Shown here: one piece after another, positions 1-64,000 of the stretch
Numbering within the stretch: position 1 is the first letter of the stretch
How the letters are laid out: every line of letters begins with the position of its first letter
NCBI GenBank assembly: GCA_042571705.1
Contig: JBHPFV010000002.1
Coordinates: forward strand, 46,822 to 110,821
Source: Candidatus Omnitrophota bacterium
GTDB taxonomy: Bacteria > Omnitrophota > Gorgyraeia > JAFGHF01
Direction of reading: 5' to 3'
Length of the DNA stretch: 64,000 nt
Notes under the pieces: generated by a model
What the model was told of the DNA's origin: nothing
The model's database searches: none
What the model saw: only the letters and a program-made list of their open reading frames with translations
Made by a program: the position numbers and the translations under genes

Positions 1-46
1 CCCGATTGAGTTTGGCTCAGCTTCCCGATTGAATTGGGACCTGGTC

Positions 47-898
47 CTACTTGAGGGAGAGACGGTACTTTTTGAGCATGGCGTCGGGCCGGTAGGATGA
101 TTTGGCGGCTTTCAAGGGTTCCTTGCCTAGGTCTTCTTCGAAATTAAAGTACTTGTATTTGGCGGGTAAAATCCCGGCGAAGTTATTATACATGTATTGA
201 TAGATGCCCTTGAACTGCTTTTTGGCCTTGGCAAAATTAAGCACAAACGTATCGCTGCCTAATTCTTCACCGAGGATAAATCCGGCCGGCTGGTCATTAA
301 CATAATATATGCCGCCGCAAAGCACCAATTCCTCATTCATCTTCAAGGCCTCCAGGCAAGGATAGTAATCAGTAACTTCTTTAGGATCAGGCATCTGTTC
401 TTGCCAGTCTTCTAAAATAGCCAGGGCATCGTCGATTCTCTCCGCGGTTAAGGGTTGAGCTTGGTGTTTATAGAGCGTGGTAAACTGTTTCAGCAGATTA
501 CGTTTATTATGCAACTTGCGGCCCTGATAAGTGGCCATTTTTTTCACGGAATAGATATAATCAGATTCACCGGCATTAAATGAACGCTGAAACTGATCCA
601 GCTTAAATGCATTCAGCCACTGCTCAGGAATCGGGAATAAAAAATCTACGCCTGTTAACAGACTTTTTAAATATCCCTGATCAATTTTTGAAATGTCACT
701 GGTCGGCATCAGATAACTAAACCCGTCATAGCTTTTACCCTTGATAAATAATTCCCGATCAAGGACCAACTCAAAATTATGCAGATCTCTGAATAGATAG
801 AGGTTGGCAAAGCTGTATTCGGAGATCGGGATATTGATCTGTTTCATCCTGGAGAAAAGCAATTGTTTATGTTTTAGTTCTATTTTTTCAGTGCGCAT
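47..898 (-). CDS. DUF2156 / LPG-synthase-C-like (tandem GNAT-like) domain protein, function unknown
   Basis: ORF track 47..1045. The first ATG (MRTEKIELKH, codon 896-898) overlaps the stop of the upstream GH5 gene by 11 nt, which suggests translational coupling. Weak similarity to the MprF C-terminal/DUF2156 pattern (..NAGESDYIYSVKK..LKQF..). Confidence 0.4.
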   Translation of the reverse strand: MRTEKIELKHKQLLFSRMKQINIPISEYSFANLYLFRDLHNFELVLDRELFIKGKSYDGFSYLMPTSDISKIDQGYLKSLLTGVDFLFPIPEQWLNAFKLDQFQRSFNAGESDYIYSVKKMATYQGRKLHNKRNLLKQFTTLYKHQAQPLTAERIDDALAILEDWQEQMPDPKEVTDYYPCLEALKMNEELVLCGGIYYVNDQPAGFILGEELGSDTFVLNFAKAKKQFKGIYQYMYNNFAGILPAKYKYFNFEEDLGKEPLKAAKSSYRPDAMLKKYRLSLK

Positions 899-2090
899 AT
901 TTAGAGAGCAGCTTGCTGATATATTTGTTTTCGGTAAATTTTTCCGTTTGCCAAGAAGCAGCGATTTGCTTTTTATTGGTCGGCCAAAGCTGGATAAAAT
1001 TCTCCCAGCCTGAGATTGGCCCCTCCCGCCTGACCCAGGGCGCATTGGGTAAATACTGATAAATTCCGTCGGGATAAATCCCCCCGGCCACGGCCTTATA
1101 GGTCCAATAAGTCCAGTGAAAACCGCATTTTTTAAATGCGGCCAAGAGATCCTCCAAGAATCTTAATTCCCCATAATATTTTGGCGAACGGTAATTGATA
1201 CCGAATTCACCAACATAAATCGGCACCTGCCACTTTTGCGCTAACTGTTGATAACCGCTGATGACCTGTTGGATTTTTTGCCGGTTCCAGTATTGGCCGT
1301 CAATATATCCGGGATACCTTAAGTGCGGCTGGAAGTTAAAGGTAAAGTTAATCGGAAGATAAACATGGATACTATAGGCTGTGTTTTTGTCTTTGGGCCG
1401 GCCTAAAGGTCTTAATTGCTGGCCATAATGGTTGGCCTCCAAAAATAAGATATGCTTCTGGTCTACTTTTCTGATCTCTTTTGTCACCTGTTGATAAAGC
1501 CGGAGCAAAACTTTATGGTCTTTGATTACGGCTTCATTTAAGACATCATACCCGGCAATAGTCGGTTCATCTTTGTAGCGCGCGGCAATCTCACGCCAGA
1601 CCTTAAAATATAACTCCCGGTTTCTCTTTTCATTCCAGAATAATGCCCGGCCCTCAGAGTCGCTATGCCAATCCGGGTTCTGTGCCCCGGGGGCGGCGTG
1701 CAAATCTAAGATCAGCCAAATCCTTAATTTTCGGCACCAGCTGATTAGGCGATCCAGATAATTCCAGGCCCGCTCTTGCGCAACCAAGCGATAATTAAAC
1801 GGCACCCGGATACAATTAGCGCCCAGATTTTTTATGCGCTTAATATCGGAGGCAGTGATGTAATTTTGGCGGAACAGCTGCTTGAAGTTGGCTAATTCTT
1901 TTTTCCCGTTTACCCGCGCAAAATCTTGTTTTAAAAGATGCGCGGCGAAATTTCGCCCGTGCAAGATATATCCTTCCATCATCAACCAGCAGCCCAAATT
2001 TACTCCGCGCAAAAAGACCGGGCGACCATTTTGTTCAATGATCTGCGTACCCTGGACTCTCAACCAAGATAACTGATCAGCCAATTGCAT
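888..2090 (-). CDS. Glycoside hydrolase family 5 (cellulase-like) enzyme
   Basis: GH5 hallmarks: GVNLGCWL.., ..ANCIRVPF.., ..LILDLHAAPG.., catalytic LNEAV. The first ATG is MQLADQ at 2090. The track's longer 2168 start is a TTG that would overlap ksgA by 92 nt. Confidence 0.7.
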   Translation of the reverse strand: MQLADQLSWLRVQGTQIIEQNGRPVFLRGVNLGCWLMMEGYILHGRNFAAHLLKQDFARVNGKKELANFKQLFRQNYITASDIKRIKNLGANCIRVPFNYRLVAQERAWNYLDRLISWCRKLRIWLILDLHAAPGAQNPDWHSDSEGRALFWNEKRNRELYFKVWREIAARYKDEPTIAGYDVLNEAVIKDHKVLLRLYQQVTKEIRKVDQKHILFLEANHYGQQLRPLGRPKDKNTAYSIHVYLPINFTFNFQPHLRYPGYIDGQYWNRQKIQQVISGYQQLAQKWQVPIYVGEFGINYRSPKYYGELRFLEDLLAAFKKCGFHWTYWTYKAVAGGIYPDGIYQYLPNAPWVRREGPISGWENFIQLWPTNKKQIAASWQTEKFTENKYISKLLSKYAH

Positions 2091-2931
2091 ACCCCCTTTT
2101 GTAAAAACAATGCTCAAGCTCAGCAAAGCCCTCAACAGCAACAGTCTCCGGCCGTTGCTGAGGATCAATGCCGGCCTGTTTTAAGGCGCAAGCTATTTGT
2201 TCTTTTTCAATATCAACTAATCGATGAGCCAAAGAATTGGCCATGGTTTTGCGGCGCTGCTGAAAACAGGCCTGGACAATCTTAAAGAACTGCTCCTGCT
2301 GATGGACTTGCACCCGCGGCTGTGGTAGCACTGCTAAACGGACAAACACCGAATCTACCCGAGGTTGGGGATAAAAGGCCTTCTTAGGGATAGCAAAAAG
2401 AATTTTGGCATCGGTAAAGTATTGGACCATGATACTCAAAGAAGAATAATCCTTGGTCCTGGTTTCAGCTACCAGGCGCTTTCCGACTTCACGCTGCACA
2501 GTAATAAATATTTCAGCAATATTCTTTCTCTGCTCCTCTAATAAACATCCGATAATCGGGGTGCTGATATAATAGGGAAGATTCCCGATTACTTTTAGGT
2601 CCGCCTCAGTAATCTTATTGATGTTGACATCTAAAATATCCGCGCGCATAAACTTAAGGCTGCTATATTTGTTTAGATTGCGTTGTAATATTTTGAATAA
2701 CCCTTTGTCCTTCTCCACCGCGATGACCTCTTGAGCCTGTTTAGCTAAATCTTCGGTCAGCGCGCCTAAGCCCGGGCCAATTTCCAGGACCTGATCGGTC
2801 GGGTTGATCCGGGTGGCTTGAATCAGTTTTTTCTGGATGTTCTGATCAACCAGAAAATTCTGCCCGCGGTACTTGCTGATCCCGATCCGCTCCCGCCTCA
2901 ACACCTCTTTTATCTCTTTAATTGTCAGCAT
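2077..2931 (-). CDS. rsmA: 16S rRNA (adenine1518/1519-N6)-dimethyltransferase RsmA/KsgA
   Basis: NFLVDQNIQKK.., SAM motif LEIGPGLGALTEDL, VIAVEKD. Length 284 aa. Confidence 0.9.
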   Translation of the reverse strand: MLTIKEIKEVLRRERIGISKYRGQNFLVDQNIQKKLIQATRINPTDQVLEIGPGLGALTEDLAKQAQEVIAVEKDKGLFKILQRNLNKYSSLKFMRADILDVNINKITEADLKVIGNLPYYISTPIIGCLLEEQRKNIAEIFITVQREVGKRLVAETRTKDYSSLSIMVQYFTDAKILFAIPKKAFYPQPRVDSVFVRLAVLPQPRVQVHQQEQFFKIVQACFQQRRKTMANSLAHRLVDIEKEQIACALKQAGIDPQQRPETVAVEGFAELEHCFYKRGYAIG

Positions 2932-3225
2932 CTCTTCTCTTCTTCTCTATCTATACAGGGCTCGGGGTCCTGTCTCGGGTGCGCTTTCGGTGCTCGTTCC
3001 CCTAAAGGGGTGGGCCTTGCCCTCCTTTAGACAAGGGCCCTAGATTACAGTCCCTGGCTGCCGAAGGCAGACAAGAAACTTATACTATCTGTGTTTTCTC
3101 TCACTGCGCGCCGAAAGCTAGCACCCTCGCCACCCCTCGCCAACATCGATGATTGCACATGCGAGCTGTTTTTGCATTTAAATGCTGGTGGGCGGCTAAG
3201 CGGCCATCAGCAATTTATTGGCAAT

Positions 3226-3410
3226 AGAGTTGTGAGCATTTACAGTGAGCAAATGGCGGAACTGACCGAGAACTCACCCAATTATATTCTTACGAGGGAA
3301 TTCCGCCAAATTTGCGAACTGCCTCTCCTTAAATTCACAGTTTAGCAGGCCACGAGCGAAGCGAGTGGTAAATGCCACAACTCGGCAAAAAATTGCAGGC
3401 CGCGAGACGC
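3226..3410. repeat. Copy 1 of a ~185-nt structured intergenic element with terminal inverted repeats (second copy at 52976-53160)
   Basis: A 47-nt block (3226-3272) and a 43-nt block (3281-3323) are identical to the 52976.. copy, with about 85-90% identity overall. Internal stem GCAAATGGCGGAA / TTCCGCCAAATTTGC encloses a variable loop. Second hairpin CGAGTGG-taaatg-CCACaaCTCG. Flanking inverted repeats cagcaatttattggc / gccaaaaaattgcag (read on + strand). Confidence 0.8.
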
Positions 3411-3480
3411 ACACCAGCATTCAACAAAGAACAAAAACACCGAGCAAAAGTCAGTCCGCGTGAGTCAGACCCTGAGTCAG

Positions 3481-5202
3481 TCATTTGTCTCGCTTTTGCT
3501 TGATTGCCCGGAGCAGTTTTTCCAAGGGCAGGGTGTTGATCAGGTCTTGCTTCTGCAGCCATCCCCGCCTGGCAACCGTAACCCCTAACGGCATAAATTG
3601 TAAATGCTCAAGGGTATGGGCGTCAGTGTTAATCGACATCCGCACCCCTAATTCCTGCGCCCGGCGACAGTTAACATCGATCAAATCCAATCGATCAGGA
3701 AAGGCGCTGATTTCCATAAACGTATTAGTCTCAGCGGCCTTTTTCAATACCGCTTCGATATCTAAAGCATAAGGCTCACGCTGAGCTAACAGCCTGCCCG
3801 ATGGATGGGCGATGATGCTGACATATTTATTTTCCATTGCCGAGATCATCCGCTGAGTCAGCTGTTGCCGGCTTTGCTTAAAACCAGTGTGGATAGCGGC
3901 GACGACGATATCCAGCTGCTTTAATACTCTATCCGGGTAGTCTAAGCTGCCGTCTGACTTGATATCCACCTCACTGCCGGATAAAATTCGAAAACCTTTT
4001 AATTTTTTATTTATTTTATGAATAAGTTCGCTCTGTTTCTTTAAACGATCAATACTTAAGCCATTGGCAATTTTTATTGATTGCGAGTGATCGCAAATTG
4101 CAATATACTGATAGCCCATGGCCGCCGCGGACCGAACCAGATCTTCAATCTTGACCGTGCCGTCACTCCAGCGAGAATGCAGATGTAAATCCCCCTTGAT
4201 TGATGAGAACTCGACTAGTTTGGGTAAGGCACTATTCTGTGCCGCCTCAATTTCACCCCTGTCTTCACGCAGCTCCGCGGGTATCGGGTCGAGTTTAAGC
4301 TGCCTGTATATTTCCTGTTCAGTCTTTCCGGCTAGCCATTTTTTATTTTTAAATACTCCATATTCATTAATCTTTAAGCCTTGCTTGATCGCTAACTGAC
4401 GCAGTTTGATATTGTGCTGTGTAGACCCGGTAAAATATAATAATGCCGCCCCAAAGCTTTTCGGCTCGACCACACGCAGATCGACCTGGATATCATTCTG
4501 GCTCAAAATGCTGGATTTTGTCGCGCCTTTTGCTAACACCCGTTTTACTTGTGGCAACTGGGTAAAAACATCCATAACTTTTTTTGGCCGCACAGATGTA
4601 ATCAGGATATCAATGTCTCTGACCGTTTCTTTCTTGCGCCTTAATGATCCGGCCGGCTCAATTTGCTTGATTTCCTTTAGTTTTGCTAAGGCGCCGGTAA
4701 ACTCATCCGCTATGGCCTTAGCCTGCGCCAAAGGCATTCTTTCTTTAGCTTTTTTAACTAAGGCGATCCCCCGGCGAATATTCTCTTCTGTTTTTTCTTT
4801 AAACCCGGGCAAATCCCTGATCTGATGCTTCGACACCGCTTGTTCTAAGTGTTTTAGACTTCTGACGTTTAATTTGTCATATAGGGTCTTGGCGGTCTTA
4901 GGTCCTACTCCGGGCACAGACATCAAAATAGTCAGCCCTTCCGGTATATTGTCGCAAAGCTCTTGATAAAATTTAAGCTTGCCGGTGTTGACAATCTCCT
5001 TTATTTTCTCGGCTAAGTCCTGACCGATTCCGGGGATTTGCTCCAGCGCCTCTTTGGCTGCTAAGTCTTCCACGGCTTGAGGCAGCGACTCAATATTTTG
5101 TGCAGCCTTCAGATAGGCCCGAATGCGAAACGGATTTTGATCCTGAATCTCTAAAATCTCAGCGATTTGACGAAAGATCTGGGCTACTTCCTTATTTTTC
5201 AT
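3481..5202 (-). CDS. polX: DNA polymerase X family protein with C-terminal PHP phosphoesterase domain
   Basis: Pol-beta-like N-terminus (HhH, GIGxxxA), 573 aa, C-terminal PHP histidine motifs (HxHS..., DAH). Matches the bacterial PolX architecture. Confidence 0.85.
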   Translation of the reverse strand: MKNKEVAQIFRQIAEILEIQDQNPFRIRAYLKAAQNIESLPQAVEDLAAKEALEQIPGIGQDLAEKIKEIVNTGKLKFYQELCDNIPEGLTILMSVPGVGPKTAKTLYDKLNVRSLKHLEQAVSKHQIRDLPGFKEKTEENIRRGIALVKKAKERMPLAQAKAIADEFTGALAKLKEIKQIEPAGSLRRKKETVRDIDILITSVRPKKVMDVFTQLPQVKRVLAKGATKSSILSQNDIQVDLRVVEPKSFGAALLYFTGSTQHNIKLRQLAIKQGLKINEYGVFKNKKWLAGKTEQEIYRQLKLDPIPAELREDRGEIEAAQNSALPKLVEFSSIKGDLHLHSRWSDGTVKIEDLVRSAAAMGYQYIAICDHSQSIKIANGLSIDRLKKQSELIHKINKKLKGFRILSGSEVDIKSDGSLDYPDRVLKQLDIVVAAIHTGFKQSRQQLTQRMISAMENKYVSIIAHPSGRLLAQREPYALDIEAVLKKAAETNTFMEISAFPDRLDLIDVNCRRAQELGVRMSINTDAHTLEHLQFMPLGVTVARRGWLQKQDLINTLPLEKLLRAIKQKRDK

Positions 5203-5204
5203 TT

Positions 5205-6266
5205 CTAAAATTTATTTAAGCGCTGCAGCGCTTTAAACTTTTGCACTTGGCCGACTTTTGCCTCGGCCACGGCCTGTTTAAGAATCTGAATAGTGCGGTC
5301 GTAACCGCTCCTGTTGACCGGATAAGGATGGCCGTCTTTGCCACCGTGAGCAAAACTAAAACGTACCGGATCGCGAAAAGAAGGACTCAAGCCCCAAATC
5401 AACTCAGAAATTAACGCTAGCGACCGGATAGTCTTGGGCCCCACTCCGGGTGTGCCTAATAATTGCTCAAAGTCTTGCGGCTGACGCAGATAAGTCTTCA
5501 AAAGTATCCGTTTTAAATTCTCCGGCCGGATGTCGTCCAAAGAAACCGGATGTCGCGAGCTGAGCCGCAACTTATTTAATCCGGCTAATACCTTTTCCGG
5601 TTTAAGCGCGCTCAAATCGGCGCTACGCCTGCGGCAGCTTTGACTCTCCTGGGCGACCATATTCAAGGTCTTGTGTTTTTGGTCGCAACAAACCGCATGA
5701 TGCGGCTCACAGACAAAATCGTTGAGCGTCTCACTCAGCCAATGGTAGCGTCGAGCATATCGAGATTGGCGATTCATCCCTTGCTGGACCACCGACCACT
5801 TTCCCTGCTTGGTAAAAATAAACATATGCTGGTAAAGAGTGTAGCCGTCTTGTAAGGCGGCATTATCTACCTTGGCTGACATTCTACTGGCATAAATTAG
5901 TTTATCGGGAACAACATCAATTAAACGGGCCTGGCCAATCCGATCAATTTCTTCCGGAGTCTTACGTGAAGTGGCCCCCTTGCCCCCGGCAAAGTAAAGC
6001 CCTAACTCCCGGCCAGTGTCTTGTAGTCCCGCTTTTAACGCTGCGCAAACCGTAGTAGTCAGGCCGCTGGAGTGCCAATCAAAACCTAAACAGCAGCCAA
6101 AGGCCTGAAACCAAAATGGGTCACTGATCCGGTTCAGGAACTCATCGGCGCCGTGTTCTTTGACAATTGCGTAAACAATCTCCCGAGCCAGGCCGCTCAT
6201 CCGGCTGAACAGCCAACGCGGGGCCTGCCCATAATGCAATGGTAAATTAGCAATACCGGTGCGCAT
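5205..6266 (-). CDS. DUF763 family protein with helix-hairpin-helix motif
   Basis: N-terminal PLHYGQAPRWLF signature recalled for DUF763. Internal HhH LLGTPGVGPKTIRSLALI. Located immediately downstream of polX. Confidence 0.5.
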   Translation of the reverse strand: MRTGIANLPLHYGQAPRWLFSRMSGLAREIVYAIVKEHGADEFLNRISDPFWFQAFGCCLGFDWHSSGLTTTVCAALKAGLQDTGRELGLYFAGGKGATSRKTPEEIDRIGQARLIDVVPDKLIYASRMSAKVDNAALQDGYTLYQHMFIFTKQGKWSVVQQGMNRQSRYARRYHWLSETLNDFVCEPHHAVCCDQKHKTLNMVAQESQSCRRRSADLSALKPEKVLAGLNKLRLSSRHPVSLDDIRPENLKRILLKTYLRQPQDFEQLLGTPGVGPKTIRSLALISELIWGLSPSFRDPVRFSFAHGGKDGHPYPVNRSGYDRTIQILKQAVAEAKVGQVQKFKALQRLNKF

Positions 6267-6278
6267 AATCTAAAATAT

Positions 6279-7412
6279 TCAGAGTAACCCGGATACGATT
6301 TTCTCTACATAACCGCCAATAAATGCAGCCGAAGTAAGGCCTGGAGAGTCAATGCCGATAAGATTCACAAAACCCGGAAAACCATTATCTTCTTCATGGC
6401 AAATCACAAAGTCTCTAACATCCTCATTTGGGCCTTGCAACTTTGCTCTAATGCCGGCGGTATCAGCGGTTAGATCATCAACCTCAATAAAAGGCAAGAA
6501 CCTGCCCGCATCTTGAGCAAATTTAGCTCGCTGAGTAAGGTCGATATCATAATTCACTGCGTCTTTTTCAATGTAGCTGGCGTCCGGGCCTAAACGCAAG
6601 CCCTGGTCTAAATCAGGCGTAGCGTGAATCCCTAAAGACACACCGCTGGAATCCGGAACCGGGTAAATTAAACGTTTAACCAAAGCGCTTTTGGCGTTAC
6701 TGAGACGAAAGTATTGACCCTTGCAATACTTGAGTAAATAGCGCTTCTTTTTTATATCTATACCTACCGAATCAGCCAGGCTCGCGCTGTTGAGACCGGC
6801 GCAATTAATTAGGATCTTGGTAGAAAAGCTAAAATCAGAACCGTCGGCATCACGCACAAAGACTGTGTAGCCTTGTTTATCCTTGCTAAGCCGGGCAGCC
6901 TCAGTCCGCCAGGCGAATTCCACCCCCGCCGCTTGAGCTTGTTGAAAAAAATACCGCATCAGGTTATGTGAATCAACTATCCCGGTTTCCGGAGAATAGA
7001 GCGCAGCCTGGGCCTCTACAGCAGGCTCTAATCTTTTAATCGCCTGGCGATCCAGAATTTCCAGGCCGGACACACCGTTATTTTGCCCGTTTTGCTGCAA
7101 CTGCTCTAATTGCCTGATTTCTGCAGCTGTTGAGGCCACAATTAATTTGCCTAATTTCTTGTAAGCAATATTATTGTTCTGACAAATTTCGTAGGTCAGG
7201 CGATTACCCTCTACGCAAGCCAAGGCCTTTAAGCTGTTGGGCGGATAGTAAATCCCGGCATGGATGACTTCACTGTTTCTACTTGAGGCCTCCTGACCGA
7301 AGCCTGCAAGCGTCTCCAAAACATAAATTGAGCGATTTTTTCCAGCCAGCTTATCGGCCACGGCCAAGCCAATGATTCCCGCTCCGATAATGGTAATGTC
7401 AATACTTTCCAT
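6279..7412 (-). CDS. lhgO: FAD-dependent oxidoreductase, L-2-hydroxyglutarate oxidase (LhgO/YgaF)-like
   Basis: GxGxxG FAD motif ITIIGAGIIGLA. EVIHAGIYYPPNSLKA and CKGQYFRL...LIYPVPD match the LhgO family. Confidence 0.7.
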   Translation of the reverse strand: MESIDITIIGAGIIGLAVADKLAGKNRSIYVLETLAGFGQEASSRNSEVIHAGIYYPPNSLKALACVEGNRLTYEICQNNNIAYKKLGKLIVASTAAEIRQLEQLQQNGQNNGVSGLEILDRQAIKRLEPAVEAQAALYSPETGIVDSHNLMRYFFQQAQAAGVEFAWRTEAARLSKDKQGYTVFVRDADGSDFSFSTKILINCAGLNSASLADSVGIDIKKKRYLLKYCKGQYFRLSNAKSALVKRLIYPVPDSSGVSLGIHATPDLDQGLRLGPDASYIEKDAVNYDIDLTQRAKFAQDAGRFLPFIEVDDLTADTAGIRAKLQGPNEDVRDFVICHEEDNGFPGFVNLIGIDSPGLTSAAFIGGYVEKIVSGLL

Positions 7413-7469
7413 AAACTTTTCTGGGCAGGCCAGCCTGCCATCTCATAAGCTAGGACGGGGCACACCCGC

Positions 7470-8099
7470 CTACCCTGCTATAAGCTGGGCGGGCAGACCA
7501 ATATCGGCTACAGTCAATTTGCCAACATATGCTTTAGCCGGTGAGCAGGTCAACCCCTTTTTTACCAAACTAAAAGTAACAGTGTGTTTGGCCTTTATCG
7601 CTACTCCACAGACACGGCCTGAGGTCGCATCAATCCCCGAAGGGACATCTAAGGAAAGGGTCGGTTTTGCCGCCGCATTAATAGAACTGATCACTTCGGC
7701 GTAAGGCTGGCGCAGATTACTTTTTAACCCAATGCCAAAAATGGCATCAACCACTAAGTCGCACTTTTTTAATGTACTCTTTAAAGCAGCTGCATTATTA
7801 GCAACAACATTCAGCCCTTGCTTACGCAGAATTTGATAATTGATCTTGGCTGCATTCGGCATTTTTCTACTGCGGCCAAAGAAGAAGACCTTAACTTTTA
7901 GCCCCCAATTGATTAGGTGTCGGGCGCAGACGAAACCATCGCCGCCATTATTCCCGGGCCCGCAAAAAATTACTACTTTAGTCTGACCGGCTCTTAACAT
8001 CTTTAGTGCGCAAACAGCGCTCACCCGGCCGGCGTTTTCCATCAAGACTACGGCCGGAATCCCAAATCTGGCCACAGCAATCCGGTCTATTTGCTGCAT
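7470..8099 (-). CDS. nnrE: NAD(P)H-hydrate epimerase (stand-alone YjeF N-terminal domain)
   Basis: VLMENAGR..., CGPGNNGGDGFV motif. Only 209 aa, with no C-terminal dehydratase domain. Confidence 0.75.
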   Translation of the reverse strand: MQQIDRIAVARFGIPAVVLMENAGRVSAVCALKMLRAGQTKVVIFCGPGNNGGDGFVCARHLINWGLKVKVFFFGRSRKMPNAAKINYQILRKQGLNVVANNAAALKSTLKKCDLVVDAIFGIGLKSNLRQPYAEVISSINAAAKPTLSLDVPSGIDATSGRVCGVAIKAKHTVTFSLVKKGLTCSPAKAYVGKLTVADIGLPAQLIAG

Positions 8100-8142
8100 T
8101 CTCTTCGCTGATACGGTTTTAATTTTAACTTTTTTATTCCTT

Positions 8143-8931
8143 TTAAGCGAATTTAGAGTTGAAATCGGAAGGGATGCTGTATTGACGTTCGGTTAATTTA
8201 GCGGACAAGATCCTGCGGATATTAAAAGTGCGCAGAGCTACACGCAAATGACAAAAACCCACTATTCTTCCCAATTCTAAAGCATAAATATCGATTTGGC
8301 GGCGGCGTCTTCCGTCTTGGGCATTGGTTGAAGAATATTCAATTTCCAGTGTCCGGTGTTCCCGGAAGGCCACTTCGATTAGCCCGCTGACTGTTTGACC
8401 TTGGGCCCAGCTGACCGGAATCGTCTCCAGCCTTAAAGCCCGACGATAAAGCAGATGACCTCGGGTCTTCCCGTATTCATAAAGTTCGCGCGTAACTTGC
8501 ACGTCCTGTTGGCAATATTTAATCAGCTGATCAATCTCCCCGGCGCGGAAATATTTGAGCGCATCCAGGCCGGTGGCGCTTTTTCCGTGATTAAGCGTGG
8601 CCTGGGCAAGGGCGTTTAGCCCCAAGCGGTGGCCTAAGTAGCTCTCGACTTCAGTGAAAATATCCAATTTTTTAAGTTGAGTCAGATCAAAATTAAAGTA
8701 TGGCTGTAAGACCGGAAAGTCAAACTTAATAATATTAAAACCAATAATGAATTCCGCTGCCTTGAGATACGGCTCCAGCAGGTTTAAGTCTTTTTCTAGA
8801 AAGTTCTTGTACTGGCCTTCTGAATATGAGTAAATCCCCACCACCGAAACGCCCATCAAATCTAAGCGCCGGTTTTCCACTTGGCCAAAGCTCTTTTTAG
8901 TCTCTAAATCCAAGACGATTTTTCCAGACAT
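8143..8931 (-). CDS. RNase H-like (PolB-exo/YprB-type) 3'-5' exonuclease fused to a C-terminal WYL domain
   Basis: N-terminus IVLDLETK ... GFNIIKFDFPVL ... YCQQDV (DEDD-like exonuclease fold). C-terminus LEIEYSS..RRRRQIDIYALELGRIVGFCHLRVALRTFNIRRIL fits the WYL consensus (..Y..R.v.P..l...WYL.a.C.lR...R.FrldRI). Confidence 0.6.
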   Translation of the reverse strand: MSGKIVLDLETKKSFGQVENRRLDLMGVSVVGIYSYSEGQYKNFLEKDLNLLEPYLKAAEFIIGFNIIKFDFPVLQPYFNFDLTQLKKLDIFTEVESYLGHRLGLNALAQATLNHGKSATGLDALKYFRAGEIDQLIKYCQQDVQVTRELYEYGKTRGHLLYRRALRLETIPVSWAQGQTVSGLIEVAFREHRTLEIEYSSTNAQDGRRRRQIDIYALELGRIVGFCHLRVALRTFNIRRILSAKLTERQYSIPSDFNSKFA

Positions 8932-8996
8932 TCACTCGCTCGCTTCGCGGCTACGCGGCTACGCGCTCAACTAGCTGTTTAACCAAAAAACGTTTT

Positions 8997-9254
8997 TTAC
9001 CCTGTTACCTTAAATACCAGGTCATGTTCCCGCACATGCTCATTAACTTTCAAACCGACCTGCTCGCCTACTTTGGCTTCCTGGACTTGTTTATGCTCAA
9101 TCTCTAATGCGCTCACTGTCTGCTGGAAGTCGCTGGTGTGGCCCTTAAAATGCAAGGTCTCGCCAACCTTAATCCCCTCTGCCTCAACCTTAATTATGCC
9201 CACACCGATGTGCCCAAAATAATGTGTGACTACGCCAATCTTTTTCTCTTCCAT
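8997..9254 (-). CDS. Small conserved hypothetical protein (85 aa), possibly a beta-barrel resembling EF-Tu domain 2
   Basis: Intact ORF in an operon-like array with PilZ and rnhB. No recognisable catalytic motif. Confidence 0.4.
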   Translation of the reverse strand: MEEKKIGVVTHYFGHIGVGIIKVEAEGIKVGETLHFKGHTSDFQQTVSALEIEHKQVQEAKVGEQVGLKVNEHVREHDLVFKVTG

Positions 9255-9269
9255 TAGCCACCATCCTTT

Positions 9270-9644
9270 TTAAGGTTTATTGTTATGGTCGATATGCTCA
9301 GAGACATAACGATTGAGATTAAAGCGATCGAAATCACTGATCCCCGTAAATTCAACCCCGGTATCATACTTTTCTTCTGCCCCGTCTTTGATTTTGCGCT
9401 GCCAGACCACTCTGCCTAAGGCATGGATCGGGTCTTTTAAATCCGGGACCTTAATCAACAATTGCAGAGGTGTATCCGCAGGAAAGACCTGATCCAATAC
9501 TAAACAGAGACCGCCGGCGCTGATATTTTTTGAAAACACATCTATCCCGCCCGGCTTGCCAATTATAGTATAGCTTACGTCTACGGAAGTCTCTAAACGC
9601 GCGAACTTCCTTCTTTCTTCACTGGGCCATCCTCTTTTTTGCAT
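9270..9644 (-). CDS. PilZ domain protein (putative c-di-GMP receptor)
   Basis: RxxxR motif (RRKFAR) and D/NxSxxG motif (NISAGG) in the correct order. 124 aa. Confidence 0.7.
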   Translation of the reverse strand: MQKRGWPSEERRKFARLETSVDVSYTIIGKPGGIDVFSKNISAGGLCLVLDQVFPADTPLQLLIKVPDLKDPIHALGRVVWQRKIKDGAEEKYDTGVEFTGISDFDRFNLNRYVSEHIDHNNKP

Positions 9645-9656
9645 CAGTCCACCTCC

Positions 9657-10316
9657 TTATCTTTTAAACTTTACAAACTTGCTGACTGGATAAAAACTGT
9701 GGCGATGAATGGGTGTAATCCCGTATTTTCTGATTGCCCGCAGGTGGGCTTTGGAGTAATACCCGCGATTGGAACTAAACTGATAACGCGGGTAAACAAC
9801 GGAATAATAACTCATCAACTCATCCCTGAGGACCTTAGCCACAATTGAGGCTGAGGCGATGGAGAGACTTAGCTGATCCCCCTTAACAACAGTGCGATAT
9901 GGGACTGGTAGCAATCCATCATTAAATCTACCGTCAATCAGAGCAAACTCAGCTGATACGCTTAAGGCCTGCAGGGCCTGTTTCATTGCCAAAATAGTCG
10001 CTTGAAGGATATTCACCCGGTCAATCACAAGATTAGGTATGATTCCGATGCCAATGAAGCTCTGGCGCGTTATTTCTCGAAAGGCGTCCCGGCGTTTTAC
10101 AAAAGAAAGCTTCTTGGAATCAAAAATCCTGTTCGCAAACGAATAATTTTTCAGGATCACGGCCGCGGCCACCACCGGGCCGGCTAAGGGACCGCGTCCA
10201 GCCTCATCTACTCCGGCGATCAGCTTAAACTTTTTAGGAAACAGGCGCCGCTCATATCTTCTTAATTTCGCATTATGCCTGTTCCAATTACTGGGCGATT
10301 TTTGTCTTTTTGCCAA
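9657..10316 (-). CDS. rnhB: Ribonuclease HII
   Basis: AGVDEAGRGPLAGPVV active-site motif. 219 aa. Confidence 0.9.
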   Translation of the reverse strand: MAKRQKSPSNWNRHNAKLRRYERRLFPKKFKLIAGVDEAGRGPLAGPVVAAAVILKNYSFANRIFDSKKLSFVKRRDAFREITRQSFIGIGIIPNLVIDRVNILQATILAMKQALQALSVSAEFALIDGRFNDGLLPVPYRTVVKGDQLSLSIASASIVAKVLRDELMSYYSVVYPRYQFSSNRGYYSKAHLRAIRKYGITPIHRHSFYPVSKFVKFKR

Positions 10317-10623
10317 TTTTCTTTCTTAAATAATATAATTTGGCTCTTCTGACCCGACCTTTACTAATTACTTCGATTTTATCGACTGATGGGGAATTAA
10401 GCGGAAAAGTCCGCTCTAATCCTTCACCGTAGGAAACCTTGCGTACCGTAAAGGTTAGATTGGTGCCCCGGCCACGTTTGCGAATCAAGGTGCCTTCAAA
10501 AACCTGAATCCTGACCTTATCTTCTTCGCGAATCTTGACATGTACCCTGACTGCGCTGCCGACTCTAAGTTCAGGCAAATCTTTTTTTAGATGCGCGGCT
10601 TCAACCATATTGATTTGTTTCAT
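10288..10623 (-). CDS. rplS: 50S ribosomal protein L19
   Basis: Highly conserved L19 sequence (VGSAVRVHVKI.E..K.RIQVFEG..I). Confidence 0.95.
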   Translation of the reverse strand: MKQINMVEAAHLKKDLPELRVGSAVRVHVKIREEDKVRIQVFEGTLIRKRGRGTNLTFTVRKVSYGEGLERTFPLNSPSVDKIEVISKGRVRRAKLYYLRKKIGKKTKIAQ

Positions 10624-11327
10624 CTTGTAATTGCTCCTTTCCTACCCATTTTTAATAAGTCCGGTCTTTTTTTTCTGGTTGCCTCCACAGCCTTAGCTTT
10701 ACGCCAGTCTTCAATTAGGCGATGGTTACCGGAAAGCAAGACCTCCGGAACACTCATCCCCTGAAATACGGCCGGCCGTGTGTACTGCGGATATTCTAAG
10801 AGCCCCTGGTTAAATGACTCAGCAACTGTCGATTCGGCTTTACCTAAGACCTTGGGAATCAAACGCACTACACTGTCAATCAGCACCATGGCCGGCAACT
10901 CTCCGCAGGTCAATATAAAATCGCCAATAGAGATCTCGGTATCGGCCAATTTTTCGCCGACCCGCTGATCGACTCCTTCGTAATGACCACAGATCAGGAT
11001 CAGATGCTTATATTTAGCAAGCCGCTTAGCCAAGCGCTGATCAAGCTTTTTGCCCTGAGGTGTTAAGAGAATTGTCATCACTGCGCTACTGCTGCGTTTG
11101 CCTTTAAGCTTAGCCACCGCAGAGAAAATCGGCTCAGGCCGAAATACCATTCCCGGGCCGCCGCCAAAAGGACGGTCGTCAATTTTGCGCTGCCGATTAA
11201 TAGCGTGCTCTCTTAAATCATGAATCCCGATTCGGACTAAACCTTTTTTTTGCGCCCGCTTAATAATCGATTCGTTTAATACCGGCCCAAACATCTTCGG
11301 GAAAATCGTAATTACATCTATTTTCAC
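10620..11327 (-). CDS. trmD: tRNA (guanine37-N1)-methyltransferase TrmD
   Basis: KIDVITIFPKMF...GGGPGMV. Likely GTG start at 11327, preceded by AAAGGTGG SD. The track's upstream M at 11423 adds 32 non-conserved residues. Confidence 0.9.
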   Translation of the reverse strand: MKIDVITIFPKMFGPVLNESIIKRAQKKGLVRIGIHDLREHAINRQRKIDDRPFGGGPGMVFRPEPIFSAVAKLKGKRSSSAVMTILLTPQGKKLDQRLAKRLAKYKHLILICGHYEGVDQRVGEKLADTEISIGDFILTCGELPAMVLIDSVVRLIPKVLGKAESTVAESFNQGLLEYPQYTRPAVFQGMSVPEVLLSGNHRLIEDWRKAKAVEATRKKRPDLLKMGRKGAITR

Positions 11328-11440
11328 TGAACCACCTTTAGCCAAGAGGACCTGGTCTCGCCGGATTATACACCCAATATGCGGACCTGGTCCCTTTAAT
11401 AGCGCAAACCATTGCCCGCTCAATACGCAAAAAGGTACCG

Positions 11441-11683
11441 TTAAACTAGACCCTCTTTCTTTAACAGGCTCCTCACGGTATCACTAGGCACTGCTCCCGC
11501 TTGCAACCACTGCTGCGCTTTGACCCGATCAATTTTTACCAACGGTGGATTTTTTGAAGGATCATAATAGCCTAAATTGGCAATTTCCCGGGCATCGCGG
11601 GCCCTCAAGCCATCACAGACAATAATTCTTGAATGCGGCTTCATTTTTGTGCCTAGTCTCTTCAATCTAATCTTTACAGCCAT
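11441..11683 (-). CDS. rpsP: 30S ribosomal protein S16
   Basis: MAVKIRLKRLG.K..P.YRIVV pattern. Confidence 0.9.
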   Translation of the reverse strand: MAVKIRLKRLGTKMKPHSRIIVCDGLRARDAREIANLGYYDPSKNPPLVKIDRVKAQQWLQAGAVPSDTVRSLLKKEGLV

Positions 11684-11702
11684 CGCCTACTCCCTTTCTT
11701 TC

Positions 11703-12965
11703 TTATTCTTTTTCTCTCCAAATCTTTGCTCCCAAACCGGAAAGCTTCTCTTCCATTTTTTCATAGCCACGGTCTAAATGATAAACTCTTGAAATCTCAG
11801 TCTTGCCTTGGGCCACCAAAGCGGCTAAAACCAGGCTGGCCGAGGCCCGCAGGTCTGAGGCCATCACCGGAGCGCCGCTTAATTTGGCCGTCCCCTTGAT
11901 AATTGCGCTTGAGCCTTCTTTCATAATTTGGGCGCCCATCCGGCTTAATTCGCTAATGTGCATGAACCGCTCGGGATAAATCTTTTCCGTAATCACACTA
12001 ATGCCGGATGAGACCGACATCAAAGCCATCATTTGAGCCTGCAGGTCGGTGGGAAAGCCCGGAAAAGGCAAGGTAGTAATATCCACGGGCTTGAGTCTTT
12101 TGGACGACTTAACATGTATGGCGTCACCTATATTTTTAATCACTACACCGACATCCCTTAATTTATCAATTAATGCCCCCAAATGCCCGATGCATACGCC
12201 CTTAATAGTGATCTCACCCTTAGTCATCGCGCAGGCTAAAATATAGGTCCCGGCCTCAATGCGGTCGTTAATGATTTGATGTTCGACGCCGTGTAGTTTC
12301 TGTACGCCCTCGATCTCAATTGTGTGCGTGTTCTGGCCCTTAATCTTAGCTCCCATCTTGACTAAGAAATTAGCCAAATCAACAATCTCCGGCTCACAGG
12401 CCGCATTCTCAATGATCGTTTTTCCCGGTGTCAGCGTGGCCGCCATGATAACATTAGCAGTAGCCAAAACTGATGAACCAAACGGCCCGCCTAGATAAAT
12501 CCTGGCTCCTTTTAACTTTTTTCCGTCCGCAATAACATATCCATGCTCAATCTTTATCTTCGCGCCCAAGCCACTTAAACCTTTCAGGTGTAAATCAATT
12601 GGTCGTGGTCCGATTACGCAGCCTCCGGGCAAGGATACCCGGGCTAACTTCTGCTTTGCTAAAAGTGGTCCGAGCACACAGATTGAGGCCCGCATCGTAC
12701 TGACCAATTTGTAGTCGGCGGTAATGTTGTTATATTTAGTGGGCTCAACGATAACCCGGCTATCTTGAAACTGGGTCTTGACCCCTAAGCTACGTAAAAT
12801 CTTAACCATCGTCTGAACATCGCGCAGATTAGGCACATTTTTAATAACACACAACTCATCAGTGAGCAATGTCGCCGCTAAAATAGGTAAAGCCGCATTT
12901 TTAGCGCCACTAATCTGGACCAGGCCGTTAAGCTTTTTTCCTCCTTCAATAATTAGTTTGTCCAT
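11703..12965 (-). CDS. murA: UDP-N-acetylglucosamine 1-carboxyvinyltransferase MurA
   Basis: [29 protein letters not shown]. 420 aa. Confidence 0.9.
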   Translation of the reverse strand: MDKLIIEGGKKLNGLVQISGAKNAALPILAATLLTDELCVIKNVPNLRDVQTMVKILRSLGVKTQFQDSRVIVEPTKYNNITADYKLVSTMRASICVLGPLLAKQKLARVSLPGGCVIGPRPIDLHLKGLSGLGAKIKIEHGYVIADGKKLKGARIYLGGPFGSSVLATANVIMAATLTPGKTIIENAACEPEIVDLANFLVKMGAKIKGQNTHTIEIEGVQKLHGVEHQIINDRIEAGTYILACAMTKGEITIKGVCIGHLGALIDKLRDVGVVIKNIGDAIHVKSSKRLKPVDITTLPFPGFPTDLQAQMMALMSVSSGISVITEKIYPERFMHISELSRMGAQIMKEGSSAIIKGTAKLSGAPVMASDLRASASLVLAALVAQGKTEISRVYHLDRGYEKMEEKLSGLGAKIWREKE

Positions 12966-13861
12966 AGCTCCTGCTTCTTTTGCGCAATCAATACTCTATA
13001 TTTTTGATTGTAGTCCTGCGTTATTGAAGAAAACATCAGCCCGGGGTGTTTTGTTAAAATCTCAATGATCGGCTGTTTTTGCTCTTCGCCAATCTCACAA
13101 ACCAAAACACCTTGGGTCTGTAAATACTCAGAAGCCTGGGCTATAATCATCCGGTAATAGTCCAGCCCGTCTGGACCGCCGTCAATAGCCAGCTTAGGCT
13201 CATAATTTAATTCGCGAGGCAGCTGCGAAATCTGCGCTGTTTTGATATAAGGCGGGTTGCTGACGATTAAAGAGAACTGCCGATCTTTCTTAAAGGCATT
13301 GAATAAGTAGCTTTTAACTAAAGAAATGTTGACCCGGTTTAAAAGGGCGTTCTCCTGGCTCAATTTTAAAGCAGAATCAGATATATCGCAAGCAAAAATT
13401 TTGGCATTACTCAAATACTTCGCGCAACTTATGGCAATATTCCCACTGCCACAACCTAGGTCTAGGATTTTCGGGGCTAGACCTGTGTCTAGGATTTTCG
13501 GGGCTAGACCTGTGTCTAGGATTTTACTAAAACTATCTTTCAGCCGAAGCACAGTTTCTACCAAAACTTCAGTTTCCGGCCGGGGAATAAACACGCCCGG
13601 TCTGACCTTAAATGGCAGCCCCATGAATTCTGTAGTTCCCAGTAGATATTGTAATGGCAAACCATCCGCCCGCTCAGACAATAGCCCCCAAAAACGCCTT
13701 AGTTTTGGGGCGTAAACCTGAACATTATCAAGATAGAGCTCAATCCGGGCGCAACCCAGCACATGCGCAAGAAAGAGTTCGCTTTCTCCTTGAGCATTGG
13801 CAATGCCGCTTTGCGACAAGAAATTATATCCTGCTTTAAGCAATCCTAAGCGGTTATTCAT
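12953..13861 (-). CDS. prmC: Release factor glutamine N5-methyltransferase PrmC (HemK)
   Basis: SAM motif [14 protein letters not shown] and NPPY catalytic motif (IVSNPPYI). Contains an in-frame duplicated nonapeptide ILDTGLAPK x2. Confidence 0.85.
13461..13514. repeat. Perfect 27-nt x2 tandem direct repeat inside prmC (a partial third unit follows)
   Basis: tctaggattttcggggctagacctgtg is repeated exactly twice, then tctaggatttt. Each unit contains the short inverted repeat ggtctag/ctagacc. It encodes [18 protein letters not shown] immediately before the SAM motif. Confidence 0.85.
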
Positions 13862-14928
13862 AGTTTAAGCCGTCGTTTCTTGTCCTCAAGGACTAAGGCC
13901 GCGGTGATCTCCTCCAGTCCGCCGTTCAAAACCGATTCTAACTTATGCACAGTCAAACCGATCCTGTGATCAGTAACCCGGCGATCCGGAAAGTTATAAG
14001 TGCGAATCTTCTCACTGCGATCCCCTGAGCCCACTTGTGACTTACGGGTCTGGCTGATCTGATCTTTCTGATCTGTCTGAATCTTATCTAACAGCCGGGC
14101 CCTCAAGACACGCATGGCCTTGACTTTATTTTTTAGCTGTGAGCGCTCATCCTGACAACTGACCACCAGCCCCGAAGGCAGATGCGTAAGCCTGACCGCA
14201 GAATCAGTGGTATTTACGCCCTGTCCACCCGGGCCGGTAGCACGATAGAGATCCACTCTAATATCTTTAGGTTCGATCTTGACTTCTACTTCCTCAGGTT
14301 CAGCTAAAACAGCGACTGAGACCGCCGAGGTATGTATCCGTCCTTGAGTCTCGGTTGCCGGGACCCGTTGTACGCGATGCACTCCACTTTCATGTCTCAA
14401 CTTAAAGTAGGCGTCTTTGCCCTGTAAGGAAAAAACAATTTCCTTAACCCCGCCAATTGCTGTTGGCCGGGAACTTAAAAGCTCCATTTTCCATCCTGAG
14501 TTGGCGGCATACTTACTATACATCCGGTATAAATCAGCGGCAAACAAGGCGGCCTCGTCTCCCCCGGTCCCGGCCCTGATCTCTACAATAATGTTCTTAT
14601 TGGCCCCGCTTTCCTCGGCAATGAGCGAGTCTTCTAATTCCTGCTTTAACTTTTGCTGCTGTTGTTTAAGTTCCGCTGCTTCCGCTTTAGCCAGATCGAT
14701 GAATTCCTGATCCTGTTGATGCTGAGGATCTTCCAAAAGCACCTTAGTTTGTTCCAATTCACGGCCGATGGCCTGATAGCGCTGATGTTTTTTTACAATC
14801 TCAGACAAATCAGCAAATTCTTTAGCGCACTTTGCGTACTGGCTTTTATCTTTTAAAGTCTCCGGAGCAGCCAAAAGATCCTGTAATGTCTTGTGGCGCT
14901 GCTTTATCTTTTCTAAACGCTCAAACAT
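13858..14928 (-). CDS. prfA: Peptide chain release factor 1
   Basis: PAT tripeptide (RVPATE) and GGQ motif ([14 protein letters not shown]). Confidence 0.95.
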
Positions 14929-14952
14929 GCTTATGGTCTATTTGGTTTTCAG

Positions 14953-15159
14953 TTATTTTTTGATATTGCCGTATTTGCGCTTAAACTTCTCTACTCGGCC
15001 CGCGGAATCAACAAATTTCTGTTTTCCGGTATACAAGGGATGGCACTTAGAACAAATCTCTACACGGATGTTTTGCCGTGTGGAGCGAGTGTGGATTACC
15101 TCTCCGCAAGCGCAGGTGATCGTCGTATCTTTATATTCTGGGTGGATTTTTGGTTTCAT
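14953..15159 (-). CDS. rpmE: 50S ribosomal protein L31
   Basis: MKPKIHPEY...CxC...CxxCHP zinc-ribbon L31. Confidence 0.9.
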
Positions 15160-15168
15160 CTTAACCTC

Positions 15169-16428
15169 CTATATCAAATTTAATTTATCCAACGACATCA
15201 AAAACTCAGCATTCGTCTTAAACTTCCTGATTTTTCCAATCAAAAGCTCCATCGCCTCTACTGTGCTTAAGTCATGTAAGGCCTTACGCAAAATCCAGAC
15301 CTTTTTTAGCTCTTCCGGATCCAGCAGTAATTCTTCACGGCGGGTGTTGGAGCGTTTAATGTCAATCGCCGGGTAAATTCTACGCTGGAAAAGGTTGCGG
15401 TCCAATTGCAATTCCATGTTTCCGGTGCCTTTAAACTCTTCAAAAATAACTTCATCCATCCGGCTGCCGGTATCAATCAAGGCAGTAGCGATAATGGTTA
15501 ATGAGCCTCCTTCTTCAACGCTGCGGGCGGCGCCGAAAAAACGCTTGGGTTTGTGTAGGGCGCTGGAATCCACGCCACCGGTCAAGATCTTTCCGCTATG
15601 CGGGGCGATTGTATTATAGGCCCGGGCCAGACGGGTAATGCTGTCCAAGAGAACCACTACGTCTTTTTTGTGCTCAACCAGCCTTTTGGCCTTCTCTAAG
15701 ACTACCTCGGCCACCTGAATGTGCCGCTCGGCCGGCTCATCAAAAGTAGAGCTGATCACCTCGGCCTTGACCGAACGTTCCATGTCGGTTACCTCTTCCG
15801 GACGTTCATCTATTAATAAAATAATCAACATTGCCTCAGGGGCATTGGCGGTAATGGCATTGGCCACTTTCTGCATAATCACGGTCTTGCCGCTGTAGGG
15901 CGGAGCGACAATTAAGGCCCGCTGTCCTTTCCCCAGAGGAGTAATTAAATCCATAATCCGCGTGGAGATTCCATCTGCAGAGGCCTCCAGCAAATATCGA
16001 TCTTTAGGATAGAGCGGAGTAAGGTTATCAAATAGAATTTTGTCTTTGGTCCCTTCCGGATCGGAAAAATTAACCGCCTCTACTTTAAGCATGGCGAAAT
16101 ATTTTTCCCCTTCTTTTGGTGGGCGGATCTGGCCGCTGACCGTATCTCCCGTTCGTAAGGCAAATTTGCGAATCTGTGACGGAGAAATATAAATATCGTC
16201 CGGGCAAGGTAAATAATTATAATTAGGAGAGCGCAGGAAGCCAAAGCCATCCTGCAGGATTTCTAATATCCCTTCCCCGAAGATCCGGCCTTCCTTCTGG
16301 GCTTGAGCCTGCAGCAGCTTAAAGATCAATTCCTGTTTCTTCAGGCCGCTGGTCCCGTTAATCTTAAAGTCCTTGGCCAGTTTACTCAACTCAGGAATCT
16401 TCATATTCTGCAAATTAGTAATTTCCAT
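15169..16428 (-). CDS. rho: Transcription termination factor Rho
   Basis: N-terminal RNA-binding region (GFGFLR), Walker A GKT, 419 aa. Confidence 0.95.
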
Positions 16429-16441
16429 ACTCTCCTCCGTT

Positions 16442-17071
16442 TTAGACGGTTAAATCTTGCCAAATTTTTCTTACTTGTTTACGTGTCTGCGCCAGCGTCC
16501 CAGAATTATCGATCACATAGTCAGCTAGTTTAACCTTAACTGATAAGGGGGCTTGGGAGCGAATCCTCTTGATTGTCATTTGTTTAGATAACCCTTGAGC
16601 TTTTTTTAATCGTTTAACAATCAGGCCTTGCTTAGCTTTGACAACAATTAATGTATCTACAATGTTTAGTAAGCCCGCCTCGATTAAAAGCGGGGCATCT
16701 ACTAAAACTAATCTTTGCTTTTGGTTGCGGCTTAATCTTTTTAGTCTCTGCTTGATGCTGCTGATAATTGCCGGATGAGTGATCCGGATCAGTTTTTTAA
16801 GCAACTTGGGCTCGGCAAAAACCTCATCACCCAGCTTCTTCCTGCAAATCTCTCCCCGCGTTGTTAGAATATCACGGCCAAAAACAGAAATTATTTTTTT
16901 ATAAACCCCTCCGGTTGAATCGATTAACTGATGATAGGTCTGATCGGCATCGATCACCACCGCCCCCAGTCGCTTGAACATTCCGGCAGAGGTGGTCTTT
17001 CCCGAACCAAAGCAACCGGTCAAGCCCAAAACCTTGATCTTAGTTTTAATTCTGCCTGCCGCTGAGCACAT
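16442..17071 (-). CDS. coaE: Dephospho-CoA kinase
   Basis: [13 protein letters not shown]-loop followed by VIDAD. Overlaps the glgA stop by about 26 nt. Confidence 0.85.
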
Positions 17072-18431
17072 TTTTGTATAAATTGATATATTTTTTTGCC
17101 GAACTATCCCAGGAAAAATCGTAACCCATCACCCGCCGAATTAACTCAGGCCACTGTTGTTGCGGGCGCTGATACAATTCTTGGGCTCGGGCGATGGCTT
17201 TGAGCATCTGGGCCCCGGTATTTTTATGATAAACAAAACCATTGCTAACTCCTGAGCCGGGATCGTAATCGCTAACCGTATCGGCCAGACCCCCGGTCTG
17301 GTGCACAATCGGGATGGTCCCGTATTTAAAAGCGATCAACTGGCCCAACCCGCAAGGCTCATAAAAAGAAGGCATCAGAAAAAAATCGGATCCGGCATAA
17401 ATCTTATGCGCCAGCATTTCATCAAAGCGTAAATTGACTGAAAACCGGCCACTGAATTTTTTGCTGAGCTCCCCAAGCGATAGATGATACCTTTGTTCTC
17501 CGGTACCCAAAATCACCACTTGTAACTTCAAATCGAGCAGTTGTTCAATAGTGGAGATAACTAGTTCCATTCCCTTCTGTTCGGCTAAACGCCCGACCAT
17601 CCCGATCAGCGGCAGCTTTTGATCTGCAACTAATCCCAATTCGTCTTGCAGACCGAGTTTGTTAATGGCCTTATCGGCATAACTTTGCTCCCCATATCGC
17701 TGAAAGATTTTATCATCATTTTGCGGATCCCAGACTTTAGTGTCTAAACCGTTGATAATACCGATTAAATCTTTCTTACGGCCCCTTAAGACACCATCCA
17801 ATCCGCAGCCAAACTTTAAGGTCTGAATCTCCTCAGCGTAAGTCGGACTGACCGTAGTTAGAAAATCGGAAAAAACCAGTCCCCCTTTGAGCAGATTAAT
17901 CTTGCCGAAGAACTCCAGGCCGCGGATACTGAATAACTCTTTGTCCAAACCGGTCTGATCAAACTTATCTCTGGGGAAAAGACCCTGATAGGCCAGGTTA
18001 TGAATAGTAAATATTGTTTTTGTCCCGTTAAAAAAATGGTCATTAGCAAAAACTGTTTTTAAATAAACCGGGATCAGCGCCGTCTGCCAATCATTACAAT
18101 GGATTATATCCGGTTTAAAATCAGCCTGTTTAATTAATTCTAACGTCTTTTGACAAAAGAACGTAAACCGTTCTAAGTTATCCGGATGATCCCCTTGCTC
18201 TGTTCCGTATAATCCGGACCGGTCAAAATATTTTTCGTTTTCAATAAAATAGACCTCTATATTCTGGCCTAATTTTCCGGCCTTGTTTTGCAGACCGCGA
18301 TATTTAGGCAGGGCCACCTTAACTTGGCAGCCTAATTTTTCTAATGCTTCGGGCAAGGCCCCGCTGACATCAGCCAGACCGCCTGTTTTTGCAAAAGGAA
18401 ACACTTCACTGGAGCAGAATAAAATCTTCAT
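17046..18431 (-). CDS. glgA: Glycogen (starch) synthase GlgA
   Basis: N-terminal KTGGLADV motif of the GT5 family. 461 aa. Confidence 0.85.
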   Translation of the reverse strand: MKILFCSSEVFPFAKTGGLADVSGALPEALEKLGCQVKVALPKYRGLQNKAGKLGQNIEVYFIENEKYFDRSGLYGTEQGDHPDNLERFTFFCQKTLELIKQADFKPDIIHCNDWQTALIPVYLKTVFANDHFFNGTKTIFTIHNLAYQGLFPRDKFDQTGLDKELFSIRGLEFFGKINLLKGGLVFSDFLTTVSPTYAEEIQTLKFGCGLDGVLRGRKKDLIGIINGLDTKVWDPQNDDKIFQRYGEQSYADKAINKLGLQDELGLVADQKLPLIGMVGRLAEQKGMELVISTIEQLLDLKLQVVILGTGEQRYHLSLGELSKKFSGRFSVNLRFDEMLAHKIYAGSDFFLMPSFYEPCGLGQLIAFKYGTIPIVHQTGGLADTVSDYDPGSGVSNGFVYHKNTGAQMLKAIARAQELYQRPQQQWPELIRRVMGYDFSWDSSAKKYINLYKNVLSGRQN

Positions 18432-21028
18432 TCCATATTTAACCAGTCTGGCCCGGTTTTAATCGCTACCTTGACCGGGACTTTTAATTTGATTACGTTC
18501 TCCATCTTGCTCGCAATCAACTCTTTAGCCAGATCCCGTTCCTCAGGCGGCAAAGAGAAGACTAGCTCATCGTGAACCTGAATAATCATTTTAGTTCCGG
18601 GGCATTGCTCTTTTAAGCTGCGATAGATTTCTATCATCGCCGCTTTAATCAAGTCGCTGGCTGAGCCTTGCACCGGGGCATTAATCGCCACCCGTTGAGC
18701 AAACTGGCGCACGTTCTCCTGCCGGCTTTTGATCTCAGGGATATAACGCCGGCGATTTAAAAGCGTAGTCACAAACCCGTTGCGCTGTGCCTTTTCAATC
18801 TGCCGCTGGATAAAGCTTTTCACTCCCGGATAGCGGTTAAAGTAGGACTCGATAAATTCCTGGGCCTGGGCTTGGTTAATCTTTAGGTCCCGGGCCAAGC
18901 CGAAAGCGCTGATGCCATAGATAATGCCAAAGTTAACCGTCTTGGCGGTATCGCGCATTTTTCGCGAGATCTCTTCTTGGGCCTGGCCAAAGATTAAAGA
19001 AGCCGTAAAGGCATGGATGTCTCGGTCTTGATTAAAAGCGCTGATTAGATTCTTATCTCCAGACAAATGGGCCAGGATTCTTAGTTCAATCTGCGAATAA
19101 TCTGCGGATAAAAGTAGATCGCCTTTTTGGCCGGGAATAAAGATTTGCCTGATGCTGGCGCCTAACGCAGTCTTAATCGGAATATTTTGTAAATTGGGAC
19201 CGCGCGAAGAAAGCCTTCCGGTAGCCGTGCCGGTTTGATTAAAAGAGGTGTGAATCCGGCCTGTGCGCGGATGCAAAAGCTTAAGCATCCCGTCAAGATA
19301 CGTAGATTTTAACTTCGAAATTTCTCTGAATTCCAAAAGTTGATCAGCAATCGGGTGCATCGCGCTAAGTTTCTTGAGTACTTCGGTATCGGTAGAAGCC
19401 CCGGTTTTGGTGCGTTTAATTTTAGGTAATTGTAATTTTTCAAACAGGACTACGCTCAATTGCTTAGGTGAATTAATATTGAACTCGGTTTCAGCCAGCG
19501 CGTAGATTTCTTTAGTTAATTTTTTTATTTTCTGATCAAACTTCTGCGCGGTTTGTAACAGCAGTTGTTTATCTAAGCAGACTCCCTGCTGCTCCATTTC
19601 CGCTAACACCGCAACTAAAGGAACTTCAGTATCCTTAAACAAAGCAAGCAGATTATTTTGCTTTAACTGCTGCTTAAGTATTTTACTCAATTTTAAGATG
19701 ATCGCAGCCAATTGCGGATTAAATCCGTCTGAGGATTGTTCCAGCCTGCGGTTAAGATACTCTAAGGCCAACTCACCCAAGCTATATGTTAATTTAGCGG
19801 GATTTAGTAAATAGGCGGCTAACATAGTGTCGAAGTCTATACCCCCAAGAGTAATGCCGTAGTTAGATAAGATTACCTTGGCGTATTTTAAATTATGCCC
19901 GATCTTTTGCACTGCAGCGCTTTCTAAAATTGGCTTAACTTTGGTAAAGAATGATTTTTGCGGCGTGAAACCAACGATCTCATTTTTTCCAAAAGCAAAG
20001 GCTATTCCGGTTATTTTAGCCAGCATCGGATTGGCTTGATCTGTCCCGAGATATAACCCTAAGCAATCACAGCGAGCAATCTTTGCTAAATTTTCATCTA
20101 CTTCTTTTTCATCAGAAACAATCTTATAATCGATCTTTTCCTCAAAATCTTGGGCCACATTTTGCATTAAGCCCTTGAATTCTAATTCCTTGAATATGCT
20201 AAACAGCCTTCGCTGGTCAGCTTCAACAAGCTCCAATTGTTTAAGCAGGGCTTGGGGCGGCCTTTGAATTAAGTCCGGAACCCTTAACTCAAGCTGGGCC
20301 AATTCTTTACTCATTTGGGCCTGCTGACTAAATTGTTTAATCTTTGCCGAGCGCGACTTATTTTTTATTTCATCTACTTTGGCCAGTACCTGATCCAAAG
20401 AGCCGAATTGCCTAATTAGCTCAACCGCGGTAGCCTCCCCAATCCCGGGCACTCCGGGAATATGATCAGTCTGATCACCGGCTAAGGCCATGATGTCCAC
20501 AACCTGTTCTGGGGCTACCCCATATTTTTGCTTGACCCACTCCGGTCCTAAGATTGTATTATCTTTGTGCGGATTAATTATTTTGATTGAATCGCCGACA
20601 ATTTGCAGGATATCCTTATCTCCGGTCACGATAAACACATCTTGCTTAGGTCCGCAGAGCATCTTAGCCAAAGTAGCAATCACATCATCGGCCTCGTATC
20701 CTTGCTGCTCGAAAACAGAAATATGATAAGCGCCCAGGACCTTTTTGACCACCGGCAGCTGGATACTTAAGTCATCCGGCATGGGTTTGCGGTGGATCTT
20801 ATAGTCGGCATATCTTTGATGGCGAAAAGTAGGCCCTTTTAGATCGAAAGCCACCCCCAGGTACTCCGGCCGATGTTCGGCAATTAGCTTGTTGAGCATG
20901 GTGATGAAACCATAAACCGCGTTAGTCGGCATACCCTTAGAGGTAGCCAGCCCTTTAATAGCGTAAAATGCACGGTAACAGAAGGAATTACCGTCAATCA
21001 GAAAAACTTTTTTCTTCATGGAATCCAT
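18428..21028 (-). CDS. polA: DNA polymerase I
   Basis: 5'-nuclease N-terminus (LIDGNS..YRAFYA), central exo-like region, polymerase palm motifs (DYSQIELR, HDE). 866 aa. Confidence 0.95.
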   Translation of the reverse strand: MDSMKKKVFLIDGNSFCYRAFYAIKGLATSKGMPTNAVYGFITMLNKLIAEHRPEYLGVAFDLKGPTFRHQRYADYKIHRKPMPDDLSIQLPVVKKVLGAYHISVFEQQGYEADDVIATLAKMLCGPKQDVFIVTGDKDILQIVGDSIKIINPHKDNTILGPEWVKQKYGVAPEQVVDIMALAGDQTDHIPGVPGIGEATAVELIRQFGSLDQVLAKVDEIKNKSRSAKIKQFSQQAQMSKELAQLELRVPDLIQRPPQALLKQLELVEADQRRLFSIFKELEFKGLMQNVAQDFEEKIDYKIVSDEKEVDENLAKIARCDCLGLYLGTDQANPMLAKITGIAFAFGKNEIVGFTPQKSFFTKVKPILESAAVQKIGHNLKYAKVILSNYGITLGGIDFDTMLAAYLLNPAKLTYSLGELALEYLNRRLEQSSDGFNPQLAAIILKLSKILKQQLKQNNLLALFKDTEVPLVAVLAEMEQQGVCLDKQLLLQTAQKFDQKIKKLTKEIYALAETEFNINSPKQLSVVLFEKLQLPKIKRTKTGASTDTEVLKKLSAMHPIADQLLEFREISKLKSTYLDGMLKLLHPRTGRIHTSFNQTGTATGRLSSRGPNLQNIPIKTALGASIRQIFIPGQKGDLLLSADYSQIELRILAHLSGDKNLISAFNQDRDIHAFTASLIFGQAQEEISRKMRDTAKTVNFGIIYGISAFGLARDLKINQAQAQEFIESYFNRYPGVKSFIQRQIEKAQRNGFVTTLLNRRRYIPEIKSRQENVRQFAQRVAINAPVQGSASDLIKAAMIEIYRSLKEQCPGTKMIIQVHDELVFSLPPEERDLAKELIASKMENVIKLKVPVKVAIKTGPDWLNME

Positions 21029-21051
21029 TATTAGGAATTGCGACTGAGGGG

Positions 21052-21735
21052 TTATTCAGTGAAAGGCAACGTATCGATCATCTTCTGGAAATACTCGGAT
21101 GTCTTTTGAAAATCTCCGGCACGGTAAAACTGCATCCCTTCGATGTAATAATCCTGAATCAACTCTTCCTTGGTTTTATATCTTCTGGTCCCCAAGATTT
21201 GATCAAAGGCCTGGGTTTCTTTATCTTGGGCTAATTTTCGGGAGAGGTCTTTGGCCTCTTCCTCTTCCAGTTCATCCGGAGCAAATTGTTTTAATTTTAG
21301 GCGTGCTTTAATCCGTCCGGGATCGGTTGGCGCACCCAGACGCAACCTTTGTTTCCAATAATATACTGCTTTATCGAACCGACCCTGCCTTTGATAAAAA
21401 AGACCTAAATTGTAATGCGCCGGGGCATATTTCTGATTAGCCTCGATAGCCTGTAAATATTGCTGTTCAGCCTGTTCAAACTGGCCCGTCTTTTCGTAAC
21501 ATATTGCCAGGCCGTTATATGCGGCTGCATTAGCAGAGTCTATTCCGATTGCCTTTTTATAAAATTGGATGGCCTGCTTAAGCTGACCTTGCTCTTGAGC
21601 TTGTTCAGCTTTAAAGCGATATTCTTCGGCCTGTTGAATCAAATACGCCCAGCTAATATCGCTTCTAGAAAAAATCGTGATAAACGAGAAAAGGATCGCA
21701 AAAAGCAGGACCTTTACGGAAGGGCTTTTCTTCAT
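21052..21735 (-). CDS. Secreted TPR-repeat protein
   Basis: N-terminal signal peptide and repeated AxxYxxLGxxYxxxGxxxxA TPR units. Confidence 0.6.
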   Translation of the reverse strand: MKKSPSVKVLLFAILFSFITIFSRSDISWAYLIQQAEEYRFKAEQAQEQGQLKQAIQFYKKAIGIDSANAAAYNGLAICYEKTGQFEQAEQQYLQAIEANQKYAPAHYNLGLFYQRQGRFDKAVYYWKQRLRLGAPTDPGRIKARLKLKQFAPDELEEEEAKDLSRKLAQDKETQAFDQILGTRRYKTKEELIQDYYIEGMQFYRAGDFQKTSEYFQKMIDTLPFTE

Positions 21736-21779
21736 TAACTTGTCTTAACATACCATAAAATAAGGACTCAGGTCAAGAA

Positions 21780-22598
21780 CTATTTTGACAGCCTTTCCCA
21801 GGGAAGCAACGGCTCAACCGCGTAGCCCGCTAACCCAATCTCCTGCCTCAATAAGCTCATTCGGTCCTCTGGATCAGGGTGACTAGATAAGAATTTTAAA
21901 AAATGCGGCAGCTCCCTTTTTTCCTCTAAACGCTCTAAAAAATCCAGGGCTCCTCCCACGTGTCCGTATTTATGGTGCAAAAGCTTCAAGGCGAAGCTGT
22001 CTGCTGCCGCTTCTTGCTGCCGGGAAAATCTAAGATCAGCAGTCAATAATGTCCGCTGAGTAAAATCGGCTATTGCGCTATCGGCGCCGAAAACAATACC
22101 GGAAATAAATACCAGCACTAATCCCCGGCCTAAACCGCGCAAATGGTCGCGCTGGGCAAAATGACCCAACTCATGCGCTAAGACCATCGCCAATTCATTC
22201 TCTGAATTGACCTCCTCAAGCAAGCCGGAAAACACTAAAATATAATTTCCGGGTATGGCCAGGGCATTGATATCCGGACTTTGATGAATCCGCACAGTAA
22301 ACCGAGTTGAATCGTCCGGATAATACTGGGTCAGCTCGTCCAAAAGCAACTGGAGTTTTGATTGTTCCGGATCCGGCTCCTCACTTTGCAGTCGATAGAC
22401 GCCGGCAAACACTCCGCCGGCGGCCTGCTCGAGCTTCTCGGGCATCCTGGCAATCAAGACATCCAAGGCCTGGCCTAAAACAATGTAGACTACTAGAACA
22501 ACGCCCAGAATCCCGGTTAGCAAAACAAACAATTCCCGTAACGGAGAACTGCGCGAAACATTGACATTCTCTTTTATAATTTTAGGCGTAAATCTCAT
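21780..22598 (-). CDS. M48-family zinc metallopeptidase, membrane-anchored
   Basis: N-terminal TM helix, HELGH zinc motif, downstream glutamate. Confidence 0.75.
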   Translation of the reverse strand: MRFTPKIIKENVNVSRSSPLRELFVLLTGILGVVLVVYIVLGQALDVLIARMPEKLEQAAGGVFAGVYRLQSEEPDPEQSKLQLLLDELTQYYPDDSTRFTVRIHQSPDINALAIPGNYILVFSGLLEEVNSENELAMVLAHELGHFAQRDHLRGLGRGLVLVFISGIVFGADSAIADFTQRTLLTADLRFSRQQEAAADSFALKLLHHKYGHVGGALDFLERLEEKRELPHFLKFLSSHPDPEDRMSLLRQEIGLAGYAVEPLLPWERLSK

Positions 22599-22599
22599 T

Positions 22600-23070
22600 T
22601 TACCATTTTCGATTTAACTTCACAGCTGTTCCGTAAGCCAAAATCTCAAAACAACCCACGCTGTCCTTCTTTTTTGATACTGTGCCAATCCCGGAAGTCT
22701 CAAAACGCATGTTAATTATCATATCCGCGCCCTGATTCTTGGCCGCTTGCTTCATCCGTAAGATTGCCTCTCTTCTACCCCGATCAAGTAGAGTCTCATA
22801 GGATTTAATTCTGCCCCCGACAATCTTGCGTAAGCCGGCCAGGAAGCGTTTAAAATAGTCAAGGGAGATAACTACCGAACCAGTTACCAATCTGCTCTGC
22901 GCGATCAGGCCTTTGTCTTCAATATCTTTACTAGTTACTACGGGCATTCTAATGAATTCCATCTCTTTTGTCTCCAGCTGCTGATAATGGGCTCGCTCGA
23001 TCATGTTCCCGGCAAAATATCCCAGACTGATAAAAAAGAGAAAATATATAAAATAACCCAAACTCTCCAT
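22600..23070 (-). CDS. YbjQ/UPF0145 (heavy-metal-binding-like) domain protein with N-terminal TM helix
   Basis: TM segment followed by a YbjQ-type core (..GxxVxxxR..GG..xxY..LL...R..A...M...A...GA.AVIGVRF..). Confidence 0.7.
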   Translation of the reverse strand: MESLGYFIYFLFFISLGYFAGNMIERAHYQQLETKEMEFIRMPVVTSKDIEDKGLIAQSRLVTGSVVISLDYFKRFLAGLRKIVGGRIKSYETLLDRGRREAILRMKQAAKNQGADMIINMRFETSGIGTVSKKKDSVGCFEILAYGTAVKLNRKW

Positions 23071-23090
23071 TAGTCTTAGACTCCTTAGTT

Positions 23091-23405
23091 TTAGGCGACT
23101 TTGACCGCGGTACCGTAAGCCATCAGTTCGGCAGCACCTTGTGTAATAGCGGCAGTAGCAAAGCGGACATTAATCACGGCATTAGCGCCCATCATCTCGG
23201 CCTGTTTGTTCATCCGCTCCAGGGCCTCAGCCCGGGCCTCTTCTAAAAGCTTTGTATATCCCCGCAATTCTCCCCCGACAAGATTCTTCAGTCCCGCGGC
23301 AATGTCAGCCCCGGCGTGCCTGGCCCGCACGGTGCTGCCCTGGACTACGCCAAAATGCTCGATTATCTTTTTCTCCGGCACAGAGTCAATGTTAGTGACT
23401 ATCAT
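23091..23405 (-). CDS. YbjQ/UPF0145 family protein (soluble paralog)
   Basis: 104 aa. IVTN...GVVQGSTVRARH.G.D..AGLKNLVGGE...Y..LL...R..A..RM...A...GANAVINVRF canonical pattern. Confidence 0.75.
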   Translation of the reverse strand: MIVTNIDSVPEKKIIEHFGVVQGSTVRARHAGADIAAGLKNLVGGELRGYTKLLEEARAEALERMNKQAEMMGANAVINVRFATAAITQGAAELMAYGTAVKVA

Positions 23406-23441
23406 TCTTCACCCCCTCCCCCTTTTCGGTGTTGCTGGTGG

Positions 23442-24998
23442 CTACCTTTTCTTTAAATGCGCTGAGAAGAAGCCCCCGGTTAAAGCATCGATATTGGCTG
23501 TTAATTCTGCCAGCCTTAATGCGCGACCTAAGGCTTCTAGATCAGCTTGTGGTGATTTTCGGACCAACTCACTCTTCAGCTTGAGTCTGGCGTAATATAA
23601 TCTAGTAATCTCATTAAGAATGTCATCACGCAATTGAATCATTAAACGGGCATTGCTATCAATCAGCCTGACCTGTTCATTGAACACTAAATCGCCGATA
23701 TCCCAGGAAAATGAGAACCCCCAGTCGTAAGGACCGATATAATATCTATCCGAGCCGCTATCGTAAGTTACAGTCTTATCATAATCTATGTCGAAGTCCG
23801 GAAGCAGCGCCTTAAGCTTTGCGTTGCGGCGTAAAGTTTTAATTCTTTCCGGGCGGACCACTTCGGCATACCTTAAAGCCGCTTGTTGCACTTGTTGAAT
23901 CGTTGGTTCGCCTGGCGCGATCTCTGCCAGCAGGCGCTTAATTGGCTCCGGTTCAGCCAATTTTTGCCTTTGGGGCTGCTTAATTTTTAATACGCCGCTG
24001 TTTGTGGCCGCAAATAACTGCTGGCTCTGGCGCAGAATAGCCAAACTATGGGCCTGAAACGCCTTGTTTCCCTGATAAATTTGCACCCAGTGATCCGGCT
24101 CAGGGGAAAATCCATATACACCGTCAGACCCGGCTGCGTATAAGGTGTAATTTAAGTTTTCAGCCAAAATGATGTAGTTAATATAATCATCCCTTAGACC
24201 TGAGTCAGAGAGCTTTTGCCAGGACTCCCCCTGGTCTAAAGATGAATAGACACCGCGGCCTGTTGCTATAAAAACTGAATTAAGCTCTTGGCTATCGATA
24301 GCTATGGAGTTAATTAATCCCTGATTCTCGTTAGCCAGCTCAGGATCTTCTTCTGTATCCTCAGCGGCGCGGAAGCTAGTCAGGTATAATCTTTGCCAAG
24401 TTTTTCCATAATCTTTTGATCGGTACAGGCCGTAGCTGTTAGCTAAATATAAGATCTGAGGATCAAGCGGGTGGACAACAATAGTTCTTACTCCCGCTTC
24501 GGGTAAGCCGCGATTAAGTTTAGTCCAGCTGAGCCCCAAATCATAAGAGGCGTATAAGCCGTTAGCGGTTCCAACATAGAGGGCTTTTTGGTCAGTAAAA
24601 TCATAGGCAATCCAATTAACAAGATTGGCCGATTCGTTTGGCCGGCTAAAGATTTTACGCCAGCTGGCGCCCTGATCCGCGGTGGCGTAAACCCCTTTTG
24701 ATGTAGCCAGGTAAATTGTTTTGGGACCGTCCGGGCTGAAGGAGATAAAATTAATTTTTCCGGTTTGGGCCCTTAAAGAAAAAATCTCATCCCAAACCTG
24801 ACCTTGATTATGCGACAAATACGCAGCTGTAGCGCTGGCGGCGCAGATCAACTCACTATTCCCGGGGCAAATCGAGATCGAGACAATATCGGCGTTGGTT
24901 AACCCGGTATTTAGTGACTGCCACTGGCTCTGCGCGGATACAGCCGGGGCCAAGAAAAACAACATCAAAACAACAATTAAACAAATATCCCTATTCAT
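23442..24998 (-). CDS. Exported BNR/Asp-box repeat beta-propeller protein with a C-terminal non-propeller extension
   Basis: Signal peptide. At least five S/DxGxxW Asp-box motifs (DQGASWRKI, DLGLSWTKL, DYGKTWQRL, DQGESWQKL, NQGQVWDEI). Confidence 0.6.
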   Translation of the reverse strand: MNRDICLIVVLMLFFLAPAVSAQSQWQSLNTGLTNADIVSISICPGNSELICAASATAAYLSHNQGQVWDEIFSLRAQTGKINFISFSPDGPKTIYLATSKGVYATADQGASWRKIFSRPNESANLVNWIAYDFTDQKALYVGTANGLYASYDLGLSWTKLNRGLPEAGVRTIVVHPLDPQILYLANSYGLYRSKDYGKTWQRLYLTSFRAAEDTEEDPELANENQGLINSIAIDSQELNSVFIATGRGVYSSLDQGESWQKLSDSGLRDDYINYIILAENLNYTLYAAGSDGVYGFSPEPDHWVQIYQGNKAFQAHSLAILRQSQQLFAATNSGVLKIKQPQRQKLAEPEPIKRLLAEIAPGEPTIQQVQQAALRYAEVVRPERIKTLRRNAKLKALLPDFDIDYDKTVTYDSGSDRYYIGPYDWGFSFSWDIGDLVFNEQVRLIDSNARLMIQLRDDILNEITRLYYARLKLKSELVRKSPQADLEALGRALRLAELTANIDALTGGFFSAHLKKR

Positions 24999-25078
24999 TT
25001 GCCTTCCCCCAAAATCTGTCTATGGCATCGCTTAACATCAGTTATCCTCGGCCCGCATAATCAAATCAGCAACTACCA

Positions 25079-25405
25079 TTAAATCTTTTGCCTCACCTCC
25101 TTAATCTTTTTTTCTTGCCAAAATTCCGTGGCCTTTCTGGACTCAAAGTAAATTTTCGAAAGCAGGCTATGAAATTGCGCCAGAGTCATATTCCCCGCAA
25201 TTTGCCGCTTGTTGATTACTCTTTTAAGTACCTGATCATTTATTTTGGTTCTGTACTTAGGAAAAGCCAAACGCGTGGCATAGATAATATCTAAACAGAG
25301 CGCCATTCTGATCATCTCCGAGAAACTAACGTCATATTTCTTAGCCACTAACTTATAGTGATCGGCCTGCCAATCATTCAAAAGTATCTGATATCTTCCC
25401 AACAT
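25079..25405 (-). CDS. Small hypothetical protein with a possible ribbon-helix-helix (CopG/Arc-like) N-terminus
   Basis: RYQILLNDWQADHYKLVAKKYDVSFSEMIRMAL has a beta-strand / helix / helix layout. Weak call. Confidence 0.3.
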   Translation of the reverse strand: MLGRYQILLNDWQADHYKLVAKKYDVSFSEMIRMALCLDIIYATRLAFPKYRTKINDQVLKRVINKRQIAGNMTLAQFHSLLSKIYFESRKATEFWQEKKIKEVRQKI

Positions 25406-25421
25406 CCTTGATCCCTCCTGG

Positions 25422-25967
25422 TTATTTGATTTTTTCTATTAGTTTTAACTTTTCTCGGCGCACAATTTCCGCGGTCCGCTTTTCCTCGATGCGTAAAGAA
25501 CTGAGTGAGTTAGTCTGGATATATCGTAAGTCAACGTTAGCTATCTCACCGCTCCAGTAAAACCTAACCCAATCTTGTTCGTGCTGTTGCAGATGCGTCT
25601 GGCCGAATTCTTCGACTAAACCCTTTTTTAGATACTTAAAATTTGCCTCGCCCTTGCTGTAAATGGTTACGGCATAGAATTTATTTTTCCAAAAATAATA
25701 GTCGATGTTCTCAACTTGGGCCTGGCCCAAATCCAGGCGCTCTTCCTTTTTTCGATACTTTATATCCCGCTTATCGATCTCAAAATTGAGATAGTTCAGT
25801 TCAGGCCAAAGTTGATGATAATCAGCGCCCCATTCATAACCTCTAAACCCTAAAGGTTCGGATCCGGGTTTAAATCTAAATTGAGGCTGTTCAGCTTTTT
25901 CTTGGGCGCAGCCAAAATTGAGCAACAAGCTCAAAACCAAAATAATCAGCGATATTTTACTGGACAT
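25422..25967 (-). CDS. Exported/lipoprotein-like hypothetical protein
   Basis: N-terminal hydrophobic signal ending in ..LLNFGC (lipobox-like Cys). Confidence 0.45.
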   Translation of the reverse strand: MSSKISLIILVLSLLLNFGCAQEKAEQPQFRFKPGSEPLGFRGYEWGADYHQLWPELNYLNFEIDKRDIKYRKKEERLDLGQAQVENIDYYFWKNKFYAVTIYSKGEANFKYLKKGLVEEFGQTHLQQHEQDWVRFYWSGEIANVDLRYIQTNSLSSLRIEEKRTAEIVRREKLKLIEKIK

Positions 25968-28381
25968 TATTTCAGTTCTTCAATTTTTTCCCGGGCCAAT
26001 TCCGCGGCCATGGTTTGCGGATATAAGTAACAGACTTTCAGGTATTCATCCAAGGCTTGGACCAAGTCGCCTTGATCCTGCCAGCTGCGGGCAATCGCAA
26101 ATTGTATTTGCGCATTAAGGTCTGCGCTGTCTGAGCCTAAGGCCTTGCTGAACGCCTGGATTGCCAGCGCGAACTGTTTTTGCCCCTGATAGATTTCACC
26201 TATTTTCTTATAGGCTAAATGACTAAATTCGCTCTCTGCGAATTCTGAGCTAATTTTTTTATAAACCTGCTCGGCCTGGCTAAAATCATTTTGGGAACCT
26301 AAGAGATCCCCTTGTAAAAGTAGCGCTTGAGCCCGCAGGTCACTATTAGGAAACTCGGTTTGAAAATTGTCCAAAACTTCTAAGGCCTGCTTGGGTTGTT
26401 GATTTTTGAAAAATATTTTTGCCTGCAAGAAACTAGCCTGATCACCCAATTGATGATAGGGAAAGTCCTCTTCAATGTTGTCGAGGTAAGTTAATGCTTG
26501 ATCAAATTGATTTTGCCGGTAATAGTGCTGGGCCAGCCAAAACATTACCTCAGCGGCTAATTCTGTTTGGGGATATAACTCTAAGAATCTCTCGAATTCC
26601 TTAATTGCCTTCTCCTGCTTACCAAGTTGATACAAACAAAATCCGCTCTGATAATGGGCCTTGATCTTTAACTTCTCTTCAGGGCTCCTAGCCTGTTTGA
26701 TTACTTTGCGGAATACATCTAAAGCCTGGGCATATTCGGCATTGTTGTAAAAGGTATAGGCCCGTAAAAACATGATCTGTGTTTTTAGCTGACTGGAGGC
26801 CAGCTCCAGGCTTAAGGAATCTAACTGTACTTTTGCTTTGTCTAGTTTGCCTAATCGAAAATAAGTCGCGGCTATTTGATAACGGGCCTGGTCTAAGAAT
26901 TTACTTTCTGGAAAGTTATTGATTAAGGTGTTGAAGGCCAATATCGCGCTGTCAAACTTGTTGTCTTTGGTTAAGGCTACTCCCAGTTGATACTGGGCGT
27001 AATCGGCATAATAGGAATTCGCAAAATCCGCTAAGACTGAGTCGTAATATTTTAAGGCCTGCTCAATATTGCCCTGCTCTAGATAAATATCGCCGATCCT
27101 GGTCAAGGCGCCACTTTGCAGAAAGCGGCCTTGAGCATCTTTAAATACCCGTTCAAATTGCTCGATAGCTTCAGCGTATTTTTTGCCCCGGGCATAGGAC
27201 CAGCCTAAATTATAGCGCAGGTGATCCAGCAGCTCAGTGGATAAGTCCTCTTGCTCGTGGATAGCTGAGATATCCTCAACTTGACTGTAGGCCGGCTTGC
27301 CGGGTTCGAATTTCTTAATCGCCTCTTCGTAGGTACGGCCGGCTTGCTCGAATTGTCCCAGCTCAAAAAGGGCATCGCCTTTCCAAAAGTAGGCGTCATC
27401 AGACCACGCTGAATGCGCAAAGTCACTAATCAATTGCTCATAGAGGTTGATTGCCTGTTCAAAATTATCTAAGTGGGCCTGGCACCGGGCCAAAGCAAAG
27501 ATTAAGGAATCGGCCAAAGCCGGACTGAAGTCAGGCGAGGCCTTTAGGCCCTCAAAAAACTGTTGGGCCTGTTCATACTCCTTTAACTTCAAATAGGCCC
27601 AACCAGTGCTATAGTTGGCATATCCGGCTACCTTGTCTTTGGGCGAAATTTCCACCGCTTGAGCGTAAAAATCAATAGCCTTTTTGAAATTACCCAAGAT
27701 GTATTCTATCTCACCCAAGAAATAAAACGCCGCATTCAGCCGTGTAGATTCAGAGAAATTTCTGGCAAACAATTTGAACTCTTTATAGGCCTGGGAATAA
27801 TTCTTGGAATTATAAAAACACTGGGCAATCCGAAAAGCGCTTTGCTCTTTCAGCTGGTGATTAGAAAACTTCTGATTGAATTCCCGGTAAAGTTCAAGGG
27901 CCCGGGTAAATTCACGGCGTTTATAATAACAAGAAGCCCGATAATAGCGGCTTTGCGGCAGAAATTCAGAATCCGGATAGCGCTCAATTAGGGCTTCAAA
28001 AGAATGCAGCGCGTTCTCATAATCATTAGCCCGAAAATAGGTTTGTGCTGTCCAGTAAATGATTTGCTCAGCCAGGCCTGCTTCTCTGCTGAGTTGGCTA
28101 AGCTCAGCGAATATTTGCAATGATTCGCTAAACTGCTCCAGATTCATCTGGCAACGGCCGATCAGAATATTGACTTCGTTTTTATTTTCAGCCTGGGGAT
28201 TTTCTTGTAAATATTGCTGAAAATGCTTCAAGGCAATTTCGAAAAATCCATCAGCAAAGGCTTTATTGGCCAAATATAAATCTTCTGAAGTTTGCTGTTC
28301 TGTTTGGGCAAAAAGCGCACTCGTGGGCATAGCCAATAAAAGTGCGGCCAACAACCCGATCCACGCTCTGGCCTTAAGCAT
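25967..28381 (-). CDS. Large secreted TPR-repeat protein (804 aa)
   Basis: Signal peptide followed by more than 15 degenerate TPR units (YbgF/BamD-like pattern). Confidence 0.7.
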
Positions 28382-31178
28382 TGTTCAGCACCTTTTTTAA
28401 GTACCTGCCGGTATATGAAGTTTTAGTTTTCGCTAATTCCTCTGGGCTGCAACTGGCCACAACCTGACCGCCATTTTCTCCGCCTTCCGGACCTAAATCT
28501 ATAATGAAGTCGGAGCTTTTAATAACTTCCAAGTTGTGTTCGATCACCAACACGGTATTGCCTAGCTTAACCAGTCTTTGCAGCACATTTAGTAACTTTT
28601 CAATATCCGCAAAATGCAAGCCTGTGGTCGGCTCATCTAAGATATAGAGCGTATTACCGGTGCTTCTTTTTCCCAGTTCCGCGGCCAATTTTACCCGCTG
28701 GGCCTCTCCTCCGGAAAGCGTAGTCGCCGACTGGCCTAAATGAATGTAGCCTAAGCCGACATCATTTAAGATGACTAGCTTTTCTCTGACCCTGGGCACA
28801 TTCTTGAAAAGCTGACCAGCTTCCTCCACAGTCATACTCAAGACTTCAGTGATCGTTTTACCCTTGTACTTTATCTTCAAGGTCTGTTCATTAAACCTGG
28901 CCCCTTTGCAAGTTGCGCAAGATACATAAACATCGGGGAGAAAATGCATTTCTATTTTTTTAATCCCCTCGCCCCGGCATTCCTCACAGCGGCCACCTTT
29001 AACATTAAAGCTGAATCGGCCCGGTTTATACCCAGCCATCCGCGACTCAGGCAGCCTGGCAAACAACTCCCGAATATGGCTAAAAATTCCTGTATAGGTG
29101 ACTGGATTCGAGCGCGGGGTCCGCCCGATCGGAGACTGATCAACCACGATCACCTTATCAATGAATTCAGTCCCGGTAATCCGCTGATGAGCGCCGGGCT
29201 TCTCTTTGCTGCGGTAAAACTTTTTAGCTAAGGCGCGATAAAGAATTTCATCGATCAAAGTGCTCTTGCCGGAACCGGAGACGCCGGTGACGCAAACTAA
29301 AGCCCCTAAAGGAATGCTCACATCTATGTTTTTTAAATTATGTTCCCGGGCGCCGTGAATTGTCAAAAACTTACCCGTGCCTTTTCTTCGCTGTTCCGGT
29401 ATTTTTATCCCCAGCTTTCCACAGAGATACTGGGCGGTTAAAGATTCTTTGGATCTTAGTAACTCCGGCAAGGTTCCGGCAACCATTACTCGGCCGCCAT
29501 GCCGTCCGGCACCGGGACCCAAATCAATCACATAATCAGCGGCCCTGATTGTGGCTTCATCGTGCTCAACAACAATTAGGGTATTGCCTAAATCACGCAG
29601 GGCCTTCAGTGTATTCAACAGCTTGGTATTATCTTTTTGATGTAAGCCAATGCTTGGTTCGTCTAATATATAGACTACGCCCACTAAACCCGCGCCGACC
29701 TGCGTGGCTAAACGAATCCGCTGGGCCTCACCGCCCGAGAGAGTACTGCTCCTGCGGTCTAAGGTCAAATAATCTAAGCCGACATTGATCATAAATTTTA
29801 ATCTTTCCCTGACCCCTTTCAGCGCTTGATGAGCGATAGTTGTCTGGGTCGGCCCTAGTCTTAAAGTAGCAAAAAACTGGGACAGCTGGCGCACCGACAT
29901 TTTGACCAGATCCCAGATTGATTTTCCGTTTATGGTTACGGCCAAACTTTCTTTTTTTAAACGCGCGCCCGAACACTCAGGGCAGGCCAGCACGCTCATA
30001 AATTTAGCGATTTCGGTTTTTAAATAATCGCTTTCGGTCTCTTTAAACAGACGCTCCAGATGCGGGATTACGCCCTCAAAAGGTTTGCCCCAAACATATT
30101 CACTGCCGCCAAACAAAAGCAGGTTGCGCACATATTTACTCAACTTCTTAAACGGCAGCTGCATGCTAAAGTCGTACTGCTTGGCCAATTCTCTAATTAA
30201 CCCACGGTAATAGAGGATATAACCTCGGCCGCCCCGACGCCAGGGCTCCAACGCCCCTTCAGCCAGGGGCCTATCTTTATCGGGCACCACTAGGTCCGGA
30301 TCAACTTCAATCTTAGTCCCCAGGCCGTTACAGGCCGAACAGGCGCCGTAAGGGCTATTAAAAGAAAAATCACGCGGGGCTAATTCGGCAAAGCTTATCC
30401 CGCAATGAATGCAGGCAAAATGCTCGCTAAACAACAGATCCTGCCAGCGGTCTTTTTTTACCAACCTGGATACAGTTACTGTGCCCTGGCCAATCCTTAA
30501 AGCCGTTTCTATTGAGTCGGTCAACCTGGATTTTTCGTTTATGTTTACTGTCAGCCGGTCCACAACCGCCTCAATCGTATGCGCCTTTTTTTTATCTAGA
30601 TTCAAATTTTCATCTATATCGTGCACTAAATTATCTACGCGCACGCGGACGAAGCCCTGTTTACGAATATCCTCGAAAACCTGACGAAATTCACCTTTGC
30701 GGCCTCTAACCAAAGGGCTGAGAATGATAATCTTGCTGTTTTGGGAGAGCTTCAGCACCTGTTTGACTATGTGTTCCGGGCTTTGGCGGGAAATCACCCG
30801 GCCGCAACTGTAGCAGTGCGGCTGGCCGATCCTGGCGAACAAGAGTCGTAAGTAATCATAAATCTCTGTTTGGGTACCTACTGTAGATCGGGGATTGGTC
30901 CCGGGCTTGCGTTGTTCGATTGCGATTGCCGGAGAAATACCCTCGATCTGCTCGACATCCGGTTTTTGTAATTGCTCTAAGAATTGCCGGGCATAGGCCG
31001 AGAGGCTTTCGACATATCTGCGCTGGCCTTCGGCATAGATAGTATCGAAGGCCAATGAGGACTTGCCTGAGCCGCTTAAACCCGTAATCACCGCAAGCTT
31101 ATTGCGCGGGATGGTCAGGTTAATATTTTTCAGATTATGCTCTTTAGCTCCTCTGATGAGAATGTTGTCTTTGGGCAT
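28374..31178 (-). CDS. uvrA: Excinuclease ABC subunit A
   Basis: Two ABC ATPase modules ([10 protein letters not shown]... / [10 protein letters not shown]...), zinc-finger cysteines, LSGGEAQRI signature x2. The conserved N-terminus begins at [18 protein letters not shown] (ATG about 31176-31178). The track start at 31202 is GTG with 8 extra residues. Confidence 0.95.
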
Positions 31179-31202
31179 AGTGTTTAGATTATAACAAAGC
31201 AC

Positions 31203-31236
31203 AAGGCCCTTGTAAATAGTATTCTACAAGGGCCCT
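31203..31236. promoter_or_regulatory. Perfect 12-10-12 inverted repeat in the uvrA upstream region (candidate operator, possibly SOS-type, and/or hairpin)
   Basis: AAGGCCCTTGTA-aatagtattc-TACAAGGGCCTT, read on the + strand. It sits about 25-60 nt upstream of the uvrA start. A TATAAT on the gene strand lies about 9 nt before the ATG. Confidence 0.4.
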
Positions 31237-31266
31237 AATGCTTGCTTTAAAAAGAAGTTAGGTGCA

Positions 31267-31518
31267 TTACCTCTTTTTCTTTTTTTTCTTTTTCCGGCCA
31301 CCGCGGACCATTTTGGCCATCGAGATGTCGCCTTTTTTATCAATGAAATAAAGATATCCCGGTTTTTTCTTGATTCCGCATTTAGCAACTACCTTGGAGC
31401 CGCCACCTTTTTTCTTTCCCCGAGCCATCTTTGCCTCTGCGACGTTACCCTTCTTATCTACATAATAAAGGCAACCTTTTTTCCTGGTGATGCCGCATTT
31501 CATTACTTTCTCTGCCAT
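31267..31518 (-). CDS. Small lysine-rich basic protein built from two tandem ~32-aa repeats plus a poly-Lys tail (unknown family)
   Basis: Strong SD (GGGAGGTGA) 7 nt before the ATG. Repeat 1 KVMKCGITRKKGCLYYVDKKGNVAEAKMARG versus repeat 2 KVVAKCGIKKKPGYLYFIDKKGDISMAKMVRG. C-terminus RKKKKKKKR. Confidence 0.6.
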   Translation of the reverse strand: MAEKVMKCGITRKKGCLYYVDKKGNVAEAKMARGKKKGGGSKVVAKCGIKKKPGYLYFIDKKGDISMAKMVRGGRKKKKKKKR

Positions 31519-31537
31519 GATTCTGATTCACCTCCCT

Positions 31538-32356
31538 TCATGTCCCTATTTTAACAACATTTAAGATGTTCTTTAAAGTAGCGATTGCTGAAAGCGCCGC
31601 CAAAAAACTGGTTTTGGGATTATCCGGCGAGGGCCGATTTTCCGTACGACTTAGCAATTTACCGAAATCACCTTCCAGCTCCACCTGGTGGGTATTAAAC
31701 TTAAACTCAGGCGAAGTAATTATTTTGACCGTGGTCTTCTCGGCACCGATTCCGGCCAGGCTTAAGGCCGCGCAAACATTCACATTCTTAGGAAAACCTT
31801 CTACCGCCTCAGCAGCTGTACCGTCAAAAATTACCGTTTCTTCTTTTATCTGGCCTAAATCTAAATTGTGCTGTTTAAAATACGGCGCCCCTTTTAGCCC
31901 ACTAGGGGGCTTGCGGGTAACCAAGGTCGCCTTATCTATCTTACTCATTGCGGCGGCACTTACAGCATCCAAACCGCCCAGCGCCCCGCTGGGGACATAA
32001 AGCCGACGGTCTTGGTTTTTCGCCAACTTAAAAAGCTCAGTTGCGCGCGGCAGGAGTCCGCCCACGCTCATCACCATTACATCTTTATTATTCTCCAGGG
32101 CCTGTTGGGCAATCTCAGCGGCAACTTCAGCAGCAGCTGCTTCGATAATTAAGTCACAACCCGCAATTAACTTTTCGACGGAAAGTATCGGGCAATCTAA
32201 GTGCAGTTCTTCTTTTAGCTGTTGGGTCTTATTTTGGTCCAGATCACAAATAGCGCCGAGCTCGGCCAACTCTCTGAAATGCTCCTTAATCGCCCGGGCC
32301 AACTGCTGGCCAATCGTGCCACAGCCAATCAAGCCAATCTTCTTTTTACTTTTCAT
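31538..32356 (-). CDS. nadX: L-aspartate dehydrogenase NadX
   Basis: Rossmann N-terminus IGLIGCGTIG. C-terminal SPDNPKTSFL matches the Thermotoga NadX SPENPKTS region. Confidence 0.8.
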   Translation of the reverse strand: MKSKKKIGLIGCGTIGQQLARAIKEHFRELAELGAICDLDQNKTQQLKEELHLDCPILSVEKLIAGCDLIIEAAAAEVAAEIAQQALENNKDVMVMSVGGLLPRATELFKLAKNQDRRLYVPSGALGGLDAVSAAAMSKIDKATLVTRKPPSGLKGAPYFKQHNLDLGQIKEETVIFDGTAAEAVEGFPKNVNVCAALSLAGIGAEKTTVKIITSPEFKFNTHQVELEGDFGKLLSRTENRPSPDNPKTSFLAALSAIATLKNILNVVKIGT

Positions 32357-33315
32357 CTTGCCTGTTGCCGATTGCCATAGGTAATTTCTAACATCCTGTC
32401 CAAAGAAGCCTTAGCCCGCTCTCTGACCTGCTCTGGCACCTTGACTTCAAACACTTCATTTTCTAAAGAATGGGCCACCCAGCCTAGAGTGGTCAGCTTC
32501 ATATTAGCGCAAATTAAATGTTCGCTAGGTAAAAAGAATTTCTTGTCTGGGTTTTCCTTTTGCAGCCGATACAACATGCCGCTTTCCGTGCCAATGATGA
32601 ATTCGCGCGAGTCAGATTCCCGGGAGTATTTAAACATGCCTCCGGTGCTGCAAACCTGATCAGCAAGTTTAAGCACCTCTGGCTTACATTCCGGGTGGGC
32701 CAGGAATTCCGCTTGCGGATGTTCATTTTTAGCCTGAATTACCTCTTCTTCAGCAAGCCTGATGTGCGTAGAACAGAAGCCCTTCCAGAGAATAATGTCT
32801 TTTTCCGGGACTTGCGATTGCACGTACTTGCCTAAATTCTCATCAGGAACAAAAATAATCCTTTTGTTCGGCAATGACCTGACCACTTCAATGGCATTAC
32901 TGGATGTGCAGGCCACATCGCTCTGGGCCTTAACCTCAGCGGAAGAGTTCACATAACAGACACAAGCCGCATCGGGATATTGTTTTTTTAAGGCCTTTAA
33001 TTTTTCCGGCGAGATCATGTCAGCCAAAGGACAACCGGCCTCTTTAACGGGCAACAACACCTTTTTGTCCGGATTCAAGATACTGGTGCTCTCGGCCATA
33101 AACCGGACCCCGCAAAATTCTATAATATCGGCATTGACCTTGCTGCCGGCCTGAGCTAACTGTAGAGAATCTCCTACGATATCGGCAACGTCCTGGATCT
33201 CATCTCTTTGATAATTATGCGCTAAGATCACCGCGTTCTTCTTCCTTTTAAGCAGTTCAATCTTCTGGCGCAAATCTTGCTGATATTTCTTGTCATTATC
33301 GCTGTAATTAAGCAC
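32353..33315 (-). CDS. nadA: Quinolinate synthase NadA
   Basis: AVILAHNYQ....VADIVGDSL... and cysteine ligands. 320 aa. Confidence 0.9.
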   Translation of the reverse strand: MLNYSDNDKKYQQDLRQKIELLKRKKNAVILAHNYQRDEIQDVADIVGDSLQLAQAGSKVNADIIEFCGVRFMAESTSILNPDKKVLLPVKEAGCPLADMISPEKLKALKKQYPDAACVCYVNSSAEVKAQSDVACTSSNAIEVVRSLPNKRIIFVPDENLGKYVQSQVPEKDIILWKGFCSTHIRLAEEEVIQAKNEHPQAEFLAHPECKPEVLKLADQVCSTGGMFKYSRESDSREFIIGTESGMLYRLQKENPDKKFFLPSEHLICANMKLTTLGWVAHSLENEVFEVKVPEQVRERAKASLDRMLEITYGNRQQAR

Positions 33316-33317
33316 TG

Positions 33318-34172
33318 CTACCTCCGTGGATCCGGCACAATCACATTGTCAATTAAACGGGTCTGGCCGAAAAATACTGCCAGGGCAATTAGCTGAGCCC
33401 GTTGTAAGGTTTGGGCGGTTTCCAGGCTATCCAGGTCAACAATTTTAATATAGTCTATTCGGGCCCCGGGCGTTGCTTTTATAATTCTGCTGATTTTGTT
33501 AATGATTCCTCGAGGAGCTTTTTCACCAGATTTTATCATATCGACGGCAGTTTGTAAAGCTTTATATAAAATTGCCGCGTTTTTTTTCTGCTGCTTATTT
33601 AAATATATATTGCGCGAGCTAAAGGCCAATCCATTCTTTTGCCGAACAATCGGCGCAATCAAAATTTCCGTCGGGACATTTAGATCGCTAACCATTCTTT
33701 TGATGATTATTGCCTGCTGGGCGTCCTTCTGGCCAAAGTAAGTCCGCTGGGCCCGGCAAATATTTAGCAGCTTCAGCACGATGGTAGCTACACCACTGAA
33801 GTGCCCGGGACGCTTGGCGCCGCAAAGCCGAAGGCTTAAATCTTCGACTCTGACGTTAGTTCTAAATCCTGGCGGATAGATATCCTTGACTTGGGGATAG
33901 AATAGGATATCAACGCCGTTTAGCTTGGCCAGTTTTTTATCGCGGCTAAAATCTCTGGGGTAGCGTTTAAAATCTTCCTTGGGCCCAAACTGCGTAGGAT
34001 TGACAAAAATGCTGATCACCAAATAATCATTTTCTTGGCCGGCCTTGCGGATCAGGCTGATGTGGCCTGGATGCAAATAACCCATGGTCGGCACCAGCCC
34101 GATGCTCTTGCCTTTTCGGTGCGCGTTCTGAGCCCACCGCTGCATTTCCTTGACCGTACGTATAACTTTCAC
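33318..34172 (-). CDS. panC: Pantoate--beta-alanine ligase
   Basis: GLVPTMGYLHPGHISLI (HIGH-like) and FVNPTQFGP motifs. Confidence 0.9.
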   Translation of the reverse strand: MKVIRTVKEMQRWAQNAHRKGKSIGLVPTMGYLHPGHISLIRKAGQENDYLVISIFVNPTQFGPKEDFKRYPRDFSRDKKLAKLNGVDILFYPQVKDIYPPGFRTNVRVEDLSLRLCGAKRPGHFSGVATIVLKLLNICRAQRTYFGQKDAQQAIIIKRMVSDLNVPTEILIAPIVRQKNGLAFSSRNIYLNKQQKKNAAILYKALQTAVDMIKSGEKAPRGIINKISRIIKATPGARIDYIKIVDLDSLETAQTLQRAQLIALAVFFGQTRLIDNVIVPDPRR

Positions 34173-34597
34173 TTCTCTCCTGTGAACAGTTCGGGGGCGA
34201 TTTCGCGTAGTGGCTCAGTAACGAACTGGCGCTGCCACATCCGTGGATGCGGGATCTGTAAATCCGCTTGATTAATTTCTCGACGGCCGTAAATCAGGAT
34301 ATCCAGATCAATAGTCCTGGGTTGATTTTTCCGGCGGCGAACTTTGCGGCCTAGCTTGGTCTCAATCTCCTGAAGTCTAAGTAGCAGTTGCTCTGGTGGA
34401 TAGTTTGTCTCTAATTCGACCACGCCATTGAGGAATTTTTGTTGTGGAGGGCAATCTTGAGGCTCGGTTTCCTTAAACGAAGAGATTCGGCGCACTTCTA
34501 TGGCCGGATCGGCGCGCAGATATTTGAGCGCAAACTCAATATTTTTCAGCCGGTCGCCAAGATTCGAACCTAAGGCAATATAACAATTGGGCATCAA
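34169..34597 (-). CDS. folK: 2-amino-4-hydroxy-6-hydroxymethyldihydropteridine pyrophosphokinase
   Basis: YIALGSNLGDR... and RTIDLDIL HPPK motifs. Confidence 0.85.
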   Translation of the reverse strand: MMPNCYIALGSNLGDRLKNIEFALKYLRADPAIEVRRISSFKETEPQDCPPQQKFLNGVVELETNYPPEQLLLRLQEIETKLGRKVRRRKNQPRTIDLDILIYGRREINQADLQIPHPRMWQRQFVTEPLREIAPELFTGEK

Positions 34598-35757
34598 ATA
34601 ACTTTTTTAATCCTTGCGACTGCTTCCTGCAGTCTCGGTTTGGCAACTGTCAAGGCCATCCGGATATATCCTTCGCCGGAAGGCCCAAAACCCACACCGG
34701 GTGTAGCTACCACTCCAACCTGATCAAGCAGCAGTTGGGCAAACTTTATTGAATCGGTTTGGCCTTTGGGTAATTTTGTCCAGATATAGAAGGTGGCCTT
34801 TGGTTTTTTTACCTGCCAGCCTATCTCAGACAATCCCTGGCAAAGCAAATCTCTTCTTTCTTGGTAAAGCTCAAGCAAGCTACGGATTTGTTCCGACGGC
34901 GAATTTAACGCGGCTATTCCCGCCAATTGTACGGCCTGAAAAATCCCGGAGTCGATATTAGACTTGACCTGACCCAGGTGGGCAATAATCTCACCATTGC
35001 CGCAAGCCCAGCCAATCCGCCATCCGGTCATATTGTAGGTCTTCGAAAGAGAATAGAACTCTACCGCCAACTCCCTGGCCCCCTCAACCTGCAGAATGCT
35101 GGGGGCGCTATAGCCGTCAAAAGTAATTTCTGAATAAGCGGCATCCTGGGCAATCGCAATCTGGTGCTGACGGGCAAATGCTACGACCTGACTAAAGAAC
35201 TTCGGGGTGGCGCATGCCGCGGTAGGGTTATTCGGGTAATTCAAAAAAAGCAGCTTGGCCCGGGATAGGATTGAAGAATCAATGCTTTCAATCTTAGGCA
35301 GAAAATCATTGTCCGCTAAAAGCGGTAGATTTACCGGCTGAGCGCCGGCGAAAAGTGCAGCCGAGCGGTATGGCGGATAACATGGCTCAGGAATCAGGAC
35401 CACCTGATCCGGATTAACTAATCCTAGCGGCAAGTGGGCTAAGCCTTCCTTAGACCCAATCAAAGGCAAAATTTCCTTATCGGGGTCAAGCGCTATATTG
35501 AACCTTTGCTGATACCATTTGGCAATAGCGGTCCTTAAGGAACTCATTCCAAAATCTAAAGCATAATGATGATTGCTGGGGTCAAGCGCAGCTTGATGTA
35601 GCTTAGCAATTACATGCTCAGGAGTTGGTTGGTCGGGATCCCCCACTCCTAAATCGATGATATCCTGTCCAGCTGCCCGAGCAAGTCTCTTTGCCTTGTC
35701 AATCTCAGCAAATAAATAAGGAGGCAATTTCTTCAATCGATCAGCTTTTTCTATCAT
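34594..35757 (-). CDS. dapL: Class I aminotransferase, LL-diaminopimelate aminotransferase (DapL)-like
   Basis: PPYLFAEID..K......G.D.IDLGVGDP N-terminus typical of DapL. Located directly upstream of dapB-dapA-dapF-lysA. Confidence 0.65.
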   Translation of the reverse strand: MIEKADRLKKLPPYLFAEIDKAKRLARAAGQDIIDLGVGDPDQPTPEHVIAKLHQAALDPSNHHYALDFGMSSLRTAIAKWYQQRFNIALDPDKEILPLIGSKEGLAHLPLGLVNPDQVVLIPEPCYPPYRSAALFAGAQPVNLPLLADNDFLPKIESIDSSILSRAKLLFLNYPNNPTAACATPKFFSQVVAFARQHQIAIAQDAAYSEITFDGYSAPSILQVEGARELAVEFYSLSKTYNMTGWRIGWACGNGEIIAHLGQVKSNIDSGIFQAVQLAGIAALNSPSEQIRSLLELYQERRDLLCQGLSEIGWQVKKPKATFYIWTKLPKGQTDSIKFAQLLLDQVGVVATPGVGFGPSGEGYIRMALTVAKPRLQEAVARIKKVI

Positions 35758-35840
35758 TATCTTTCCTTTTTGCTTTAAGCTGTAGGCACCGCTTGTTTGT
35801 GCTGCTTGGGACAGTCCCCTTCGGGGACAGTCCCTTAAGG

Positions 35841-36587
35841 CTATGCGTCAATGACGTCTTGCATATCGTATAAGCCTGGTTTTTGTTTAACAATAAATTT
35901 GGCAGCCGCTAATGCCCCCTGGGCAAAGATGTCCCGCGTCTTAGCGCTGTGCTTAATCACGATTACGTCTTGCGGGCCTGCGAAACGTACTTGATGATCG
36001 CCGACAATTTCACCTTCGCGGATAGAGTCAATTTTGATCTGATCGTCCTGAAAACTAGGGCTCTGCTTAATCAACTGCGCCAAACGCTTGGCCGTGCCGG
36101 AAGGGGCATCTTTTTTGTGGCTGTGGTGGGCCTCGACAATATCGGCCCGATAATCCCGGCCTAATTTTTGCGCGGCCTGCTTAACCAGCTTAAACGCTAA
36201 ATTTACCCCCAAAGACATGTTCGGAGAATATACAACCGGAATTTTTTCGCTGGCCTGATCAATCTTGGCTATCTGTTGGGTATCTAAACCTGTAGTGCCA
36301 ATAACAATTGTTTTTTGGTGCTCTTGGGCCCAGGCCAAATTTGCGCCGGCAGCTAATGGTGAAGTAAATTCGATCAATACATCCACATCTTTTATTTGAG
36401 CAGGATCATCGATTATTTGCACATTCAATCCCTTTAGACCAATAACCTGACCCAACTGCTGACCTACTGCTGAATGATCTTTTACTTCTATGGCCGCAGA
36501 AACACAAAAGTCACTGTCTTGACTGGCCAAGTAGGCAATCCTCTGCCCCATTTTACCGCAACACCCGCAAATCGCTATCTTAATCAT
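35841..36587 (-). CDS. dapB: 4-hydroxy-tetrahydrodipicolinate reductase
   Basis: MIKIAICGCCGKMGQ Rossmann N-terminus. 248 aa. Confidence 0.9.
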   Translation of the reverse strand: MIKIAICGCCGKMGQRIAYLASQDSDFCVSAAIEVKDHSAVGQQLGQVIGLKGLNVQIIDDPAQIKDVDVLIEFTSPLAAGANLAWAQEHQKTIVIGTTGLDTQQIAKIDQASEKIPVVYSPNMSLGVNLAFKLVKQAAQKLGRDYRADIVEAHHSHKKDAPSGTAKRLAQLIKQSPSFQDDQIKIDSIREGEIVGDHQVRFAGPQDVIVIKHSAKTRDIFAQGALAAAKFIVKQKPGLYDMQDVIDA

Positions 36588-37456
36588 ATTAATTTATATT
36601 GTTTTAAGACTGTTTTTAGTTTCTCTTCATTTTTGGCCAGCATTGGGCAAAGCGGCAGGCGCAGTTCAGGCTTAATTAAACCCATTAGTCCCATTGCTGT
36701 TTTTACCGGGATAGGATTAGTCTCGATAAACATAGCCTTAATTAAAGGCAGCAGCCTGTAATAAATTTTCTTTGCCTCAGCGATGTTACCTTGCTCAAAT
36801 TGCTTAATCAGTTCAGCAGATTGGTCAGGGACAATGTTGGCTACCACCGAGATTACTCCAACCCCGCCGATAGCTAAAACAGGCAAAGTCAGTGCATCAT
36901 CTCCAGAAATTAGGGCCAGATTATCGCCACAGAGTTTGAGAATCTGGGCCATTTGGCTGACATTACCGCTGGCCTCCTTGATGGCTACTATATTCTTAAT
37001 TTGACTAAGCTCAGCAGCCGTGGCTGGTTCAATATTAATGCCTGTGCGTGAGGCAATGTTATACAGCACTATTGGAATATCTACTGACTTGGCAATGGCC
37101 TGGAAGTGCAGCAGCAGTCCCCGTTGTGTAGGTTTATTGTAATACGGTGAGATTAAAAGCGCGCCATCGGCCCCGGCAACTTTGGCGTGATTGGTTAATT
37201 CAATTGCCTCGGCCGTATTATTAGAACCGGTACCGGCGATGACCGGCACCCGGCCGGAAACGGTCTGCACCGTAAGATCAACCACCCGCTCATGCTCGGC
37301 CAAAGACATGGTCGCTGATTCGCCGGTCGTGCCGCAAGGCACAATGCCGGAAGTGCCGGCTTTAATCTGAAATTCAATCAAATCCTTAAACCTTTTTTCA
37401 TCAATCTTCCCGTTTTCAAAAGGCGTAACAATAGCGACTAAAGAACCTTTAAACAT
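36584..37456 (-). CDS. dapA: 4-hydroxy-tetrahydrodipicolinate synthase
   Basis: GSLVAIVTPF...GTTGE... Schiff-base lysine region. 290 aa. Confidence 0.9.
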   Translation of the reverse strand: MFKGSLVAIVTPFENGKIDEKRFKDLIEFQIKAGTSGIVPCGTTGESATMSLAEHERVVDLTVQTVSGRVPVIAGTGSNNTAEAIELTNHAKVAGADGALLISPYYNKPTQRGLLLHFQAIAKSVDIPIVLYNIASRTGINIEPATAAELSQIKNIVAIKEASGNVSQMAQILKLCGDNLALISGDDALTLPVLAIGGVGVISVVANIVPDQSAELIKQFEQGNIAEAKKIYYRLLPLIKAMFIETNPIPVKTAMGLMGLIKPELRLPLCPMLAKNEEKLKTVLKQYKLI

Positions 37457-37458
37457 GT

Positions 37459-38298
37459 TTAAACCCCCTCTAAAACTTTGCCCCGATAAATTAGCTTGGC
37501 TTTTCCTTCTAAAAAGACATCATAAATATTGTCTTTTTTTACCTTAAAATAAACCGTCAGCGCCTCAGTGCTCATTGTAGCTACTCTAATTTTATGTAGT
37601 CCATCTGGGGACTGTTTCATCTCAAAAGCGGCGATGATGCTTGCGGCCACACATCCTGTGCCGCAGGCCAAAGTCTCATCCTCCACTCCTCTTTCGTAAG
37701 TCCTCACCTTGATGTGCGTTTCATCAAGCACCTCAACAAAGTCAACATTAGTGCCTGCGGGCTGAAACTCAGGATGATAGCGAATTGTCCGGCCGATTTC
37801 GCCAACATCATAATTATTTAGATTCTGCACAAAGCAGATAACATGCGGCACGCCGGTATTAACGTAATTAACATTGTAGGTCTGGCCATTAATATTTAAA
37901 TTAAATTCTCTTCTTAAATCCTTGGCGTCAGACATCTTAATTTTTATCCGATCGCGCTTGACTTCACCTTGCAGGATTCCGGCCTTGGTCTCAATTTTCA
38001 TTTTGGCTGAGCGGACTATTCCTGCATCAATGGCATACAAAGCAATACAGCGGGCACCGTTTCCGCACATATCCACTTCTGAGCCATCGGGATTAATCAC
38101 CCGCATCTTGAAATCTGCCCGCTGTGAACGTTCGACAACCAGCAGACCGTCTGCGCCCACAGATAACTTGCGTTGACAAAGCTGCTGGGCCAATTTTTTA
38201 GCCCGGTTTTTAGTCAAGGCCTTGTTGTTCTTAAACAGATCAACTAGCACAAAGTCATTACCGGAAGCCACTGCTTTAATAAATTCCAAACTGCGCAC
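37459..38298 (-). CDS. dapF: Diaminopimelate epimerase
   Basis: ASGNDFVLVD N-terminus and two catalytic Cys (CGNG, CGTG). Confidence 0.9.
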   Translation of the reverse strand: MRSLEFIKAVASGNDFVLVDLFKNNKALTKNRAKKLAQQLCQRKLSVGADGLLVVERSQRADFKMRVINPDGSEVDMCGNGARCIALYAIDAGIVRSAKMKIETKAGILQGEVKRDRIKIKMSDAKDLRREFNLNINGQTYNVNYVNTGVPHVICFVQNLNNYDVGEIGRTIRYHPEFQPAGTNVDFVEVLDETHIKVRTYERGVEDETLACGTGCVAASIIAAFEMKQSPDGLHKIRVATMSTEALTVYFKVKKDNIYDVFLEGKAKLIYRGKVLEGV

Positions 38299-38307
38299 CC
38301 TTGAGTT

Positions 38308-39561
38308 TTAAACTATAATTTCTGAACGCACTAAATCGCGATAGTTTTCCCGCTTGCGCACCAGACAAAATTTATTTTTATCGACCAGCACCTCAGCGAC
38401 CCGCGGCCGGGAATTGTAATTACTGGACATGGTGAACCCATAAGCCCCGGCGCTCATCACCGCTAACAAATCATCTGTTTGTAGAGGTGGTAGCAGTCTA
38501 TTTTTTGCCAGGAAATCCCCGCTTTCACAAATCGGACCAACCACGTCGTATTTCTGTTTTCTGTCCGCGTGTCTCTGGTCTCGCCTGAGAGCCAAGATCT
38601 CATGATAAGCCTGATATAGAGCAGGGCGAATTAAATCGTTCATCCCGGCATCGACAATAGCGAAATTTTTCCGCGCTGTCTTTTTTACATAGACCACCTT
38701 TGTCACCAGAATGCCGCTATTTCCGGCAATGAATCTGCCCGGCTCAAGAATAATTTTAAGTTTGGCTTGTTTTAACAACGGCTCTACCGCCCGGGCAAAC
38801 TGCTGTGCGGTCTGTGGCTGTTCATTATGATAAACTATCCCTAAGCCGCCGCCGATATTGAAGTATTTTAGGCTGAACTGCTTGCGCTTTAACCGTTTAA
38901 TCAGGATCAGCACCTTTTTGATCGCTGATACAAACGGCCGGTGATCGGTGATTTGCGAACCAATATGAATATGCACGCCAATCAAGTCCAGGTTAGAAAA
39001 TATCCGACTCCTTAAAAAGATATCTTCAGCGGTGCCTAAGTCTAAGCCAAATTTATTAGTCATTTTGCCGGTAGTGATAAACTCATGCGTATGCGGGTCG
39101 ATGTCCGGATTTACCCTTAAGCAGACTGCGGCCCTTCTTTTTAATTCGTGCGCTACCCGGTCAATTAAGACAAGTTCCGGGATAGATTCAACATTAAAAA
39201 AAAGGATGCCGGACTTAATCGCCTGGGCAATCTCCGCTCTGCTCTTGCCAACACCGGCATAAACTATTTTTTTAGGATCTACGCCCACCTGCCGGGCCCG
39301 AAACAGTTCGCCCCCTGATACTACATCCATGCCTGCGCCTTCTTTGGCTAAGAGCTTCAACAGCGACAGATTAGAATTGGCCTTTACTGAAAAACAGACT
39401 AAAGGCGCCAGGGCCCTGAAGGCCTGCTGAATCTTTTTTAAGTGCTCCACTAAAGTACGCCGGCTATAGATGTACACCGGGCTGCCTACCTTTTTGACTA
39501 TTGTCTCCAGATTTACACCTTCACAATATAATTTTTTGCCGCGATATTGGAAGTAATGCAT
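38308..39561 (-). CDS. lysA: Diaminopimelate decarboxylase
   Basis: PLP-dependent fold III pattern (FSVKAN lysine, GGGLG, ESGD). Confidence 0.9.
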   Translation of the reverse strand: MHYFQYRGKKLYCEGVNLETIVKKVGSPVYIYSRRTLVEHLKKIQQAFRALAPLVCFSVKANSNLSLLKLLAKEGAGMDVVSGGELFRARQVGVDPKKIVYAGVGKSRAEIAQAIKSGILFFNVESIPELVLIDRVAHELKRRAAVCLRVNPDIDPHTHEFITTGKMTNKFGLDLGTAEDIFLRSRIFSNLDLIGVHIHIGSQITDHRPFVSAIKKVLILIKRLKRKQFSLKYFNIGGGLGIVYHNEQPQTAQQFARAVEPLLKQAKLKIILEPGRFIAGNSGILVTKVVYVKKTARKNFAIVDAGMNDLIRPALYQAYHEILALRRDQRHADRKQKYDVVGPICESGDFLAKNRLLPPLQTDDLLAVMSAGAYGFTMSSNYNSRPRVAEVLVDKNKFCLVRKRENYRDLVRSEIIV

Positions 39562-40935
39562 TTACTTTAACCTTTTCTGCCATTGAGTTATCTGGGCCTT
39601 GACTTTTTGGGGATTGGTACTACCGAATGATCTTTTTTTAGTTACCGAAACAGTGGGATCTAACAGTTGATAAATATCTTTTTTGAAATATCCTGAAAAC
39701 TTCTGCCACTGCTCAATCGGCAACTCCGAAAGAAAGGCCTTTTTCTGTAACGCCAATGCTACCACTCTACCGACAATATTGTGCGCCTGTTTAAAGGCCA
39801 CCCCTTTTTTGACCAAATACTCAACTAAATCAGTGGCGCAAAGCAATTCATCGGAAGATAGAATCAAGGCCTGATCCTGGTTAACCTTGGCATTCTTAAT
39901 CAGCGCTGCTAAAACGCTTAAGCCGCTGCTTAAGTCTGCTGAGGCCTGAAACAAGGGTAATTTATCTAGCTGCATATCCCTATTGTAGGCCAGCGGCAAT
40001 CCCTTCATGGTAGTCAAGAACGAGACTAGATTTCCGTAAACGCTGCCGGTATTGGCTCTAATCAGTTCCAATACATCGGGGTTTTTCTTCTGAGGCATTA
40101 AACTGGAGCCTGTAGTGTAGGCATCGGCCAACTCGAAAAGCGCAAACTCCGAACTAGTCCAGAAAATTAGATCTTCCGCAACTCTGGATAAATGCATCGA
40201 CAAGATTGCAAACGCAGCCAAAACCTCTAAAACAAAGTCACGGTCAGAAATCGCATCTACACTATTTGCAGAAACCTTGCTAAAACCTAAAAGTTTAGCC
40301 AGATATTTTCTGTCGATCGGCAAACTAGTCCCGGCGAGCGCTGCTGAACCCAAGGGCAGGATATCGCATCTGCTGTAAGCATCGCTGAGTCTTTGCTTGT
40401 CTCTTTCCAGCATTTCCACATAAGCCAACAGCTGATGGGCCAGGCTCAACGGCTGGGCATGCTGCAAGTGAGTAAACCCGGGAATGATCACCTCGACATT
40501 CTTCTTTGCTAAGCTAACCAGGGTGGCCTGCAAATCTTTAATCTGTAGTTTTAGATTTACAACCAGCTCTTTAGTATACATTCTCAAATCGGTAGCTACC
40601 TGGTCGTTTCTACTTCTGGCTGTATGCAGCTTATCGGCTACCTGACCAATCCTGCCCTCTAACGCATTTTGGATATTAGTATGGATGTCCTCGCAATTCT
40701 GATCAAAATCAAATCTATTGGCTTGAATCTTCTTTAAGATTGCTTTTAAACCACGGACGATCTTGGCGCTATCAGCGGCGGGTATAATCTTAGTTGTGCC
40801 CAGCATCTTGGCATGAGCAATACTGCAGAGCACATCATGCTTAGCCAGCTTATAGTCATATCCAATACTTGAGGTAAACTTTTCTACCAGCGGGTCTGTC
40901 TTTTTTTTAAACCTTCCACCCCAGAGCTTGTTCAT
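39562..40935 (-). CDS. argH: Argininosuccinate lyase
   Basis: MNKLWGGRF start (ATG 40933-40935 with AAGGGGA SD) and fumarate-lyase signature GSSLMPQKKNPD. Confidence 0.9.
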   Translation of the reverse strand: MNKLWGGRFKKKTDPLVEKFTSSIGYDYKLAKHDVLCSIAHAKMLGTTKIIPAADSAKIVRGLKAILKKIQANRFDFDQNCEDIHTNIQNALEGRIGQVADKLHTARSRNDQVATDLRMYTKELVVNLKLQIKDLQATLVSLAKKNVEVIIPGFTHLQHAQPLSLAHQLLAYVEMLERDKQRLSDAYSRCDILPLGSAALAGTSLPIDRKYLAKLLGFSKVSANSVDAISDRDFVLEVLAAFAILSMHLSRVAEDLIFWTSSEFALFELADAYTTGSSLMPQKKNPDVLELIRANTGSVYGNLVSFLTTMKGLPLAYNRDMQLDKLPLFQASADLSSGLSVLAALIKNAKVNQDQALILSSDELLCATDLVEYLVKKGVAFKQAHNIVGRVVALALQKKAFLSELPIEQWQKFSGYFKKDIYQLLDPTVSVTKKRSFGSTNPQKVKAQITQWQKRLK

Positions 40936-40945
40936 TTTTTTCCCC

Positions 40946-42115
40946 TTATTTCTGATACGGTAAACCCCAAATTTTGATAAAGCCCTCGGCTGCGGCCTGA
41001 TCAAACTGATCGCCCTCTTCGTAAGTGGCCAACTCTAATTTATACAATGAACGCGGTGATTTTCTTCCAATGCAAGTTACGCTGCCTTTATACAACTTCA
41101 GCTTAATTACTCCGCTAACCTGCTTCTGGGTCTGATTTACGAATTTATCTAAGGCTATCCTGAGCGGAGAATGCCAAAGGCCATCGTAAACCAGCTGGGC
41201 ATATCTCTGGGCCACGCTGCCCTTAAACTGAAGGGTCTGCTTATCTAAAACTAAATTTTCCAATTCCTGATGGGCCAGGTGTAGCGTTACCGCGGCCGGG
41301 GCCTCATAAATCTCCCTGCTTTTTATCCCCACCAACCTGTTTTCCACCATATCTATCCTGCCCACACCGCAGCTGCCGGCTAATTTATTCAGTTTAGCGA
41401 CTAAGGTTATGCTGGCTAGTTTCTGACCATTTAATTTCACCGGGATGCCTTTGTTGAATTCTACTGTTAAATACATTGGTTTGTTGGAACATTTTAGCGG
41501 ATTCTTGGTCAATTGATAAATCTCTTCCGGCGGCTGATTGGCCGGATCCTCCAGTACTCCACATTCAATGCTCCTACCCCAGAGATTCAAGTCAAAACTG
41601 TAAGGGCTCTTCTTTGTAGCCTCAACAGGTATTTTGTGCTCCTTGGCGTATTCTATTTCCTGCGCCCTGGTCTTCAGATGCCAGACCCTCAACGGAGCAA
41701 TTACTTTAATCTTCTTATCCAACGCGGCTGCCGAGACCTCGATTCTGACCTGATCATTACCCTTGCCAGTGCAACCGTGAGCAATAAATTGGGCTTTTTC
41801 TTTGCGGGCAATCTCAACCAACCCCTCAGCAATTAGCGGGCGGCCCAGCGCCGTGGCTAAAGGGTACTTACCTTCGTAAATTGCCCCGGCTCTCAGGGCC
41901 GGAAACACAAACTGTGTAATAAACTTTTCTCTAACGTCTTGAACATATAGCTTGCCAACTCCGCAATCCTTAGCTTTCTTTTTTAACTGGGCAAAATTTA
42001 TGCCCTGCCCCAAATCCGCTGTGTAAGTAACTACTTCAAAGCCTTTTTGCTTTAACCAGGCTACGCCGCAAGACGTATCTAAACCGCCGGAATAAGCCAA
42101 AATTACCTTGGCCAT
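40946..42115 (-). CDS. argG: Argininosuccinate synthase
   Basis: AYSGGLDTS PP-loop. 389 aa. Confidence 0.95.
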   Translation of the reverse strand: MAKVILAYSGGLDTSCGVAWLKQKGFEVVTYTADLGQGINFAQLKKKAKDCGVGKLYVQDVREKFITQFVFPALRAGAIYEGKYPLATALGRPLIAEGLVEIARKEKAQFIAHGCTGKGNDQVRIEVSAAALDKKIKVIAPLRVWHLKTRAQEIEYAKEHKIPVEATKKSPYSFDLNLWGRSIECGVLEDPANQPPEEIYQLTKNPLKCSNKPMYLTVEFNKGIPVKLNGQKLASITLVAKLNKLAGSCGVGRIDMVENRLVGIKSREIYEAPAAVTLHLAHQELENLVLDKQTLQFKGSVAQRYAQLVYDGLWHSPLRIALDKFVNQTQKQVSGVIKLKLYKGSVTCIGRKSPRSLYKLELATYEEGDQFDQAAAEGFIKIWGLPYQK

Positions 42116-43035
42116 TAAACACCTCCTAATAAGAGTAAAAGTATTGCCTTCTGCACGTGCATCCTATTTTCGGCCTGGTCCATCACCACTGAATTTGGCC
42201 CATCGATTACCTGGTCAGTAATCTCCTCGCCTCGATGCGCAGGCAGACAATGCATAATCAAGCAATCAGGCTTAGCTACTGAAGTCAGTTTTTCATTTAT
42301 TTGGAAACCGCAAAAATCCTTGCGCCTCTTTTTGTAGTCGGACTCCTGACCCATGCTGGTCCAGACATCTGTATAAAGTATGTCGGCATCTTTGGCGGCC
42401 TGAGCTGGATCGTTTGATAAAGTTAGCTGGGCCCCGGAACCTTTGGCCAGCTCTAAACACTGAGTAAAGATTTTCTGATTAGGCTGGCGGGCTGCCGGAG
42501 TAGTCACTGTTAAGTTCAAGCCCAATTTCGCGCATCCGGACAATAAAGAGTTGGCCACGTTATTGCCATCTCCCACATAAACAATCTTCACCCCTTTTAA
42601 AGCGCCTTTTTTCTCTTTGATGGTGTATAAATCACTGAGCGCCTGACAAGGATGTAAAAGGTCGGTCAACCCGTTAATTACGGGAATAGCTGTCGATGCG
42701 GTCAGTTCTTCTAATTGCTGATGCGAAAAAGTCCTGATTACCAAACCGTCTAAATAACGCGAAAGCACATTGCCAAAGTCTTTAATTGCCTCACGTGTAC
42801 CGAACTTGATGTCTTCCGGGGCCAAATAGATTACATGCCCGCCTAATTGATTCATCCCCACTTCAAACGAGACCCGGGTGCGCAAGGACGGCTTAAGGAA
42901 TATTAATCCTAAAGATTTACCGGCCAGGCCCTGGCTTGAGTCCTTGACCTTAGCCTTTAATTCCTCAGTCAGGCTAAAAATATGCTCCAGTTCTTCTATC
43001 TTCAACTCGCTAATAGCAATTAGATCTCTTTTCAT
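42115..43035 (-). CDS. argF: Ornithine carbamoyltransferase
   Basis: STRTR (SLRTR) carbamoyl-phosphate motif and HCLP motif. Confidence 0.9.
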   Translation of the reverse strand: MKRDLIAISELKIEELEHIFSLTEELKAKVKDSSQGLAGKSLGLIFLKPSLRTRVSFEVGMNQLGGHVIYLAPEDIKFGTREAIKDFGNVLSRYLDGLVIRTFSHQQLEELTASTAIPVINGLTDLLHPCQALSDLYTIKEKKGALKGVKIVYVGDGNNVANSLLSGCAKLGLNLTVTTPAARQPNQKIFTQCLELAKGSGAQLTLSNDPAQAAKDADILYTDVWTSMGQESDYKKRRKDFCGFQINEKLTSVAKPDCLIMHCLPAHRGEEITDQVIDGPNSVVMDQAENRMHVQKAILLLLLGGV

Positions 43036-43038
43036 TTT

Positions 43039-44223
43039 TTATCTTTCTTTCTTTATGGCTGATTCCAATATGCTGATGGCCTGATCGATTTGCGCTTTTG
43101 ACACAGCTAATTGCGGCATTATTCTCAATACATTTCCGTGCGTGCAGTTAATCAAAAGACCCTGCTTAAAACAGGCCTGGTAAACCGGCGCGCCATCTTT
43201 AGTCAGCTCCACCCCCAACATCAGGCCTAAACCTCTAATCTCTTTAATAACAGAATACTTTGCCTTTAAACCGGTCAATCTTTTACGTAGATATTCTCCC
43301 ATTTTTTGGGCATTGATTAGCAGTCGCTCTTTCTCAATAGCTTCGAACACAGCTAATCCGCTGGCGCAAGCTAAGGGGCTGCCGCCAAAAGTAGAAGCGT
43401 GCGTCCCGGCATGCAGGGTATCGGCGATCTCACTCCTCGCCACCAGCGCCCCGATTGGAAACCCGCCGCCTAATGATTTAGCCAGCGTAATCAGGTCAGG
43501 CTTCAGGCCGTAATGCTGGTAACAAAACATCTTGCCGGTTCGGCCGATCCCCGTCTGGACCTCATCGAAAATTAATAACAGGCCTAATTTATCGCAAAGC
43601 CTCCTGATTTGCTTAAGGTAATCGCAACAGGCGACATTGATCCCGCCTTCTCCCTGAATTGGTTCTAACATTACCGCCGCAGTATTTTTACTGATCTTGG
43701 CCTTTAACGCCGCGAAATTATTGAACGGGACCTGGGTGAAACCTTTAACTAGAGGAGTAAAACCCTTTTTGTATCTTGATTGGCCAGTAGCAGTCAAAGC
43801 AGCCATGGTCCTGCCGTGGAAAGAATTTTCCATTGTAATAATTTCGTACTTCTTGCGGGTGCTGCCGTACATCCTGGCTAATTTAATTGCCGCCTCCACG
43901 CTCTCGGCGCCGCTGTTACAGAAGAAAACTTTACCCCTAAAAGAATGCTGGATAATCTTGCGGGCCAGCTTGGCCTGTAAGGCATTATAATAATTGTTGG
44001 GGACATGTAGTATTTTTTTTGCCTGATTTGCCAAAGCCTTAACCACCAAAGGATGGGCATGGCCTAATCCGCTGACTGCCCAGCCGGGAAAGAAATCCAG
44101 GTATTTGCGTCCATTGATATCCCAAAGCCAGGAACCCTTGCCTTTTGTAGCCAGCAAAGGCATCCTTGTATACGTCGGCATCACATACTTCTTGTATTCT
44201 TGGATTAATTTTTGTTTATTCAT
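43039..44223 (-). CDS. argD: Acetylornithine aminotransferase
   Basis: Class III aminotransferase (GAESVEAAIKLAR, DEVQTG..RTG). Confidence 0.85.
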   Translation of the reverse strand: MNKQKLIQEYKKYVMPTYTRMPLLATKGKGSWLWDINGRKYLDFFPGWAVSGLGHAHPLVVKALANQAKKILHVPNNYYNALQAKLARKIIQHSFRGKVFFCNSGAESVEAAIKLARMYGSTRKKYEIITMENSFHGRTMAALTATGQSRYKKGFTPLVKGFTQVPFNNFAALKAKISKNTAAVMLEPIQGEGGINVACCDYLKQIRRLCDKLGLLLIFDEVQTGIGRTGKMFCYQHYGLKPDLITLAKSLGGGFPIGALVARSEIADTLHAGTHASTFGGSPLACASGLAVFEAIEKERLLINAQKMGEYLRKRLTGLKAKYSVIKEIRGLGLMLGVELTKDGAPVYQACFKQGLLINCTHGNVLRIMPQLAVSKAQIDQAISILESAIKKER

Positions 44224-45074
44224 TTTACAATTTGCGTGCCCACGCCTTGATCAGTAAATATTTCTAAAAGCAGTGAGCGTGGAATACTGCCATCAATAAT
44301 GTGCGTCTTGCGTACGTCTTTCTTTAAAGCGGCGACGCAGGCCTCGACCTTGGGAATCATTCCGGTCTGAATAACTCCTCTCTTCAGCAAACCTGCTACC
44401 TCACTGACCTTAAGCGTCGAAATCAATGAGCCTGGGTCGGCCTGATCGCGCATAATCCCCTGGGTATCAGTCAAAAGCATCAATTTCCTGGCGCCTAATT
44501 TTATCGCTATTTCGGCCGCGGCCAAATCGGCATTAATATTGTAAACTTGTCCTTTGATTCCAATGCCTAAAGGAGAAATTACCGGGATGAAATTATTCTT
44601 GAGCGATTCTTTTAACAGCTTCGAGTTAACTGAAGCAATTTGGCCGACAAAGCCAATATCCTGGCCAAGATTCAGTTGCCTGGCCTTGATTACCTTGCCA
44701 ATTATACCGCTAAACCCCTTGGCCTTAGCGCCTAACTGGCTAATCTTGGCGGTCATTCTTTCATTTAGCCGGGCTAGTTCATCCGTGACTACTTTCAAAG
44801 TATGTTTATCGGTTACGCGGTAGCCCTGGTGAAATTCAATCCGCTTGCCCAGCTTACGCAGCTTCTCATTGATGCTCGGTCCGCCACCGTGCACTAAGAC
44901 AGGGTTTAAGCCAACGCAGTTCATGAAAATAATATCTTGCAGGACATTGCCGATCACTTCTTTATTTAAAAGCTGCCTACCGCCACATTTGATCACCACT
45001 ATCTTGTGTTGGAACTTTTTAATATACGGCAGCGCCTCAATCAGTATGTCAGCTTTCTGTATTGCCCTCTTCAT
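44220..45074 (-). CDS. argB: Acetylglutamate kinase
   Basis: VIKCGG... and VLVHGGGP motifs. Confidence 0.9.
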   Translation of the reverse strand: MKRAIQKADILIEALPYIKKFQHKIVVIKCGGRQLLNKEVIGNVLQDIIFMNCVGLNPVLVHGGGPSINEKLRKLGKRIEFHQGYRVTDKHTLKVVTDELARLNERMTAKISQLGAKAKGFSGIIGKVIKARQLNLGQDIGFVGQIASVNSKLLKESLKNNFIPVISPLGIGIKGQVYNINADLAAAEIAIKLGARKLMLLTDTQGIMRDQADPGSLISTLKVSEVAGLLKRGVIQTGMIPKVEACVAALKKDVRKTHIIDGSIPRSLLLEIFTDQGVGTQIVK

Positions 45075-45100
45075 CTAGCACCTTTGCCTTGAGAACAAGG

Positions 45101-46291
45101 TTAGTACTCCGCGTTAATCTTTACATATTTATTACTCAAATCGCAAGTAAACGCTGTAGCCTGCGATTTGCCTAGCCCAAGACTCACTCTGATCTGTATT
45201 TCTTTGTGCTTAAAGGCGTTGTTTAGTTTGCGCCTGTTTGCTTTTAAGGCCGCGCCTCTTTGCAGGACTTTTACCCCACCTAAATAAATGTCTAATCTTT
45301 CCTGCTTTATCACCGTGGTTTTAAGCGCGCCGCAACAAGCCGCGATTCTGCCCCAATTAGGATTTTCGCCAAATATCGCGGTTTTCACTAATGGAGAATT
45401 GGCTATTTTAAAAGCAACATCTTTGGCCTGCCTCAGGTCCCTTGCCTGCTCAATATGAATCTCGACAAATTTAGTCGCCCCTTCGGCATCCTGAACAATC
45501 ATTTTGGCCAGGCTTAAACAGACGTAATTAAGGGCCTGCGTAAAGATTGTAAAGTCGCTTGCACTAATCGGCTGGTTGGCTGCTTGACCATTAGCCAAGA
45601 CCAGCACCATGTCATTCGTGCTCATCTCACCATCAACAGAGATCATGTTAAACGAATTGTTGACCGCTGTCTGCAGAGCTTGGTTTAATCTTCTTTTGTC
45701 TATTGCGGCATCGGTAGTAATAAAGCTAAGCATTGTGGCCATGTTGGGCTGGATCATCCCCGCGCCTTTTGCTATTGCGGCTATCCTGACTTTAGCCTTG
45801 CCAATCTTAATCTCTACCGTTTTTTGCTTAATCTTTGTATCAGTTGTCAGGATAGCCTCAGCTGCTGGCTTGCTCGCTTGCCTGCTTAAGGATTGTACCA
45901 AAACGCCTATTTTTCTTTTTATTCTTGCCAAAGGCAAACGTTGACCGATCACTCCGGTAGAGGCAATCAGCACATCATCCACCGGCAACCCTAATTTGGC
46001 GGCCAAACTCTGACAAATCTTTCGCGCATCGGCCATGCCGGGTTTGCCGGTGCAGCAATTGGCATTGCCGCTATTGACTATAATCGCCTGAGCCCGACTA
46101 TTGCTTAAATGAGCTTTAGTCAACTTTACCGGAGCAGCCTGCACGCTATTTTGTGTAAATACTCCACTAGCCACCGCTGGCAGTTCAGAAAATACTAAAG
46201 CCAGATCTTTATTCTTATATTTAATACCGCAGTGGATCCCGGCAGCGAGGAAACCCTTTGGCGCCGTAATTCCCTGGGATAAAATCTTCAT
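45101..46291 (-). CDS. argJ: Bifunctional glutamate N-acetyltransferase / ornithine acetyltransferase ArgJ
   Basis: GITAPKGF... N-terminus. Autoproteolytic ATML-type site (MATMLSFITTDA). 396 aa. Confidence 0.9.
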   Translation of the reverse strand: MKILSQGITAPKGFLAAGIHCGIKYKNKDLALVFSELPAVASGVFTQNSVQAAPVKLTKAHLSNSRAQAIIVNSGNANCCTGKPGMADARKICQSLAAKLGLPVDDVLIASTGVIGQRLPLARIKRKIGVLVQSLSRQASKPAAEAILTTDTKIKQKTVEIKIGKAKVRIAAIAKGAGMIQPNMATMLSFITTDAAIDKRRLNQALQTAVNNSFNMISVDGEMSTNDMVLVLANGQAANQPISASDFTIFTQALNYVCLSLAKMIVQDAEGATKFVEIHIEQARDLRQAKDVAFKIANSPLVKTAIFGENPNWGRIAACCGALKTTVIKQERLDIYLGGVKVLQRGAALKANRRKLNNAFKHKEIQIRVSLGLGKSQATAFTCDLSNKYVKINAEY

Positions 46292-46292
46292 T

Positions 46293-47312
46293 TTAAATTA
46301 ATCCTTGTGTTTCAGCAAAACCATACATCACGTTCATATTTTGCACTGCTTGCCCAGAGGCCCCTTTAACCAAATTGTCAATGGCTGAGATAACTATCGC
46401 GATTCTTCTATCTGAATTTACCCTAATACCCAGATGGCAAAAGTTAGTCTTAACCACGTCTTTCAATTGCGGAAATTTTCCCTCGGGCAGGACTTTGACA
46501 AATGGCTGGTCCTGATAAAAGTCTTGGTATAACCCTTGAGCCTCCTGCTGCGAAAGAGCCACCTTTAATTGGAAATAAATAGTGCTTAAGATTCCTCTTT
46601 GAACCGGAATTAAATGCGGAGTAAAGGTAACCTCCATTCTTGCGCCCGTAAAATTAGTTAGCTCCTGGTTTATTTCCGGGCTATGTTGATGGGCATCGAC
46701 CTTATAAGCACAGAAGTTATCTTTCATTTGCGGGATTAGCACCTGCTCCTTCTCACGGCCGGCCCCGCTGAGGCCAGTTTTGGCATCGACTATAATGTGC
46801 TGGCGTTCAGCAACGCCCTTGGCCAGGAAGGCCAGCGATCCTAAAATTGCCGCTGTGGGATAACAGCCGGGGTTAGCTAACAGGTTAGCCTTTTTGATCT
46901 TCTGTTGATAGAGTTCCGGCAGGCCATAAACCGCAGCCTTAAGGTATTCCGGGCTTTTATGTTTCAGGCCATACCATCGCTCATAAACTGCGGCGTCTTT
47001 AATCCTGTAGTCGGCGCTTAAATCGATAACTTTTTTGCCGGCTTTTAAAAATAGCGGGGCGACTTCCATAGATACTCTGTGCGGCAGGGCCAAAAATACC
47101 AGCTCACAATTAGGCACGATGTTAGAAAAGTCTGGTTCAGAGCAGACTAAATCCAACTCTTTGCCCAGTTCAGGAAAGATCTTATTAATCTTTTGCGGCT
47201 TATCAATCTTTGCCGACAAAGAAGTTATTTCCACCTCCGGGTGGTGGACTAAAATTTTAAGCAGTTCTTCACCGGCATAACCGGTGGCACCCACTATCGC
47301 TACTTTCAGCAT
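46293..47312 (-). CDS. argC: N-acetyl-gamma-glutamyl-phosphate reductase
   Basis: VAIVGATGYAG N-terminus and active-site Cys region (NPGCYPTA). Confidence 0.9.
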   Translation of the reverse strand: MLKVAIVGATGYAGEELLKILVHHPEVEITSLSAKIDKPQKINKIFPELGKELDLVCSEPDFSNIVPNCELVFLALPHRVSMEVAPLFLKAGKKVIDLSADYRIKDAAVYERWYGLKHKSPEYLKAAVYGLPELYQQKIKKANLLANPGCYPTAAILGSLAFLAKGVAERQHIIVDAKTGLSGAGREKEQVLIPQMKDNFCAYKVDAHQHSPEINQELTNFTGARMEVTFTPHLIPVQRGILSTIYFQLKVALSQQEAQGLYQDFYQDQPFVKVLPEGKFPQLKDVVKTNFCHLGIRVNSDRRIAIVISAIDNLVKGASGQAVQNMNVMYGFAETQGLI

Positions 47313-47338
47313 TCCGCTGTCCTCCCGATGTAGAAGTT

Positions 47339-47367
47339 ATTATAAAGAAAAAAGCCTACTCCGTCAA
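47339..47367 (-). promoter_or_regulatory. Sigma70-like promoter for argC (TTGACG-17-TATAAT) overlapping the rpsI terminator
   Basis: On the gene strand: TTGACGgagtaggcttttttcttTATAAT, then GGGAGG SD, then the argC ATG. Confidence 0.5.
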
Positions 47368-47392
47368 GAAATTTCGTCGAGTGAAGTAGGCT
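47346..47392 (-). terminator. Rho-independent terminator downstream of rpsI
   Basis: 8-bp stem AGCCTACT...AGTAGGCT followed by a T6 run on the gene strand. Confidence 0.6.
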
Positions 47393-47438
47393 AATTAATA
47401 CTATCCAAAACTATAAACTAAAAACCGACTTTTCCTCC

Positions 47439-47831
47439 TTAACGCTTGGTCCACTGGAAGCGCCGTCGCGCCCCTTTTTGGCCAAACTTCTTGCGTTCTT
47501 TCATCCGCGGATCGCGCCGTAAAAAACCGGCGCTTTTGAGCTGACTACGCAGATTCTCGTCTATTTTAATTAAGGCCCGGGAGATCCCATGACGCACTGC
47601 CTCTGCTTGTCCGGCTATTCCGCCGCCGTTAACCAACACCAAGATGTCAAACTTCTTAGCGTTATCAGTTATGGTCAAGGGCTGCAACGCGCTAACGCGC
47701 AATATCTCAACTGGAAAATAATCTTCCATTGTTCTTCCGTTAACTGTAATTTTTCCTTCGCCGGTAGAAAGCATTACCCTGGCCACAGATCTTTTCCTTC
47801 TTCCGGTTGCCTGAATCTTCTGCTCAGCCAT
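47439..47831 (-). CDS. rpsI: 30S ribosomal protein S9
   Basis: C-terminal ...[14 protein letters not shown] signature. Confidence 0.95.
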
Positions 47832-48265
47832 TAGTTGATCTCCAAGCTCTTTGGTTGCTGGGCCTGATGCTGGTGCTCTTCACCTGCATACACTTTTAAC
47901 TTTTTATACATATCTCTGCCTAAGGGCCCCTTGGGCAGCATTCCTTTAATTGCGTGCTTAAGCGCCTCAGTAGGCTTTTTCTGGAGCAATTTCTCCAAGG
48001 AGATCTCTTTTAATCCTCCGGGATAGCCAGAATAGCTCTTATAGATCTTATCTTTCATTTTTCTTCCGGTAACCTTTATATCTTTAGCGTTTACAATAAC
48101 CACATAATCACCGCAATCAACATGTGCGGTGAAGATAGGCTTGTGCTTACCGCGTAAAATGGTAGCGACCCTGGTTGCGATCCGGCCTAAGATCTTATCC
48201 TTGGCATCGATCAAAAACCATTTTCGCTTTATTTTCTTAGGATTTGCCACAAATGTCCGGTTCAT
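47831..48265 (-). CDS. rplM: 50S ribosomal protein L13
   Basis: [24 protein letters not shown] conserved N-terminus. Confidence 0.95.
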
Positions 48266-48289
48266 CTTTACCTCTGATTTAGAGCCAAA

Positions 48290-48318
48290 AGTATATCATA
48301 AGTTGACTCCCTTGTCAA
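48290..48318 (-). promoter_or_regulatory. Sigma70-like promoter for rplM-rpsI (TTGACA-17-TATACT) with a palindrome over the -35
   Basis: Gene strand: aGTTGACaagggaGTCAACttatgaTATACT ... GAGGTAAAG ATG. GTTGAC/GTCAAC is a 6-6 inverted repeat. Confidence 0.5.
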
Positions 48319-48361
48319 CTACATTTTAGGCTTTCCAGTATGCTTTAGAATGTTCTTAACT

Positions 48362-49102
48362 TTAATACTTAACCCTGATCAGACACAGGCCTTTTGCCGG
48401 TGCGCAGGGTCCGGCATCAACCCTGCTTTTAGCGGCTAAGATCCTGGGTATATCTTCCGGTTTAATCTTGCCGCGACCGACTTCAATTAAAGTGCCGACA
48501 ATGTTCCGGACCATTTTGTATAGAAAGCCGTCGGCGGCAATGTCAAATTGAATGGCCTTGCCCTTCCGGGAAACTTTTAAACTCTGGATTGTCCGGACCG
48601 CGTCTCTATTGACCTTGTCCACAGCCTGAAAAGAGCGTAAGTTATGCCGTCCCAGGAGGTAAACAGCGGCTCGTTTAATCTTTTCTATATCCAAAGGACA
48701 CTTCACCAAATAGCTAAAATGACGCAGTTGCGGCGAAAGAAATGGCTGATTAACGATTGTATACCGATAGTGTTTGCTGCGTGCGGAAAAACGGGCGTGA
48801 AAATCAAGCGGGGCATTACAAATGCTTTTAATTCGGATATCTACGGGCAAGATACTGTTTAGACCGCGAGAAATATTATTGAGCTTTAGCTTAGAATTGG
48901 TCTTAAAATTGGCTACTTGCCCCAGGGCGTGTGTGCCGGCATCGGTCCGGCCCGAACCAACCAGCTTGACATTTTCTTGCAAAATCTTGGCTAAGGCCTG
49001 CTCAATTGTCTGTTGTATAGTCTTTTTCTTGTGTCTTTTCTGGATCTGCCAACCGGCGTAATTTGTCCCGTCATACTCAATAGTTATTTTAAGGTTGCGC
49101 AT
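48362..49102 (-). CDS. truA: tRNA pseudouridine(38-40) synthase TruA
   Basis: IEYDGTNYAGWQIQ ... GSGRTDAGTHALGQV catalytic Asp region. Confidence 0.9.
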   Translation of the reverse strand: MRNLKITIEYDGTNYAGWQIQKRHKKKTIQQTIEQALAKILQENVKLVGSGRTDAGTHALGQVANFKTNSKLKLNNISRGLNSILPVDIRIKSICNAPLDFHARFSARSKHYRYTIVNQPFLSPQLRHFSYLVKCPLDIEKIKRAAVYLLGRHNLRSFQAVDKVNRDAVRTIQSLKVSRKGKAIQFDIAADGFLYKMVRNIVGTLIEVGRGKIKPEDIPRILAAKSRVDAGPCAPAKGLCLIRVKY

Positions 49103-50079
49103 ACCAACTCGGCAATCTGCACCGCATTCAGCGCCGCGCCCTTGCGTAAATTATCGGCCACTATCCATAACCAAAAACCATTTTTTACAAATGGATCTTT
49201 TCTGATCCGGCCGACAAACACATCATCGGTTCCGGCAGCATCAATCGGCAGCGGATAGGCGCCGCTTTCAGGCTGATCAATGACCTTAATCCCTGAACTC
49301 TTGCCTAAGAGCTGTTTAATTCTTTTTACGGTAATATTACGCTTGGTCTCAAGATAGACCGCCTCACTATGTCCGATGGCCACAGGCACCCGGACACAAG
49401 TAGCGCTGATTCTGATGTTTTTATCATGCATAATCTTGTGGGTTTCATCGACCATCTTCCATTCTTCCGAAGTATAGTCGCATTTGCCAAAACCACCGAT
49501 ATGCGGAATTACATTTCTTGATATTTGTGAACTAAAGGCCGGCTCTATTACTTGTTCGGCCCTGGTTTCGCTCTCCAGTTGTCTTAAGCCCCCACGCCCA
49601 GCTCCGGAAACAGCCTGATAACTGCAGGCAATCGCCCTTTTTAAACCTGCGGCCTGATAGATCGGCCAAAGGGCAACCACAAACTGAATAGTGGAACAAT
49701 TTGGGTTAGCAATCAATCCGCGATGTTTTTTAACATCTTCGGGGTTGACCTCAGGAACCACCAAAGGTACGCCTTTCTTTAAGCGAAAATCGGCGCCGTT
49801 ATCAATCACTACGGCCCCGCTTTTGATCGCATCCGGGGAATAGGTTACGGCCGCCCCTTTTTCTCCTTCTGTCCCCGCAAATAACGCAATATCTATACCC
49901 TCAAAGGCATCGGCCGAAATTTTCTGGACATTATACTTTTGATCATCAAAGACCACTTCGCGATTACTCCGCGCAAACACACGCAGTTCATTGATCGGAA
50001 ACTTTCGCTGACGCAAAACGCGCAACATTTCCTCACCGACCGCCCCGACACCAACTACCGCTACATTATATTTCCTCAT
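49084..50079 (-). CDS. asd: Aspartate-semialdehyde dehydrogenase
   Basis: VAVVGVGAVG Rossmann motif and active-site Cys (NPNCSTIQ). The ATG overlaps the leuB stop (ATGA). Confidence 0.9.
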   Translation of the reverse strand: MRKYNVAVVGVGAVGEEMLRVLRQRKFPINELRVFARSNREVVFDDQKYNVQKISADAFEGIDIALFAGTEGEKGAAVTYSPDAIKSGAVVIDNGADFRLKKGVPLVVPEVNPEDVKKHRGLIANPNCSTIQFVVALWPIYQAAGLKRAIACSYQAVSGAGRGGLRQLESETRAEQVIEPAFSSQISRNVIPHIGGFGKCDYTSEEWKMVDETHKIMHDKNIRISATCVRVPVAIGHSEAVYLETKRNITVKRIKQLLGKSSGIKVIDQPESGAYPLPIDAAGTDDVFVGRIRKDPFVKNGFWLWIVADNLRKGAALNAVQIAELVCATLK

Positions 50080-51161
50080 TCTTTTCCTTTTCGCTTTAAG
50101 AGGTTTTGGCACACTAAATCTCCGACTTCGGAAGTGGAATATCCCATCTTGCCGGCAGAGAGGCTCTGTAATTTATTTCCGGTAACATACATTACCGCAT
50201 TTTCGACCATTTGCCCGGCTTCCTTTTCACCCAACTGCCTGAGCATCATCTCCAAGGCGCAAATTGAGGCCAGCGGATTAATGACATTTTTTCCAGTATA
50301 TTTAGGCGCTGAGCCGCCAATCGGCTCAAACATCGAGACGCCCCCGGGGTTAATGTTACCTCCGGCAGCGATACCCATGCCGCCCTGAATCATCGCGCCC
50401 AAATCAGTAATAATATCACCAAACATATTGTCGGTCACAATTACATCAAACCACTCGGGATTTTTAATCATCCACATGCAAGTGGCATCCACATGCGCAT
50501 AATCGGTTTGGATATCCGGATAGTCTTTGGCCACTTGATTAAACAAGCGCTCCCAAAGGCCCCAGGCATAAGTCAAGACATTAGTCTTGCCGCAAAGAGT
50601 AAGCTTCTTTCTTTTATTGCGCTGGCGGGTAAACTCAAAGGCAAACCGTAGGCAGCGCTCAATCCCTAAGCGGGTATTGCGTGAGACTTGAACCGCCACT
50701 TCATCATCGGCCCCTTGATTAATAAATTCTCCCTCACCCACATAGAGACCCTCGTTATTCTCCCGGACCACCACAAAATCAATATCCTCAGGCAACTTGT
50801 CCTTTAAAGGCGTCCAAACTCCGGGGTAGAGTTTGACCGGACGTAAATTAATGTACTGATTCAGGCCAAATCTAATCTTTAGCAGTAACCCTTGCTCTAA
50901 AATCCCCGGTTTGACCCGCGGGTCGCCGACCGCGCCAAGAAAGATGGCATCAAATTGCTTAAGACCCTCAAGTTGGGCGTCGGTTAGCACTTCTTTAGTT
51001 TTCAGATAGCGTTCGGCACCGTAGTCAAATTCCTGGGCCTGGTATTTAAAGCCGCAGATTTTACTCACTGCCTCTAAGACCTTTAAGCCTTCGCGGACTA
51101 CCTCTGAACCAGTACCGTCTCCGGCGATTACGGCTATTTTATATTTTTCTTTCTTATCCAC
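50076..51161 (-). CDS. leuB: 3-isopropylmalate dehydrogenase
   Basis: [14 protein letters not shown]-terminus. IMDH/IDH signature NMFGDIITD. Confidence 0.9.
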
Positions 51162-51625
51162 TGCATCAATCCTCCTGCTCTAATCAACTCCTGCATAAAC
51201 TTAGGAAATTTTTGGGCGTAATAGACCTTGGCTTGCGCCAGATCGGAAATTTCACCTTTATCTAAATCTATTTCCAGCAAGCTATTATTTTTAATCTGTT
51301 GAGCCTGCTGACAGTCCAAAATCGGCAGGCCGATATTGATCGCGTTGCGATAAAAAATCCGGGCAAAACTCACGGCCACTACACAAGAAAAACCGGCGGC
51401 CTTAATCGAAACCGGCGCATGTTCCCGAGACGAACCACAGCCAAAGTTCTCACCGGCTACCATCAGATCGCCCTTTTTCACGGCCTTAGCCAACCCCGGC
51501 TGAATGCCTTCCATACAATGCCGGCCTAATTCCTTGGGATCGCTAATGTTTAAGAACCTGGCCGGAATAATCTCATCCGTATTAACATCATTACCGAACT
51601 TATGTACTCGACCTTTTAACTTCAT
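51134..51625 (-). CDS. leuD: 3-isopropylmalate dehydratase small subunit
   Basis: [13 protein letters not shown] ... [14 protein letters not shown]. Confidence 0.9.
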
Positions 51626-51631
51626 TAGGGT

Positions 51632-51670
51632 ACACTTCTCCGATTGATTTTAGGACACTTCTCCGATTGA
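51632..51670. promoter_or_regulatory. Two copies of a 16-nt direct repeat (acacttctccgattga), 23 nt apart, immediately upstream of the leuD start
   Basis: Exact 16/16 identity. On the gene strand each copy contains GGAGAAG (SD-like). It lies at the boundary between leuD and the low-GC insert. Confidence 0.4.
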
Positions 51671-51690
51671 GTTAAGAACCGGTCTTAGTT

Positions 51691-52119
51691 TTATGTGACA
51701 CGGTGGTTTGAGTTGCTGGATGTTTTTAATTTCTTAATGAGATTTATATAAATCGTCTTCAAATAATAGACGCCTACCAGAAAAGCTCCAACAAATAGCA
51801 AAGATTGAAATGAATTCAATCCTCTTGCATATGTATATTTAATCCAACCTCTATGTGCTTGTGCATGTGCCTCGAATAACGATTTAGCTACTTTTGATTC
51901 TCGCTCCGTCTTTGGGAAGAACTCACTGTGCATAGAAGTAAATTGCTCAGTAAAAGAATCATGGATATCTTTTACTTTTATGGCGGTCAAAAATATTGAT
52001 GTTATAGCTCCTATGATTAAAAGCATACCAATCCATAAGACAATCTTATCGCTTTTCTTGATTTCAGAATTTAGGATACGTTTTTCGATTTTGGTCAATT
52101 CCATATTCTTTGCTCTCAT
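51691..52119 (-). CDS. Small membrane protein (2 predicted TM helices), unknown family, within the low-GC insert
   Basis: Hydrophobic segments IVLWIGMLLIIGAITSIFLTAI and LLFVGAFLVGVYYL. AT-rich, Lys/Asn-rich codon usage unlike the neighbouring genes. Confidence 0.5.
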   Translation of the reverse strand: MRAKNMELTKIEKRILNSEIKKSDKIVLWIGMLLIIGAITSIFLTAIKVKDIHDSFTEQFTSMHSEFFPKTERESKVAKSLFEAHAQAHRGWIKYTYARGLNSFQSLLFVGAFLVGVYYLKTIYINLIKKLKTSSNSNHRVT

Positions 52120-52257
52120 ACCTTATTATTACATCCTACGTCGAAATCAGCAGCCTCACCCGTGGTTAACGCGTTGTAAGGGTCCGCTGGATTGATTTGT
52201 TAGACAAATATTTTAATACCATATTCTTTTAATATCCTCATTATAATTTGAAATATC

Positions 52258-52866
52258 TTACGGAAGCAATGAGGAAACATTTGCATCTTGATTAAGAATT
52301 GATGAATAACGTATGCAGAGTTTATCTAATCCTTCAACGGCTCGATGGATTTCATGCCATTTTATTTTTTTCTTCCCTTTTAATTTTCTTTGACTATGAG
52401 CAAAAATGGTATCAACCGTAGTGCCAATGCGTTTAGTATTTTTTTCAAACTTATTCAAGTCTGCAATGACATTTTTTTTAGGTAAGGCGTCGTTGCCGGC
52501 GCCAACGAGTGAATTAAAATCTTCCTGACCAAATCTTTTTATATGTTTAGGATACCGCCTGACATAGCTTCTTCTTGTAATAATTTGCGGGTTTTTGGCA
52601 ATAGATTGCATAAGGTGAAATAATGAGTAAGTCCTATTATCTTTATCAATAAGTCGGCGAATTCCCATTGCAACATGAGTTGCATAGTTCCTTTTTACCC
52701 AGTTAATAACAAGAGTGTTGTTTATGTATTTCTGGGAAGTATTTATGATTTCCATTGATTGACGAAAAATATAATTATCAATGAGGACACCGGTAACCAT
52801 TTTATTTATTTTTTTCATCCGGTATCGCCATTTAGCTCTGGTTTTGGAATAGTCTTTTTTATGCAT
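52258..52866 (-). CDS. Hypothetical 202-aa basic protein with a HEPN-like R-N-x3-H motif (candidate Abi/toxin-type RNase), within the low-GC insert
   Basis: ..WVKRNYATHVAMGIRRL.. matches the R[NHD]x3-5H HEPN signature. About 35% GC versus about 48% in the flanking genes. No other recognisable domain. Confidence 0.4.
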   Translation of the reverse strand: MHKKDYSKTRAKWRYRMKKINKMVTGVLIDNYIFRQSMEIINTSQKYINNTLVINWVKRNYATHVAMGIRRLIDKDNRTYSLFHLMQSIAKNPQIITRRSYVRRYPKHIKRFGQEDFNSLVGAGNDALPKKNVIADLNKFEKNTKRIGTTVDTIFAHSQRKLKGKKKIKWHEIHRAVEGLDKLCIRYSSILNQDANVSSLLP

Positions 52867-52975
52867 TTATATTTTGTCTAACAATTAATATAGGAAATTC
52901 GTATTTTGTGGTATTACTCTCGTTTGACCTTGCGAGGTGTCTTTGCAGAGCGAGCATTAGAATTTTTTCGGCAAA

Positions 52976-53160
52976 AGAGTTGTGAGCATTTACAGTGAGC
53001 AAATGGCGGAACTGACCGAGAAACACCAGATTATATTCTTACGAGGGAATTCCGCCAAATTTGCGAACTGCCCCTCCTTAAAGTAACCTTTAGCCGGCCA
53101 CGAGCGCAGCGAGTGGTAAATGCCACAACTCGGCGAAAAAATTCAGCGAGCGAGCAAAGA
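52976..53160. repeat. Copy 2 of the ~185-nt structured element (see 3226-3410)
   Basis: Same conserved blocks and hairpins as copy 1. Bounded by the inverted repeats gaattttttcg (52960-52970) and cgaaaaaattc (53135-53145). It lies 24 nt after the leuC stop and about 110 nt before the HEPN-like ORF. Confidence 0.8.
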
Positions 53161-53183
53161 TACCGAAGCAAGGTCAAAGAACC

Positions 53184-54467
53184 TTAAATTTCCTCAGGAT
53201 GGGCGATTCGTCCTTTGATCGCGCTGGCCGCGGCCACCGCCGGATTCGACAAATAGACCTTGCTGCTTAAGGCCCCCATCCGGCCCCGGAAATTACGATT
53301 AGTAGTGGCAATGGCCACCTCGCCTTCGCCCAGGATACCCATATGTCCACCCAGGCAAGGCCCGCAAGTCGGCGGGCACACTGTTGCCCCAGCCTTAACA
53401 AAAATGTCGATCAAGCGTAGCTTTAAGGCCAGGCGAAAGATTTGTTGCGTACCCGGAAAAACAATTAATCTGACCCGGGAATTAGCTTTACGCTTCCTCA
53501 AAATACTTGCCGCCGACATCAAGTCGGAGATCCGCCCATTAGTGCAAGAACCAATCACCGCTTGGTCAATGTTTATCTTCTTTAACCTGCCTACCGGCTG
53601 GACATTACTTGGTAAATGCGGGCAAGCCACCTGAGGCTCTAATTTGCTCACATCATATTCCCAAATTGCCGAGTATCTAGCCCCGGGGTCACTGCTTAGG
53701 CCTCTAAACTTCCTCATGTTTGCTTTGGTCAAGCTGGCCCCGGCCACCTGCCTAAGATAGGCGTGCGTTTTTTGATCGGGGGACACGATCCCTGATTTTG
53801 CGCCGGCTTCAATAGCCATATTACACATCGTAAATCTGCCATCCATAGATAAGCGCGTTATCGCCGGACCGGTAAATTCCATTGCTTTGTATAGCGCGCC
53901 GGATACGCCAATATCCGCTATAGTCCGCAGAATTAAATCCTTACCTCCAACCCAGTTACCGGCTGTTCCATGATAAACAAACTTTATTGATTCCGGCACA
54001 CGCAACCAAACCTCTCCAGTAATCCAGGCCGCGGCTAAATCAGTTGAGCCTATCCCGCTGGCAAATGCCCCCAGGGCCCCATAAGTACAGGTATGCGAAT
54101 CAGCCCCGATCACCAACTGGCCGGGTAAAATCAAACCTTTCTCCGGAAGTAAGACGTGCTCAATACCGCCAAGACCTAGCCGGTAAAAATGCTTAATCTT
54201 GTAATCACGCGCAAAATCCTCAACTAATTTATTTTGATTTGCGCTTTGGACATCCTTGCTAGGTACGAAGTGGTCACAGACTAAGGCCGCCTTAGCGCGG
54301 TTAAAAACCGCAGCGGCTCGGCTGGCCTTGAATTTGGCGATAGCCAACGGTGAAGTAATATCGTTGCCCAAGGCTAAATCGACCCGGGCATTAATAAACT
54401 CACCCGGGGCAATGTCCTTCTTATTTGTGTGCGCCAATAAGATTTTTTCGGTTATTGTTGAGCTCAT
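53184..54467 (-). CDS. leuC: 3-isopropylmalate dehydratase large subunit
   Basis: Aconitase-family Cys ligands (..GSCTNGR.., CGPCLG). 427 aa, archaeal/short type. Confidence 0.9.
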   Translation of the reverse strand: MSSTITEKILLAHTNKKDIAPGEFINARVDLALGNDITSPLAIAKFKASRAAAVFNRAKAALVCDHFVPSKDVQSANQNKLVEDFARDYKIKHFYRLGLGGIEHVLLPEKGLILPGQLVIGADSHTCTYGALGAFASGIGSTDLAAAWITGEVWLRVPESIKFVYHGTAGNWVGGKDLILRTIADIGVSGALYKAMEFTGPAITRLSMDGRFTMCNMAIEAGAKSGIVSPDQKTHAYLRQVAGASLTKANMRKFRGLSSDPGARYSAIWEYDVSKLEPQVACPHLPSNVQPVGRLKKINIDQAVIGSCTNGRISDLMSAASILRKRKANSRVRLIVFPGTQQIFRLALKLRLIDIFVKAGATVCPPTCGPCLGGHMGILGEGEVAIATTNRNFRGRMGALSSKVYLSNPAVAAASAIKGRIAHPEEI

Positions 54468-55687
54468 CAGACCACTGTGTCTTTGGGAACTACCACAATC
54501 CCGGAATCAGTAACGGTAAATCGTTTGCGATCTTCATCCAAGTCATATCCGATCTTGGTCCGCGGAGAAATGCTTACATTTTTATCGATTATTGACCGGC
54601 GAATTTTACTATGTCTGCCGACCTCGGTACCATGCATGATAATTGAGTTCTGGACTTCGGCAAAGCTATTAATCCGTACTGACGGAGAAAGCAGCGAGTA
54701 CCTAACCAGCCCCCCGCTAATAATACAACCGTTGGAAATTAAAGAATTAATCGCCCGGCCAATACGGGATTTATCCTCCTCACCACCCCAAACCGTTTTA
54801 GAAGGAGGAAACTGCCCTTCATAAGTCCGGATTGGCCAACTGCGATCATAAAGGTTAAATTCGGGGACAACTTTTACTAAATCCATATTGGCCTCATAAT
54901 AAGCGTCAATATCCCCAACGTCTCTCCAGTAATTAGCTTGTTTTGTCTGGGGATCTTTAAAATTAAAGGCGAATATCTTTCTCTTTTTACTCAGCATCTG
55001 GGGGATAATATTTTTGCCAAAGTCGTGTTCGCTGTTTTTTAGTTTGGCGTCTTCCTCCAGCTCATCAATTAGGGTCTGGCGGTTAAAGACGTAGACCCCC
55101 ATTGACGCGCAAGCAAGATTAGGCTGTCCAAAAAACGGTATAGCTTTTGTCGGTTTTTCATGAAAGCCCTTAATTTTCATTTTACGGTCGACATCCAGAA
55201 TTCCCAAACGCTGCGATCCTTCTTTGGGCGTCTCGATTACCGCAACAGTCAACTCGGCCTGCTGCTGGCGATGATATTCAATGATTTCGGAATAATCCAT
55301 TGTATAAACATGATCGCCTGATAAAATCAATACATAATCCGGGCGCTCCTCTTTTGCTAAATAGAGGTTCTGGTAAATAGAGTCGGCTGTACCTGAATAC
55401 CAAGATTCGCCGATTCTTTGTTGCGCCGGAATAGCGTCAATATATTCGCCTAGTTCACTATTCAAAATATTCCAGCCCATAATTAAGTGGTGGTGTAAAG
55501 AACTGGATTTATACTGCGTAAACACACAGATATTACGTAAACCGGAATTAATGCAATTGCTCAAGGTAAAATCGATAATCCGGTAAGTGCCGCCGAAAGG
55601 CACAGCCGGCTTAGTCCTTTCTCTGGTCAAAGGAAATAAACGCTCACCCTTTCCTCCGGCCATCACAAACGTTAAGACTTTAGTCAT
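54467..55687 (-). CDS. glgC: Glucose-1-phosphate adenylyltransferase
   Basis: MAGGKGERLFPLT...KPAVPFGG N-terminus plus left-handed beta-helix C-terminus. Confidence 0.9.
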   Translation of the reverse strand: MTKVLTFVMAGGKGERLFPLTRERTKPAVPFGGTYRIIDFTLSNCINSGLRNICVFTQYKSSSLHHHLIMGWNILNSELGEYIDAIPAQQRIGESWYSGTADSIYQNLYLAKEERPDYVLILSGDHVYTMDYSEIIEYHRQQQAELTVAVIETPKEGSQRLGILDVDRKMKIKGFHEKPTKAIPFFGQPNLACASMGVYVFNRQTLIDELEEDAKLKNSEHDFGKNIIPQMLSKKRKIFAFNFKDPQTKQANYWRDVGDIDAYYEANMDLVKVVPEFNLYDRSWPIRTYEGQFPPSKTVWGGEEDKSRIGRAINSLISNGCIISGGLVRYSLLSPSVRINSFAEVQNSIIMHGTEVGRHSKIRRSIIDKNVSISPRTKIGYDLDEDRKRFTVTDSGIVVVPKDTVV

Positions 55688-56544
55688 TATTTTACAATCC
55701 TGTAAGTTGGATAAGCAAACTGAACATCTCTTTGTTGGGAAAATTCCTCTAGAATGCTTTGGGAAATTCGATCTTGGGTGCTGCGCCTTTCCCTGACTCC
55801 GGTCAGGTAACGCAAGATCAACTCAATGCCATATTCAGCGATATTTACATAAACGATCGGGGTCAGTTTGTCATAATAAATCATGTATTCGTGGGCCATC
55901 CTGTTAATCGAAGCGGCTACCTGGGGCTGCAATTTGTCGATTTCCGGATTGGCATGCTTCACTAGGATCTCCTTTGCCTTCTGCCAGTTACTTTCGAAGC
56001 TGACCGTAATCTTAACTTCGTTCCAGACAAAATTAAACCCTTTGGTGTAGTTGAATACTTTTTCTTTATACACGGCGCTATTTGGCACATGGACCACCCG
56101 GCCTGTGCTCTGCTCGGCCTCAACCCAATTCCCTACTTCCAAAAGAGCGGTCTGGAACATCCGCACATCAATCACATCGCCCTTGACCGCACCGAGTTCT
56201 ACCCGGTCCCCGACCGTAAACGGACGTTTAAAAATTATCAACAGCCAGCCGGCAAAGCAAAGGATTACCTCTTGCAGGGCCACCACCAGTCCGGCGCCAA
56301 CAATACTGATCACCACAGTTACCGACTTTACTCCTTCCAGCCAAAATACCAAACCAAAGATTAGAATAACCAATACCGTAGAGTAAAGAGTGGTTTTGCG
56401 TGCCGTATGTCTTTTGCGCAAGTCTTTAATCTGGCGGTTGATAAACTGGATAATTAACAGCCCTAAAAGGTAAATGCTCGCCGCAAAAAGAAAAAACTGA
56501 ACAATATTAGTACTCAATAAATCAGATATTTTATAAATCATCAC
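55687..56544 (-). CDS. Small-conductance mechanosensitive channel (MscS family)
   Basis: Three TM helices followed by a conserved beta-domain (..FTVGDRVELG...G.V.DV....T.L). Confidence 0.8.
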   Translation of the reverse strand: MMIYKISDLLSTNIVQFFLFAASIYLLGLLIIQFINRQIKDLRKRHTARKTTLYSTVLVILIFGLVFWLEGVKSVTVVISIVGAGLVVALQEVILCFAGWLLIIFKRPFTVGDRVELGAVKGDVIDVRMFQTALLEVGNWVEAEQSTGRVVHVPNSAVYKEKVFNYTKGFNFVWNEVKITVSFESNWQKAKEILVKHANPEIDKLQPQVAASINRMAHEYMIYYDKLTPIVYVNIAEYGIELILRYLTGVRERRSTQDRISQSILEEFSQQRDVQFAYPTYRIVK

Positions 56545-56564
56545 AAACCTCCTTTAGGTAAATA

Positions 56565-58541
56565 CTATAACCGAAGAATGTTCAAATTGCAACTAAAATG
56601 GAATGTTTTTTTAAGGCTGATCGGCCAATGCGCCAGGATCGCGGTTTGTTGATAGTTACGCTCAAAACCAGATTCTGAGCAAGATATAGTCTCAATCGGA
56701 AAGGCCCAAATATTAGTCTGGCGATCAAAAATCAGGCTGACCCTTAGCTTATTGACCGGGTCGGCAAAGCTAAGCTTTTGGCTGGCGGCGCGGTCTATTT
56801 CTTCTTTGTTCGGGGTCCCCAGGGCAAGATTAAATTCCACCCCAAAGATCATCTCCAAAGGTATTTCAGTAAGGTTTTCCAATTTGTAGCGAATGGCAAC
56901 ATCTGCGCTCTCCTGCGCCAGCGCTAATTCTTTGGTGATCTTGACCGCCAGGTCCTGGCCGCGGTAATTCACCTGGCCGGTCCTCTGTAAAAATAGCTTT
57001 AACTGATCGGTGCTTGTCTTTTGCGTTAAGGCATACTTACCATTGATAAAATCGCCCAACTCTGGGTAGTCTAGATTTTTGAAGTTTGAGCAACCCAGCT
57101 GACTGGGCAGAAAGTGATCTAAAAGTGATGTCCGCAGATATCTATCATAGCTTAAGAATTTATCCAATCCCTGCTCTTTGCTACGGAATAAATCGCGGAT
57201 GTTCATAGCCTGGCTAAACTTGCGCTTTAATCTTAACTTATTGCTGGAGCCCACTCTTTGATGGTACGCCTCCGGTCTCCTGGAGAATCCGTCGCAGAGA
57301 TTGACCGCTTGCGGCCGATAATCCAGCTCGGTAATCGCGCCACCCCGTTCAGCAGAAATAAATAAATTCAAAATACCATTTTTAATCATTAATTCCGGCT
57401 GAGTGCCCTGATCTAAATCTATAATCTCAGAACTGAGCTGAACTGCTTGCCGATCCTCTAGAGCCGCTTCAGCCCGGATCAAATTCGCGTAAACCGCGTG
57501 CCTTAAATGGGCCAGGTAAATCCCGCCAAATACCCCGTGCCAATAAGGGCAATTGCATTGCGCCATATACAGGTATCTTCTGGCGGTTAAGTCTTGATCG
57601 GCGCTCCTCGCTAGTCTGGCGCTGACATCAAGCATTCTTTTATGCAAGCGATTTGCTTCCGGATACTTGCTAAAGAAGTTCTCAAAGGCGCCGCCGGACC
57701 ATTGCATTATCTCCTGATAGCCGCCAGCCGGAACTTGGATCGACCCTTGGGGCTTTTCGCTGTGCAAATATTCGCTAATTGTCCGCGTGCTTAACCAACT
57801 CTGGTTATCAACCAAGAGTTGGAAAAACTGCTCCAGCCACTTTTTTCGATATACCCAGCGTTGAGTGCCCGGCCAAAGGCCAAATTTCTCACCGTCATCA
57901 ACAATAGTCAGGGCTGGGTTTTGGGTATTTTTAGCCCTGTCTTTTAAGTATTTAATTACCTGTTTCGGCCTGGAAAACGGGATTAAATAACGCAGCTCTT
58001 TGTTCACTGTAAAACATGATAGCGGGGGCGTGGAATTTTGAATAGTGTAATAACCGGAAAGATCTTTATGGCTCAATCCCGCTTTAAGCAAATGGAAATC
58101 ATCGAGTAAGATATATTTCAGGCCGACTTTAGTTAAACTGCTAATTAGCTCCGGGGCCCAGACTCTTTCCCCCAGCCAGAGACCTTGAGGTTCATATTCA
58201 AAATAGTCCCGAATAAAGTTATTCAGCATTTCAATTTGGCCGATTCTGTCTCTTTCGGGAATTACCGGAAGTACCGGCTCAAAATAACCTCCGCTTAATA
58301 TTTCTAAGCGTCCCTGTTTGACCATCTGCTTAACGATCTGCAATAACTCCGGATCATTTTTGAGTAACCAGTCAATCAAGGCGCCGCTAAAATGCAGCGT
58401 AGACTTAAGCTGAGGAAATTTATTGATCGTCTCAAGAAAGGGGCGGTAACAATCTTCGGTGGCTTTTCTAAAGACCGCGGGAAGATTTCCTACCGGCTGG
58501 TGATTGTGAACTCCGAATAGAAGGGTCAGTTTACCTGGCAT
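56565..58541 (-). CDS. Glycoside hydrolase family 57 alpha-glucan enzyme (4-alpha-glucanotransferase / branching-enzyme-like)
   Basis: GH57 N-terminal signature LLFGVHNHQPVGN. 658 aa, close to the size of characterised GH57 glucanotransferases and branching enzymes. Confidence 0.8.
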   Translation of the reverse strand: MPGKLTLLFGVHNHQPVGNLPAVFRKATEDCYRPFLETINKFPQLKSTLHFSGALIDWLLKNDPELLQIVKQMVKQGRLEILSGGYFEPVLPVIPERDRIGQIEMLNNFIRDYFEYEPQGLWLGERVWAPELISSLTKVGLKYILLDDFHLLKAGLSHKDLSGYYTIQNSTPPLSCFTVNKELRYLIPFSRPKQVIKYLKDRAKNTQNPALTIVDDGEKFGLWPGTQRWVYRKKWLEQFFQLLVDNQSWLSTRTISEYLHSEKPQGSIQVPAGGYQEIMQWSGGAFENFFSKYPEANRLHKRMLDVSARLARSADQDLTARRYLYMAQCNCPYWHGVFGGIYLAHLRHAVYANLIRAEAALEDRQAVQLSSEIIDLDQGTQPELMIKNGILNLFISAERGGAITELDYRPQAVNLCDGFSRRPEAYHQRVGSSNKLRLKRKFSQAMNIRDLFRSKEQGLDKFLSYDRYLRTSLLDHFLPSQLGCSNFKNLDYPELGDFINGKYALTQKTSTDQLKLFLQRTGQVNYRGQDLAVKITKELALAQESADVAIRYKLENLTEIPLEMIFGVEFNLALGTPNKEEIDRAASQKLSFADPVNKLRVSLIFDRQTNIWAFPIETISCSESGFERNYQQTAILAHWPISLKKTFHFSCNLNILRL

Positions 58542-58542
58542 G

Positions 58543-59526
58543 CTAGTTTACCAAATGGCAGGACAGATAATGTCCGGGGCTGGCCTGTTTTAAAACCGGC
58601 TGATGCCGGGCGCAAACATCCATTGCCTTTGGGCAACGGGTTCTAAACCGGCAACCGGAAGGCAGCTTAAGGCCTGATGTAACTTCACCACGCAGCCTGG
58701 AGCGGTTTTTTCTATCCTTGGGGTCGGAAACAGGCACCGCACTAAGCAAGGCCTGTGTATAAGGATGCAATGGCCCAGCAAACAACTCCAGGTTAGGGGC
58801 CTTTTCCACAATCTGACCCAAATACATCACCGCCACCTGATCGCAAAAGGTCCTGGTTACATTTAAATCGTGAGTAATAAAAAGATAAGTCAAGCTAAAC
58901 TGCTCTTGTAAATCATAAAACAAGTTAATAATCTGGGCCTGCACAGATACGTCTAAAGAAGAAATCGGCTCATCCAACACTAAAAACAATGGGCGCAGGC
59001 TAATCGCCCGGGCGATGCCGATGCGCTGCCTTTGGCCGCCGCTAAAACTGTGCGGATAACGATTGGCGGCGTCACGACTTAAGCCAACAACTTCTAATAG
59101 CTGGGCTACCTGCTTTTGAATCTCTCTCTTGGATAACTGCCCAAAAAAACCCAAGCCCTCGGAGATAATCCGACCAACCGTAAAACGCGGATCAAGCGAA
59201 TTAAACGGGTCTTGAAACACGATTTGCATATCTTTTCTCAAAGAGCGCATTTGGCGATTGGAAATCTTGGTGATTTCTTTTTGATCAAAAAATATCTTTC
59301 CGCTATCAGGCTCAAGCAAGCGCAGAATCGAGCGGCCCAAAGTAGTCTTGCCGCAGCCTGATTCACCAACGAGCCCTAAGGTCTTACCCTGCTCGATCTC
59401 CAGACTGATGCCGTCCACCGCCTTGATCCACCCGACAGTTTTGTAAAACAATCCCTTTTTAACAGGGTAATATTTTTTAAGCGCCTCGATCTTGATTAAG
59501 GGTTTTTTCATTTGGCCTTCCAACAA
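58543..59526 (-). CDS. Oligopeptide/dipeptide ABC transporter ATP-binding protein (OppF/DppF-like)
   Basis: Walker [10 protein letters not shown], signature FSGGQRQRIGIARA, C-terminal oligopeptide-ABC extension. Confidence 0.85.
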   Translation of the reverse strand: MLEGQMKKPLIKIEALKKYYPVKKGLFYKTVGWIKAVDGISLEIEQGKTLGLVGESGCGKTTLGRSILRLLEPDSGKIFFDQKEITKISNRQMRSLRKDMQIVFQDPFNSLDPRFTVGRIISEGLGFFGQLSKREIQKQVAQLLEVVGLSRDAANRYPHSFSGGQRQRIGIARAISLRPLFLVLDEPISSLDVSVQAQIINLFYDLQEQFSLTYLFITHDLNVTRTFCDQVAVMYLGQIVEKAPNLELFAGPLHPYTQALLSAVPVSDPKDRKNRSRLRGEVTSGLKLPSGCRFRTRCPKAMDVCARHQPVLKQASPGHYLSCHLVN

Positions 59527-60473
59527 CTAACCTGATGCCCCTGATCAAACGGTAAAAATGGCGGATATTCATCTTGACAGCGGGCAATCGCCCGGTCGCA
59601 GCGAGGATGAAAAGCGCATCCCGATGGTTTATCAGCCGGATCCGGCACAGTACCTCTGATCGCCGCCAGCCTTTTCCGGGCTTGACCCCGGCCGGGTCTA
59701 GAATCAAGAAGTTTCTGGGTGTAGGGGTGCTTAGGCTGCTCAAAAATTGTAAATACATCGGTAACTTCGACTACTTTTCCGGCATACATAATGCAGACTC
59801 TATCCGCCACCTCAGCTACAATTCCTAAATCATGCGTAATTAGTAGTACGGACATATTAAGCTTCTCTTTTAGATGAGCAAAAAGTTGTAAGATCTCGGC
59901 CTGGATGGTTACATCCAAAGCCGTGGTCGGTTCATCAGCAATCAAAATCTTAGGATTTCCGGCTAGACCTTGGGCAATCATCGCCCGTTGTCTTAAACCG
60001 CCGCTTAAATTATGCGGATAATCGCTATATCTTTGTTCAGCCTGCGGCATCTCCACCTGCCTCAAAAGCTGAACTACTCTTTGCTGGGCCTCTTGCCGGC
60101 TTAAGTTTTGGTGGGCCAAAAGCGCCTCTTGGATCTGATAACCAATCGTATAGAGCGGATTCAAGGCGCTCATCGGCTCCTGAAAAATCATCCCGATTTC
60201 CTGACCTCTGATTGCGCGCATCTTTTGTCTTTTAAGCCTGGTCAAATCCTGGCCTTGAAAATTAACCTCACCCCCCATAATCTTGCCGGGAGGATTGGGC
60301 ACCAGGCCCATAATCGAAAGCGCGGTTACTGTCTTACCGCATCCGGATTCACCCACTAAGGCCAAGGTCTCCCCTTTCTGTAGCGTGAAAGAAACGCCTT
60401 CTACTGCCCGGGAGACTTTTTCTTCAAGATAAAAATAGGTATGTAGATTTTTGACTTCTAGTATATTATCCAT
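59508..60473 (-). CDS. Oligopeptide/dipeptide ABC transporter ATP-binding protein (OppD/DppD-like)
   Basis: Walker [10 protein letters not shown], signature [13 protein letters not shown]. Confidence 0.85.
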
Positions 60474-61576
60474 TAAAGCTTTCTGCCAACTTCCATTTGC
60501 GGATCCAGCGCATCACGTAAACCGTCACCTAAAAAGTTAAACGCCATCACCGTAATAAAAATAAACACGCCCGGAATTAAAATCCAGGGATGGAACTTAA
60601 TTTGGGCCACGGCCATGGCCTCAGTTAATAAGTTGCCCCAGCTGGCGTGCGGGTCTTGAATCCCCAGGCCTAAAAGGCTTAAGGCCGACTCACCTAAAAT
60701 ATACCCGGGAATGGAAAGGCTCAAAGCCACGATAATATAGGAAAGCGTATTCGGCAGCACGTGCCTGGCGATTATTGTCAGCGGGCTGGCCCCCAAAGCT
60801 CGGGCGGCCAGCACGTATTCTTTCTCCCGAATAGAAAGGGCCATGCCTCTGACTACCCGGGCCAGGCTGGCCCAACCGATAAAGCTCATAATCACCACGA
60901 TCAAAAAATATACCTGCAACGAGGAAAGCTGCGGCGGAAAGGCCGCCCTTAAGGCCAGCATCAGATAAAAGCCGGGGATCATCATAATCATCTCGCAGGC
61001 GCGCATGATCAGGTTATCGATCTTGCCGCCAAAGTAACCGGAGATGCCGCCGATTATCGAACCAATCACGAAGGTAATCGCTACTCCTGCCAGTCCGATA
61101 GAAAGCGAGACCCGCGCGCCAAAAAGGATGCGCGAAAAAAGGTCGCGGCCGCGGGAATCAGCGCCCAACAAATAGATCCGCCCGGGGGCATCTACGCCAA
61201 AAAGATGTAGACGGCTCGGGAACAATCCTAAGAATTTATACTCATCGCCACGGACAAAGAATTTAAGCGGATAAACCTTGTTTCGATCAACTGTATAAAC
61301 ACGGCGATAGAATTTATCGAACTGGGCCGCACAAATATAAACAAACGGACGCAGATGGATCTTGCCTGCGGCGTCAATGAAACGCAGCCTGGTCGGGGGA
61401 TTATAGGAATTGGCTCTTTGCTCGTTATCATAGTGGTAGGGAGCGAGAAAATCAGCAAAAATTGCGGAGAAGTAAAGGCAGACTAATACGGAAAATCCAA
61501 TAATGGCCAATGGATTCTGCCTTAATTTCCTTAAAGCCAGTTGGAACGGATTGAGGTATGCGCGCTGCATTTTCAT
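60473..61576 (-). CDS. Peptide ABC transporter permease (OppC/DppC-like)
   Basis: N-terminal extension followed by a BPD_transp_1 core with the EAA-like loop (..ARALGAS...). Confidence 0.8.
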   Translation of the reverse strand: MKMQRAYLNPFQLALRKLRQNPLAIIGFSVLVCLYFSAIFADFLAPYHYDNEQRANSYNPPTRLRFIDAAGKIHLRPFVYICAAQFDKFYRRVYTVDRNKVYPLKFFVRGDEYKFLGLFPSRLHLFGVDAPGRIYLLGADSRGRDLFSRILFGARVSLSIGLAGVAITFVIGSIIGGISGYFGGKIDNLIMRACEMIMMIPGFYLMLALRAAFPPQLSSLQVYFLIVVIMSFIGWASLARVVRGMALSIREKEYVLAARALGASPLTIIARHVLPNTLSYIIVALSLSIPGYILGESALSLLGLGIQDPHASWGNLLTEAMAVAQIKFHPWILIPGVFIFITVMAFNFLGDGLRDALDPQMEVGRKL

Positions 61577-62538
61577 TTGTACTGTATCCTCGGGTCAGAC
61601 CAGGCTAACAGGATATCGGCAATTAGATTACCGCAAATCAACATCACCCCACCCATCAGCATGCTGCCCATTACCAAAAATAAATCCTGGCTTCTCACCG
61701 CTTGAAGCATTACTGTGCCTAAACCAGGCCAGCCAATGATAATCTCGGTTAAGGCCGCCCCGCTGAGCAGGCCGGACAAAGAATAACCAAAGATAGTAAT
61801 CATCGGATTAATCGCATTACGCAGGGCGTGAGTATAAATTACCCGGCGCTCAGAAAGACCTTTGGCCCGGGCAGTAGTGATGTACTGGGCGCGTAAGACC
61901 TCCAACATATTGCCGCGCATCAACCGTTGTAACCCGGCTAAGGCACTGGTGCCAATCACTATAGTGGGAATTACTAAATGCTTCAACAAATCCCAGATTT
62001 TTCCTAATCTAGACAGGCCTTCATAATTTGCGGAATGCATCCCTCCCAGAGGTAAAACACCCGTCAAGGAAACTAAATACAATAACAGCAAGGCAAAAAA
62101 GAAATTGGGAATGGATATCCCTATGAATGAAAACGTGGAAAATACACGATCCCCGATTTTGTTTTGGTGTACCGCGCAGTAGATGCCTATTGGAATAGCG
62201 ATTAACCAGGTAAATAACAGCGCGCTTAAAGACAATATAAAGGTATTAAACAGCCGGCCTTTAATGATCCTGGTTACCGGGCTCATCAAAGAAAAGGAGT
62301 AGCCTAAGTCCAGGCGCAGCAGATTCTTCAACCAATATCCATACTGAACCAAAGGATGCTTGTCTAAATGATAGCGGGCCTCGTATTGCTCAATGGTCTG
62401 TTGGGAAATCTGAGGGTTCATCCGCAGTGTATCAAAGTAGTTACCCGGGGCCAGCTGAATGACCATAAAGGCCACAAAGGTCATCGCCAACAGCAGCGGA
62501 ATGAAGATTAACACTCTGCGAATAATATAATTGGTCAT
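61573..62538 (-). CDS. Peptide ABC transporter permease (OppB/DppB-like)
   Basis: MTNYIIRRVL... N-terminus typical of OppB. Six TM segments. Confidence 0.85.
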   Translation of the reverse strand: MTNYIIRRVLIFIPLLLAMTFVAFMVIQLAPGNYFDTLRMNPQISQQTIEQYEARYHLDKHPLVQYGYWLKNLLRLDLGYSFSLMSPVTRIIKGRLFNTFILSLSALLFTWLIAIPIGIYCAVHQNKIGDRVFSTFSFIGISIPNFFFALLLLYLVSLTGVLPLGGMHSANYEGLSRLGKIWDLLKHLVIPTIVIGTSALAGLQRLMRGNMLEVLRAQYITTARAKGLSERRVIYTHALRNAINPMITIFGYSLSGLLSGAALTEIIIGWPGLGTVMLQAVRSQDLFLVMGSMLMGGVMLICGNLIADILLAWSDPRIQYK

Positions 62539-64000
62539 TTTTTCACAAAGATCTCTTCCAGGTTATGAAAGGCGCCACCGTAAGAGGTAGGATAAAGATT
62601 GCCGAACTTATTACGCACAGCAATGATTACTTTCGGAAGGACTGTATAAATAAATGGCGCTTCTTCGGCGATGATTTGTTGCCATTCATCATAGAGTTGT
62701 TTACGTTTATGTTTATCTAATTCCTGCACGCCTTGATTGAATATTTCATCGATCCGTTTTTCCCAAGCGGTAGCAGGTTGGGCTTGCTTAGGATACCACA
62801 TGTGCAGCTGACCTGAGGACTGCCAAACATTGTTGCCAAAATGAGGGTCCAGGCCGCCCCCGGTCAAGGCCAGGATCACCGCGTCCCAATCATAACTGGA
62901 ATTTAATTTGACCACCAGGTTATTGAATTCCAATTGCATAAAATGGACTTTAAAACCTAAATTCTCCAGGTCTTTCCGGATAATGTTGGCAATCTGTATC
63001 CTTTGGGTATTTCCGGAATTGGTAAACAGGCTGAATTCAATCTCGTTGCCATTTTGATCCTCAACGATCCCGTCTTTATCTCGATCATAAATACCAACTT
63101 CGCGCAGAAGGCTGCGGGCCTGATTCAAATCATATTCATACTTTTTAACTTTAGAATTGTAGAAGAAGCCCATGGCTGGGCTCATCGCCGCATGCTGCGG
63201 ATAACCTAACCCATTCATCACAATATCTATTATTGATTTTTTGTCGATGCTATAGGCTACCGCCTGTCTAAAATGTTTATTGGTAAACCAGGCCAATTTC
63301 TCAGGCGCAAGATATGCTTTACCGGTTTTTTGATCAAGGCTGCGATTTTGATTAAACACCAGGAAGTTGGTTCCCCGTCCGGGGCCGACTTCGTAAACAG
63401 TGAAGTTGCCTTCTTTTTCCTTGGGTTTAAGAATCGGATAGTCGCTGCCGCGCAGGGCATAAGAATCCAGCTCGCCTTCCTGGAATTTAAGTAACGCGGT
63501 CTCCTCACTTTGGACAATTAAGTAGACTATTTTCCCCAAATAAGGCAAACGGTTCTGTTGCTGGTCTTTTCGCCAGTAGCGGGGGTTTCTTTCAAAAACC
63601 ACCCTTTGCCCGGGGAGGTATTTAATTAATTTAAACGGGCCGGTGCCGATAATAGATTCCGGGGCGGCATCTAAGGTCCAGGTAGAATTAAACTTACCCC
63701 CCGCCACCGCTTCCTGGAGCACATGTTTCGGTAAGATTTCCTGGCCCATACTGCGCAAAAAAGGCGCGAATTTAACCGGCAGGGTAAATCTGACCGTAAA
63801 CTTATTCACCTTTTCTACTTTAAATATTTTACCCTCGATAGTAAAGATATCCCGCGATGAATTGGGGATCTCGGGGTCATAAATCAGCTTATTGAAGGTA
63901 AACACGACATCATCAGCTGTAAACTGCTGGCCATCGAACCACTGGACGTCTTGGCGTAAGCGAAAAGTCCAGATTAAGCCGGACTGATCTACTTGCCAGG
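62535..64000 (-). CDS. Peptide ABC transporter substrate-binding protein (SBP family 5), probably 5'-truncated by the window edge
   Basis: Family-5 SBP length and pattern. The track gives 62535..63905, but family-5 SBPs normally carry an N-terminal signal and about 60-100 more residues, so the true start may lie beyond 64000. Confidence 0.75.
   Translation of the reverse strand, partial: WQVDQSGLIWTFRLRQDVQWFDGQQFTADDVVFTFNKLIYDPEIPNSSRDIFTIEGKIFKVEKVNKFTVRFTLPVKFAPFLRSMGQEILPKHVLQEAVAGGKFNSTWTLDAAPESIIGTGPFKLIKYLPGQRVVFERNPRYWRKDQQQNRLPYLGKIVYLIVQSEETALLKFQEGELDSYALRGSDYPILKPKEKEGNFTVYEVGPGRGTNFLVFNQNRSLDQKTGKAYLAPEKLAWFTNKHFRQAVAYSIDKKSIIDIVMNGLGYPQHAAMSPAMGFFYNSKVKKYEYDLNQARSLLREVGIYDRDKDGIVEDQNGNEIEFSLFTNSGNTQRIQIANIIRKDLENLGFKVHFMQLEFNNLVVKLNSSYDWDAVILALTGGGLDPHFGNNVWQSSGQLHMWYPKQAQPATAWEKRIDEIFNQGVQELDKHKRKQLYDEWQQIIAEEAPFIYTVLPKVIIAVRNKFGNLYPTSYGGAFHNLEEIFVKK

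Follow-up and report, generated by a model that had tools for sequence, protein, structure and literature searches.

The ERIC/IRU sequences of Enterobacteria are imperfect palindromes of about 127 bp that have no known transposase, and in its broad features the element described here, which lies twice in a 64,000-nucleotide stretch of DNA from a Candidatus Omnitrophota bacterium (the whole of this stretch being referred to below as the window), is of the same kind: it is a multi-copy, non-coding, intergenic imperfect palindrome with a central conserved core, lies in either orientation to flanking genes, forms longer size variants through internal insertions at fixed sites and keeps its hairpin by compensation. 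It has no sequence similarity to ERIC, however, is two to three times longer, and features a three-way-junction variant, swappable apical modules and repeated G-A loops. With the REP, BIME and REPIN sequences of the RAYT systems it shares a palindromic, hairpin-forming and multi-copy nature, a mosaic intergenic organization and constraint on a single strand, but REP units measure 20-40 nt and have a conserved 5' tetranucleotide and a cognate RAYT, whereas the Omnitrophota unit is a single rod of 180-330 nt; membership in this class was rejected on the wrong unit size and the lack of both a 5' tetranucleotide and a RAYT gene among the neighbours (no match to Y1_Tnp among about 60 annotated ones). 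The Correia repeats of Neisseria (NEMIS/CREE) are likewise small and palindromic, with outward promoter hexamers and a hairpin when transcribed, but their 26-bp terminal inverted repeats are conserved, they duplicate a TA target and their promoter boxes lie at the ends, whereas the ends of the Omnitrophota element vary and its promoter-like boxes are apical and confined to one subfamily. The resemblance to 6S RNA and other rod-shaped RNAs of bacteria lies in a rod of about 200 nt with conserved internal loops; unlike 6S RNA, the element has no large central bubble and no Rfam 6S match, and it is present in many copies per genome, patchily distributed and in part truncated. Integron attC sites are hairpins of 57-141 nt with conserved outer R''/R' core sites (RYYYAAC/GTTRRRY), located at cassette 3' ends and beside an integrase. 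An attC identity was dropped in view of the size (180-330 nt), central conservation, housekeeping flanks and mixed orientation of the element, with no integrase seen, and a hammerhead or other self-cleaving ribozyme was discarded as well: CUGA/GAA flank helices, but of the catalytic core (CUGANGA ... GAAA around three stems) G8/A9 are absent, and no Rfam ribozyme matches. As a palindromic intergenic repeat the element is of a familiar kind and not a new principle, and what is unusual about it is its length, an invariant centre with free outer helices, exchangeable apical modules and repeated G-A loops.

The two copies in the window are direct repeats (copy 1, 3199-3406; copy 2, 52949-53154) with 88% identity over about 208 nt in a pairwise alignment and a BLAST E-value of about 1e-69. 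An earlier note on this DNA had described them as segments of 185 nt with some 87% identity; the similarity is real, but the copies are larger than stated, as folding extends copy 1 to 3167-3439 (inner rod 3182-3420) and copy 2 to 52923-53178. Two runs that had been reported as identical were confirmed at their exact lengths of 47 nt (3226-3272 and 52976-53022) and 43 nt (3281-3323 and 53030-53072), a third perfect run covers 27 nt at 3360-3386 of copy 1, and the segment between the first two is variable as described, with 8 nt in copy 1 (ctcaccca) and 7 nt in copy 2 (acaccag). The proposed pairing between the conserved blocks, GCAAATGGCGGAA with TTCCGCCAAATTTGC, was recovered by folding, but the terminal inverted repeats of 11-16 nt proposed to bracket each copy were not: instead the arms pair with each other over their whole length, end to end, into a long imperfect hairpin. 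Copy 1 contains an extra segment relative to copy 2 in both arms, the two parts being mutually complementary. RNAfold gives -75.5 kcal/mol for the plus strand of 3199-3410 (z = -5.5), and the covariance model introduced below scores copy 1 at 58.6 bits on the plus and 6.6 bits on the minus strand and the core of copy 2 at 57.4 bits on the plus strand, with no third copy in a full scan of the 64-kb window with filters off. Each of the 64 window ORFs that reach 80 aa is encoded on the minus strand, and spacers are almost absent; the gaps that hold the copies, presented in the note as the only two large ones, are the two largest, at 549 and 317 nt, with the next at 240 nt.

The window's copies turned out to represent not a two-copy element, as first thought, but one subfamily of a widespread Omnitrophota repeat family, about 30 further copies of which were found by scanning public collections, as the note had advised, almost all of them in Candidatus Omnitrophota MAGs or metagenomes. 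A first scan with an exact pattern for the two apical-stem halves, run on one genome per species, returned eight loci, six of them titled Candidatus Omnitrophota or Omnitrophica. A second scan of JGI metagenomes with another pattern returned 28 loci, some 20 of which are true members and 8 chance matches within coding DNA. A covariance model built from 15 unbranched members then added diverged copies: L006 and L034 have two each, and the 10.6-kb locus L014 has four. The window's own PolX matches, at 100% identity, an NCBI protein of a Candidatus Omnitrophota bacterium; three relatives whose PolX is 72% identical lack any copy in the 57.5 kb covered. At gathering thresholds, Rfam 15 yielded no match in the window and none overlapping the element in 20 related loci, consistent with the note's failure to place it in a known RNA class, and permissive Rfam scans gave chance-level matches to eukaryotic families only, including one to MIR2646 that was set aside as reflecting merely a long hairpin. 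Nothing similar was found in viral contigs, phage records or plasmid records, on which grounds a phage or plasmid origin was dropped, and keyword searches of the literature retrieved no description of the element. The family is apparently undescribed and, as far as sampled, confined to Omnitrophota, where several copies per genome lie between unrelated housekeeping genes and are patchily distributed among relatives.

The scaffold common to the family is a rod of 180-330 nt with six or more helices separated by conserved purine-rich loops (YUGA/GAA, tandem G-A pairs). From the outside inward, a variable outer helix is followed by a UGA-opposite-GAA loop and a helix GGCRC/GYGCC, whose equivalent in the window's subfamily is GCGAGC/GCGAGC with tandem G-A pairs, and then by an A/U-rich helix, GYCCGC/GCGGRC, UUACRG/CYGUAA and a YGA/GAR loop. 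Most members end in an apical module, A, composed of GCAAAU/AUUUGC, GGCGGAA/UUCCGCC, a CUGA/GAA loop, CC-GA-G/C-GA-GG and a variable loop. In copy 1, the whole rod on the plus strand (3167-3439) has an outer frame formed by TGTTTTTG (3167-3174) and CAAAAACA (3432-3439), and the inner rod (3182-3420) is closed by ATGCTGGTG/CACCAGCAT. Its apical module A (3248-3315, plus strand) reads AGCAAATGGCGGAACTGACC, variable loop, GAATTCCGCCAAATTTGC, is invariant in about 25 family members and features the helices GCAAAT/ATTTGC and GGCGGAA/TTCCGCC, the CUGA/GAA loop and then CC-GA-G/C-GA-GG. The variable segment of its loop (3273-3280, plus strand) differs in all six subfamily members, the neighbouring ATTATATTCTTACGAG being kept. 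Copy 2 (52923-53178, plus strand), closed by TTTGACCTTGC/GCAAGGTCAAA, lies between the leuC stop at 53184 and the start of a HEPN_AbiU2 gene at 52866 and has its apical module A at 52998-53064 on the plus strand.

The window's subfamily comprises these two copies together with L004/L029, L007, L011, L025 and the unbranched L008, and a branch in the 3' strand of its branched members combines a CCYCUCCUUAA stretch with a variable hairpin and with the conserved mini-hairpin N-CGA-GCGAAGC-GAG-N'. In copy 1 this branch (3322-3367, plus strand) is inserted into helix P5 on its 3' strand, which gives rise to a three-way junction, with CCTCTCCTTAA, a variable small hairpin and the mini-hairpin CAC-GA-GCGAAGC-GA-GTG at 3351-3367; in copy 2 (53071-53115, plus strand) it consists of CCCCTCCTTAA, a small hairpin and CAC-GA-GCGCAGC-GA-GTG at 53099-53115. 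This mini-hairpin, the closing pairs of which covary between members (CAC/GTG, CTC/GAG, CCC/GGG), is the conserved local hairpin of the element, and not the CGAGTGG..CCAC..CTCG hairpin read earlier, whose bases belong to the 3' arm and pair over a long range with GAGTTGTGAGCATTTAC. The branch is missing in unbranched members such as L008 and in a second subfamily. More generally, branches insert at fixed positions, and in some copies module A is deleted or is replaced on the same scaffold by an unrelated module B (AAGUUUUUAUACYGUCAAGACUACCUUCRGUAUAAAAAAUG). The outermost helices are unlike among copies, as in TATAGTTAGAGG, GTCTTTTTCTGGCAGG and AAATTTTTGCTGCC, with the centre invariant, and both truncated copies and solo arms exist, the latter for example in L004. 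The family is modular, with exchange possible at the apical module, the side branches and the outer helices. The interval 2932-3480 of the window itself contains at least two different palindromic modules, the second of which (2956-3143, no strand assigned) lies between copy 1 and the ksgA start, with 2956-3004 pairing with 3104-3143; its blocks recur beside the element in L029/L004, at 93% and about 85% identity to L029.

A test of covariation, also proposed in the note, gives strong support to this fold. Across 21 members aligned to the covariance model, a fitting that in itself favours the structure, standard pairs occupy 97.4% of cells and 28 of the 51 pairs show changes on both sides (93 cells), whereas none of 500 shuffles reached any of these pairing measures, and when the 3' partner is slid by 1-3 columns only 29-45% of cells still pair and no more than 9 pairs change on both sides. 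Single-sequence folds, obtained independently, recover these pairings too. Within the window's subfamily, six sequences aligned by MAFFT alone display compensatory types in 25 of 89 pairs, including the long-range helix that replaces the local hairpin of the earlier reading: relatives keep the pairing made by GAGTTGTGAGCATTTAC through compensation, as GAGTTGTG/CACAACTC, GACTTGTG/CACAAGTC and GACCTGTG/CACAGGTC. In the consensus helices, the strand reading AGCAAAUGGCGGAACUGACC, which is the plus strand of the window, accumulates 43 G-U cells in 18 columns versus 7 A-C cells in 6 columns; two columns supply 23 of the G-U cells, and their removal leaves about 20 versus 7. Among single mismatches, purine-purine ones predominate. 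With the MFE comparison of the two strands and the raw G-U counts both ambiguous, the assignment of the strand comes from this alignment-based count, and because G-U outnumbers A-C on the strand reading AGCAAAUGGCGGAACUGACC, one single strand, of RNA or of single-stranded DNA, appears to be constrained. G-T mismatches are tolerated in single-stranded DNA hairpins as well. Judged from the aligned sequences, the fold is constrained on the plus strand of the window, as RNA or equally as a single-stranded DNA hairpin.

This strand is antisense to all neighbouring genes in the window and opposite to a sigma-70-like promoter pattern, TTGGCG-17-TATAAT, that both copies carry on the minus strand with 10 of 12 consensus positions. 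In copy 1 (3281-3309) TTGGCG at 3309-3304 and TATAAT at 3286-3281 are 17 nt apart and face ksgA, and in copy 2 (53030-53058) the boxes at 53058-53053 and 53035-53030, also separated by 17 nt, face HEPN_AbiU2; shuffling of the copy 1 region produced 0.4 such sites on average. The -35 belongs to the invariant stem and the -10 to the apical loop, the variable segment of the latter falling just downstream of the -10-like box on the minus strand. Six subfamily members keep the -35, the 17-nt spacer and the -10 (GATAAT in L008) while loop bases just downstream vary, and for hexamers at the spacing expected of sigma-70 promoters (16-18 nt) a 10/12 match is shared by the two copies and by four of the six members compared. 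Wherever the direction of the next gene could be evaluated, in six cases, it is that of the pattern. Other subfamilies do not contain it, their loops being different, for example a CCCC-GUA-GGGG hairpin. The outward promoter suggested by the note is therefore matched by a minus-strand pattern in both copies but confined to the window's subfamily, and because the pattern is kept there and missing elsewhere, we regard a promoter as plausible but subfamily-specific. As the constrained strand opposes the proposed promoter, the fold and promoter roles must belong to different strands. An intrinsic terminator was rejected, there being no T-run after the G+C-rich hairpin of either rod on either strand; terminator-like sites are found only outside the rods, for example at 3471-3453 after PolX.

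Genomic context was compared across the family. Neighbouring genes include those for radical SAM and BamD-like proteins, LptE, HolA, MurJ, UvrC, RF-1, Maf, MnmE, FabG and PurB, together with an M48 peptidase, PolX, KsgA and LeuC, and the orientation of the element relative to them is mixed. No transposase lies beside any of about 25 loci, and the roughly 60 annotated neighbouring ORFs include no recurrent transposase, integrase, reverse transcriptase, nuclease or other partner. Copy 1 sits at a synteny breakpoint, at the exact end of synteny with relatives: the shared upstream part runs RF-1 ... PilZ ... YjeF_N, DAO, PolX, and beyond the element the window continues with ksgA, a GH5 cellulase and an LPG-synthase-like gene where relatives have NUDIX-HypF_C-MatE. 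Copy 2 sits in an insertion that splits leuC from leuD, in the order leuC, element, HEPN_AbiU2, 142-aa ORF, leuD, leuB, asd, truA. The accessory genes of this insertion (51691-52866, minus strand) are HEPN_AbiU2 (52258-52866, assigned by Pfam) and the 142-aa ORF (51691-52119), which has two hydrophobic segments; PADLOC returned no match for the HEPN_AbiU2 cassette. The leuC region is arranged in the same way in a near-identical strain (99.8% over 12.3 kb). In L042 (75% LeuC identity, same surrounding synteny) the leuC-leuD gap is 76 nt and the site is empty, but what is absent is the whole element-plus-HEPN block, so this locus does not show that the element moved alone. In L043 (80% LeuC identity) an element arm follows directly after leuC and the contig ends inside the element, and the contigs of two further relatives end 5-45 nt from the leuC stop. 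The L043 arm is about 80% identical, versus 46% at the leuC third codon positions, and this conservation against saturated third positions points to constraint or concerted evolution behind the retention of the arm at the leuC site.

Taken together, we consider it probable that the two segments are members of one subfamily of Omnitrophota-wide interspersed repeats that are non-coding, modular and built as long hairpins, in the manner of ERIC, REPIN and Correia sequences. The unit would spread or be exchanged within genomes through a trans-acting mechanism able to work without fixed terminal repeats, and its fold would then be retained for a role in cis, most likely at the RNA level, where it would bind a protein or affect processing or stability. 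On the opposite strand, the apical module of the window's subfamily would in addition form a near-consensus sigma-70 promoter, able to re-start transcription downstream of the insertion, at ksgA for copy 1 and at the HEPN_AbiU2 cassette, possibly also leuD, for copy 2. No hallmark of mobility (target-site duplication, conserved ends, parent element, partner enzyme) was found at the examined loci; the rod ends could not be fixed to the base since pairing fades outward, and the inspected flanks contain no recurrent duplication. An alternative, which we hold to be less probable, is that the copies are genes rather than mobile DNA, belonging to a family of independently transcribed structured sRNAs of about 200-330 nt in which the rod, with its repeated YUGA/GAA and tandem G-A loops, would serve as a protein scaffold and the variable apical loop or swappable module would give specificity to each paralogue. 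The strong covariation, the bias of G-U and purine-purine mismatches to one strand, internal loops that are conserved while helices vary, and an orientation that in the second subfamily is independent of neighbouring genes would all be expected of such genes, as would the maintenance of the element at the leuC site across species with saturated synonymous sites and its presence in a very compact genome, in which long spacers are costly. The rods are not flanked by any conserved promoter or terminator, however, their outer helices differ freely among copies, and the crowding of four copies into 10.6 kb, together with truncation and solo arms, resembles repeat decay rather than a gene family; nor is there a copy in the 57.5 kb of the three relatives. 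More tentatively, and with low confidence, the rods could be envisaged as an Omnitrophota-specific multi-copy scaffold RNA with an exchangeable specificity module, or else as a new kind of mobile element that spreads by way of hairpin intermediates and is free of terminal repeats. In the scaffold-RNA version, the YUGA/GAA and tandem G-A loops, placed at even spacing three or four times along the rod, may be protein-binding, and such an RNA may amount to a programmable RNA-protein system with no described counterpart.

The strand-specific tolerance of mismatches, with G-T the best tolerated in DNA too, also agrees with a hairpin formed by single-stranded DNA during replication or transfer and read by a strand-specific enzyme (an HUH/RAYT-type transposase, a tyrosine recombinase as for attC, or a priming system), with spread and function both taking place in DNA. 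The d(GCGAAGC) mini-hairpin and tandem sheared G-A pairs are unusually stable in DNA. Both GCGAAGC and tandem G-A are conserved in the branch, copies within a locus share the same orientation (2/2 in the window, 3/3 full copies in L014, 2/2 in L006 and 2/2 in L034), and the nested mosaic architecture suggests insertion into hairpins. We nonetheless judge this origin unlikely: no copy has an HUH, RAYT or integrase gene in its vicinity, the ends have no conserved cleavage-site motif, 180-330 nt far exceeds REP or attC sites, and orientation relative to gene direction, taken as a proxy for replication direction, is mixed across loci. The MITE-like option of the earlier note, taken in the classical form of a deletion derivative of an IS with transposase-bound terminal inverted repeats and the hairpin as a by-product, fares worse and appears very improbable. 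The short, multi-copy, intergenic and palindromic character, the position at an insertion or rearrangement junction and the breaks in the assemblies of relatives at the leuC site are all in keeping with a MITE, but conservation is lowest at the termini, which differ between copies, and the centre is invariant, the reverse of the MITE pattern; in addition, no target-site duplication can be defined, no transposase was found among the neighbours examined, and compensation along the whole rod with conserved non-Watson-Crick loops is unexpected for transposase-binding ends. Practically no weight is left for a degraded protein-coding fragment or chance similarity. An 84-aa ORF (3091-3345, plus strand) does overlap copy 1, but copy 2 has no counterpart ORF, the repeat contains a 1-nt length difference and the approximately 30 homologues carry indels of any length as well as paired substitutions, while the E-value between the copies speaks against chance. 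With indels that are not multiples of three and stems that change by compensation, the non-coding reading of the note holds, and a coding fragment was ruled out by the frame-breaking indels and the covariation pattern.

Against the very compact genomes of Omnitrophota, a phylum that is uncultivated, a non-coding unit of 250 nt stands out. Its persistence at the same site despite saturated synonymous sites, together with up to four copies per 10 kb, makes it a strong candidate for either a repeat that shapes the genome or a functional RNA. As a repeat family it explains assembly breaks, such as those right after leuC, and marks rearrangement and insertion junctions, and the alignment with its covariance model provides a seed for an Rfam-style family. 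Should the promoter be real, it would illustrate how expression is maintained in genes that an insertion has separated from their operon promoter; should the RNA be real, the large structured RNAs would gain a new member, one with repeated G-A motifs. Separately, we observed that L023 contains a PolX orthologue in a different context, and that a motif similar to the 2956-3143 module lies at the contig end of L044.

The window is an extremely compact one-directional stretch, in which every one of the 64 ORFs that reach 80 aa or more (positions 1-64000) lies on the minus strand; most of them overlap or are spaced by less than 30 nt. Within a coding region (ORF 12953-13861), a 27-nt unit is present as a tandem duplicate of 93% identity (13454-13507).

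In the PolX-ksgA gap (PolX to ksgA, 3481 / 2931), synteny with three relatives stops exactly at copy 1 of the long-hairpin intergenic repeat element (3167-3439). The gene order common to the window and these relatives includes RF-1 ... PilZ ... YjeF_N, DAO and PolX, after which the three relatives continue with NUDIX-HypF_C-MatE. Upstream of PolX the window also features DUF763 instead of the flavodoxin gene. A terminator-like minus-strand hairpin with a T-rich tail (3453-3471) directly follows the stop codon of PolX and lies between this gene and copy 1.

The stretch that separates copy 1 from the start of ksgA also contains a palindromic repeat module distinct from the element (2956-3143), whose blocks at 2956-3004 and 3104-3143 mutually pair (CCGAAAG with CTTTCGG, and GCACCC with GGGTGC). 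The two blocks, at 93% and about 85% identity, also adjoin the element in L029/L004, related sequence from public collections, and the hairpin-rich insert of about 100 nt that separates them in the window is extra. A similar motif is found shortly past leuC at the end of L044, a contig from a relative.

Past leuC, where copy 2 resides in the window (52923-53178), there appears to be a hot spot for repeats at which assemblies break. The contigs of three relatives, each assembled independently (L041, L043 and L044), stop 5-90 nt past the leuC stop codon, and the final 90 nt of the L043 contig correspond to an arm of the element. Two genes occupy the leuC-leuD junction of the window (51691-52866): HEPN_AbiU2 (202 aa) and an ORF whose 142-aa product has two hydrophobic segments. 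Together they resemble an accessory cassette of toxin-like character that arrived with or beside copy 2; PADLOC returned no match for either protein. On its leuD side, the inserted block is bordered by a tandem direct repeat, ACACTTCTCCGATTGA x2 with a 24-nt period, which directly precedes the start codon of leuD (~51631-51676).

Within the element itself, the branch inserted in the 3' strand of helix P5 carries CCTCTCCTTAA in copy 1 (3322-3333) and CCCCTCCTTAA in copy 2 (53071-53082), which on the + strand resemble the anti-Shine-Dalgarno tail of 16S rRNA. On the minus strand the stretch, UAAGGAGG, looks like a strong Shine-Dalgarno motif, and no start codon lies at the usual distance from it.

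Elsewhere, the related locus L014 harbors four family copies (1696-8317) in 10.6 kb, one with the alternative apical module B at the rod tip and one without an apex, set among radical SAM, BamD-like, LptE, HolA, MurJ, UvrC and RF-1 genes. In L008, an Rfam group I intron match scoring 58 bits (6462-6654) extends over the beginning of a PD-(D/E)XK endonuclease ORF (6616-7083), about 260 nt away from an element copy. The Omnitrophota contig L002, with two element copies, also contains a c-di-GMP-I riboswitch (7216-7303, 81 bits).

Follow-up and report, generated by a model that had tools for sequence, protein, structure and literature searches.

A widespread protein family of uncultured bacteria joins a DEDDy 3'-5' exonuclease to a C-terminal WYL domain

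The window analysed in this study is a stretch of 64,000 nucleotides from a Candidatus Omnitrophota bacterium. A gene at 8143..8931 on the minus strand encodes a protein of 262 aa, here called exo-WYL. An identical protein is deposited in NCBI as MFC1698455.1 ("WYL domain-containing protein", Candidatus Omnitrophota). The gene directly upstream (8997..9254, minus strand) encodes an 85-aa EF-Tu-domain-2-like beta-barrel protein, for which the GTP_EFTU_D2 match was weak and below cut-off. It is preceded by a gene for a stand-alone PilZ-domain protein (9270..9644, minus strand; PF07238, 1.5e-14) and by the RNase HII gene rnhB (9657..10316, minus strand; PF01351, 1.6e-34). The order rnhB, PilZ, 85-aa gene, exonuclease, which had been proposed from the letters alone, was confirmed by the open reading frames and Pfam, and the loci L004-L006 show it within a longer conserved array, rpsP-trmD-rplS-rnhB-PilZ-85aa-exoWYL. 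The c-di-GMP-binding motifs of the PilZ protein are intact (RxxxR at residue 12 and NxSxxG at residue 40). This neighbour is confined to the window's clade and is conserved in L004-L006 only. The barrel gene lies beside exo-WYL in all four type-A loci and is present in 7 of the 33 type-C loci, and a homologue with 45% identity was found a few kb or less from exo-WYL in some Patescibacteria loci. The barrel protein is a possible but unproven partner of exo-WYL.

A YjeF_N (NAD(P)H-hydrate epimerase-type) gene is located 43 nt downstream of exo-WYL (7470..8099, minus strand; PF03853, 9.2e-55). It is kept downstream in L004-L006, and it is probably co-transcribed with exo-WYL and functionally unrelated to it. 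Farther downstream in the same co-oriented block is a PolX-PHP DNA polymerase gene (3481..5202, minus strand; Pfam HHH_8, DNA_pol_B_thumb and PHP), with copies of 67-68% identity near exo-WYL in L004 and L006. The Pol I encoded in the window has lost all five proofreading residues. Promoter-like and terminator-like sites near exo-WYL were no commoner than in shuffled sequence, so the operon boundary cannot be called. Clustering of the neighbours also grouped 237-aa ORFs from the opposite strand; this "family" was probably a gene-calling artefact and was left out.

The protein does join a PolB-exo/YprB-type DEDD(y) 3'-5' exonuclease to a bona fide WYL domain. Pfam searches showed that both domains scored above their gathering cut-offs. 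RNase_H_2 (PF13482) reached 25.9 bits against a cut-off of 22 (E 1.1e-5, residues 30-153), and WYL (PF13280) reached 28.9 bits against 21.8 (E 1.1e-6, residues 185-245). The AlphaFold model was confident (pLDDT 94.8, pTM 0.90), and its N-terminal half resembled the proofreading exonuclease domains of the T7, KOD, 9N and Pol epsilon polymerases (Foldseek probability 1.00). The fusion is far beyond chance because almost all of the 689 homologue clusters have both domains, the catalytic residues are invariant, the model is confident and Foldseek matched both halves. The sequence-only reading had claimed this fusion and had named HMMER searches and structure prediction as checks, and both agreed with it. 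Its motifs were also placed correctly, in the exonuclease half (IVLDLETK at 5-12, FNIIKFDFPVL at 65-75 and YCQQDV at 139-144) and in the WYL half (IDIYALE at 213-219, GFCHLR at 225-230, LRTFNIRRI at 233-241 and ERQY at 248-251).

The N-terminal DEDDy 3'-5' exonuclease domain (8404..8931, minus strand) comprises residues 1-176, as defined by PF13482, the motifs and Foldseek. It had been drawn at about residues 1-165; the DEDD pattern does lie there, but the domain reaches about residue 176, and its C-terminal end is a beta-hairpin (159-172) followed by the conserved W175. Exo I (DxE) corresponds to D8/E10 (DLET), Exo II (NxxxFD) to N66/F70/D71 (NIIKFD) and Exo III (YxxxD) to Y139/D143 (YCQQD), with Tyr and not His. 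The Exo I and Exo III residues, F70 and D71 were invariant in both alignments (A1 and A2; 54 and 50 sequences), and N66 was invariant in A1 and reached at least 90% conservation in A2. As read from these alignments, the active site is intact, and all five DEDDy residues (D8, E10, D71, Y139 and D143) are kept. RNase D-type Pfam models remained under cut-off (DNA_pol_A_exo1, 23.2 against 23.6), and DNA_pol_B_exo2 was also slightly under its own. The exonuclease profile weakly matched NrnC-type enzymes (nanoRNase C / diDNase) among PDB sequences, with E values of 0.015-0.12. Over 172-178 residues, the exonuclease half shared 44% identity with stand-alone exonucleases and with the domain at the C-terminus of MrfA/YprA-type helicases, and in these relatives the domain terminates at the same ...PV(E/S)W as in exo-WYL. 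In the tree of exonuclease domains, the WYL-fused proteins interleave with the stand-alone ones, apart from the helicase-linked group. One family member, P0124, has about 100 aa inserted between the exonuclease and WYL domains. The interleaving and this insertion fit an accessory, tethered WYL module.

The C-terminal WYL domain (8182..8391, minus strand; residues about 181-250) consists of a helix (181-190) and a five-stranded Sm/SH3-like barrel. A WYL match had been claimed for the C-terminal ~90 residues, and it was upheld by the PF13280 score and by Foldseek, which superposed the barrel on CapW (7tb5) and BrxR (7qfz) with an rmsd of 1.4-1.6 Å over 75-76 residues. The fit of the WYL half to PafBC (6sj9) was 2.9 Å over 84 alignment columns. 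A PADLOC WYL model also matched exo-WYL (2.3e-9); the PADLOC matches are generic WYL models only. Among solved sequences, the WYL half was best matched by the WYL domains at the C-termini of DdPif1 and SsPif1 (8bns/8bnv; E 1e-6 to 1e-5), and the profile matches also included the WYL domains of PafBC. The eponymous Trp-Tyr-Leu was not found in exo-WYL, in which positions 222-224 are R-I-V; the commonest tripeptide in the family is Y-F-E. The tripeptide is degenerate in bona fide WYL members, such as NYL in DriD (PMC9186387), so its absence is no argument against membership. No HTH was detected in exo-WYL by Pfam or by fold, and there is no WCX domain, as the protein stops about 12-17 residues past the WYL barrel. 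It is therefore not a WYL transcription factor.

The putative nucleic-acid-binding residues of the WYL half are Y199, R211, R230, R234, F236, R240 and K245, and they are conserved. Across 117 homologues, conservation was 100% for Y199 and F236, 99% for R211 and R234, and 97% for R230 and R240 (R or K at the Arg positions). The basic cluster decays in divergent members: of the 34 representatives chosen at 50% identity, no more than some 60-80% retained it. The HMM alignment placed R491, R495 and R501 of DdPif1 on R230, R234 and R240 of exo-WYL. The conserved residues Y199, R211, R230, R234, F236 and R240 of exo-WYL also map, by spacing and not by superposition, to the ssDNA contacts of DriD, which are Y168, R176/R178, R204 and W206 (PMC9186387).

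The homologues of exo-WYL fell into 689 clusters when grouped at 90% identity, and almost every cluster has both domains. They came from Omnitrophota, Patescibacteria and Dehalococcoidia, as read from the source names of the homologues and from metagenome loci. Grouping at 50% identity left the architecture in 34 clusters or more. A contig scan with the exo-WYL protein alone returned a single locus, an exonuclease-only relative in Bdellovibrionales, which also lies near rpsP/trmD. No relatives were found in viral contigs, and phages and plasmids gave no match over the full length. The fusion had been described as uncommon. This holds for cultured organisms and characterised proteins, but not in view of the 689 clusters, the NCBI entry and an entry in a 2014 survey: Makarova et al. 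2014 already list WYL combined with "3'->5' exoRNase" (PMC4012209), which may be the same family. Literature searches on WYL with RNase_H_2/DEDD, or on a WYL exonuclease in Omnitrophota or Patescibacteria, returned nothing relevant. A common and well-characterised architecture had been named as an argument against the sequence-only reading; the architecture is common, but it is not well characterised. exo-WYL represents a housekeeping family that is widespread among uncultured bacteria and still uncharacterised.

The neighbours of exo-WYL, assigned to families by nearest reference, vary between clades, yet they are often nucleic-acid enzymes, namely RNase HII, PolX, UvrD and a YkuK-type RNase H-like protein. 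UvrD adjoins exo-WYL in 20/20 Patescibacteria-type loci with enough upstream sequence. The adjacency of SHMT is equally constant in these loci (20/24), so the UvrD adjacency may mirror lineage synteny rather than function. In type-B loci, exo-WYL is followed by an MBL hydrolase, which is limited to a single clade. This hydrolase scored best as RNase Z-like, far under every curated cut-off, and showed a full-length, sub-threshold likeness to cyclic-nucleotide phosphodiesterases (Apyc1-like). Translin is encoded nearby in type-C loci. The operon neighbours are functionally mixed and include YjeF_N, flavokinase and CutA1. Defence islands or partners (CRISPR-Cas, CBASS, BREX and others) were absent from about 90 exo-WYL loci, and the neighbourhoods were housekeeping throughout. 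A phage, plasmid or defence-island origin of exo-WYL was rejected, given the lack of viral relatives and of full-length phage or plasmid matches.

MrfB of Bacillus subtilis presumably belongs to Pfam PF13482, the same family as exo-WYL. MrfB (YprB; mitomycin-C repair, 8UN9) likewise has a proofreading-like DEDD exonuclease with a long alpha-C helix, and an accessory, non-catalytic domain at its C-terminus, and its top structural neighbours (archaeal PolB, Pol epsilon and NrnC) are of the same kinds as those of exo-WYL (PMC11194089). The active site of MrfB is DEDDh (H258), whereas that of exo-WYL is DEDDy with an invariant Tyr139. MrfB also has a ~100-aa N-terminal extension and a TPR domain, whereas in exo-WYL the motif starts from residue 5 and the WYL domain is C-terminal (PMC11194089). 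Profile searches of PDB sequences missed 8UN9 with A1 at E <= 1 and with A2 at E <= 10. The orthology of exo-WYL with B. subtilis MrfB was rejected because of DEDDy versus DEDDh, WYL versus TPR and the undetected 8UN9.

The fused MrfA/YprA-type helicases (DEAD, Helicase_C, WHD_HRQ1, MZB and RNase_H_2) have the same exonuclease lineage, DEDDy motifs and hairpin as exo-WYL, and the stand-alone exonucleases of about 190 aa are of this lineage as well. The shared lineage explains the JGI label "DEAD/DEAH box helicase domain-containing protein" on many members. Unlike these fusions, exo-WYL is without helicase and MZB and has WYL after the exonuclease instead. No MrfA-type helicase was found among the 10 window ORFs scanned (the four largest included) or in the annotated related loci.

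The Pif1-WYL helicases (TePif1, DdPif1 and SsPif1; 8bnv/8bns) likewise carry one WYL domain at the C-terminus of a nucleic-acid enzyme and lack both HTH and WCX. Their ssDNA-binding arginines are retained in exo-WYL. Pif1 is a 5'-3' SF1B helicase, whereas exo-WYL is a 3'-5' exonuclease, and the strand geometry and the end held by WYL may differ. exo-WYL has the WYL fold (CapW, BrxR) and the DriD ligand-contact positions in common with the WYL regulators PafBC, DriD, CapW and BrxR. Unlike these, it has no HTH, WCX or adjacent defence or damage regulon, and it acts as an enzyme instead of controlling transcription. RNase D joins a DEDDy core to C-terminal nucleic-acid-binding HRDC domains, and exo-WYL joins such a core to WYL. 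NrnC is a weakly similar DEDDy exonuclease, but it is stand-alone and ring-forming.

We favour the reading that exo-WYL is an autonomous 3'-5' single-strand exonuclease with WYL as a substrate-holding module, and that it most likely serves chromosomal housekeeping and DNA repair and not phage defence. We give this reading a probability of about 0.5. The protein is predicted from its conserved residues to be catalytically competent and probably has a role in DNA repair. The WYL barrel would have been appended to the C-terminus of a proofreading/YprB-like (PF13482) DEDDy exonuclease. Its Tyr/Arg surface may grip the strand at a point upstream of the 3' terminus, leaving the terminus itself to be trimmed at the exonuclease site. 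Such a grip would raise affinity and processivity and guide the enzyme to ssDNA at tails, gaps or flaps. WYL would stand in for the MrfA-type helicase of the sister proteins and would have the same part as in the Pif1 helicases, and the cellular task may be 3'-end clean-up in DNA repair. In Pif1, the C-terminal WYL domain serves as an accessory module that binds ssDNA, and the arginines involved have been named (PMC9964779), and MrfA and MrfB are a DNA-repair helicase/exonuclease pair (PMC11194089, PMC12458937). Since single strands are the substrate of the exonuclease, the WYL ligand and the substrate are most simply one molecule. Most likely, WYL binds the substrate strand, the substrate is DNA and not RNA, and the role is in repair. 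Several observations count against a DNA-repair module. DEDDy enzymes include RNase D and NrnC, so the sequence does not decide between DNA and RNA, and RNA binding is classic for the Sm-like fold. The incomplete retention of the basic cluster among divergent representatives also speaks against a substrate-holding WYL, and the equal constancy of SHMT weakens UvrD as a repair context.

The same DEDDy core could instead belong to an RNA-processing exoribonuclease similar to RNase D or NrnC, in which the WYL barrel replaces HRDC in phyla with reduced RNase sets. We consider this unlikely, and we are equally doubtful that its substrates would be the 3' ends of tRNA/rRNA precursors or short RNAs for degradation. 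It would agree with the "3'->5' exoRNase" label of Makarova et al. 2014 (PMC4012209) and with the weak nanoRNase C / diDNase matches. exo-WYL closes the rpsP-trmD-rplS-rnhB operon, the Bdellovibrionales relative also lies near rpsP/trmD, the RNase Z-like MBL gene adjoins exo-WYL in type-B loci and Translin is nearby in type-C loci; these contexts suit RNA processing as well as DNA repair, but the operon neighbours are functionally mixed. DriD also binds ssRNA, less tightly than ssDNA (PMC9186387), and Cas13d RNA cleavage is reported to be stimulated by a WYL-domain accessory protein; the WYL sequences nearest to exo-WYL, however, bind ssDNA. The closest exonuclease relatives are joined to MrfA-type DNA-repair helicases, and by both fold and sequence the best matches are the proofreading domains of DNA polymerases rather than RNase D; these points count against an RNA role. 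A different use of the WYL domain is allosteric gating, in which damage-derived ssDNA, distinct from the degraded strand, would be sensed by WYL and turn on a latent exonuclease. WYL regulators have ssDNA as their established allosteric ligand (PMC9186387; PMC11662680, PMC11804915), and this signal role in DriD, PafBC and CapW stands against a mere strand holder. The ligand-contact residues of these regulators are conserved in exo-WYL. The B. subtilis MrfB crystal represents an inactive state for which activation by DNA was proposed (PMC11194089), and the predicted pTM of 0.90 suggests a fixed domain interface that may transmit a signal. Gating nevertheless seems improbable. The ssDNA pocket of the regulators is built jointly with the WCX domain and linker (PMC9186387), which are missing in exo-WYL, near stand-alone exonuclease relatives are entirely without WYL, P0124 tolerates its long insertion between the domains, and the closest WYL sequences are of the Pif1 accessory type.

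A second messenger is a further candidate ligand. exo-WYL would then be a gated nuclease in phage defence or signalling, with WYL sensing c-di-GMP or another (cyclic) nucleotide; this is very unlikely. [quoted passage not shown] The PilZ protein with intact c-di-GMP motifs, two genes upstream in the window's clade, and the type-B MBL hydrolase with its sub-threshold Apyc1-like resemblance would suit a messenger, but each is limited to one clade, and the hydrolase is best as RNase Z-like and far under every curated cut-off. The PADLOC WYL models for CRISPR-associated signalling match the WYL domain, but these models are generic, and the ~90 loci without a defence island or partner, the viral contigs without a relative and the lack of full-length phage or plasmid matches oppose a defence role. 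The conserved surface is the Arg/aromatic set that serves ssDNA. It is just as unlikely that WYL is a true sensor of a nucleotide second messenger such as c-di-GMP or pGpG, echoing the PilZ neighbour, the NrnC-like core and MbpR; if true, Omnitrophota and Patescibacteria would have in exo-WYL the first WYL-gated exonuclease, or else a nanoRNase linked to a messenger. The sequence-only reading had inferred a nuclease gated by a ligand and had pointed to the defence and DNA-damage settings of other WYL proteins. The genomic context does not back this, as the operons are housekeeping ones that differ by clade, and the WYL domain is closest to the Pif1 accessory type. In a milder variant, exo-WYL may make up for the dead exonuclease of the Pol I encoded in the window, by proofreading in trans or by cleaning 3' ends.

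To our knowledge, all characterised WYL domains occur in transcription regulators, helicases (Pif1) or a Cas13d accessory protein, and we know of no WYL-exonuclease that has been studied. exo-WYL is not a new kind of system. It is widespread and well conserved in Omnitrophota and Patescibacteria, two large, poorly understood, uncultured groups with small genomes, and in such groups each conserved nucleic-acid enzyme is likely to be important. If it is shown how the WYL barrel and the proofreading-type exonuclease cooperate, this would help to define a DEDDy branch of MrfB-like repair exonucleases and would broaden a view of WYL that is now emerging, that of a general module for single-stranded nucleic acids.

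The exo-WYL ORF occupies 8143..8931 of the minus strand, and its product has 262 aa. All motifs quoted in the sequence-only reading were found in this ORF where that reading placed them, and the fusion of an exonuclease to a WYL domain was confirmed by Pfam matches above the gathering cut-offs for both domains. RNase_H_2 (PF13482) scored 25.9 bits (cut-off 22) at residues 30–153, and WYL (PF13280) scored 28.9 bits (cut-off 21.8) at residues 185–245. The polymerase-A and polymerase-B exonuclease models of Pfam were slightly under their cut-offs, and the WYL model of PADLOC matched at 2.3e-9. The catalytic residues are D8/E10 (Exo I), N66/F70/D71 (Exo II), and Y139/D143 (Exo III, YxxxD). When 54 and 117 homologues were aligned, each residue of this DEDDy set proved either invariant or conserved in at least 95%, so the enzyme should be active.

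The AlphaFold model, with the 54-sequence alignment as input, had a pLDDT of 94.8 and a pTM of 0.90. The exonuclease domain comprises residues 1–176 and closes with a beta-hairpin and W175, followed by a helix (181–190) and a five-stranded barrel. Foldseek against the PDB matched the N-terminal domain to proofreading exonucleases (T7 DNA polymerase, family-B KOD, 9N, Tgo, Pol epsilon, and Pol zeta). The barrel matched the WYL domains of CapW and BrxR (rmsd 1.4–1.6 Å, ~76 residues, 25% identity) as well as that of PafBC. Neither an HTH nor a WCX domain is present in the protein, and it was therefore ruled out as a WYL transcription factor.

Among solved sequences, the best matches of the family profile were the C-terminal WYL domains of Deferribacter and Sulfurihydrogenibium Pif1 (8bnv/8bns, E = 1e-6 to 1e-5), with PafBC, PafC, CapW, and BrxR ranking below. 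According to a passage in PMC9964779 citing Andis 2018, the WYL domain serves Pif1 as an accessory module for ssDNA binding, and mutations of its arginines impair both this binding and helicase activity. In the HMM alignment, R491, R495, and R501 of DdPif1 stand opposite R230, R234, and R240 of exo-WYL. The putative nucleic-acid-binding residues form a conserved basic surface: R211 (99%), R230 (97%, R/K), R234 (99%), R240 (97%), and K245 (94%) in the 117 homologues, in which Y199 and F236 were conserved at 100%. The basic cluster was kept in only ~60–80% of 34 more divergent representatives. DriD contacts ssDNA through Y168, R176/R178, R204, W206, and R207 (PMC9186387), to which the conserved Arg and aromatic positions of exo-WYL may correspond, judged by motif spacing rather than superposition. 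By analogy, exo-WYL would work as an "enzyme + accessory WYL" of the Pif1 type, whereas it is no member of the WYL regulator families.

The long relatives of the exonuclease half are MrfA/YprA-type helicases, in which DEAD, Helicase_C, WHD_HRQ1, and MZB (MrfA Zn-binding) domains are followed by a C-terminal exonuclease of the exo-WYL kind. The window exonuclease half showed 44% identity over 172 residues to the exonuclease of such a helicase, and likewise 44% to a stand-alone exonuclease of 193 aa; all three end in ...PV(E/S)W. This kinship explains the JGI name "DEAD/DEAH box helicase domain-containing protein" on many exo-WYL members. In a neighbour-joining tree of the exonuclease domains, helicase-linked forms made up 39 of the 44 members of one group, and 31 of the 34 WYL-fused forms fell into a second group, where 17 stand-alone exonucleases were interspersed among them. 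The relative P0124 (369 aa) carries an acidic insertion of ~100 residues between the two domains, which shows that their rigid juxtaposition is unnecessary. An exonuclease-only relative without WYL (39% identity over residues 5–175) is encoded at 5896–6522 of locus L001 (Bdellovibrionales MAG JAFEAO010000003.1), with rpsP, a KH-domain gene, and trmD within ~1.5 kb on the opposite strand.

MrfA is a 3′-5′ helicase and MrfB a 3′-5′ DNA exonuclease in the repair of mitomycin-C damage (PMC11194089; PMC12458937). B. subtilis MrfB is a DEDDh enzyme that is extended at its N-terminus and carries a TPR domain, whereas exo-WYL is DEDDy with a WYL domain. In PDB sequences, MrfB was undetected by the exonuclease profile even at E ≤ 10, and an MrfB orthologue was ruled out on these grounds. 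The best matches there were the exonuclease domains of Pol delta and T7 polymerase (~1e-3), and NrnC/"diDNase" scored 0.015–0.12. Given the helicase-linked kin and the differences from MrfB, the exo-WYL exonuclease belongs to a lineage of DEDDy enzymes linked to MrfA-type helicases. It falls within the DEDDy branch of the YprB-like exonucleases.

The architecture had been thought uncommon, but a word-indexed protein search returned 689 relatives at E ≤ 1e-3. Among the matches listed, nearly all were 258–290 aa with PF13482 and PF13280. By source names, they came from Candidatus Omnitrophota/Omnitrophica, Patescibacteria (Komeilibacteria included), and Dehalococcoidia. The identical protein is NCBI MFC1698455.1, named [quoted passage not shown]. 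When representatives at 50% identity were searched exhaustively with the profile, 5158 relatives came up. The best 150 of these included 33–34 with the full exonuclease and C-terminal-extension architecture, 55 stand-alone exonucleases, 43 exonuclease domains with N-terminal extensions, and 8 proteins of 630–986 aa with a C-terminal exonuclease domain. The fusion was not found in cultured phages (only the exonuclease half weakly matched phage polymerases) or in plasmids (the WYL half alone had matches, to two unrelated proteins). A search of IMG/VR viral contigs did not recover it either, and predicted viral structures gave no full-length match. A section of Makarova et al. labels a WYL-linked enzyme "exoRNase" (PMC4012209), and the exonuclease-WYL class is missing from the WYL architectures of 100 or more sequences shown by Müller et al. 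2019 (PMC6789036). Since Makarova et al. list such a class and literature searches found no paper that describes or tests the fusion, the architecture is catalogued and generically annotated but uncharacterised, and the window gene is one more member.

The genomic context was compared by clustering ORFs from 12 loci with gene calls and 80 metagenome loci, across which exo-WYL had no universal neighbour and no defence island. Type A (n = 4; the window and close Omnitrophota relatives, 58–100% identity) has the order rpsP-trmD-rplS-rnhB-PilZ-85aa-exoWYL-YjeF_N, with PolX a few genes further. Type C (n = 33; Patescibacteria-like, ~258 aa) has (85-aa homologue)-Translin-UvrD-flavokinase-exoWYL-CutA1-SHMT. 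UvrD was upstream on the same strand in 20/20 type C loci with at least 2 kb of upstream sequence, with the caveat of lineage synteny, since SHMT was nearly as constant (20/24 loci). Type D/E (n = 15; further clades) has a Mur ligase upstream and a PF04308 (YkuK-type) RNase H-like gene directly downstream (E = 1e-37). In L026 (4342–4836) and other type D/E loci, this YkuK/DUF458 gene lies ~40 nt downstream on the same strand, placing a second RNase H-fold protein beside the exonuclease in two exo-WYL clades. RNase HII, PolX, UvrD, Translin, the YkuK-like protein, and an RNase Z-like hydrolase were the recurrent nucleic-acid enzymes.

Another Omnitrophota clade (L008 1607–5138, L009, and L012) has a tightly overlapping four-gene unit. 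It encodes an unknown ~460-aa protein (weak circularly permuted ATP-grasp match only), exo-WYL, a membrane protein of 189 aa that contains a bacterial PH domain, and an MBL hydrolase of 249 aa. This hydrolase resembles RNase Z and cyclic-nucleotide phosphodiesterases, below all curated cut-offs. Just downstream of exo-WYL in the Patescibacteria contig L007 (6118–9606), two insertions separate CutA1 from SHMT: a toxin-antitoxin pair (HepT/MNT) and a pair resembling a diversity-generating retroelement (bAvd and reverse transcriptase). Both insertions are missing from the otherwise syntenic L010/L011.

The array rnhB-PilZ-85-aa-exonuclease in the window is as the sequence-only reading described. 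RNase HII (rnhB, by Pfam; 9657..10316), a stand-alone PilZ protein of 124 aa (9270..9644), the 85-aa protein (8997..9254), and YjeF_N (7470..8099), downstream of exo-WYL, are all on the minus strand. The PilZ gene sits inside a ribosomal-protein/tRNA-modification operon, and its c-di-GMP-binding motifs are intact (RKFAR, RxxxR, at residue 12; NISAGG, NxSxxG, at residue 40). The 85-aa protein, hypothetical in NCBI, has a weak EF-Tu domain-2-like beta-barrel signature. It showed 73% identity in related Omnitrophota and 45% in Patescibacteria (L007 1446–1703; L010/L011 3862–4119), and adjoins exo-WYL or lies no more than a few kb away in 4/4 type A and 7/33 type C loci. It may be a partner of exo-WYL, or just a small, conserved protein with a housekeeping role. 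Scans for promoters and terminators near the exo-WYL gene were uninformative.

The window also encodes UvrA and a DNA polymerase I (18428–21028, minus strand; Klenow alignment E = 7e-64). Against the sequence taken as the Klenow reference, all five catalytic residues of the 3′-5′ proofreading domain have been lost (D355, E357, D424, Y497, and D501 are Y, G, A, F, and L, respectively), and the domain appears dead. This may in turn raise the importance of a stand-alone proofreading-type exonuclease encoded in that genome. No MrfA-type helicase was found among 10 window ORFs scanned, including the four largest. A DUF763 gene (PF05559, E = 2e-132; 5205–6266, minus strand) is directly upstream of PolX-PHP, 3 nt apart; in the related locus L006 (6866–7936), the DUF763 gene is in the same block, with a flavodoxin gene between it and PolX. 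The strand bias is extreme (53/54 ORFs of at least 150 aa on the minus strand), the GC skew was negative in all 2-kb bins, and neither tRNA genes nor Rfam matches were found in the whole 64 kb.

The most likely reading, with a probability of roughly one half, is that exo-WYL is an autonomous 3′-5′ exonuclease on single-stranded 3′ ends with the WYL domain as a handle for the substrate strand. The barrel would most likely grip that strand at a site upstream of its 3′ end. As in Pif1, it would raise affinity and processivity and direct the enzyme to ssDNA tails, gaps, or flaps, taking the place of the helicase to which the sister exonucleases are covalently joined. DNA would be the substrate, and the enzyme may act in repair. 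An RNA-processing exoribonuclease, RNase D- or NrnC-like, would agree with the "exoRNase" label in that section of Makarova et al., the position in the trmD operon, and the RNase Z-like and Translin neighbours, but the closest exonuclease relatives are fused to DNA-repair helicases, which makes this unlikely.

It is rather improbable that ssDNA triggers the enzyme allosterically in the manner of DriD, PafBC, and CapW: those regulators complete the pocket with a WCX domain and linker, both missing from exo-WYL, sister exonucleases exist without WYL, and one member has its domains separated by the ~100-aa insertion. The sequence-only reading was right that the fusion is genuine; its claim of rarity failed, and its ligand-gated defence nuclease is not upheld on present evidence, which includes no defence context. 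Gating by a small molecule would fit the binding of c-di-GMP by the MbpR WYL domain (PMC11880434), the intact PilZ neighbour, and the Apyc1-like MBL neighbour. However, these two neighbours are each limited to one clade, and we consider such gating very improbable. The uncharacterised exo-WYL proteins are a clean, testable, and phylogenetically interesting enzyme family.

Follow-up and report, generated by a model that had tools for sequence, protein, structure and literature searches.

The window analysed here, a 64,000-nt stretch of the genome of an Omnitrophota bacterium, contains a leuCD operon in which the genes for both subunits of 3-isopropylmalate dehydratase are found with leuB alongside. 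Profile searches back all three gene names: LeuC matches NF001614 (604 bits, cutoff 385) as well as PF00330 (Aconitase; 341 bits), LeuD matches TIGR02087 (201.5 bits, cutoff 109) as well as PF00694 (75 bits), and LeuB matches NF002898 (515 bits, cutoff 393). The leuC–leuD distance is 1,558 nt, and both this gap and the coordinates of the two genes agree with the original prediction. Within the gap are a palindromic repeat, an open reading frame (ORF) of 202 amino acids, a second ORF of 142 amino acids and a tandem 23-nt duplication at the start of leuD (Table 1). Both ORFs lie on the operon strand, and the interruption of the operon is one at the level of the sequence only. The two copies of the 23-nt duplication share 78% identity, and the GGAG ribosome-binding site of leuD is retained (in duplicate). 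This duplication had escaped the earlier reading of the DNA, as had the native GC content and separateness of the repeat and a premature stop codon in the 202-amino-acid ORF.

Table 1 Features of the leuC–leuD gap and its flanks (positions in the window)
Feature	Position	Strand	Remarks
leuC	53184–54467	−	3-isopropylmalate dehydratase large subunit; upstream flank of insert
Palindromic long-hairpin intergenic repeat, ~256 nt	52923–53178	.	Native-like GC; second copy and fold
12-nt perfect inverted repeat, TTGTTAGACAAA / TTTGTCTAACAA	52197–52208 and 52873–52884	.	Brackets the ancestral HEPN ORF
AbiU2-family HEPN gene, 202 aa up to premature TAA	52258–52866	−	PF18734 match
In-frame remnant of ancestral C-terminal tail	52213–52257	−	DISNYNEDIKRIWY + stop
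ORFan gene, 142-aa protein with two predicted TM helices	51691–52119	−	Kyte–Doolittle scan
Tandem 23-nt duplication of leuD ribosome-binding region	51621–51666	−	TCGGAGAAGTGT... twice; directly upstream of, and into, the leuD ATG
leuD	51134–51625	−	3-isopropylmalate dehydratase small subunit; downstream flank of insert
leuB	50076–51161	−	Comes after leuD

The two gap genes differ markedly in composition from the rest of the window. They have GC contents of 0.340 and 0.342 and GC3 values of 0.34 and 0.31, against means of 0.458 ± 0.033 and 0.494 ± 0.046 for the ORFs of the window (n = 59), which places them 3.4–4.1 standard deviations (s.d.) under the other genes. They are the only ORFs among the 59 to fall more than 2 s.d. 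low in GC, and the lowest-GC 1,200-nt stretch of the whole window begins at position 51701. Both ORFs are longer than expected by chance: when the low-GC stretch was shuffled 5,000 times, no shuffle had an ORF of 202 codons or more and 11 (0.2%) had one of 142 codons or more. The original description of a two-TM protein and a basic protein, both encoded by low-GC genes, was accurate (two hydrophobic segments and a net charge of +27, respectively).

The palindromic repeat, which had been placed correctly at the leuC-proximal end, begins 6 nt past the leuC stop codon and has a second copy at approximately 3165–3430 (around 90% identical over about 205 nt, 3199–3406). It is bounded by 11-nt terminal inverted arms (52923–52933 and 53168–53178), the z-scores of its fold on the two strands are −6.7 and −8.3, and it includes a promoter-like TTGGCG-17-TATAAT (53058–53030) that points at the gene for the 202-amino-acid protein and is conserved in the second copy. 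The repeat is native to the host genome and separate from the foreign low-GC segment. It shares with REP/MITE-like palindromic repeats its non-coding nature, multiple copies, 11-nt inverted termini and single long hairpin, but differs in that two copies are visible in 64 kb, no target-site duplication was recognised, Rfam gave no match and the two copies have different outer arms. No match at the gathering threshold of Rfam was found in the whole window; a hit to sRNA41 (27 bits against 45) in a search of the gap at E ≤ 1 is sub-threshold and was dismissed as chance. The 7-nt sequence GGTTCTT at both ends was rejected as a candidate target-site duplication because the same GTTCTTTG is present in the other copy of the repeat, and the left GGTTCTT is therefore part of the repeat itself.

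The 202-amino-acid protein belongs to the AbiU2 family of HEPN proteins. It matches PF18734 (HEPN_AbiU2) at 38.3 bits against a gathering threshold of 26.8 (E = 1.3 × 10−9), with residues 54–197 aligned to profile positions 42–178 of 193, and this Pfam check bears out the earlier suggestion that it is a HEPN protein. Relatives are numerous (883 representatives at E ≤ 1 × 10−3), mostly 200–250 amino acids in length and matched end to end, and 59 of 62 aligned members match PF18734; the family is large and consists of standalone proteins of around 220 amino acids. The nearly invariant W13 indicates that the 202-amino-acid start is correct and that the NCBI call of 186 amino acids is too short. 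The family shows no variation at H157, and 61 of the 62 members have R70, which is in a different helix. The canonical Rx4-6H motif is absent from the window protein, in which no arginine lies 4–6 residues before H157. Subfamily columns 152–157 read [ND][KR]x[IVF]AH; in the window protein the sequence is DTIFAH, with a threonine beside the invariant histidine, compared with lysine or arginine in 52 of 62 members. A second candidate for the HEPN motif, R59-x4-H64 (RNYATH), was discarded; H64 is not conserved in the family.

AbiU2 has been listed as a HEPN Abi family of R-M operons with a conserved Rx4-6H (PMC3710099). The window protein resembles PF18734 HEPN_AbiU2 as described there in scoring above threshold, in being apparently all-helical and in standing alone; it differs in its DTIFAH motif, in its truncated C terminus and in its location in a biosynthetic operon beside an ORFan membrane gene rather than R-M or Sel1 genes. 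Neither gap protein matches a housekeeping family (Pfam and NCBIfam, the latter giving only noise) or any entry of PADLOC-DB v2, the lactococcal Abi systems included, at E ≤ 1, and PHROGs gave nothing meaningful. Three other members of the HEPN family are also without a PADLOC match. Foldseek searches of the PDB and BFVD gave no match at E ≤ 0.001, and a profile search of PDB sequences returned nothing relevant. For the HEPN protein, there was no match in plasmids (tblastn) or in a scan of viral contigs.

In 14 other Omnitrophota species the leuC–leuD gap ranges from −8 to 292 nt, without a HEPN or TM match, and it is at most 292 nt in 53 of 59 related loci for which leuD was found. Because neither gene is present in the gaps of these 14 species, the insert was acquired; together with the foreign GC, this supports the horizontal acquisition that had been proposed. 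The spacer of another Omnitrophota genome contains a GIY-YIG gene, and palindromic repeats occur in that position in several more. Neither a mobility gene near the insert nor a clear target-site duplication was found that would explain its arrival. An exact look-up of LeuD, for an empty-site allele or the continuation of a second metagenome-assembled genome (MAG), gave no record. The segment is foreign and absent from relatives, and its HEPN gene is of the AbiU2 family.

The genomic contexts of relatives associate the HEPN gene with defence islands and mobile DNA. The closest homolog (76% identical) is encoded after a Type II methyltransferase gene, which it overlaps by 4 nt, and before a PADLOC PDC-S01 ATPase, in an island that also has a PIN toxin–antitoxin pair; translationally coupled to an R-M methyltransferase gene, it matches the R-M operon context of AbiU2. 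Nucleotide homology between this locus and the window (82.7%) is confined to the HEPN ORF. Other family contexts have tyrosine integrases (recognised by reading the sequences) and transposases, an XRE-type HTH gene with a large serine recombinase, or, elsewhere, an IS200-type transposase, and the island of one family member has HepT/MNT pairs and BrnA. The neighbours vary and include a methyltransferase, an HTH protein, a DnaJ-domain protein and a secreted-type protein, among others, and the GC content of the HEPN gene is below that of its flanks in eight of eight loci. A search with a four-sequence alignment gave 4 metagenome loci, and a protein search with the family profile gave 15 proteins. 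In this family, the single ORF is the unit that moves between defence islands and mobile elements. No defence gene lies beside the window copy, the neighbours of which are leuC, leuD and the two-TM ORFan. The defence role suggested in the original prediction is upheld in part: the closest homolog is in a defence island, but neither window protein matches PADLOC.

The reading that we favour, with moderate confidence, is that the gap consists of the native palindromic repeat plus approximately 1.25 kb (~51690–52920) of horizontally acquired DNA with the HEPN and two-TM ORFs. The hydrophobic segments of the two-TM protein (Kyte–Doolittle) span residues 24–42 and 107–125, and a single-sequence AF2 model is a low-confidence helical hairpin (pLDDT of 64.7). 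Apart from its own copy in the near-identical second MAG, the TM protein has no homolog; it has no match in Pfam, NCBIfam, PADLOC or PHROGs, and none in phages, plasmids (tblastn) or viral contigs. An untranslated spacer of 138 nt separates its gene from the HEPN gene. Rather than an obligate partner, the TM protein is most likely cargo brought in alongside the HEPN gene or the product of a de novo ORF.

The original prediction had instead treated the two genes as a module, and a genuine acquired two-gene system, in which a HEPN toxin or sensor is accompanied by a two-TM immunity protein or antitoxin, or by a membrane-disrupting effector, has to be weighed. The two genes lie side by side in one orientation and share a foreign GC content; they match at 100% identity those of the second MAG, whose flanks contain single-nucleotide polymorphisms (SNPs), and the TM ORF exceeds chance length. 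Cas13b-associated Csx28 is a HEPN-plus-membrane defence arrangement. HEPN and TM helices are also combined in the defence system 'HEPN-TM' encoded by PICIs (PMC12948488), and TM fusions of HEPN have been listed (PMC3710099). The likeness to 'HEPN-TM' and Csx28 is one of general layout only: in the window the parts are separate genes and the membrane protein is without relatives. HEPN/MNT (HepT-MntA) likewise has a small HEPN toxin, a two-gene layout and a mobile setting, and such pairs share an island with one member of the present family; the window, however, has no nucleotidyltransferase partner, its HEPN is of a different family and the neighbouring gene encodes a downstream membrane protein. 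Against a module, neither a homolog of the TM protein nor a recurring membrane partner was seen in 10 other family contexts, a small sample. The scan for hydrophobic segments covered some of the downstream neighbours, those of L102 and L104 excepted, and one of them (L089, 122 amino acids) has a single N-terminal segment. Real partner genes in the HEPN family overlap by 4–8 nt, in contrast to the spacer here, and homology to the closest relative ends at the ends of the HEPN ORF. The absence of the TM homolog from all 10 contexts leaves the two-gene module unsupported, and neither of its proposed proteins matches PADLOC. We consider such a module unlikely.

A further possibility is that the insert is what remains of a mobile element or defence island in decay, and that it is now inert, with the HEPN gene a fresh pseudogene and the TM ORF non-functional. 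A premature in-frame TAA (52258–52260) cuts off a tail of 14 residues, the sequence of which can still be recognised downstream: translation across the stop reads LLP*DISNYNEDIKRIWY*, compared with LLPENVSDYDKDIRSIF... in P0002, and DNA homology to L001 extends beyond the stop to window position 52231. The tail of the family contains a tryptophan conserved in 54 of 60 members, which the window copy has lost with it. The loss of the last 14 residues is a recent nonsense change. Because of this change and the threonine next to the invariant, catalytic histidine, the window copy may, on the favoured reading too, be attenuated or newly inactivated. No recombinase or transposase is nearby, a clear Shine–Dalgarno site is lacking before both genes (read by eye), and the TM ORF, besides having no relatives, has a flat GC profile across codon positions (0.35, 0.33 and 0.34 for GC1, GC2 and GC3). 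Counting both against a remnant and for the favoured reading, the HEPN gene has a dN/dS of 0.24 and equal numbers of derived substitutions in the window and sister lineages (14:14). Its conserved core is kept: of the 23 most conserved columns, 20 have the consensus residue and 3 have conservative changes (V27, M86 and F140). The one lesion is terminal, and two MAGs that were assembled independently have identical inserts. An inert remnant is, in our view, quite unlikely.

A more elaborate proposal is that the HEPN and two-TM proteins form an undescribed abortive-infection or toxin–immunity pair of Omnitrophota, wired into the leu operon and with expression that would track transcription for leucine biosynthesis, in which the TM protein would act as neutraliser or effector and the premature stop would represent tuning and not inactivation. 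We regard this as improbable. An experimental parallel, which also counts for the favoured reading, is HNPBCG_15845, an AbiU2-HEPN cassette of Vibrio mimicus that has been linked to resistance to T4 and T7 and could not be cloned alone (bioRxiv 10.64898/2026.03.17.712381); the latter observation hints at the need for a neutraliser and is a point in favour of a two-gene module. The T4 and T7 resistance was shown for a combination of cassettes only (bioRxiv 10.64898/2026.03.17.712381). This cassette is the only experimental tie of the AbiU2 domain to phage resistance that we found in the literature. It resembles the window gene by description, as a small standalone AbiU2-type HEPN in a mobile single-gene unit, and it differs in its integron setting, as no attC site was found at the window HEPN gene.

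Vibrio integrons are known to carry HEPN cassettes of the AbiU2 type, which raises the question of whether the window gene is itself an integron-type gene cassette. GTTAGAC, which fits the R' consensus GTTRRRY, lies 13 nt before the HEPN ATG, and GTCTAAC (RYYYAAC) lies 8 nt past the ancestral stop codon. The spacers, however, have no attC-like structure (z = −0.45 relative to shuffles), 26% of shuffled sequences contain one or more perfect 12-nt inverted repeats, and an integrase gene was not found among the neighbouring genes checked. The locus of the closest homolog is without the inverted repeat, and its HEPN gene overlaps the methyltransferase gene. The 12-nt inverted repeat is probably a chance match, and an integron cassette is highly improbable. 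A native origin, with the two genes serving this lineage in housekeeping or as accessory genes of the leucine pathway, might be read from their shared orientation within the leu operon, but it is effectively refuted by their low GC and GC3, their absence from the 14 other Omnitrophota species, the mobile and defence contexts of the HEPN family and the lack of any housekeeping match.

For acquired DNA carrying a solo HEPN gene, a mode of action can be proposed from the family. The HEPN protein would be a dimeric, metal-independent RNase-type abortive-infection toxin, kept inactive in uninfected cells, that would halt translation once a phage infects. Because the insert is in operon orientation and the GGAG site of leuD is retained, transcription of the leu genes probably runs on through it, and the synthesis of leucine would be tolerated; that the insert and the leu genes are co-transcribed is probable judging from orientation only.

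Hardly any experimental work characterises the AbiU2 branch of HEPN proteins, and no experiments on the subfamily of the window protein were found in the literature consulted. The locus offers a natural allele pair for studying the function of the C-terminal tail, in the form of the truncated 202-amino-acid protein and its inferable 217-amino-acid ancestor, with P0002 for comparison. The leuC–leuD spacer is a repeated collector of selfish or foreign DNA, and the unit of transfer of the HEPN family is essentially a bare ORF. The locus is a genuine, if fairly ordinary, example of a defence gene hitch-hiking and leaves current understanding unchanged. It illustrates that an uncultured Omnitrophota bacterium can take up a solo defence or toxin gene in an essential biosynthetic operon and retain it there.

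The leuC and leuD genes of this Candidatus Omnitrophota MAG (the name given by NCBI to an identical protein) are separated by two genes on the same strand, and the ORF coordinates and leu family matches both agree with the original prediction on this point. Along the minus strand from leuC, the order is a palindromic repeat, approximately 55 nt of AT-rich DNA, the gene for a 202-amino-acid HEPN protein, a 138-nt spacer, a 142-amino-acid ORF with two transmembrane (TM) segments, a final 65 nt and leuD. These 65 nt hold a tandem duplication of the leuD Shine–Dalgarno region (TCGGAGAAGTGT...), possibly a scar left by the insertion; the leuD ribosome-binding site is intact despite the insert. The gap encodes neither a recombinase nor a transposase, and a convincing target-site duplication was not found at the insert. 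Every one of the 59 non-overlapping ORFs of ≥100 amino acids in the 64 kb lies on the minus strand, a striking bias.

Coordinates of the leu genes, the inserted ORFs and the repeated sequences
Feature	Window position	Strand	Basis or remark
leuC	53184-54467	minus	ORF list; confirmed by Pfam and NCBIfam
leuD	51134-51625	minus	ORF list; confirmed by Pfam and NCBIfam
leuB	50076-51161	minus	ORF list; confirmed by Pfam and NCBIfam
202-aa ORF (HEPN)	52258-52866	minus	ORF list; same strand as leu genes
142-aa ORF (two-TM)	51691-52119	minus	ORF list; same strand as leu genes
Palindromic intergenic repeat, ~256 nt	~52923-53178		Begins 6 nt after leuC stop
Second repeat copy	near 3165-3430		Between two unrelated genes; ~90% identical over ~205 nt
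leuD Shine–Dalgarno duplication, tandem 23 nt	51621-51666		Directly before leuD ATG; copies 78% identical

Both inserted genes are AT-rich, as first proposed, with GC contents of 0.340 and 0.342 (GC3 of 0.34 and 0.31) against means over the 59 ORFs of the window of 0.458 ± 0.033 (GC3 of 0.494 ± 0.046). They are the only ORFs among the 59 that are more than 2 s.d. low; the lowest-GC 1,200-nt stretch in the 64 kb begins at 51701, and 0.2% of shuffles of the low-GC stretch contained an ORF of 142 codons or more. A second, short low-GC patch (0.35–0.37; 56300–56750) covers the MscS-like/GH57 intergenic region and both gene ends. Elsewhere in the window, a 27-nt unit is present in two tandem copies (13454–13507; 93% identity).

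A LeuC scan of a genome collection returned 80 species-level loci, in 59 of which leuD could be located; the leuC–leuD gap is ≤292 nt in 53 of the 59. Gaps in the 14 loci labelled Omnitrophota range from −8 to 292 nt (173 nt in the closest, with 73% LeuC identity), and none of the 14 has a relative of either cassette protein at the junction. The insert is therefore acquired, in line with the horizontal origin first suggested. Unrelated genes lie between leuC and leuD in six non-Omnitrophota loci (L036, L051, L053, L061, L062 and L080), judged by reading the sequences to be methyltransferase-, response-regulator receiver-, DsrE-like plus PNPOx-like, TenA-like and BadF-type ATPase look-alikes, and one Omnitrophota MAG (L010, 4450–4707) has an 85-amino-acid GIY-YIG-like ORF there (GC of 0.32 versus 0.46 in the flanks); thus, the junction is not inviolable.

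The same insert is present in a second, near-identical MAG (GCA_042569555.1; 99.8% identity over 11.1 kb), with zero differences in the portion of the insert covered by its contig (JBHPHE010000051.1), which ends within the two-TM ORF at window position 51714. This contig end (loci L006 and L007) is approximately 50–90 nt from the 23-nt duplication; possible causes are strains that differ at the boundary of the insert and an assembly that broke at the duplication. L007 and the window differ by 25 SNPs in 11.1 kb. Two short clusters hold 24 of them, with 11 SNPs at the 3′ end of leuC (53211–53526), a short way upstream of the insert, and 13 around 60.4 kb (60435–60518); the pattern resembles that of recombination patches or of mixed strains.

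The palindromic repeat, found at the leuC-proximal end as predicted, is part of the host genome and distinct from the foreign segment. Its GC is native-like, and both copies sit between co-directional genes. Each folds as a single long hairpin (z of −6.7 and −8.3 for the copy beside leuC, and −5.3 for the other), the outer arms of which are unlike in sequence between copies yet self-complementary in each. Common to both is a promoter-like TTGGCG-17-TATAAT on the gene strand, reading in the gene direction; Rfam gave no match. Several other Omnitrophota also have long palindromes or hairpins in their leuC–leuD spacers (L008 7273–7445, L015, L016, L021 and L049), with no sequence relationship to this repeat. 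Such elements may settle preferentially in this spacer, or the spacer may contain a structured signal for regulation.

The 202-amino-acid protein is basic (net charge of +27), and its expected HEPN identity was borne out by a match to PF18734 (HEPN_AbiU2; 38.3 bits, gathering score of 26.8). An exhaustive HMMER search recovered 883 cluster representatives at E ≤ 1e-3, mostly 200–250 amino acids in length and matched over nearly the whole query; PF18734 is the sole match in 59 of 62 aligned members. In the alignment, H157 is invariant and W13, Y61, R70, S81, L85, F117, G122, D136, A156 and Y187 are nearly so; given W13, the 202-amino-acid start is correct and the 186-amino-acid NCBI call is too short. 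Although the protein passes the gathering score, it lacks the canonical Rx4-6H motif that is listed as conserved for AbiU2 (Anantharaman et al., PMC3710099); the subfamily instead has [ND][KR]x[IVF]AH, which reads DTIFAH here. We therefore classify it within the Pfam family and treat its catalytic competence as putative.

The closest homolog, P0002, comes from Hainich groundwater metagenomes (76% amino acid and 82.7% nucleotide identity), and nucleotide homology between the two loci is limited to the HEPN ORF, end to end. The P0002 gene shares 4 nt with the end of a gene that matches PADLOC models of Type II/IIG methyltransferases; on the 3′ side of P0002 are a PDC-S01 (AAA_14/DUF4143) ATPase and a DUF6364–PIN pair. 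Other family members adjoin tyrosine integrases (recognized by reading sequences) and, in another case, an IS200-type transposase; one context is a nest of transposases and one holds HepT/MNT and BrnA toxin–antitoxin genes. P0161, another AbiU2-family member (L100 1481–2441; also L101), has an 8-nt overlap with a 75-amino-acid XRE-type HTH gene and a large serine recombinase next to it, a classic toxin–antitoxin-like layout suggesting that a regulator or antitoxin is dedicated to some members. The HEPN gene has a GC content below its surroundings in 8 of 8 loci. In the window it is a foreign, mobile, solo AbiU2-family gene inserted in operon orientation.

The HEPN homologs lie in defence and mobile contexts. 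Downstream neighbours of family members are mutually unrelated (among them a DnaJ-domain protein, a secreted-type protein, small hypothetical proteins and an ATPase), and none in the small sample of 10 other contexts resembles the two-TM protein. Its two predicted TM segments were recovered (residues 24–42 and 107–125), and it has no homolog in Pfam, NCBIfam, PADLOC, PHROGs, phage records, plasmid records or viral contigs, nor any but its own copy in a 5.8-billion-protein index. Adjacency is therefore what is left of the proposed HEPN and membrane-protein module. A true pair is unlikely, albeit the heaviest of the alternatives, with a dead remnant weighing slightly less; a new HEPN and two-TM abortive-infection pair whose expression is tied to that of the leu operon is decidedly improbable.

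Past the HEPN stop, the frame reads LLP*DISNYNEDIKRIWY*, and P0002 has LLPENVSDYDKDIRSIF... at the same place; because the tail matches, the TAA at 52258–52260 is a nonsense change in a former 217-codon ORF, and the lost tail includes a Trp that 54 of 60 family members share. Against decay, dN/dS relative to P0002 is 0.24, derived substitutions (polarized with two outgroups) are 14:14 between the window and P0002 lineages, and highly conserved HEPN core columns are kept or conservatively changed. The window copy is truncated, not decayed; on sequence grounds, the simplest reading would be that a gene formerly under purifying selection was recently truncated at its end.

The RNase sites of HEPN domains are dimeric and independent of metals, and these domains serve as toxins in abortive infection and toxin–antitoxin systems (PMC3710099). 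An AbiU2-type integron cassette of V. mimicus, the sole experimental hint for such proteins in the literature found, is associated with T4 and T7 resistance and was not clonable on its own (bioRxiv 10.64898/2026.03.17.712381). Because of this family role and this hint, we favour a phage-triggered, RNase-type abortive-infection function for the window protein, which the truncation may have weakened. The TM ORF would be cargo that came with the HEPN gene, and the insert would owe its transcription either to the leu operon or to the repeat's promoter-like site. That the gene is itself an integron-type cassette is very improbable: unlike the V. mimicus case, the spacers around the HEPN ORF have no attC-like structure, and the perfect 12-nt inverted repeat flanking it on both sides is no more than chance would give (26% of shuffles). 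Native origin carries the least weight of all, given the foreign GC and the absence from Omnitrophota leuC–leuD loci.

A new kind of system at the leuC–leuD insert is not demonstrated. The HEPN family is known, large and poorly studied, and the window protein is a further member of it; its location inside leuCD and its ORFan neighbour are local curiosities.
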